From a virus (lineage: Duplodnaviria > Heunggongvirae > Uroviricota > Caudoviricetes), in the IMG/VR virus record IMGVR_UViG_2606217174_000013, positions 1 to 14,225 of that record: a stretch of DNA of 14,225 nt. One strand, written 5' to 3'. Under the pieces are notes generated by a model. It saw nothing but the letters and a program-made list of their open reading frames with translations, ran no database searches and was not told the DNA's origin. The translations under genes were made by a program, and so were the position numbers. Shown here one piece after another: positions 1 to 14,225 of this stretch (positions within the stretch are counted from its first letter, which is position 1; every line of letters begins with the position of its first letter).

Positions 1-258
1 ATGCAAACCGTTATTTTTGGTCGTTCGGGTTGCCCTTACTGTGTGCGTGCAAAAGATCTGGCTGAGAAATTGAGCAATGAACGCGATGATTTTCAGTATC
101 AGTATGTAGATATTCGTGCGGAAGGGATCACTAAAGAAGATCTACAACAAAAGGCAGGTAAACCCGTAGAAACCGTGCCGCAGATTTTTGTCGATCAGCA
201 ACATATCGGCGGCTATACCGATTTTGCTGCATGGGTGAAAGAAAATCTGGACGCCTGA
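1..258 (+). CDS. grxA: glutaredoxin 1
   Basis: 85-aa ORF starting at window base 1, CPYC redox motif near N-terminus, sequence matches enterobacterial GrxA as I recall it; TGA stop at 256-258. Promoter lies outside the window. Confidence 0.92.
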   Translation: MQTVIFGRSGCPYCVRAKDLAEKLSNERDDFQYQYVDIRAEGITKEDLQQKAGKPVETVPQIFVDQQHIGGYTDFAAWVKENLDA

Positions 259-267
259 TCGTCTGAC

Positions 268-300
268 AAGCCCTCGCGTTGAGGGCTTTACTGATTTTTT
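268..300 (+). terminator. putative Rho-independent terminator downstream of grxA
   Basis: 8-bp perfect stem AAGCCCTC (268-275) / GAGGGCTT (281-288) with 5-nt loop, followed by a U-rich tract ending TTTTTT (295-300). The ybjM stop codon (288-290, minus strand) overlaps the stem. Confidence 0.5.
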
Positions 301-665
301 CTGTGCTGTGGTTTAAACAAACTACTGATAAATAAGAAACACAGTGCCCCCAGCGCACACCAGAACACCGCGCTTAGTAACCATGCCAGCTCTTGCCAGA
401 ATGAGCGCGTCGGTGAAAAAAACAGCCGCATAATGAGCATCGAACAGGGTGCCGCCAGCATTGCGCCAAACAGAGGTTTCAGGACTTCTCTACGCTGTGA
501 AAAGAAGCTGGCGACTGCTCCAGGAAGAATGAAAAATAGCAAGCCGATTTCAGGATGCCCGGCAGCCCGAAAAGCGCCTTTCATGTGCGTCGCCAGAAAA
601 AGGCACACCACAATGAAGAGGACAAAACAGCAGATTGCCCCCGCCCAACGTTGTTTATGTTTCAC
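288..665 (-). CDS. ybjM: small inner-membrane protein YbjM
   Basis: 125-aa strongly hydrophobic ORF, convergent with grxA and divergent from ybjL, as in the E. coli ybjL-ybjM-grxA neighbourhood; size and sequence fit YbjM as recalled. Confidence 0.8.
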   Translation of the reverse strand: MKHKQRWAGAICCFVLFIVVCLFLATHMKGAFRAAGHPEIGLLFFILPGAVASFFSQRREVLKPLFGAMLAAPCSMLIMRLFFSPTRSFWQELAWLLSAVFWCALGALCFLFISSLFKPQHRKNQ

Positions 666-934
666 TCGTTCCTCCTGACACTGCGTCTATCGAACACATT
701 TTTCGCCAGTGTGGCGTTCAGTAAGATAAAGCCGCTTCGCATTCCATGCTAATATAGGCCAACGCAATTCATATAGCCGTTGATACCTAATGTGATTACA
801 CTAGTAAAATATATTGTTACTTTACTATCGTTTAGGTGCGCTGAATGAATCTGCGCCCTGAATTCTGGTAAAAAACATTATCGTAAATTACCATTTCTTT
901 CAACAGCTTACTAGTAAACAAGAAGTTAGCCTCC

Positions 935-2620
935 GTGAATATAAACGTCGCCGAATTGTTAAATGGGAATTACATTCTGTTATTATTTGTGGTCCTCGCG
1001 CTTGGGCTATGTCTCGGAAAGTTACGACTTGGTTCGATCCAACTGGGTAATTCCATTGGCGTTTTAGTCGTATCGCTGTTATTAGGCCAACAACATTTCA
1101 GCATTAACACCGATGCGCTTAATCTTGGCTTTATGCTGTTTATTTTCTGCGTCGGGGTCGAAGCCGGACCGAACTTTTTTTCCATTTTTTTTCGCGATGG
1201 GAAAAATTACCTAATGTTAGCACTGGTGATGGTTGGCAGTGCGCTGGTGATCGCCTTAGGGTTAGGTAAGCTGTTTGGCTGGGATATTGGCCTGACGGCC
1301 GGTATGTTAGCAGGCTCTATGACGTCGACACCGGTTCTGGTCGGTGCTGGCGATACACTGCGTCATTCCGGCATGGAAAGCAGGCAGCTCTCACTGGCAC
1401 TGGATAATCTGAGCCTCGGGTATGCCTTAACCTATTTAATCGGTCTGGTGAGTTTGATTGTTGGTGCGCGTTACTTGCCGAAATTGCAGCATCAGGACTT
1501 ACAGACCAGCGCCCAGCAAATCGCCCGCGAACGTGGCCTGGACACTGATGCCAACCGTAAGGTTTATTTACCGGTGATCCGCGCCTATCGCGTCGGCCCG
1601 GAACTGGTGGCCTGGACCGACGGCAAAAATCTGCGTGAACTGGGTATTTATCGACAAACCGGCTGCTACATTGAACGTATTCGACGTAACGGGATTCTGG
1701 CAAATCCAGACGGTGATGCCGTGCTACAAATGGGCGATGAAATAGCGTTGGTAGGCTATCCCGACGCCCATGCCCGACTCGATCCCAGCTTCCGTAACGG
1801 TAAAGAAGTTTTCGATCGTGACCTTCTCGACATGCGTATCGTCACTGAAGAAGTGGTCGTTAAAAACCATAACGCTGTAGGTAAACGTCTCGCACAACTG
1901 AAGTTGACCGATCACGGTTGCTTCCTTAACCGCGTCATTCGTAGCCAGATTGAGATGCCGATAGATGACAACGTCGTGCTTAACAAAGGTGACGTTTTAC
2001 AAGTCAGCGGCGATGCCCGCCGCGTAAAAACCATCGCCGATCGCATCGGCTTTATCTCGATTCACAGCCAGGTCACTGACCTGCTGGCATTCTGCGCCTT
2101 CTTTGTTATTGGGCTGATGATCGGGATGATCACCTTCCAGTTCAGCACATTCAGTTTCGGCATGGGGAACGCTGCCGGGTTGTTATTCGCCGGAATTATG
2201 CTGGGCTTTATGCGTGCTAACCACCCGACCTTCGGTTACATTCCGCAGGGTGCATTAAGCATGGTGAAAGAGTTCGGCTTGATGGTGTTTATGGCAGGCG
2301 TTGGTCTGAGCGCCGGTAGCGGTATTAATAACGGCCTGGGCGCGATTGGCGGTCAGATGTTGATTGCCGGATTGATTGTCAGTCTGGTGCCCGTGGTTAT
2401 CTGTTTCTTGTTCGGTGCTTATGTATTGCGAATGAACCGCGCGCTGTTGTTCGGCGCAATGATGGGCGCACGTACCTGCGCGCCGGCAATGGAGATCATC
2501 AGTGATACAGCTCGCAGTAACATCCCGGCGCTGGGCTATGCGGGCACCTATGCAATCGCCAACGTCCTGCTGACGCTGGCAGGGACAATCATCGTCATGG
2601 TATGGCCAGGATTAGGATAA
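935..2620 (+). CDS. ybjL: putative transporter YbjL (AAE family; two membrane domains flanking paired cytoplasmic RCK/TrkA-C-like domains)
   Basis: 561-aa ORF with GTG start at 935, N-terminus [13 protein letters not shown]; hydrophobic N- and C-terminal blocks around a hydrophilic central region; matches enterobacterial YbjL as recalled. Confidence 0.92.
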
Positions 2621-2732
2621 AACTGAAGTTGCCCTGAAAATGAAATTTTTTTGCACAACCGCAGAACTTTTCCGCAGGGCATCAGTCTTAATTAGTGCCA
2701 CTGCTTTTCTTTGATGTCCCCATTTTGTGGAG

Positions 2733-2776
2733 CCCATCAACCCCGCCATTTCGGTTCAAGGTTGATGGGTTTTTTG
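2733..2776 (+). terminator. putative Rho-independent terminator downstream of ybjL, inside the interval that must contain the prophage junction
   Basis: 10-bp perfect inverted repeat CCCATCAACC (2733-2742) / GGTTGATGGG (2760-2769), 17-nt loop, then TTTTTTG (2770-2776). Confidence 0.5.
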
Positions 2777-2855
2777 TTGCCTGAAATTTAAGCTGTTTAA
2801 AATCATGATGTTAGAAGCACTGTTTTTTAACGATGGCGACAAAATGGCGGCAGCG

Positions 2856-3074
2856 TCAAAGAGAGAGCGCCACCTGTCCTGATTTCATTGGATGCGGCTG
2901 AACCGGATTTGACTCTTTTGGCGTTGCAATCGAACGAACAAAAGTTTCATGGGTAACAAAAGTATGGCTGCAGTTAATGTTCTGGCACTGGTTGTAACGC
3001 TCTTTGGTCAATGAAGATACCTGAAAACTGCTGCGAGTATGGGCGGCACTTCCACACAGTGGGCAAATCATCAT
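2856..3074 (-). CDS. ogr: Ogr/Delta-family zinc-finger late transcription activator
   Basis: 72-aa product from the internal ATG at 3074 (MMICPLCGS...), with GGGGAGA Shine-Dalgarno 9 nt upstream; Cys-x2-Cys...Cys-x4-Cys pattern (CPLC ... CQNINC) and KERYNQCQN motif typical of P2 Ogr; position immediately after D as in P2. The ORF-track start at 3107 is probably too far upstream. Confidence 0.85.
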   Translation of the reverse strand: MMICPLCGSAAHTRSSFQVSSLTKERYNQCQNINCSHTFVTHETFVRSIATPKESNPVQPHPMKSGQVALSL

Positions 3075-3164
3075 TTTTCGAGTTCTCCCCATTTTTGCTA
3101 AATTCACAATAATGATACCGCATTATTCCATTTTGCAAACTTAAAAGTTCTCCATTGCGAAGAA

Positions 3165-4265
3165 TCATTCCATTTCGAAATCATCAATCCTCACTTCAAG
3201 CTCCAGACTGGTCGTAAAACCATTATCCGGGCTTACGGTATGCGTCAGAGTCGTAATGGTCCATTCCGCATCATCTATCGGCTGTTTAAAGCCACTGACT
3301 TTCACTGGCATTTCCGTGTAGAGATCTGCCCGCCCTTCCGCCAGTTGTAGCGAGAATGACGCAACGCCACGTTGCAGGCGTTCCCACTGCATTTTCGCTG
3401 CCCGTTCAGCGTTGCTCCGGTTGGCATAAGTGCGATTAAGTACCAGCACGTTTTCATCCGTCCCCACCAGGTAATCGCCCTGCTTCGCTTCCGGCTCTTT
3501 CTTCTGCTTCTTAGTCCTGCGCTTACGCTTCACCGTAGTGCTTTCTTTCTTCGCGGGTTCGCGGGTATGCAACCAGCTGGCAATTACCCCCGTGTAAGCT
3601 CCGCGATCTGCCAGGGTAAAGCGGTGACTGTCGCCGTCCTTACGTGTGATAGTGATCACCGGTAGTGGTTTACCGCTGGCGCTTTTACCCTGTCCCTGTC
3701 GGATGAATAACAGATTGCCATTTTTCACCGACGCAATAGCACCGTACTGGCGCGCCAACCGCATCAGAAAACTGCCGTCACTCTCATTGGTCTGGTCTAT
3801 ATGTTCCACGGGTTTATCTGACAGGTCTTTACCCAATGCCATCTTCAGTTTGTGCCGCGCAGCTATTTCCTTCACCACTTCCCCAACGGTGGTCTTGTGC
3901 CACGACTTTTCACGGCGGGTATTCAGCGTTTCACGAAAATCAGCACTTCGCGCCCGGATAGTCAGGCGATCCGGTGCGCCAGTGTGTTCAATCTCGTCCA
4001 CCGTGAATGCCCCTTTCGGGAAAAGCGGCTGCCCCTTCCAGCCCAGCGCCAGCGTAATAACCGCACCACGACGCGGCAGCACGATTTTTCCATCGGCGTC
4101 GTCCAGTTCCAGATCAAGCTGGTCTGCTTCAAAGCCCCGGTTATCCGTCAGCGTCAGACTCATCAGGCGGTTGTCCAGCACTGTGGTGATATCCTTGCCT
4201 TCAATACTGATGCTGAATGCCGGAGTTTTGTTGCCTTTGTTAAGCAGTTCAGAGCTGAAATTCAC
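3165..4265 (-). CDS. D: tail protein D (P2 gpD / late control D family)
   Basis: 366-aa ORF; N-terminal region resembles P2 gpD; start overlaps U stop; last tail gene before ogr as in P2. Confidence 0.88.
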   Translation of the reverse strand: MNFSSELLNKGNKTPAFSISIEGKDITTVLDNRLMSLTLTDNRGFEADQLDLELDDADGKIVLPRRGAVITLALGWKGQPLFPKGAFTVDEIEHTGAPDRLTIRARSADFRETLNTRREKSWHKTTVGEVVKEIAARHKLKMALGKDLSDKPVEHIDQTNESDGSFLMRLARQYGAIASVKNGNLLFIRQGQGKSASGKPLPVITITRKDGDSHRFTLADRGAYTGVIASWLHTREPAKKESTTVKRKRRTKKQKKEPEAKQGDYLVGTDENVLVLNRTYANRSNAERAAKMQWERLQRGVASFSLQLAEGRADLYTEMPVKVSGFKQPIDDAEWTITTLTHTVSPDNGFTTSLELEVRIDDFEME

Positions 4266-4747
4266 GACAGCAGCCCTCCCACCGTTTTACTGATATCGCT
4301 TAATGCAGACGTTGCCGTGTCCTGCAGATTATTCAGCTGCGCACTGAGATCACCGAACATATCGGACAGGGATTCATCCACCCGTTTGAGCGACAGGGTG
4401 AACTCAATCCGGCGCGGCATACCATCGCGGAAAAACTCCGTTTTAGTCTGATTCAGTCCCTCAATCACATACATGCCATAAATCGTGCCGCTGCCTTCAA
4501 TCAGGGGCCATGCTTTCCCCTGTTCTGCCATCTGCTCCAGTGCCAGCAACGACAGCCTGCCGCCTGTTATCTCCGGCATAAGAACACCAGAAAGCGTCAG
4601 CATGTCGTTGTCCGGTCCCAGAAACTGCGTGGACGGACGACGATTTACCCGACTGTTTGCCGCATATCGCCAGCTGCGTTGATACTGCAGCTCCTGATAC
4701 GGTACGGTGCGCAGCATAAACACGTACAATCCCAGCACCATCATCAT
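4262..4747 (-). CDS. U: tail protein U (P2 gpU family)
   Basis: 161-aa ORF between T and D, both junctions with overlapping ATGA start/stop; size and position match P2 gpU. Confidence 0.85.
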   Translation of the reverse strand: MMMVLGLYVFMLRTVPYQELQYQRSWRYAANSRVNRRPSTQFLGPDNDMLTLSGVLMPEITGGRLSLLALEQMAEQGKAWPLIEGSGTIYGMYVIEGLNQTKTEFFRDGMPRRIEFTLSLKRVDESLSDMFGDLSAQLNNLQDTATSALSDISKTVGGLLS

Positions 4748-7700
4748 GCGTCGTATCCCCCCTGATCGCTGTAGTTACTCCTGGCCTTTGCCTTCAGTCT
4801 GCGTTCACGTTCATCAAGCTGGCGTGCCACCTCCCGCGCAATATCCTGCGCACTTTGTCCTGGCTGCGTCTGGATGATGATCTGCGTCGGTGCCTCAATC
4901 CGGTGAACGGGCGGCACAGCAGCTGCGCGACTCACCATCGCTTCGCCGCCTTTCGCGGGAAGTGCCAAAGGGTGCAACGGTGGAAGCTCTGCTGGTGCGG
5001 CAGCAACACCCATCATTCCGACAACAACCGCAGCCAGTGCAGCTGTATTTCTCCGGCTGGTCACGTTTGCCGGACCGTTAACAATTTCAGGCCCGTTTTC
5101 ACCGACAATGCCGAACTGCCCGCGCGGGATATAGCCGCCGCTGTCATACATCCCCGCAAAGCCATATCCCCATGATGGAAAACCACCCGATGGCATCATC
5201 ACTTTACCGTCTGCATTCACCGTCGCAGGTTGCTGACGCGTCACGCTTTCCGGCAGTTTCGCCTTTGCAGCTTCTTTACTGACAATGCCGAGTTTATCCA
5301 GCAACCAGGAAACACCGGATTTCAGGGAGTCCAGCGGATGCATGACCATATTCAGCCCCTCCGCCAGAGCCTCCCCGAATCGTCGCCCCATTGCCGCTGC
5401 ACTCTGCAGTTCGGCAGAGGTCGACTTAACAGGCATCAGCAGGTCAGTAAACCAGCCCCACAGCGCCTGCACTTTGTCTCCAATCCACTGGAACACAGGC
5501 TTAAGTGGTTCGAATGCGGCACTGATGGGACCAGCCGCTGCTTTGAATCCTTCCACCACGCCACCGAGAAATGCGGTGATGGGTTGCCAGTATTTCCAGA
5601 CAACCAGCGCCACGCCTGCCAGTGCAGTAACCACAAGACCTATCGGACTGAGCAGAGCACCTAACAGACCAGATATGGCATACAGGGCCACGCGCAGCAT
5701 CGCCAGCGGACCGGATGCCAGCACACGAAGCACCGCGCCTGTGGCAGTCAGCCCGCCGCGTAGTGCTGCCAGAGGATTCATAAACATCACAGCAACAGCA
5801 CGTAAACCGGATAATCCAGACCGCAATAGTGCAACCGGCGCACCTGCTACAGTTTTCAGGACATTCCCCGTCAGTGATGCCGTGCGACGCAAAGACGACA
5901 ACGGCGCAGTAAGTAAACCCGCTGCGTTGCCCGATGAAGCAAGCCCGCGTCGCAGCAGTGCCAGTGGTGCGCCAGCCAGCCAGGACAACGCGCTGCTGGT
6001 TCGAGTTACTGCTGCCGTAACGGAAGGTAACGTTTTGATACCCAGCACAGAGAATCCCAGACGGATCACTGCCAGCGGCCCCAGCACTGCAGCCAGCGCC
6101 ACCGCTAAGGTGCCGAGGCCTACGGTAACCGCAGCCACAACAGCCGCTACTTTCATCAGTGTGCCTGTCAGTTCCGGGTTAGCTTCCACCCAGCGGCGCG
6201 ACGCTCCCGTGACGCTTTTCACCATGTACAGAATATCCATCAGCGGCTGGCGCAGCGTTTCGCCCAGGCTGCTGAAGGTGTTCTGCGCTCCGGTTTTGAC
6301 CAGCAACCACTGCGCAGAAAGTGAGTCCTTGTTAATGTCGGATTCTTTCTGCATGGAGCCGAGCGCATCATTGCCCGCTGTCAGCTTTAACTGGCGCTGC
6401 AGTTCCGGCAGGTTGTTTGCCAGTTTCGCTGCGTCATCGCCAAACTCTTTACCAAACAACATGGTCATGGCAGACAGGCGCTTATCCTGCGGCAGAGCAT
6501 TCACCTTCTCCAGCACGCGCTGGATGGTTCCCATCGCATCCTTCGTCATCTGCTTTTCAATCAATTCAGGATTGAGTTTCAGCAGATTCATCCCTTCAAA
6601 GAAACTCTTGCTTTGCATGGTGGCAATGGACAATTCACGCACCATCGCGTTTGCTGCACTGGCTGCAACCTCCGGCGCAGCGCCCAGTGTCAGGAAGGTG
6701 GAACCCAGCGCCGCCGCTTTACGGTAATCCAGACGATCAGCCACACCGCCCAGGCGTTGCATGACATCAATGATGTCTGCCCCTTTCGACATGGCGTTAT
6801 CATCCAGATAGTTCAGCGCATCACCGAGCTGTTCAATATTGCGGGTAGGGATTTTGTAGAGCTGGGCGATTTTCCCCAGACTTTCTGACAGTTCATCCGC
6901 TGGCAGCTCAAAGGCTGTTGCCGCCTTTGCCGCCGTGCTGGCGAAGGCCAGCAGGTCACGTTTCTGGTCTTCCCAGCTGTCGTCAGGGTTTGCGACGTTC
7001 ATGCGCGCCCCACCTTCAACCAGTGCGGCGAAGTCCACAGCACCGTTTTCCATCGGCAACTGTTCGCTGGCAGCCTTGATGGCATCCTGCATTTCATAAA
7101 AACGCGCAGTGCGGTTGCCATTATCGTCACGCAGACCATTGACCTGCTTTGCCACACCTTTCATGGCATCTTCCATGCTGGTATAGCTTTTTACTGCCGC
7201 CATCACTGGTGCGCCCATTACCAGCCCTGCAGCCGTGGTGGTGGCTCCGGCTCCTGCGATACGATCGCGCACTTCAAGCCGTCTTGAGTATTGTTCTCTG
7301 GCAGCGTTCATCCGTGCCTGTTGTTCACCCAGACGTTTAAGTGCTTTTTGCTGGCCCTCCAGTGCCTGCCTTGTTTCTTCAGCATTTTTCTTAAGTTCTC
7401 GCTGGGCACTACTGAGTTGCCTGGTATCAATCCCTGATTCTTTAAGGGCCTGACGTTGTCTCTGGACCGCCCCCAACAAGCCGTTATAGGTCTGCTGAAG
7501 TTCCTGTACTCGTGTTTTGGCCTGACTGAATAACTTTGCCTGCGCGGCGGTTGGCCTGTTAGTGGCAGCAAATTGTGTGGCGAGTTTTGCCGCCTCTTCG
7601 CGGGCTGCGTTCAGGTTGTTGGCTGTTATGGCTAGTTGCGAGCGCGTCTTGCGAAACTCATCAATTCTGCCAGCCTGCTTATTCAGTTCTTTGAGGCTGT

Positions 7701-7821
7701 TTCTGGTATTCTGAATTGCGCCAGCCAGCTCTTTCGAACTGGCCTGTGCAGCACGGAATGGGCGGGTGAGTTTGTCAACCGCATTAAGAATGACCTGCAG
7801 GCGCAGGTTATTATCACTCAT
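4744..7821 (-). CDS. T: tail tape measure protein (P2 gpT family)
   Basis: 1025-aa ORF directly downstream of the E/E' chaperone pair; Q/A/R/E/K-rich helical N-terminal third, central Ala/Leu/Gly-rich hydrophobic block with a periodic motif, Gly-rich C-terminal part. This architecture and position are typical of tape measure proteins. Confidence 0.9.
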   Translation of the reverse strand: MSDNNLRLQVILNAVDKLTRPFRAAQASSKELAGAIQNTRNSLKELNKQAGRIDEFRKTRSQLAITANNLNAAREEAAKLATQFAATNRPTAAQAKLFSQAKTRVQELQQTYNGLLGAVQRQRQALKESGIDTRQLSSAQRELKKNAEETRQALEGQQKALKRLGEQQARMNAAREQYSRRLEVRDRIAGAGATTTAAGLVMGAPVMAAVKSYTSMEDAMKGVAKQVNGLRDDNGNRTARFYEMQDAIKAASEQLPMENGAVDFAALVEGGARMNVANPDDSWEDQKRDLLAFASTAAKAATAFELPADELSESLGKIAQLYKIPTRNIEQLGDALNYLDDNAMSKGADIIDVMQRLGGVADRLDYRKAAALGSTFLTLGAAPEVAASAANAMVRELSIATMQSKSFFEGMNLLKLNPELIEKQMTKDAMGTIQRVLEKVNALPQDKRLSAMTMLFGKEFGDDAAKLANNLPELQRQLKLTAGNDALGSMQKESDINKDSLSAQWLLVKTGAQNTFSSLGETLRQPLMDILYMVKSVTGASRRWVEANPELTGTLMKVAAVVAAVTVGLGTLAVALAAVLGPLAVIRLGFSVLGIKTLPSVTAAVTRTSSALSWLAGAPLALLRRGLASSGNAAGLLTAPLSSLRRTASLTGNVLKTVAGAPVALLRSGLSGLRAVAVMFMNPLAALRGGLTATGAVLRVLASGPLAMLRVALYAISGLLGALLSPIGLVVTALAGVALVVWKYWQPITAFLGGVVEGFKAAAGPISAAFEPLKPVFQWIGDKVQALWGWFTDLLMPVKSTSAELQSAAAMGRRFGEALAEGLNMVMHPLDSLKSGVSWLLDKLGIVSKEAAKAKLPESVTRQQPATVNADGKVMMPSGGFPSWGYGFAGMYDSGGYIPRGQFGIVGENGPEIVNGPANVTSRRNTAALAAVVVGMMGVAAAPAELPPLHPLALPAKGGEAMVSRAAAVPPVHRIEAPTQIIIQTQPGQSAQDIAREVARQLDERERRLKAKARSNYSDQGGYDA

Positions 7822-8250
7822 CGTTGGCCCCGCTTCTCTGAATCGCTTTATACCGCCATTCCAGCACTTCGGTCAGCGGCATAACGTCAGTAACGGATGG
7901 CGGCCAGTGAAAGATGGTGGCGATATCAGCCACCAGATCGTCAACCGTCAGGCTGTCGGTAAACCGGCAAGCACCGACTTCTTCAACAAAAAAGTGACAA
8001 CCTCAACCGACATGGCAGTGAGATCTGCCGGGTCCATCTCTGCAATTTCCTGTGCAGTCAGTGCCGGACTGGAGATGCGGGGGATCACGGTCATCATCGC
8101 GTTCACATCCATATCCATAATGGCCTGCAGGCGTGTGCCGCGCAGCGCACCAGACTGAGGTTTACGCAGCACAATTTCGGTAATTTCTGTTTTACCGCGC
8201 TTGATGGGAGTATCCAGTTGAATAGTCTTTTCAGTCTGCTTATCGCTCAT
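7814..8250 (-). CDS. E': tail assembly chaperone E+E' fusion produced by -1 programmed ribosomal frameshift
   Basis: I translated the -1 frame by hand from the slippery site: it stays open for 57 codons (VEEVGACRFTDSLTVDDLVADIATIFHWPPSVTDVMPLTEVLEWRYKAIQRSGANDE) and stops at TGA 7814-7816, overlapping the T start codon (7819-7821). Predicted fusion is about 145 aa. This is the conserved layout of the P2 E/E' and lambda G/GT pair. Confidence 0.65.
7948..8250 (-). CDS. E: tail assembly chaperone E (P2 gpE)
   Basis: 100-aa ORF between FII and T; AGGA Shine-Dalgarno 8 nt upstream of the ATG at 8250; contains the slippery site near its 3' end. Confidence 0.85.
   Translation of the reverse strand: MSDKQTEKTIQLDTPIKRGKTEITEIVLRKPQSGALRGTRLQAIMDMDVNAMMTVIPRISSPALTAQEIAEMDPADLTAMSVEVVTFLLKKSVLAGLPTA
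7987..7993 (-). other. slippery heptamer T_TTT_TTG for the E to E' -1 frameshift
   Basis: Minus-strand sequence GTC ACT TTT TTG TTG AAG in the E frame (VTFLLK); the plus strand shows CAAAAAAG at 7987-7994. Confidence 0.6.
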
Positions 8251-8275
8251 TTTGTTGTCCTGTAAATTGGGTTCT

Positions 8276-8293
8276 GGCGCGGCATTCCGCGCC
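8276..8293 (-). other. intercistronic stem-loop between FII and E
   Basis: Perfect 7-bp stem GGCGCGG / CCGCGCC with a 4-nt loop in the 54-bp FII-E spacer; no following U-tract on the transcribed strand, so not a canonical intrinsic terminator. Confidence 0.4.
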
Positions 8294-8304
8294 GTTCAGA
8301 TACA

Positions 8305-8820
8305 TCAGAGGCCGAGGGCGTTGCGGTGCGCTTCCATCAGGTCCATACCGTCCACAATTTCCACCATATTGATAAGGTCCACTTCATAGAGCACCTCACC
8401 ATTGATGGTCAGCTTCGCGTAGCTGTTGGTACTGGTCACTTTGGTGGTGTTGCTTTCGCCCGTCTTCCACTCGCCGGAATCCACTTCTTTGTGACGTCCA
8501 CGCACCACAAGCTCCACGGCCTGCACTTCTCCGGTATCGTCACGCTGGATAGAGCCGGTAAAGCGCAACTGGATGCCATCCACCGTGGCTTTGCCCATCT
8601 GCTTAAACAGCAGCAGTTCAGTACCACCAATGGAAAATTCTGTGTCCAGCGCACTGTCATCAAGCCCCAGATCCACATCCACTGCACCAGGCATTCCGCC
8701 GCCGCGATACTTCTCATATTTGCGGGTGAATTTCGGCAGCGTCAGCGACTCTACGATCCCCTGCCAGTTGTTCCCGTCGTTAAACAGGTTCAGATGTTTT
8801 AATTTGCGTGGTAAAGCCAT
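8305..8820 (-). CDS. FII: tail tube protein (P2 gpFII)
   Basis: 171-aa ORF immediately downstream of the sheath gene (9-bp spacer containing GGGGA); size and position match P2 FII. Confidence 0.88.
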   Translation of the reverse strand: MALPRKLKHLNLFNDGNNWQGIVESLTLPKFTRKYEKYRGGGMPGAVDVDLGLDDSALDTEFSIGGTELLLFKQMGKATVDGIQLRFTGSIQRDDTGEVQAVELVVRGRHKEVDSGEWKTGESNTTKVTSTNSYAKLTINGEVLYEVDLINMVEIVDGMDLMEAHRNALGL

Positions 8821-8829
8821 GTTGTCCCC

Positions 8830-10002
8830 TTACGCGCTGACCTGGCTGGCGAAATTCACCAGGTACTGATCGGTGATGCGCTGGCGCAGCATCAGATTTT
8901 CAAGTGGCGGCACTGGCGTGTAGTCATAGTCGATAGTGAGTTTTCCGGCTTTCAGCGTGTCTTTGTCGTTCACCGACTCATCCAGCCAGCAATCACCACC
9001 AATGAGATAGCCCTGACTGACCAGGCTGCGCATTTTGGCGCGGATACCTTCGATAATGTCGCGGGCCAGCGACGGGTTAAGCGGTTTATCCACCGCCCAC
9101 ATGTGTGCTTCTGCCATCGTGTCCATCAGCACCTGCGCCGTGCGGGTGTAGTTTTCGAAGGCAAAGAGCGGGTCATCACTCAGGCAGCGGGAACCCCAGA
9201 AGCGGAAACCGTCCTTGCGCACAAGCGTGGTGACGTCGTTCTGGTTCAGCAGACCTGCATCGGTTGCCGGGTCCTGCAGATCCCAGAACACATCTGCAGA
9301 AATTCCGGTGACACCGTTCACGCCCACGTTGGACAGGCTTTTGTGCCACCCGGTCTGCTCATCAATTTTGGCACGCAGACCAAGCGCACGGGCGGTGGCA
9401 TATGCCGTTGCTTCGGCATTCAGCACCGTGTCCCAGCCAGTAAAGTCGGGCCAGATCAGCATTCCTTCGCGCTGGCTGAAGTTTTCACGATAAGTGATCG
9501 CCTCCTGTACCGTCTTGCAGCCATACGCTGACAGGTAAGCAAACCCACGCAGGCTTTGCGCCACGCTCAGCAACTCAGTCGCAACGGCTTTGTTATCGTG
9601 ACCTGGCACGCCGAGAATGCGCGGTTTAACGCCGAGCTGTGACTGGGCAGATAGCAGGGCTTTCATGCCTGTTTTTTTACCTTCAGCAGTCACAGCGCCG
9701 ATGATATTGGTCGTGGTTTCGTCTTCCGTTTCACCCTGCGGCACACGCACAACAACGGTCACGGGTTTTGCCTGATCAGCGATGGCATCCAGCGAACGGG
9801 CCAGAGTACCGGACTCACCCGCTTTACCGCTGGCAGTCAGCACATCAGTGATCAGCACGGGTTTATTAAGAGGAAACATTTTTGCATCGGCATCATCGCC
9901 CGTGCAGACCATACCCACGATGGCGGTGCTCACCGTGGTAATGGATCGGGTGCCTTCGTTGACTTCAACAACGCGCACCCCGTGGTGGTAATCCTGAGCC
10001 AT
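8830..10002 (-). CDS. FI: contractile tail sheath protein (P2 gpFI)
   Basis: 390-aa ORF with strong AGGAGG Shine-Dalgarno upstream of the ATG at 10002; first gene of the FI-FII-E-T-U-D block as in P2. Confidence 0.9.
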
Positions 10003-10078
10003 AGCGGCGAACCTCCTGATTGGATTAGGCTTCGCCCTATGTTGAAGTGATTGTGCCCGACAAACAGCTAAGTGTCGT

Positions 10079-10096
10079 TGTGCCGTTATTCACACA
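10079..10096 (-). promoter_or_regulatory. putative Ogr-dependent late promoter element (TGT-N12-ACA dyad) for the FI operon
   Basis: TGTGCCGTTATTCACACA has the TGT-N12-ACA symmetry characteristic of P2 late promoters; its centre is about 85 bp upstream of the FI start, compatible with a -55 activator site plus a roughly 30-nt leader. Confidence 0.45.
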
Positions 10097-10144
10097 AAAT
10101 GACGGTATTTGTCTACTTGCAGGGATAATCAAAATTATGCTGAT

Positions 10145-10711
10145 TCAGGGGGATTCACTGCTCTTATTTGCCGGAAATTTTCTATAAATGGTAGAAACGC
10201 CCACATCAAAAATCAGTGCAATACGCTGTCTTGATTCTCCGGCCTCGAGTAAACGTCCAATCTGTGCCCACTGTTCGGTGGTCAACTTAGGACGACGTCC
10301 ACCTACTCTGCCTTTGTCGCGAGCTGCAGCAATCCCCGCCCTGGTACGTTCAACTATCAGTTCGCGTTCCATTTCAGCCAGGGCACCCATGACATGAAAA
10401 AAGAAACGGCCCATTGGGGTACTGGTATCAATACTGTCAGTCAGGCTTCGGAAATTCACGCCACGCTGGCGCAACTCTTCTATCAGCGTAACAAGATGCC
10501 GCATACTGCGTCCCAACCTGTCCAGCTTCCAGACAACCAGCGTGTCTCCTGCCGATAGTGTCCTGAGTAGTTTTTTCAGTCCCGGTCTGTCGGACTTAGT
10601 GCCACTGATTTTGTCCTCAAAAATTCGCTCACATCCCGCGCAGTTCAGTGCATTACGTTGCAAATCGGTGTTCTGGTCATTTGTTGACACACGTACATAG
10701 CCAATAAGCAT
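10145..10711 (-). CDS. serine DNA invertase (Hin/Gin/Pin/Cin family site-specific recombinase)
   Basis: N-terminus MLIGYVRVSTNDQ with the catalytic serine in the conserved motif; resolvase-type catalytic domain; C-terminal helix-turn-helix (...VGVSTIYRKF...). Start chosen at the ATG at 10711, which has a GGGGG Shine-Dalgarno 6 nt upstream; the track start at 10717 is too close to it. Confidence 0.9.
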   Translation of the reverse strand: MLIGYVRVSTNDQNTDLQRNALNCAGCERIFEDKISGTKSDRPGLKKLLRTLSAGDTLVVWKLDRLGRSMRHLVTLIEELRQRGVNFRSLTDSIDTSTPMGRFFFHVMGALAEMERELIVERTRAGIAAARDKGRVGGRRPKLTTEQWAQIGRLLEAGESRQRIALIFDVGVSTIYRKFPANKSSESP

Positions 10712-10766
10712 GATCATCCCCCTGAATAAAAACCGGAGATGATGCCAGTTAGCTGTTACCTCTGCA

Positions 10767-10792
10767 TTTTCTTAAACGTTGGTTTGGGAGAA
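10767..10792. repeat. invertase crossover site, left (gix/hix/cix-like 26-bp site)
   Basis: TTTTCTTAAACG TT GGTTTGGGAGAA; the 14 bp at 10779-10792 (TTGGTTTGGGAGAA) are a perfect inverted copy of 12691-12704; half-sites fit the TTxTCxxAAACC pattern of Hin-family sites around a 2-bp core (10779-10780). Confidence 0.7.
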
Positions 10793-11248
10793 ACGATAAA
10801 TAAAGCCTCCGGAGCTATGCAGAAATCGGCTAATGGATCTGATATTTCTGATGTATCAGCCTTCCGAAATGCGCTCCAGTTAGGGACCGCTGCAACACGA
10901 GATGTTGGAGCAGATAATCCCTCGAAGTTACTGGATTTAGACAGCTTCAGGTCAATGATGTCAGGTAATGGCTACATCTACATTCCATGCATTGCGACGA
11001 CAGGAAACCCGGTGAAACTTATGTTGCAGTGGGGAACGGTGGCAACACAAAAGGGAGCTGATGTTGGATATGCCTTACCATTTGCTTTTCCCTATGCAGG
11101 CTTGTTTGCGACCGGAAACCGTGGAACATCTGGCTACAATGCCGCGATGAATGTGCGTATTGCCAGCAGAACGCATATCAGTATTCAGAACTGGTCGCCA
11201 TCCGGAGAGGGCACCGAAGATTGTTGTTTTATCGCGCTGGGGTATTAA
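10781..11248 (+). CDS. silent alternative tail-fibre C-terminal (receptor-binding) cassette; promoterless, expressed only after inversion fuses it to the constant part of H
   Basis: Open frame running in-frame through the crossover site (…VGLGE TINKAS…) to a TAA stop at 11246-11248. The track start at 10739 lies outside the invertible segment and is probably not a real start. About 150 aa, no obvious similarity to the current H C-terminus. Confidence 0.65.
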   Translation, partial: GLGETINKASGAMQKSANGSDISDVSAFRNALQLGTAATRDVGADNPSKLLDLDSFRSMMSGNGYIYIPCIATTGNPVKLMLQWGTVATQKGADVGYALPFAFPYAGLFATGNRGTSGYNAAMNVRIASRTHISIQNWSPSGEGTEDCCFIALGY

Positions 11249-11250
11249 GA

Positions 11251-11667
11251 ATGAATAAATTTTATAAAGGCTCTTTCTATCCGGAAGCACTAAAAGATGT
11301 ATATATCAGCGCCGGTTCATGGCCTGAAAATGGCGCTGATGTTGATGATGAAACAATGGCAATTTACACAGGCGTAGCGCCAGAAGGCAAAACGCTGGGG
11401 GCTGATAAAAATGGTAATCCTGCGTGGATTGATATCCCGCCACTCTCCGCTGAACAACAGATTATTCTGGCTGAACAGAAAAGAACGGTATTGCGTTCTA
11501 TGGCTGATAAGGAAATAGTCTGGAGACAGGATGCTTTTGATGCGGAAATCGCGACGGCAGAAGAAACCGCCGCGTTATCTGAATGGAAAAAATACCGGGT
11601 CTTGCTGATGCGCGTTGATACATCAAATCCCGTCTGGCCTACGCCTCCGGGGGAGCAGGCCAATTGA
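11251..11667 (+). CDS. alternative tail fibre assembly chaperone (Tfa; U'-like)
   Basis: 138-aa product from the ATG at 11251 (MNKFYKGSFYPEA...), 2 nt after the alternative fibre cassette stop; C-terminal ...DTSNPVWPTPPGEQAN resembles the C-terminus of the G product. Confidence 0.8.
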   Translation: MNKFYKGSFYPEALKDVYISAGSWPENGADVDDETMAIYTGVAPEGKTLGADKNGNPAWIDIPPLSAEQQIILAEQKRTVLRSMADKEIVWRQDAFDAEIATAEETAALSEWKKYRVLLMRVDTSNPVWPTPPGEQAN

Positions 11668-12241
11668 TATCCGGCGCGGTGCTGGTATCAGTTGCCGTCA
11701 CCGCGTCAATGTAATCCAGCACAGCGTTAAGTCGGGTGTTTTCTGTCTGCGTCAGCTTCCGCCCGGTCTGCAATTTCAGTTGAATCAGACTAATGGAAGC
11801 CATTGCAGTATCAATCAGTGACTGACGCTGTGCTTCTGCCGCGCCTACTGCGGCACTATGCTGTGCCTCAGTATCTGTCACCCATTTCTCACCATCCCAT
11901 TTATCGTATGGCGTTAACGGTGCGAGAGTGGTTGTATTATCAGGGTAATCACCCGGTGCTGTGATTTCTTTTGATTCTCCTGTTTCGGTGCTAAAGACAA
12001 TTTCACCGCGATGGTCCGGCACATATTCCCATGAATTTAAATCCACAGAGCGGCAAATTGAATAACCATCCTTATGTGTACCAGGAGCCTCTAAACAGGA
12101 ACATGCCGGAATACCAACACCCACAGCAAGATATTCAGATGATTCGGAAATATATTCCCGCGTATCACCATCATAGTTATAAACGATGACGTTTCCCGCC
12201 TGTACGGCAATAAGGTCATTATTTAATATCGCGTTATTCAT
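11639..12241 (-). CDS. G: tail fibre assembly chaperone (P2 gpG / Tfa), currently expressed copy
   Basis: 200-aa ORF whose ATG overlaps the H stop (TAATG); C-terminus ...TDTSTAPDINWPAPPEA; immediately downstream of the fibre gene as in P2. Confidence 0.85.
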   Translation of the reverse strand: MNNAILNNDLIAVQAGNVIVYNYDGDTREYISESSEYLAVGVGIPACSCLEAPGTHKDGYSICRSVDLNSWEYVPDHRGEIVFSTETGESKEITAPGDYPDNTTTLAPLTPYDKWDGEKWVTDTEAQHSAAVGAAEAQRQSLIDTAMASISLIQLKLQTGRKLTQTENTRLNAVLDYIDAVTATDTSTAPDINWPAPPEA

Positions 12242-13752
12242 TATGCAGCTCTCACAATATAATTGAAGGCGATGTTACGTGGGCGGGTTTCATTTCCCCC
12301 TGAAAACTCCGTTCTGTATTGACTGTTAAACCTCCCGTTAATCGCACCTTCCTGCACGGCGTTATCTGTCGACAACAGACTGTCGCCCTGTCTGTCATTT
12401 GGTTCCAGTACTGTATTATTCCACGCGTCCCATGATCGGATATAGTGACAATGACTCCCTGTCAACCATTCCTGTGCGCTTAAGATGGCTCGACCTGTAT
12501 CCACACCGCGCCCGTCATCCCAGCCACGAATAAATTCACCGCGTAAATCAGGTAATTTTCCGCTCGGGTAAGCCTTTGCCAGTTCCGGGTATTCTTCAGC
12601 AGAAAAAGCCGCACCGTTGCATTTCAGCCAGCCTGTCGGAGGTGTGACAGAAGGCCAGGGAACAGGGACACCAACGGGTAATGCTGAGCCTTCTCCCAAA
12701 CCAAGGTATGCGAGAAGACCAGCTACATCCTTTCCACTCAAATTAGTCAGCGTATTGTCCAGCGGTTGTTTACCTGACAGAGCATTCAACATTGTCGTGG
12801 CAAAGTTCGGGTCATTTCCCAGCGCCGCCGCCAGTTCGTTCAGTGTATCCAGTGCAGCAGGTGCAGAACCCACCATTGCCGCAATCGCCGATTTCACAAA
12901 AGCCGTGGTGGCAATCTGTGTATTGTTGACCGACTGTGCCGCCGTGGGGGCTGTCGGCGTCCCGGTAAGTGCAGGACTCGACAGCGGCGCTTTGAGTGCC
13001 AGCGCATCATTAATGGTGGTACTGAATTTCGGGTCATTGTTAATGGCTGCGGCTATTTCTTTCAGTGTGTCCAGCGTGGCTGGCGCACCATTAATAAGAG
13101 CCGTCAGTGCCGCCTGAACAAACGCAGTGGTCGCAACCTGCGTGGTGTTATTGCCTGCCGCAGGTGTTGGCGCTTTTGGTGTCCCGGTAAACGTCGGACT
13201 TTCTTTCTGTGCATATTGTGAATGCGGGTCCGGTGCGGCAAGGTGTTTTGCCAGCTGGTCATCCACGTACACCTTCAGCTCCAGTGCCTTGTCATCCACA
13301 TACTTGCGGGTTGCCAGCACTACGGCAGGGTCGATTTTCAGGGTGATATTGTCCGTGCTGCTGGTAATCAACACCATACGCACGGTCTGGGTGCGCCCGC
13401 TGCCTTCAGCCAGTTGCGGCTTATAGCTTTCCGGGCAGTTGCCCACGGCAATCAATGCCCCTGACTCATCAAACAGGCCCACTTCACGTATCCACCAACC
13501 GCCCTCGTTTTCAGGGATCACCTGTTCAGCAATAATCTGGCTGCTGTTCTGCAGGTCGATATAAAGCATATTCAGCGCAGCCCGGCGTTTCTCATTTACC
13601 AGTGCCGTCTGCTTTGCGTCCGGCGTTGGCAATACTCCGCCGCCATCGCCCACCGCCATATGGGTAATTTTTAGCGGCACACCGAGCGCGGCGGCGCTGG
13701 CAAGTTTCGCCGCGCCAATATCCGTCAGCAGGGTATAAAATTTTGTGCTCAT
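12241..13752 (-). CDS. H: tail fibre protein (P2 gpH family), current orientation
   Basis: 503-aa ORF; N-terminus MSTKF...MAVGDGGG... resembles the conserved P2 H N-terminal domain; two tandem fibre repeats in the middle; C-terminal variable domain begins at the crossover site (codons 350-354, LGLGE). Confidence 0.9.
   Translation of the reverse strand: MSTKFYTLLTDIGAAKLASAAALGVPLKITHMAVGDGGGVLPTPDAKQTALVNEKRRAALNMLYIDLQNSSQIIAEQVIPENEGGWWIREVGLFDESGALIAVGNCPESYKPQLAEGSGRTQTVRMVLITSSTDNITLKIDPAVVLATRKYVDDKALELKVYVDDQLAKHLAAPDPHSQYAQKESPTFTGTPKAPTPAAGNNTTQVATTAFVQAALTALINGAPATLDTLKEIAAAINNDPKFSTTINDALALKAPLSSPALTGTPTAPTAAQSVNNTQIATTAFVKSAIAAMVGSAPAALDTLNELAAALGNDPNFATTMLNALSGKQPLDNTLTNLSGKDVAGLLAYLGLGEGSALPVGVPVPWPSVTPPTGWLKCNGAAFSAEEYPELAKAYPSGKLPDLRGEFIRGWDDGRGVDTGRAILSAQEWLTGSHCHYIRSWDAWNNTVLEPNDRQGDSLLSTDNAVQEGAINGRFNSQYRTEFSGGNETRPRNIAFNYIVRAA
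12691..12716. repeat. invertase crossover site, right (inside H at the constant/variable junction)
   Basis: TTCTCCCAAACC AA GGTATGCGAGAA; the first 14 bp are the exact reverse complement of 10779-10792; the 2-bp core (12703-12704) falls in codon 350 of H. Confidence 0.7.
12757..13200 (-). repeat. two tandem ~222-bp (74-codon) fibre repeats within H
   Basis: H residues 185-258 and 259-332 are two copies of the pattern SP-x-TGTP-x-APT...NNT-Q-ATTAFV...AP-A-LDTL-E-AAA-NDP-F-TT..., visible as two similar DNA blocks. Confidence 0.5.
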
Positions 13753-14225
13753 GGATTCACTCTCATTGTGTCAATAACATGGACCGCCCCGCCTTCATGC
13801 GCGGTGCCACCGGAAATAATCGTTTCGTTGATATACGGATAGATCGTGATTTCTTCGCCAAGATAGCTGGCGGCTCCCACCCAATGCGGGCCGCTGGTCT
13901 GCAGATTGATGGACATGCCGATCATGTGGCGGCTACATGGTTTGGCATCGCTTATCAGTCGCTCAAGTTCCAGATAGGTATCTTCAGTGATGCCCTGGTC
14001 CTGCACGCCGATATCCAGGCGAAACGTGCCCGGTGTTTCTCCGGTCTGCCACCACTCAATAATGCGGATCAGGAATCCGAACGGTTCCACCACCCGCCGC
14101 ACGGCACTGGTGGTTCCTTTATGCTGATGAATATAAAAAGCATCCTTCACTACCTGGCGTTTGACGCTTTCTGTCCAGCCCTCGTCCCAGCGATCCACAG
14201 AGAACGCCCAGGCGAGATAAGGCAG
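13749..14225 (-). CDS. I: baseplate protein I (P2 gpI family), C-terminal part; the 5' end is outside the window
   Basis: The reading frame is open to the window edge: the track start at 14198 is a GTG and codons continue upstream of it. Stop overlaps the H start (ATGA); sits directly upstream of H as in P2. Confidence 0.75.
   Translation of the reverse strand: MPYLAWAFSVDRWDEGWTESVKRQVVKDAFYIHQHKGTTSAVRRVVEPFGFLIRIIEWWQTGETPGTFRLDIGVQDQGITEDTYLELERLISDAKPCSRHMIGMSINLQTSGPHWVGAASYLGEEITIYPYINETIISGGTAHEGGAVHVIDTMRVNP

Follow-up and report, generated by a model that had tools for sequence, protein, structure and literature searches.

A P2-type tail assembly chaperone locus that very probably yields E and E+E' by −1 ribosomal frameshifting in an Escherichia coli prophage

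The window analysed here, a stretch of 14,225 nt (positions 1 to 14,225 of the IMG/VR virus record IMGVR_UViG_2606217174_000013), carries a P2-type late tail operon, FI-FII-E-E'-T-U-D, followed by ogr. From Pfam and from RefSeq, in which an E. coli locus of 97.6% identity is annotated, the order of the genes is tail sheath (8830..10002), tail tube FII (8305..8820, minus strand; PF04985 Phage_tube, E = 3e-59), E, E', tape measure T (4744..7821, minus strand), gpU (4262..4747), gpD (3165..4265), and the Ogr/Delta zinc-finger gene (2856..3107). The tape measure protein, 1025 aa long, is identified by its ORF, by a match to PF10145 (PhageMin_Tail), and by the same RefSeq annotation. Over its whole length the window has matches in E. 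coli chromosomes that reach 97.6% identity, with grxA, ybjM, and ybjL flanking the prophage end. For positions 7700-8400, identity is 97.9% with phage Cartapus and 97-98% with numerous prophage records from Klebsiella and E. coli. The prophage is P2-like, a member of the Peduoviridae of the Elveevirus/Cartapus-like kind, and adjoins ybjL in the E. coli chromosome.

Gene E occupies 7948..8250 on the minus strand, running from the ATG at 8250 to the TGA at 7950-7948, and its zero-frame product is a tail assembly chaperone of 100 aa. Toward its end lies the putative −1 shift site, the slippery heptamer T_TTT_TTG (7987..7993, minus strand) at Phe87-Leu88. The zero frame here reads ACT TTT TTG, with TTT TTG as codons 87-88, so that the heptamer stands in the X_XXY_YYZ phase, as tandem −1 slippage requires; its position and phase bear out what a sequence-only reading of the window had proposed for this site. 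That reading also placed the heptamer 7 codons before the E stop, which is a miscount: past the heptamer the zero frame continues as TTG AAG AAG TCG GTG CTT GCC GGT TTA CCG ACA GCC TGA, that is, for 12 sense codons.

In the −1 frame the E' extension (7814..7987, minus strand) comprises 57 sense codons, from GTT at 7987 (the G at 7987 being read a second time) to GAG at 7817, and closes with a TGA at 7816-7814; it is identified by its translation and by matches to PF06528 and phrog_1756. Translation agrees with the earlier hand-made estimate on both counts, the 57 open codons past the heptamer up to a TGA and the length of about 145 aa for E+E', which is the sum of 88 and 57 aa. The tryptic peptide predicted to span the junction of this fusion is ISSPALTAQEIAEMDPADLTAMSVEVVTFLVEEVGACR, of 38 residues. 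Upstream, the −1 frame is shut by a TGA at 8005-8003 and open from 8002, and the zone in which zero and −1 frames are both open, delimited by the bounding stops, is 7948..8002 (minus strand), a 52-nt overlap. Given this TGA and the E stop at 7950-7948, any shift must fall within 7948..8002. The tape measure ATG lies at 7821-7819, within ATGAGTGA, and the tape measure gene overlaps the end of E' by 8 nt. From the sequence alone, the E' stop had been said to overlap the tape measure start codon; the TGA in fact lies over the second and third codons of the tape measure gene and not over its ATG.

One further site in the window was considered for recoding and rejected. An in-phase G_GGG_GGA at 4762, four codons before the T stop, could have been a second recoding site giving a T-U fusion, but it lies 8-9 nt upstream of the U start and is better read as the ribosome binding site of U. 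P2 and 186, in which T and U are separated by a gap instead of overlapping, also count against T-U recoding.

Both parts of the fusion belong to known families. The Pfam family PF10109 (Phage_TAC_7) matches E with E = 1e-18 and 67.5 bits (cutoff 25), and aa 9-88 of the fusion with E = 2.2e-18. For PF06528 (Phage_P2_GpE) the match covers aa 107-143, a region encoded in the −1 frame only, with E = 2.9e-18 and 65.5 bits (cutoff 23). Among the PHROG families, phrog_103 ("tail") matches E with E = 2e-42, and phrog_1756 matches aa 85-145 of the fusion and so spans the junction. In NCBIfam there was no match for E or for the fusion, and a profile search of PDB sequences gave chance-level matches only (E at least 0.24), with no solved homologue found. 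A single-sequence AlphaFold model has a mean pLDDT of 45 and is too poor for use.

The arrangement is conserved far beyond the close relatives of this prophage. The fusion matched 419 phage records by tblastn, and in 386 of these a single place accounts for 80% or more of the fused query; among the 60 rows listed, each match of this kind is joined from two pieces. The frame relation itself was checked directly in 97 loci, namely 17 annotated and 80 IMG/VR loci, including P2, 186, phiCTX, and Burkholderia, Ralstonia, and Vibrio phages. In all 97, E' occupies the −1 frame with respect to E, and the overlap contains a slippery heptamer in phase; none has the −1 frame shut after the heptamer, the observation that the sequence-only reading had named as damaging to its own proposal. 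Its further claim, that the locus has the conserved layout of chaperone pairs upstream of tape measure genes, is supported. Counting the window itself (n = 98), the heptamers are TTTTTTG in 85 loci, TTTTTTA in seven, TTTTTTT in two, and TTTTTTC, GGGAAAG, AAATTTT, and CCCTTTC in one each, so that 95/98 belong to the T_TTT_TTN class and the other three are G_GGA_AAG, A_AAT_TTT, and C_CCT_TTC.

At the protein level the alignment is unbroken across the junction, and F87, whose codon is the heptamer's TTT, shows no variation. Right after the heptamer the −1 frame encodes the motif V-x-E-x-G ... L-[ST]-V-D-D-L-[MV]-A-D-[IV]-A-x-[IV]-F-H-W-P-P, and the invariant residues of the −1-frame part are A108, D109, F114, R133, A136, and R139. 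The zero-frame tail past the heptamer, on the other hand, varies from 4 to 22 codons among relatives and is poorly conserved. By tblastn the fusion is 48.9% identical to P2 and 43.4% to 186, and phiCTX is also matched; the comparison with the P2 E and E' proteins, which had been suggested as a check, gives 49% identity for the fusion in an alignment that runs across the junction. A joined E+E' CDS is already annotated in the records of KS5, FLC5, and Smp131, and the 186 record words its annotation as "probably produced by a translational frameshift."

Taken alone, the heptamer is unsurprising by chance. TTTTTTG occurs three times in the window against 3.6 copies expected, 11 in-phase X_XXY_YYZ heptamers are found within the window's minus-strand genes, and −1 runs of at least 57 codons are available from 8.6% of the in-phase positions of these genes. 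Both the chance-level frequency of TTTTTTG and the ready supply of long −1 runs would suit a reading in which the −1 ORF is a noncoding frame, open by accident, in the 126-nt spacer between E and T. The significance of the site comes from the combination of its phase, its place in the 52-nt overlap, the Pfam domain in the −1 frame, and conservation. Against an accidental frame stand the PF06528 match (E = 2.9e-18), conservation across phages of Enterobacteria, Pseudomonas, Burkholderia, Ralstonia, Vibrio, and Stenotrophomonas, and the distribution of variable sites, counted in 62 distinct relatives with the same geometry. In the E'-only region, 17, 8, and 30 variable sites fall at −1-frame codon positions 1, 2, and 3; E in its own frame shows the same pattern, with 33, 18, and 75. 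This third-position bias indicates that the −1 extension is real coding sequence under selection. On the evidence of Pfam, tblastn, and site variation, we take an accidental open frame to be already refuted and give it negligible likelihood.

If the −1 frame is coding, its product could also be reached by other routes than a ribosomal shift. The extension might be a separate small gene for which frameshifting is unneeded: a GTG in frame at 7933 is in principle a possible start for a peptide of 39 aa, this ORF (7814..7933, minus strand) is annotated in RefSeq and GenBank as a stand-alone "GpE family phage tail protein," with the CDS present in the records of E. coli A30, phage Cartapus, and p13P477T-2, its 39-aa sequence occurs on about 994 contigs, and Met or Val stands at the corresponding position in many homologues. 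Against this, no Shine-Dalgarno (SD)-like sequence occurs within 25 nt upstream of the GTG (CGACAGCCTGACGGTTGACGATCTG), and the −1-frame conservation (V-x-E-x-G ... L-[ST]-V-D-D-L) reaches the heptamer, 18 codons upstream of that GTG; the phrog_1756 match covers aa 85-145. In RsoM1USA, VHML, and Vibrio 1F53_PE003 the position matching the GTG is taken by Ala, Trp, or Tyr and so offers no start codon. In P2 itself E' has no ribosome binding site and is reported to be made by extending E, an arrangement conserved in P2-like phages (PMC3931495). A separate gene is, on this evidence, highly improbable, and the stand-alone ORF most likely represents no more than the C-terminal part of E+E'. Slippage during transcription deserves the same scrutiny, as the site is a homopolymeric run of six T (seven in Smp131 and Vibrio 1F53_PE003) at which RNA polymerase might add one U, giving a product of nearly the same size as the ribosomal one, with the junction F-F-V in place of F-L-V. 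For the RNA polymerase of E. coli to slip efficiently, however, six T is a short run. The heteropolymeric heptamers G_GGA_AAG (in Mannheimia), A_AAT_TTT, and C_CCT_TTC cannot be explained by polymerase slippage, and the X_XXY_YYZ codon phase, which matters for ribosomal and not for transcriptional slippage, is kept in 98/98 loci. Because the phase of the T run is constant and three heptamers are heteropolymeric, we favor ribosomal over transcriptional slippage and consider the latter very unlikely.

A P2-type programmed −1 ribosomal frameshift, by which a single start codon serves both E and E+E', is, in our judgement, very probably what this locus encodes; homology to P2 argues that such frameshifting occurs in the window's prophage. 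Most ribosomes translating gene E would stop at 7948 and release the 100-aa chaperone E. A minority would slip back by one base with their P- and A-site tRNAs on the UUU-UUG of U_UUU_UUG (7993-7987), and these slipped ribosomes would read 57 more codons in the −1 frame to give the 145-aa E+E'. The two proteins, produced in a fixed ratio from a single start codon, would thus have the N-terminal domain in common, with a C-terminal domain specific to E'. By analogy with the G/GT pair of lambda, the common domain may coat the tape measure protein and the E' domain may recruit the tube protein, with neither chaperone staying in the virion. For P2, the shift reportedly occurs at a frequency of about 10%, and E' is said to be essential; in the window's prophage, we infer the shift frequency and the binding partners of E and E'.

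Two elements near the heptamer were considered as candidate stimulators. The sequence-only reading had suggested a search for a stimulatory RNA structure downstream of 7987, and a hand-picked candidate hairpin, GUCGGUG / UACCGAC, with 7 bp and a 10-nt loop, lies at 7955..7978 (minus strand), 8 nt downstream of the heptamer, pairing 7978-7972 with 7961-7955. It first looked promising because of one apparently compensatory variant: in ST11-VIM1phi8.4, U-A is changed to C-G and G.U to A-U, with pairing kept. Over 31 distinct sequences, 86.6% of the cells are paired and one pair is changed on both sides. Folding of the 94 nt that start at the heptamer does not surpass that of shuffles, however (z = −1.49, with 16/200 shuffles as good), the covariation of the hairpin is 0.125 against 0.110 for shuffles, a value that 69/500 reach, with slid controls not exceeded either, and RNAalifold predicts a structure of −0.45 kcal/mol from which the candidate hairpin is absent. 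Folding, covariation, and RNAalifold thus give no support to a structure downstream of 7987, and the 7-bp hairpin was dropped as a conserved stimulator, which agrees with published work on P2, where no such structure is reported either.

The other element is an SD-like GAGGU (8000..8004, minus strand), a possible stimulator that lies within Glu-Val codons 7 nt upstream of the heptamer. In the window's clade, GAGGT is kept in nearly all of about 26 distinct upstream contexts, one of which has GAGAT, while third positions near the GAG codon vary. Farther away, the site reads AAGGTG in P2 and 186, and the motif is missing in ENT90, VHML, FLC5, and Smp131. Conserved coding for Glu/Lys-Val also explains the motif, which we treat as a lead only. 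It is rather unlikely, to our mind, that in the Elveevirus/Felsduovirus-like clade GAGGU(G) and the hairpin tune the ratio of E to E+E', or else that the 39-aa E' is also made alone from the GTG at 7933; tuning by GAGGU(G) and the hairpin, if true, would introduce cis elements so far undescribed for P2.

The databases present this locus differently. In RefSeq/PGAP and most phage records the gene appears as two, a 100-aa "phage tail assembly protein" and a 39-aa "GpE family phage tail protein." The exact E protein, under the former name, is found on at least 1000 contigs, and the 145-aa fusion, as an exact sequence, is absent from a collection of 15 billion proteins. Its absence from that collection reflects annotation practice and not biology, and the split into E and a 39-aa ORF is probably an annotation artefact. 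The only practical value of the present case is the reminder that automated annotation splits the recoded E/E' gene: the joined sequence is the one to work with in proteomics, structure prediction, or engineering of P2-like tails, tailocins, and phage-derived particles.

Among known recoding systems, dnaX of E. coli (A_AAA_AAG) resembles the locus in having a tandem-slippage heptamer in an E. coli setting, with the SD-like GAGGU upstream and the possible hairpin 8 nt downstream of the heptamer in the window completing the likeness. The differences are clear: the hairpin in the window lacks statistical or covariation support, the SD-like motif stands 7 nt away from the heptamer, against a typical spacing of about 10 nt in dnaX, and shifting would give the longer product in the window but gives the shorter one in dnaX.

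The G/GT pair of lambda resembles the locus in layout, with two overlapping ORFs that lie between the major tail/tube and tape measure genes and have their N-terminus in common. The lambda heptamer is G_GGA_AAG, the same as that carried by the homologue in Mannheimia phiMhaA1, whereas the heptamer of the window is T_TTT_TTG; there is no detectable sequence similarity to G/T, and lambda is a siphovirus, while the window belongs to a phage with a contractile tail. In the lambda model, as the review of this work presents it, the shared part binds the tape measure protein, the T part binds the major tail protein, and both proteins are absent from virions (Levin 1993; Xu, Hendrix & Duda 2004, 2013, 2014; reviewed in PMC5009743). 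The presumed division of labor at the locus would be alike, with the shared part directed to the tape measure and the extension to the tube protein.

The closest known systems include P2, where E (91 aa) and E+E' (142 aa) result from a −1 shift at TTTTTTG (PMC3091744), as was demonstrated experimentally according to the accounts in two later papers (Christie et al. 2002, J Bacteriol 184:6522, via PMC3091744 and PMC3931495). The P2 shift site is conserved in KS5, KS14, and KL3, and a search downstream of it gave no hairpin (PMC3091744). The window has the same T_TTT_TTG heptamer in the same phase, a predicted −1 shift, and a 57-codon E' extension that ends 8 nt inside the tape measure gene (ATGAGTGA in the window, ATGAGTAA in P2); the gene order and both Pfam families are also the same, with 49% aa identity over the whole fusion. 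Differences are found in the lengths, E having 100 aa in the window and 91 aa in P2, and the fusion 145 and 142 aa, in the zero-frame tail past the heptamer, which has 12 codons (LKKSVLAGLPTA) in the window and 6 in P2 and 186, and in the lineage, which is Elveevirus/Felsduovirus-like and not Peduovirus.

Very similar records are those of Cartapus (Elveevirus cartapus, OV696611; CARTA_26/CARTA_27) and of the E. coli plasmid-prophage p13P477T-2, with 97.9-98.4% nucleotide identity over 7700-8400. The local alignment scores of E and E' against both equal the self-scores of the window, so that the aligned parts of the two proteins are identical, and the junction context is identical as well. Their records differ from our reading in annotating E and a separate 39-aa GpE ORF with no joined product, and Cartapus exists as a free phage, while the window comes from a prophage in the chromosome, next to ybjL. 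The E/E+E' shift was shown for P2 in 2002, predictions for P2-like phages have followed since then, and the window adds nothing biologically new to it. We regard the frameshift arrangement as real but ordinary: it is already known, because it is a textbook case and the protein sequence is identical to that of a described phage.

The T run of the slippery heptamer in E, the gene for the tail assembly chaperone, is missing from the E homologues of three loci among the 97 comparators, which carry other in-phase heptamers at the equivalent site: G_GGA_AAG, the heptamer of lambda G/GT, in Mannheimia phage phiMhaA1-BAA410 (L013), A_AAT_TTT in Citrobacter Shae_phiSM (L014), and C_CCT_TTC in Klebsiella Kp4847-1 (L017), the last two with a longer E' of 70–71 codons. 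Judged from these sequences, the recoding is retained in all three although the slippery sequence has been swapped. The exact 145-residue E+E' fusion (window 7814–8250) was not found in a collection of 15 billion proteins, which holds the 100-residue E on about 1000 contigs and the 39-residue “GpE family” fragment likewise on about 1000. The recoded E/E' gene is systematically split in annotations of E. coli, Klebsiella, and Salmonella.

An SD-like GAGGU (8000–8004, minus strand) lies 7 nt 5' of the slippery heptamer. Within the window's clade, its Glu codon is GAG in every one of the approximately 26 distinct upstream contexts, one of which has GAGAT instead of GAGGT, and likewise in the distant relatives KS5 and RsoM1USA; GAA occurs in VHML only, and the third positions next to the GAG codon are variable. 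P2 and 186 have AAGGUG at this location. It is possible that GAGGU acts as a dnaX-like stimulator, although its distance from the heptamer is short and the compared sequences are phylogenetically non-independent.

Another in-phase heptamer, G_GGG_GGA (4756–4762, minus strand), is found four codons ahead of the stop of the tape measure gene T, and the −1 frame from it reads on into gene U. A T–U fusion by a −1 shift is formally possible; the heptamer, however, precedes the U ATG (4747) by 8–9 nt, and a role as the ribosome binding site of U is more likely. The run of seven G is retained at the T–U junction in RE2010. T and U overlap in the window, while P2 and 186 have a gap of 12–14 nt between them.

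Elsewhere, window 10145–13752 appears, from its gene and repeat arrangement, to be an invertible element of the Mu G/P1 C/Hin type that carries tail-fibre genes. Two 26-nt inverted-repeat arms (10767–10792 and 12691–12716; TTCTCCCAAACCAAGGTATGCGAGAA, 81% complementary), presumably hix/gix-like, bound a stretch of about 1.9 kb, adjoined by a serine recombinase gene (10145..10717, minus strand; PF00239 and HTH_7). Inside are an alternative fibre C-terminus (10739..11248, plus strand; Gp53-like_C) together with a pair of tail-fibre assembly genes in opposite orientation (11221..11667, plus strand; 11639..12241, minus strand), and the fibre gene (12241..13752) contains one of the arms. At the prophage end, window 1–2856, adjoin the host genes grxA (1..258), ybjM (288..665, minus strand), and ybjL (935..2620); the attachment-site junction presumably falls inside the 236-nt spacer ahead of the ogr-like gene (2621–2855), where the remaining two TTTTTTG copies of the window (2647, 2770) are also located.

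Finally, a GC-rich hairpin, GGCGCGG-AAUG-CCGCGCC (8276–8293, minus strand), without a U run 3' of it, sits between the stop of the tail tube gene FII (8305) and the E start (8250), and may leave E, T, U, and D less strongly expressed than sheath and tube. In phage 186, a “tI partial terminator of pJ transcript” is annotated in the same place, in the gap that separates the tube gene from the homologue of E.

Follow-up and report, generated by a model that had tools for sequence, protein, structure and literature searches.

A probable Pin/e14-type invertible tail-fibre segment in a P2-like Escherichia coli prophage

The fibre genes and the invertase gene

The window, that is, the whole stretch of 14,225 nucleotides that was analysed (IMG/VR record IMGVR_UViG_2606217174_000013), has the tail gene order I-H-G ... 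FI-FII-E-T-U-D-ogr that is characteristic of P2-like (Peduoviridae) phages. Pfam matches were found to Tail_P2_I, Phage_tail_fib, Caudo_TAP, sheath, tube, Phage_TAC_7, tape measure, GpU, GPD and Ogr_Delta, and Peduovirus records, including phages S164 and MET_P1_103_31, were among the best DNA matches. The best explanation is that the window belongs to a P2-like prophage next to ybjL in an E. coli chromosome, and that the segment described here has the fibre gene H on one side and the sheath gene FI on the other, in the place that Z/fun occupies in P2 itself.

The features of the locus are listed in Table 1. The constant part of H (12241-13752, minus strand, 503 aa) follows a homologue of P2 gpI (Tail_P2_I) and lies outside the segment, while two convergent cassettes, each with a fibre tip and a chaperone, lie inside it and can both be fused in frame to the constant part. 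This is the architecture of a fibre switch. The 200-aa chaperone gene overlaps the stop codon of H with its start (TAATG) and shares 29 nt at its 3' end with the other chaperone gene.

Table 1. Positions of genes, sites and other features at the locus
Feature	Position	Strand	Remarks
Serine DNA invertase (Pin/Gin/Cin/Hin family)	10145..10717	-	ORF of 190 aa; likely start ATG 10711, giving 188 aa
Putative Fis-dependent recombinational enhancer	10622..10693		5' end of invertase gene, gene nt 19-90; assigned by homology only
Left (invertase-proximal) 26-bp site, pixR-like	10767..10792		TTTTCTTAAACG / TT / GGTTTGGGAGAA; core 10779-10780
Probable invertible segment	10781..12702		1922 bp between the two cores
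Silent alternative fibre C-terminus (cassette B)	10781..11248	+	155 codons including the shared GLGE; stop 11246-11248; Pfam Gp53-like_C 6.9e-09
Silent alternative tail-fibre assembly chaperone, 138 aa	11251..11667	+	Pfam Caudo_TAP 1.7e-30; starts 2 nt past the cassette B stop
Expressed tail-fibre assembly chaperone, 200 aa, TfaE-like	11639..12241	-	P2 G position; Pfam Caudo_TAP 3.9e-33
Expressed variable C-terminus of H, residues 351-503	12241..12702	-	tail-collar; Pfam Collar 1.7e-14 at residues 361-408
Right 26-bp site inside H, pixL-like	12691..12716		TTCTCCCAAACC / AA / GGTATGCGAGAA; core 12703-12704
Constant N-terminal part of H, codons 1-350	12703..13752	-	outside the segment; Pfam Phage_tail_fib N-terminal 9.7e-64

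An earlier, sequence-only reading of this DNA had put an invertase gene about 55 bp from the left site, and this distance is correct for the second ATG of the reading frame (10711, 55 nt), which is also the start chosen by PGAP in relatives; the first ATG is 49 nt away. The protein matches the Pfam families Resolvase (7.3e-53) and HTH_7 (1.2e-15), and residues 3-186 could be aligned to the Gin crystal structure 3uj3 with an E-value of 7.6e-93, as compared to 1.9e-33 for gamma-delta resolvase. It has an N-terminal catalytic domain with a nucleophilic serine, that of YVRVSTNDQ, which aligns with the Gin nucleophile position, it carries HTH_7 at the C-terminal, and its similarity to Din invertases is much higher than to resolvases, all of which are properties of the small Din serine invertases. 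The Gin/Hin-type assignment proposed earlier was upheld when the protein was compared with the known family, with 85% identity to e14 PinE, 76% to Cin and 73% to Mu Gin; the identity is 96% to the invertase of the E. coli ES1 and 8GC prophages and 98.9% to that of phage KP12. An NCBIfam search did not assign the invertase to any specific family, all matches being far below the cut-off, and yielded nothing for the fibre or chaperone proteins. Judged from its sequence, the gene encodes an intact serine invertase of the Gin/Pin family.

Some residues are reported to be uniquely conserved in invertases that depend on Fis and an enhancer; in Hin these are Gln151, Arg154 and Leu155 together with basic residues of helix B at 47, 48 and 51 (PMC3798978). 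They are kept in the window invertase as Q-IG-RL (in EQWAQIGRLL) and KK..R (in GLKKLLR), as read from the Gin alignment. The Hin numbering used here rests on PDB 1HCR, which we take to begin at Hin residue 139. A candidate enhancer was also found. The P1 record labels cin nt 19-90 as 'enhancer of Cin-mediated C-segment inversion', and the same part of the window's gene is identical to it at 56/72 positions (78%), compared to 68% for the rest of the gene, in a region that is also highly conserved coding sequence, for the best conserved part of the protein. It holds two G..C 15-mers, at 10690-10676 and 10641-10627, which are 49 bp apart centre to centre. The hin enhancer is about 65 bp long with a Fis site at each end and 47 bp between the Fis-site centres, and such enhancers are usually found in the 5' part of the invertase gene. 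The proximal candidate Fis core is about 98 bp from the crossover, and the second candidate core has a G/C-rich centre. Synonymous-codon identity was 0.575 in the enhancer codons and 0.457 elsewhere, a modest difference that is confounded by non-independent sequences. We infer that the switch may depend on Fis and on this enhancer.

The crossover sites and the predicted fusion

The perfect 14-bp inverted copies described in the sequence-only reading were recovered, TTGGTTTGGGAGAA at 10779-10792 on the plus strand and its exact reverse complement at 12691-12704. There is no further copy in the window at up to 2 mismatches, and two repeat matches were obtained in 0/200 shuffles of the sequence; the inverted repeats are real and non-random. 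A repeat search lengthens the pair to 26-nt arms, 10767-10792 and 12691-12716, which are 81% complementary. The Hin-family half-site character that had been ascribed to them is borne out, each 14-bp repeat being made up of the inner 12-bp half-site of a 26-bp site of the Din/Hin family together with its AA core of 2 bp. The window has two such sites in inverted orientation, with the layout 12+2+12 and imperfect 12-bp half-sites (consensus TTC---AAAC-), and once the sites are aligned both cores are AA, as religation requires.

The sites were compared with those in Table 3 of PMC3241671. The reverse complement of the left site, TTCTCCCAAACC AA CGTTTAAGAAAA, is identical at 25/26 positions to published pixR, and the right site at 23/26 to published pixL. 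The left site is moreover identical to the invertase-proximal site of an experimentally inverting P2 locus in EPEC. The outer half-site of the right site has GTAT where the consensus has GTTT, and GTAT is also found in published cixR and bixL. The version of the right site in the 8GC and ES1 prophages, which differs from that of the window at one non-consensus position, has evidently recombined. A third site, as in multi-state switches such as the other EPEC P2 locus or Min, was looked for in the window at up to 2 mismatches and none was found. Candidates with 4 mismatches, for example 11886-11911, were rejected; they lie in sequence that is conserved across all loci and lack the half-site consensus.

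The earlier reading presupposed that the repeat falls at the recombinase core in homologous systems, and in the window's sites, which match pixL and pixR, the AA core does form one end of the 14-bp repeat. In the window the 2-bp core is the outermost 2 bp of the repeat and supplies the second and third bases of H codon 350 (CTT, Leu), which would accordingly be the codon in which the strands are exchanged. The following Gly-Leu-Gly-Glu is read in the same phase in both copies, as had been stated, in H codons 351-354 (GGT TTG GGA GAA) and in codons 15-18 of the ORF 10739-11248 (+); it is encoded by the inner half-site and carried along with each cassette. Inversion in silico put cassette B in frame with H codon 350 and gave an open H of 505 aa. 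The predicted 505-aa fusion thus stands, while the crossover after codon 354 that was proposed with it has to be moved to codon 350. The predicted recombinant H matches the H annotated in E. coli ES1 at 494/505 identical positions (98%) without gaps, and the alternative chaperone, which was expected to come into the expressed orientation, is annotated in ES1 directly downstream of the 505-aa H.

One could also think of the repeat as a conserved coding motif, a Gly-Leu-Gly-Glu linker that is common to paralogous fibre cassettes and has no role in recombination. In favour of this, the in-frame reading is GLGE in both copies, and many fibre genes have the motif. However, four residues need neither identical codons nor the two preceding bases, the non-coding 12 bp that flank the left copy, TTTTCTTAAACG, still form a Din half-site, and the segment has been found inverted precisely at the repeats. 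We consider this explanation extremely improbable, as compared to a crossover site of the Din type.

Natural orientations and known inversion systems

The prophages of E. coli ES1 and 8GC are 100% identical over 2610 and 2210 nt of flanking sequence, and the 1938-nt interior between these flanks is 99.74% identical and in opposite orientation. The interior in ES1 is opposite to that of both 8GC and the window, with 99.7-99.8% identity. The breakpoints between ES1 and 8GC lie inside the repeats, in the 14 bp of identity to which the core belongs, and these 14 bp are the limit of resolution, the inner half-sites being identical. Among complete E. coli genomes, the predicted recombinant junction was found uninterrupted in 87 and the window-type junction in 6, which is not a clean ratio, as spot checks turned up at least two module types among the 87, which differ in their partner cassettes. 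The second module type likewise occurs in both states, in EC3 as compared to EC11 and EM06-18-14. These natural data support inversion, in that near-identical prophages carry the segment either way round.

Inversion has also been observed in cultures. Co-existing orientations were detected by sequencing of clonal cultures both for e14 and for a P2 prophage of EPEC E2348/69 (Goldberg 2014, PMC4272514), and for e14, with the inverted repeat AAACCTTGGTTTGGGAGAAGG, the inversion was confirmed by PCR as well. The inverting EPEC P2 locus is at 2977580-2979467 in NC_011601, and 93% was in the forward state (PMC4272514).

Homologous recombination by RecA between the inverted repeats, with the neighbouring invertase irrelevant to it, would fit the perfect copies and the breakpoints that are not resolvable below 14 bp. 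It has next to no probability in our view. An identity of 14 bp is far below the length for efficient RecA-mediated recombination, and the repeat is exactly one Din half-site and the core. The outer half-sites, which are not identical and one of which is non-coding, also fit the Din consensus, and the same 14 bp are the inversion end-point in e14 and in a Mu-type prophage of EPEC.

The possibility that the module comes from a functional switch that no longer inverts in this prophage, with a fixed orientation and, for example, a silent invertase or a weakened right site, has more to be said for it, and we still find it improbable. A consensus promoter scan gave no sigma-70-like promoter for the invertase or within the segment (2 sites found, 4.2 in shuffles), a terminator-like hairpin lies at 10750-10731, just before the invertase ATG, the GTAT of the right outer half-site departs from the consensus, and the window-type junction is the rarer one among assemblies. 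That count mixes module types, however, and the full-length invertase ORF has all catalytic and Fis-contact residues. Both sites are only 1-3 nt from functional pix sites, near-identical modules occur in both orientations, and the EPEC locus inverts even within a truncated prophage remnant. The switch may be active in this strain.

The closest match in every respect is the P-segment of e14, the cryptic prophage of E. coli K-12, with its invertase PinE and the sites pixL and pixR. The 14-bp repeat is identical, as are the order of invertase, site and two convergent fibre-tip and Tfa cassettes, and the 29-nt overlap of the chaperone 3' ends, which adds to the likeness in sites and invertase given above. 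The expressed chaperone of the window has about 87% DNA identity to tfaE, and parts of the expressed tip about 87% to stfE. The differences are that e14 is a defective lambdoid element, whereas the window has an apparently complete P2-type myovirus tail module, that the silent cassette of the window (gp53-like tip and 138-aa Tfa) has no DNA match to stfP/tfaP beyond the site, and that stfE is annotated as a pseudogene in K-12.

The P2 locus of EPEC E2348/69 mentioned above likewise has the fibre genes on one side and sheath gene FI on the other, and is similar in size, 1888 bp as compared to 1922 bp, in addition to sharing the invertase-proximal site. The EPEC locus, at 2.977 Mb, is however a truncated remnant with an integrase fragment abutting the distal site, and its invertase is more diverged, with about 74% DNA identity to that of the window. 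In the other EPEC P2 locus there are three repeats of 215 bp and four states, as compared to only two sites in the window.

The Mu G segment with Gin and the P1 C segment with Cin belong to the same mechanism class, with a constant fibre N-terminus (Sc) outside and Sv-U and Sv'-U' inside, and the constant part of H has 71.6% DNA identity to part of the P1 S constant region. Both segments are larger, about 3.0 kb in Mu and 4.3 kb in P1 by record annotations. The core is GA in Mu as compared to AA in the window, and the Mu sites sit within longer inverted repeats (34 bp). In P1 the 3' end of cin is towards cixL, whereas in the window, Mu and e14 it is the 5' end of the invertase gene that faces the site. 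Salmonella Hin is of the same family, and in its site hixL, TTCTTGAAAACC AA GGTTTTTGATAA, the corresponding 14 bp are also a half-site and the core. The Fis enhancer of Hin is about 100 bp away from a hix site, in the 5'-terminal part of hin, a spacing similar to that of the candidate here. In contrast to the window, where the invertase is outside the segment and coding 3' ends are exchanged, Hin flips a promoter, in an ON/OFF choice between flagellins, and the hin gene is inside the segment.

Taken together, the region 10781-12702 is very likely a Pin/e14-type invertible tail-fibre segment in a P2-like (Peduovirus-type) prophage. The Mu G, P1 C and e14 P mechanism that the sequence-only reading had named is supported by the invertase, the sites, the architecture, the two natural orientations and the published EPEC inversion. 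Its remark that P2 has no such switch while some P2-like prophages do agrees with a preprint on the P2 Z/fun hotspot, in which a DNA invertase and inversion of adjacent genes are frequent (bioRxiv 10.1101/2024.10.15.618418). The switch is of a well-known kind, and many E. coli genomes are already known to carry the module, in one orientation or the other.

Possible cassette exchange and the meaning of the switch

By analogy with these systems, the 188-aa invertase would bind the two inverted sites as dimers and, together with the Fis-bound enhancer in the 5' part of its gene, form an invertasome on supercoiled DNA. Both sites would be cleaved at the central AA/TT dinucleotide, one subunit pair would rotate 180 degrees, and religation would flip the 1922-bp segment. 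No promoter would be flipped; the switch would consist in the exchange of the 3' end of H, with transcription starting upstream of H, which in P2 is in a late operon. In the present orientation codons 1-350 of H would lead into the tail-collar-type tip (503 aa), followed by the 200-aa TfaE-like chaperone, and in the inverted orientation the same 350 codons would lead into the gp53-like tip (505 aa), followed by the 138-aa chaperone. It is plausible that the two tips differ in specificity, their Pfam families being different (Collar and Gp53-like_C), and we infer that the two orientations may give different host ranges. A population of lysogens would then release virions with two receptor specificities, i.e. 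host-range bet-hedging.

For annotation, this means that an ORF labelled 'gp53-like domain-containing protein' in PGAP style is a silent cassette and not a stand-alone gene, that H can yield either of two products, and that a difference in orientation between assemblies of one prophage can be legitimate.

The segment also looks as if it has been horizontally exchanged exactly at the crossover sites. When the window is compared with the 8GC, A30 and ES1 prophages, 0.16-0.5% of positions differ in the interior and 4-8% just outside on both sides, and the nearest flank mismatches are 7 nt from each core. In other relatives the homology begins or ends at the sites. It is possible, and we put it forward tentatively, that the segment is a horizontally mobile cassette, and that, when it passes between diverged P2-like prophages, the exchange ends exactly at the crossover sites of the invertase. 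If this is true, Din invertases acting on the pix-type sites that are common to e14, Mu-like and P2-like elements would catalyse replacement of cassettes between co-resident prophages, besides inversion. The idea of site-specific cassette exchange dates from the 1990s, when it was put forward for the Min and Cin regions, and we know of no genome-scale quantification of cassette exchange driven by invertases.

As to the biology, this is a textbook switch for host-range bet-hedging, and the locus adds an instance and not a principle. The one point of some value for research is how sharply divergence falls exactly at the crossover sites; the pattern could be used across thousands of E. coli genomes to ask if invertases also drive the exchange of cassettes between prophages.

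Crossover sites and the fibre reading frame

The 14-bp repeat TTGGTTTGGGAGAA lies at 10779-10792, and a sequence search recovered its exact reverse complement at 12691-12704, in agreement with the perfect inverted copies that the sequence-only reading had described. No further copy was found in the 14.2-kb window with up to two mismatches allowed, and the two-match outcome appeared in 0/200 dinucleotide-preserving shuffles. As there are only two sites, the switch has two states. A repeat search extended the pair to 26-nt arms, and these were compared with the list of Din-family sites in Table 3 of PMC3241671. The right site on the plus strand, TTCTCCCAAACC AA GGTATGCGAGAA, matches pixL at 23 of 26 positions, and the reverse complement of the left site, TTCTCCCAAACC AA CGTTTAAGAAAA, matches pixR at 25 of 26. 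By this comparison the repeat coincides with the core used by the recombinase in homologous systems, the point on which the earlier interpretation had offered itself to be judged. It could be imagined that the repeat is purely a coding coincidence, or that any inversion is due to RecA-mediated recombination. Neither is at all likely: one half-site and the core make up the repeat exactly, the outer half-site that is non-coding nevertheless agrees with the consensus, and inversion at other loci ends at these same 14 bp. The perfect 14-bp repeat of hix is likewise one 12-bp half-site and the 2-bp core.

The P2-type tail-fibre gene H encodes 503 aa, and the repeat is translated as Gly-Leu-Gly-Glu at codons 351-354; the same residues are codons 15-18 of the Gp53-like ORF. 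When the segment is inverted in silico, the reading frame stays open for 505 aa, so both the shared phase and the fusion claimed from sequence alone are borne out. The core supplies the last two bases of H codon 350 (CTT), and therefore the exchange point is codon 350. The predicted protein stands as proposed, but the crossover had been placed after residue 354, and Gly-Leu-Gly-Glu is instead carried by each cassette.

Features of the invertible segment and its surroundings
Feature	Position	Strand	Domains or site elements
Small serine recombinase (invertase)	10145-10717	-	Pfam Resolvase + HTH_7
Gp53-like fibre C-terminal domain	10739-11248	+	Pfam
Left site (26-nt arm)	10767-10792		outer half-site TTTTCTTAAACG, core TT, inner half-site GGTTTGGGAGAA
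Caudo_TAP chaperone	11251-11667	+	Pfam
Caudo_TAP chaperone	11639-12241	-	Pfam
H	12241-13752	-	Pfam: P2-type fibre N-terminus; tail-collar domain, residues 361-408
Right site, in H (26-nt arm)	12691-12716	-	outer half-site TTCTCGCATACC, core TT, inner half-site GGTTTGGGAGAA

The Gp53-like ORF (169 aa) consists of the silent cassette and 14 codons lying outside the segment, and PGAP labels it 'gp53-like domain-containing protein' in relatives. The start codon at 10739 and the divergent invertase ORF are only 21 nt apart, and in the opposite orientation this ATG leads into the other silent cassette, for instance in strain ES1 (locus L001, 5559-6062). The 3' ends of the convergent chaperone genes share 29 nt (11639-11667), exactly as those of e14 tfaP and tfaE do (locus L004, 3018-3046), a sign that the junction of the two cassettes may be conserved. 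Within the constant region of H, the stretch 12758-13204 contains an internal direct repeat, 12944-12978 and 13166-13200, with a spacing of 222 nt. This stretch has 71.6% DNA identity to that section of the P1 S constant region in which the P1 record annotates repeated elements of about 222 nt.

Invertase, candidate enhancer and mode of switching

The recombinase aligns end to end with the crystal structure of Mu Gin (3uj3, E=7.6e-93), and gamma-delta resolvase is matched with E=1.9e-33. It is 85% identical to e14 PinE, 76% to P1 Cin, 73% to Mu Gin and 98.9% to the invertase of the KP12 phage; the 3uj3 alignment and the 73-85% identities uphold its earlier naming as a Gin/Hin-type invertase. 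The nucleophilic serine is kept, and so, by alignment, are the equivalents of Hin Gln151, Arg154, Leu155 and the basic residues 47, 48 and 51, which are uniquely conserved in Fis/enhancer-dependent invertases (McLean et al., PMC3798978). That the switch is a frozen relic, inactive in the window's strain, is improbable. No sigma-70-like promoter that could drive the invertase came out of a promoter scan. A weak hairpin resembling a terminator, with a T-run after it (10731-10750, minus strand), lies between the left site and the start of the invertase and could shield this gene from transcription running on from H-G.

The P1 record annotates an inversion enhancer at cin nt 19-90. The stretch 10622-10693 of the invertase gene is identical to it at 56/72 positions, and the remaining gene at 68%. 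Two G..C 15-mers are present, 10690-10676 and 10641-10627. About 98 bp separate the proximal 15-mer from the crossover, a distance close to the approximately 100 bp that have been reported in the Hin system. We regard a Fis-dependent recombinational enhancer in the 5' part of the invertase gene as putative, because the stretch also codes for the best-conserved portion of the protein and its synonymous conservation is only modestly raised (0.575 against 0.457).

In the standard Din invertasome model the two sites would be bound by invertase dimers, which together with the Fis-bound enhancer would form a synapse on supercoiled DNA. The AA/TT cores would then be cleaved, one pair of subunits would rotate, and the strands would be religated. 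The promoter scan found no promoter-like sequence within the segment. The switch therefore swaps the 3' part of H together with the chaperone gene that follows it, and transcription of both would come from upstream. This is the mode of action of Mu G, P1 C and e14 P, unlike the promoter flip of Hin.

Both orientations in natural genomes

Complete E. coli genomes were searched with the predicted recombinant junction, the constant part of H joined to cassette B (the silent gp53-like tip and its chaperone). This junction was found uninterrupted in 87 genomes and the window-type junction in 6, numbers that are not a clean orientation ratio because cassette B also occurs with a different partner cassette, in both states, and this second module type is included. 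It is found in strains EC3, EC11 and EM06-18-14, with EC3 in one state and the other two in the opposite one. The clearest pair is formed by the prophages of ES1 and 8GC. Over 2610 and 2210 nt their flanks do not differ at all (100% identity), and many flanking proteins have the same accession numbers. Their 1938-nt interiors, which run in opposite directions, are 99.74% identical, and the breakpoints lie within the repeats. Furthermore, the annotated H of ES1 is identical to the predicted 505-aa fibre at 494/505 residues, without gaps. Sites, frames, invertase and both orientations in nature confirm what had been observed from sequence alone and support its interpretation as an invertible tail-fibre switch.

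Comparison with the prophages of 8GC, A30 and ES1 showed that 0.16-0.5% of positions differ in the segment interior (10781-12702), while 10718-10780 and 12703-12760 are 4-8% diverged, on both sides; the flank mismatch closest to each core, at 10772 and at 12711, is 7 nt away from it. Homology to the KH_005 and KP12 prophages stops at 10792-10795, the inner edge of the left site, and that to EC3 resumes at 12690, at the right site. Because of this drop in divergence and these breaks, the crossover sites look like boundaries of horizontal cassette exchange, and site-specific replacement between co-resident prophages with common pix-type sites would fit the pattern.

Prophage setting and published inversion

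The neighbouring genes belong to a P2 tail module (I, FI sheath, FII tube, E, tape measure, U, D and ogr), and window 1-2850 is 100% identical to the grxA-ybjM-ybjL region of many E. coli genomes, which makes this a P2-like prophage in E. coli. P2 carries Z/fun in the G-FI interval, where the window has the invertase and the second cassette. The left end of the window (1-3107) holds host DNA, with the end of grxA, ybjM (288-665) and ybjL (935-2620); the prophage gene ogr begins at 2856, which puts the insertion immediately downstream of ybjL.

By sequencing clonal cultures, Goldberg et al. 2014 (PMC4272514) detected orientations existing side by side at several loci: at e14, with the inverted repeat AAACCTTGGTTTGGGAGAAGG and PCR confirmation, and in a Mu-type and two P2-type prophages of EPEC E2348/69. 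One EPEC P2-type locus (NC_011601 2977580-2979467, 1888 bp) was 93% in the forward state, and its invertase-proximal site is identical to the left site of the window. This experimentally inverting locus (L003, NC_011601.1 2975500-2982500) is a remnant; a partial integrase pseudogene adjoins the distal site at the expected place of the H constant part, so it still flips without any full-length fibre. According to a 2024 preprint (bioRxiv 10.1101/2024.10.15.618418), the P2 Z/fun hotspot frequently contains a DNA invertase, accompanied by inversion of neighbouring genes. The phenomenon has therefore already been described for P2-type phages with such sites. The P2-like prophage of the window carries an invertible tail-fibre segment of the Pin/e14 type, a switch that is already known and widespread in E. 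coli.

Follow-up and report, generated by a model that had tools for sequence, protein, structure and literature searches.

Segments that exchange tail-fibre genes by DNA inversion have been described in phage Mu (the G segment: gin, S/U and S'/U'), in P1 (the C segment: cin) and in e14 of K-12 (the P segment: pinE, stfE/tfaE and tfaP/stfP). Inversion in which both orientations coexist has been demonstrated experimentally in e14 and in EPEC prophages of the P2-like type, in the latter by sequencing and PCR (PMC4272514). The Z/fun hotspot of P2 has likewise been noted to contain invertases and swapped fibre/tfa genes (bioRxiv 10.1101/2024.10.15.618418). According to the modular model of Tfa, the fibre assembly chaperone, a variable N-terminal domain binds the fibre and the C-terminal domain is conserved (PMC9608196).

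We analysed a stretch of 14,225 nucleotides (here called the window), which covers the right arm of a prophage only. This prophage adjoins ybjL in an E. coli-type chromosome, and its gene order, I-H-tfa and then invertase-FI-FII-E-T-U-D-ogr, is as in P2. We consider positions 10145-13752, with a probability of about 0.9, to be a host-range switch with two states, driven by the invertase and located in the tail-fibre operon of a P2-like E. coli prophage. A switch of this kind is already known from Mu, P1 and K-12 e14; the present one is real, intact and ordinary, and current understanding is unchanged by it. Its features are listed here.

10145..10717, minus strand: serine DNA invertase of the Gin/Cin/Pin/Hin family (Pfam; identity to Gin/Cin/PinE)
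10622..10693, minus strand: candidate recombinational enhancer (putative Fis-binding region) within the 5' end of the invertase gene (aligns with the P1 cin enhancer)
10739..10792, plus strand: short leader ORF (MMPVSCYLCIFLNVGLGE) running through the left site, part of the 169-aa ORF 10739-11248
10767..10792, no strand: left crossover site (gix/cix/pix type), central TT at 10779-10780 (repeat and half-site searches, site alignment)
10793..11248, plus strand: alternative, currently unfused tail-fibre C-terminus, 151 aa, predicted gp53-like/R-pyocin-foot-like beta-sandwich (Pfam Gp53-like_C, AlphaFold, Foldseek)
11251..11667, plus strand: tail-fibre assembly chaperone of the alternative tip, 138 aa (Caudo_TAP, 1.7e-30)
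11639..11667, no strand: 29-bp overlap of the 3' ends of the convergent tfa genes (ORF coordinates)
11639..12241, minus strand: tail-fibre assembly chaperone of the active tip, TfaE type, 200 aa (Caudo_TAP, 3.9e-33)
12241..12690, minus strand: active variable C-terminus of H, 149 aa, Collar domain and then a putative T4 gp37/gp12-like tip with HxH (Pfam Collar, PDB matches)
12691..12716, no strand: right crossover site, within gene H (codons LLAYLGLGE), central AA at 12703-12704 (repeat and half-site searches, site alignment)
12717..13752, minus strand: constant N-terminal part of tail-fibre protein H, with a P2 gpH-type baseplate-attachment domain and shaft repeats (Pfam Phage_tail_fib N-terminal)

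The P segment of e14 shares this layout: invertase, site, one tip and its tfa gene converging on the other tfa gene, its tip and the second site. Also shared are the half-site TTCTCCCAAACCAA, the pair of Collar and Gp53-like_C tips, chaperones of 200 and 137/138 aa and the 29-bp overlap, and identities to the window are 86% for PinE, 84.5% for TfaE and 60% for StfE. The two loci differ in the constant part, which in e14 is a short lambdoid-remnant fibre stub and in the window is a full P2-type gpH (354 aa) with intact tail genes. The gp53-like tip and 138-aa chaperone of the window are another allele than those of e14, DNA homology to stfP/tfaP being limited to the last ~33 nt, and the collar-type tip likewise has other sequence in its distal ~60 aa.

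The Mu G and P1 C segments have homologous sites and invertases 74-78% identical to that of the window. In these segments, too, the fibre C-terminus and Tfa are exchanged in frame, the tfa genes are convergent and Tfa carries the same C-terminal motif. However, their variable parts are longer, about 320-520 aa compared with 150 aa in the window, and the domains of Mu S (Gp34_trimer at aa 210-320 in the variable part, Phage_fiber_2 in the constant part) and of Mu S' (gp37_C) are unlike the families in the window. Mu U and U' lie 28 bp apart, whereas the tfa genes of the window overlap. P1 cin, unlike the invertase gene of the window, is directed towards its segment, and cixL overlaps the 3' end of cin. 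A P1-like plasmid relative carries an additional cassette.

The P2-like prophage loci (EPEC E2348/69 and the Z/fun hotspot) are from the same phage family and, like the switch of the window, have the fibre genes on one side and the sheath gene FI on the other; in P2 this place is taken by fun(Z). One locus of EPEC E2348/69 is described as having three repeats and four variants (PMC4272514), in contrast to the two sites of the window.

The invertible segment and its invertase

The invertible segment (window 10767-12716, ~1.9 kb) is flanked by gix/cix-type sites in inverted orientation. In an inverted-repeat search, the arms of these sites, 26 nt each, were complementary at 21 of 26 positions with 1,898 nt in between. 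The half-site TTCTCCCAAACCAASGT had two exact matches in the window, against 0.06 expected from shuffled sequences, and both sites aligned with gix, cix and the e14 sites. The left site has the half-site TTCTCCCAAACCAACGT, which e14 carries unchanged in its site on the stfE side. At both sites the central dinucleotide is the same, AA/TT (10779-10780 and 12703-12704). Because the repeats and half-sites were placed at 10767-10792 and 12691-12716, the first-pass annotation, with 10781-12690, had delimited the invertible segment correctly but for a few bases. Its description of the two cassettes as head-to-head used the wrong word, as they face inward with their 3' ends meeting, that is, tail-to-tail. 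A third crossover site, as in multiple inversion of the Min or EPEC type, was rejected for the window, where just two sites were found at up to 3 mismatches.

The invertase matched Resolvase (7e-53) and HTH_7 (1e-15) in Pfam, so that both domains are kept, and it contains the catalytic-serine motif MLIGYVRVSTNDQ (YVRVSTNDQ). Over its full length, amino acid identity was 85.6% to e14 PinE, 78% to P1 Cin and 74% to Mu Gin. Translation probably begins at the ATG at 10711, for a product of 188 aa, and RefSeq gives its homologue this shorter start. A recombinational enhancer may lie at 10622..10693, which aligns with the annotated P1 cin enhancer (nt 19-90 of the gene), an alignment confounded by coding constraint. 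The identities (56/72 to cin, 53/72 to gin and 61/72 to pinE) are not separable from coding conservation, and the G-N13-C 15-mers, whose two positions agree with those in gin and pinE, fall in conserved coding sequence. A promoter scan gave no sigma-70-like site for either the invertase or ORF 10739, a result that is uninformative rather than negative.

Inversion in silico replaced the last 149 aa of H by the 151-aa alternative, in frame, yielding a 505-aa protein. A gene of just this length, 505 aa, is annotated in the flipped, 99.8% identical copy of the segment in E. coli ES1; the alternative cassette is thus free of disruption. Among complete E. coli genomes with matching flanks, 15 records had the orientation of the window and 6 the flipped one. 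The 18,053-bp loci of AF43 and AF51, sister isolates of E. coli from one lineage, were identical save for an exact 1,898-bp reverse complement between the sites, and after flipping there were 0 mismatches. The segment inverts: the precise flip is observed in natural isolates with near-identical copies, rather than in the source strain itself. In one NCBI record such a fragment already bears the name "alternative C-terminus ... fused ... by inversion".

These results bear mainly on annotation. RefSeq lists a homologue of the 169-aa ORF 10739-11248, in which the leader ORF supplies the non-fused cassette with its own ATG, as a free-standing 'gp53-like domain-containing protein'; together with the 503-aa 'phage tail protein', this entry represents one gene in its two states.

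The two fibre tips and their chaperones

The N-terminus of H matched PF12571 (Phage_tail_fib N-terminal) at aa 1-150 (1e-63, 214 bits), and aa 184-340 were 80% identical to P1 S. H lies between the baseplate gene I and a tfa gene and has the characters of a P2 gpH-type fibre.

The active tip runs from GSALPVG to the stop (149 aa). It matched Pfam Collar (PF07484) at 3.8e-15 (56 bits, cut-off 24), and its sequence matched the T4 gp37 tip (PDB 2XGF, E = 8e-18), 9CUY (6e-16) and gp12-type short fibres. The 2XGF match extends over the C-terminal NIAFNYIVR, and H80 and H82 were invariant across 24 homologues. These matches point to a Collar-domain, T4 gp37/gp12-like fibre tip; the fold class rests on them because the AlphaFold monomer model (pLDDT 54) was confident for the collar domain alone and poor beyond it.

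The alternative tip runs from TINKASG to the stop (151 aa), so the estimate of about 150 aa for each C-terminus was accurate. It matched Pfam Gp53-like_C (PF21882) at 8e-9 (36.4 bits, cut-off 24.9). Its AlphaFold model had a pLDDT of 85, and the top four Foldseek matches (6CT8, 6CL6, 6CXB and 6CL5; E of 3e-6 to 3e-5, probability 1.0) were all to the C-terminal domain of R1/R2 pyocin fibres; a phmmer match to 4MTM was weak (E = 0.13). The alternative tip is thus predicted to fold as a gp53-like, R-pyocin-type fibre C-terminal domain. R-type pyocins, contractile particles that resemble phage tails, are linked to P2 tails. Their fibres (6CL5/6CL6), which also have chaperones, match the predicted fold at ~21% sequence identity, and their loci, unlike the window, are without an inversion system.

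No homology between the two tips was found by BLASTP (E = 13) or by hhalign comparison of profiles from family alignments of 24 and 30 sequences (probability 0.12%, E = 0.48). The profile for the alternative tip came from an exhaustive representative search, as the first homologue search had returned almost only sequences of at least 95% identity. In Pfam scans, Collar and Gp53-like_C gave no cross-match even at E ≤ 10. Hidden homology was therefore rejected. The first-pass annotation, which had seen no similarity between the C-termini by eye and had proposed comparing them with known fibre tips, was borne out by this sensitive alignment and by the different structural classes of the tips (gp37/gp12-type and R-pyocin-foot-like). 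From the unrelated folds we infer that the two orientations would use different host receptors.

Each C-terminus is followed by its own chaperone gene, as had been proposed: both products matched Caudo_TAP (PF02413), at 106 and 115 bits against a gathering cut-off of 22.1. The plus-strand gene starts at the ATG at 11251 and not, as first listed, at the TTG at 11221; the C-terminal half of its 138-aa product matched Mu U (PDB 5YVQ_B, 1.5e-8) and P2 G. The ATG of the minus-strand gene overlaps the stop codon of H (TAATG), and its 200-aa product is 84.5% identical to e14 TfaE over all 200 aa.

The overlap of these convergent genes (11251-11667 on the plus strand, 11639-12241 on the minus strand) is indeed 29 bp, at 11639-11667. 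The shared tail motif had been written as DTS-x-P-x-WP-x-PP. The 138-aa protein fits this pattern (DTSNPVWPTPP), but the 200-aa protein, with DTSTAPDINWPAPP, is longer here by three residues. In the form D-T-[SA]...WPxxP, which closes the conserved C-terminal helical region of the family, the motif aligns with Mu U/U' and with e14 TfaP/TfaE and is a Tfa hallmark, and an overlap of identical length is present in e14 (tfaP/tfaE) and in a P1-like plasmid. Both are traits of the family and not peculiar to this locus. A bidirectional terminator at the overlap was considered and rejected, as RNA folds of 11610-11700 were no better than those of shuffled sequences on either strand (z = -0.34 and -0.70).

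Proposed mechanism and other functions

In the mechanism that we propose, the serine invertase would pair the two 26-bp sites, one just beyond its own gene and one within H, and would probably require Fis at the enhancer in its 5' coding region. Cutting at the central AA/TT dinucleotides would be followed by rotation of the 1.9-kb segment. In the orientation seen, late transcription of H would give the constant N-terminus (354 aa) with the Collar/gp37-like tip, and the 200-aa TfaE-type chaperone would be translationally coupled to H. After a flip, the same promoter and N-terminus would be joined in frame to the gp53/R-pyocin-like beta-sandwich tip, with the 138-aa chaperone behind it. The variable N-terminal domain of each chaperone may fit its cognate tip, and the conserved C-terminal domain (DTS...WPxPP) would have a common assembly role. 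With two tip/chaperone states per segment, a lysogen population would release two kinds of virions with different receptors, a form of host-range bet-hedging.

The invertase-proximal cassette might, on the other hand, not be silent. The lysogen would then express ORF 10739-11248 (an 18-aa leader and the gp53-like domain), possibly together with the chaperone, and the product would mask a surface receptor, making the segment an inversion-controlled anti-phage or superinfection-exclusion device. This ORF starts with an ATGATG of its own, 28 nt beyond the crossover site, and e14 has a comparable leader, MPFACYFFIFINVGLGE. When produced, e14 StfE2, which consists of the stfE leader and the gp53-like C-terminus of StfP, is reported to block T2 adsorption, in dependence on inversion of the P segment (PMC12529663); the window shows the equivalent architecture, its gp53-like domain being invertase-proximal. 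The e14 result, however, came from plasmid over-expression, and the gp53-like domains of the window and of StfP are only distantly related, at 28% over 54 aa (E = 0.033). Moreover, GGAG abuts the first ATG without a spacer, the uninformative scan gave no promoter-like site upstream on the plus strand, and the crossover site and divergent invertase control region can explain the conservation of the leader. Since all tail genes in the window are open reading frames, plain phage function suffices, and we regard such a device as quite improbable. By analogy with a recent claim for StfE2 of the e14 P segment, the flip might also toggle anti-adsorption that protects the host, with the lysogen-made product of the 169-aa ORF coating or masking the receptor. 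We consider this unlikely; if true, fibre switches of P2-like prophages would be dual-purpose, serving phage host range and host exclusion.

The switch could also be a fossil in a defective prophage, the segment being frozen or flipping without consequence. The prophage is visible in part only within the window, and the closest relative of the segment, e14, is itself defective, with stfE marked as a pseudogene in K-12. Such decay is hard to reconcile with the full length of all ten tail, fibre, chaperone and invertase ORFs of the window, the central dinucleotide kept alike at both crossover sites, the near-identical cassettes found in both orientations (including the exact AF43/AF51 flip) and the P2-like phage records with this arrangement in the 'phages' collection, and we find it very improbable. 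For a functional host-range switch, our preferred reading, the prediction of prophage host range must take in both tips.

Mosaic origin of the segment

The first-pass annotation had judged the cassette region more AT-rich than the flanking tail genes and had suggested mosaic acquisition. GC content was 0.482 in the invertible segment, 0.552 in constant H and 0.548 in the tail genes, a difference of ~6 standard errors for 1.9 kb. When two prophages were compared, identity was 99.8% in the segment and 94.7% in the flanks. P1-like plasmids and a second P2-like backbone carry the same cassette, and e14 carries part of it. A mosaic origin is therefore supported, and the locus illustrates how cassettes of a receptor-binding tip and its chaperone move among P2-like, P1-like and lambdoid elements. 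DNA homology to e14 starts at 11635, and one recombination joint lies at the conserved Tfa C-terminal motif.

Genomic setting, fibre tips and chaperones

In the window, the chromosomal genes grxA, ybjM and ybjL are followed by a P2-like prophage, of which the right arm is present on the minus strand. Its gene order is ogr, D, U, T (tape measure), E/E', FII (tube), FI (sheath), a recombinase gene, the segment, tail-fibre gene H and part of baseplate gene I. Matches in E. coli chromosomes spanned 97% of the window at up to 97.6% identity. Between the fibre genes and sheath gene FI, canonical P2 carries fun(Z). The Z/fun hotspot of P2-like phages reportedly carries swapped fibre/tfa genes and, in many cases, an invertase next to genes that have been inverted (bioRxiv 10.1101/2024.10.15.618418).

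Features of the segment and its surroundings
1-2620: grxA, ybjM, ybjL (chromosomal), at the start of the window
10145-10717: recombinase gene, between sheath gene FI and the segment
10793-11248, plus strand: silent C-terminus, 151 aa
11251-11667, plus strand: tfa (tail-fibre assembly chaperone, 138 aa), 3' of the silent tip
11639-12241, minus strand: tfa (200 aa), 3' of the active tip
12241-12690, minus strand: variable end of H (active tip), 149 aa
12241-13752: tail-fibre gene H, beside the partial baseplate gene I

The N-terminal domain of H was of the P2 gpH type (PF12571, 1e-63), and its variable end carried a Pfam Collar domain. This active tip matched the T4 gp37 tip (2XGF, 8e-18), in an alignment that takes in the final strand NIAFNYIVR, as well as gp12-type short fibres, and its H80 and H82 were invariant across 24 homologues. 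Its AlphaFold model had a pLDDT of 54 overall with only the collar domain well modelled, so its class was assigned from the sequence matches; such a poor model would be expected if the tip is a gp37-like intertwined trimeric needle. The silent tip matched Pfam Gp53-like_C (8e-9). Its model (pLDDT 85) showed three short helices and then an eight-strand beta domain, with the C-terminal domains of the R2 and R1 pyocin fibres as best structural matches (E 2.7e-6 to 3.4e-5, probability 1.0).

No relationship between the two tips was apparent in any test run. BLASTP of one against the other gave E=13, neither tip picked up the Pfam family of the other in scans relaxed to E<=10, and profile-profile comparison of the two family alignments (24 collar-type sequences; 30 diverse gp53-like sequences collected by exhaustive HMMER searching) gave a probability of 0.12% and E 0.48. 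The first-pass annotation had detected no similarity by eye, and the close homology between the tips that would have refuted its reading was not found. From the unrelated tip folds we infer that they bind different receptors.

The same annotation had assigned each tip its own chaperone, and both tfa products were indeed Caudo_TAP proteins (1.7e-30 and 3.9e-33). The ORF map bore out the convergence of their 3' ends with a 29-bp overlap at 11639-11667; the cassettes are thus convergent, or tail-to-tail, and not head-to-head as had been described. The stop codon of H overlaps the start of its tfa as TAATG, which suggests coupled translation. The tail motif proposed for both chaperones, DTS-x-P-x-WP-x-PP, fitted the 138-aa protein exactly but the 200-aa protein only with three extra residues; the looser form D-T-[SA]...WPxxP was found in all six chaperones compared. 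According to the summary of North et al. 2019 in PMC9608196, Tfa proteins have a conserved C-terminal domain, and a variable N-terminal domain that binds the fibre; the motif sits in the conserved domain.

Several minor observations concern these genes. A bidirectional terminator at the tfa overlap was considered and rejected, as no significant hairpin was found in that zone. In a single comparison, the N-terminal domain of the TfaE-type (200-aa) chaperone (11972-12130, aa 38-90) was weakly similar to its client's Collar domain (12505-12681, aa 4-62 of the variable part of H), with 27% identity across 64 aa and E 0.015, which could reflect chance or mimicry of part of the client by the chaperone. 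The H shaft (12733-13203, H aa 184-340) had 80% protein identity to P1 S aa 256-412, so P2-like and P1-like phages have fibre shafts in common as well. The shaft contains a direct repeat (12944-12978 and 13166-13200, 222 nt spacing) encoding the motif ...ATTAFV...APA(T/A)LDTL(K/N)E(I/L)AAA.... Both tip types, at 97% identity or more, also end fibre proteins of about 250 aa; these proteins have a third kind of constant N-terminus, perhaps that of e14-like short fibres.

Crossover sites and inversion of the segment

The recombinase carried Resolvase and HTH_7 domains (Pfam). Its full-length identity was 85.6% with e14 PinE, 78% with P1 Cin and 74% with Mu Gin. A repeat search gave one outstanding inverted pair, 10767-10792 and 12691-12716 (26 nt, 21/26 complementary, 1,898 nt between arms). 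The common half-site TTCTCCCAAACCAASGT occurred exactly twice in the window, once per strand, against an average of 0.06 in shuffles, so the pair is not due to chance. Both repeats could be aligned with gix, cix and the e14 sites at every base, and the two have the same central AA/TT dinucleotide. There was no third crossover site within the window. The GC content of the segment, 0.482, was below that of the constant part of H (0.552) and of the other tail genes (0.548), in agreement with the AT-richness noticed earlier.

When the sequence was cut in silico at both central dinucleotides and the segment reversed, an uninterrupted 505-aa fibre protein, H', resulted, with the junction ...LLAYLGLGE|TINKASG.... 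The same form exists in nature. In E. coli ES1, a prophage of this kind has its segment in the opposite orientation: a 505-aa H' precedes the 138-aa Tfa, and the collar fragment adjoins the recombinase; the silent cassette is therefore undisrupted. Between the window and ES1, the segment (10776-12707) was 99.8% identical while both flanks (10000-10792 and 12691-13800) were only 94.7% identical, which indicates that the cassette was exchanged between diverged P2-like prophages after their backbones had split. Complete E. coli genomes were queried with the native arrangement and with its in silico inversion; 15 records matched the first end to end and 6 the second. One NCBI record already gives a 99%-identical fragment the name 'alternative C-terminus of phage tail fiber protein, fused to tail fiber protein by inversion'.

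AF43 and AF51, isolates from one UK rectal-swab series, were identical at every base of their 18,053-bp loci except for the 1,898 bp between the sites, which were exact reverse complements. Theirs is a different P2-like prophage, adjoining trhP, another integration site, with a shorter H (429/431 aa, vs 503 aa in the window) and a T of 815 aa (vs 1025 aa). The cassette thus serves at least two P2-like backbones.

Mechanism and alternative readings

We consider a classical invertase switch the most likely mechanism (probability about 0.9). The invertase would synapse the two sites and exchange strands at the central dinucleotide, flipping the segment, and the late H transcript would encode one fibre or the other, along with the chaperone that matches it. 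Fis would probably assist on an enhancer inside the 5' coding region of the invertase; a region there was identical at 56/72 positions to the annotated P1 enhancer, a comparison confounded by coding constraint. A fossil switch that is no longer active is unlikely, since all ORFs were intact and the exact flip between the sister isolates AF43 and AF51 shows recent activity. We assign a low probability to a host-protective role, in which an ORF at 10739-11248, consisting of a leader and the gp53-like tip, would act like StfE2 of e14. StfE2, a leader joined to the gp53-like StfP end on the invertase-proximal side, reportedly blocks T2 adsorption (PMC12529663), and the configuration here is analogous, the ORF starting at an ATG of its own that lies 28 nt outside the crossover site. 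However, the gp53-like domains of the window and StfP were only distantly related (E 0.033), no promoter-like site was seen for the ORF, and its Shine-Dalgarno spacing was poor. The host-range switch proposed here is of a well-understood, widely distributed and already annotated kind; the first-pass observation was accurate and its interpretation essentially right.

The unfused cassette starts with ATGATG, and pipelines annotate it as a free-standing 169-aa 'gp53-like domain-containing protein'. The leader (10739-10792) overlaps the divergent control region of the invertase; e14 has a counterpart of this leader (stfE), and Mu too has an ATG (Mup52). A terminator-like hairpin with a T-run (10731-10750, minus strand) separates the left crossover site from the start of the invertase gene. 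It is a weak consensus match only (6 pairs, 3 G-C) and could keep late fibre transcription from running on into the invertase gene.

Relation to e14, Mu and P1

The closest relative of the segment is the P segment of e14 in K-12, and the locus amounts to a P segment of the e14 type joined to a fibre gene of the P2 type. In e14 the genes have the same layout, pinE being followed by stfE/tfaE and the convergent tfaP/stfP. The pairing of a Collar domain (StfE) with a Gp53-like_C domain (StfP) and the 29-bp tfa overlap are also the same; the e14 chaperones have 200 and 137 aa. The published e14 repeat core TTGGTTTGGGAGAAGG is common to the window, except that the left window site ends AC instead of GG (PMC12529663). 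Coexisting orientations have been detected in e14 and in P2-like EPEC prophages by sequencing and PCR (PMC4272514).

DNA homology to e14 was patchy: 81% in the invertase, 87% in tfaE with the last 50 nt of the tip (11635-12291) and 87% in the collar domain with the site (12479-12707). Between the latter two, no DNA homology was found over 12292-12478, the distal part of the tip (~187 nt, roughly aa 72-133 of the variable part), which is probably the receptor-contacting hypervariable part. Over the gp53-like tip and its chaperone, DNA homology was confined to the last ~33 nt (11635-11667), setting in precisely with the TGGCCT (Trp-Pro) codons of the 138-aa chaperone's WPxPP motif. The conserved Tfa C-terminus thus coincides with a mosaic joint, and the 29-bp overlap travels with the TfaE-type gene. 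The 16-mer TGGCCTACGCCTCCGG was identical in the window, e14 and a P1-like plasmid. The conserved motif has the appearance of a joint at which recombination exchanges chaperone and tip modules.

Mu and P1 follow the same principle with the same invertase and site family, but their variable parts are longer and belong to other Pfam families, and U and U' are separated by a 28-bp gap instead of overlapping. The P1-like phage-plasmid NZ_CP086493 (90 kb; locus positions 3072-3500 and 1995-2172) carries the same cassette pair (91% identical) together with a frameshifted second recombinase fragment. A third collar-type C-terminus, 77% identical to 12478-12707 of the window, adjoins its invertase, and the layout is one of multiple inversion, like Min or the three-repeat EPEC locus.
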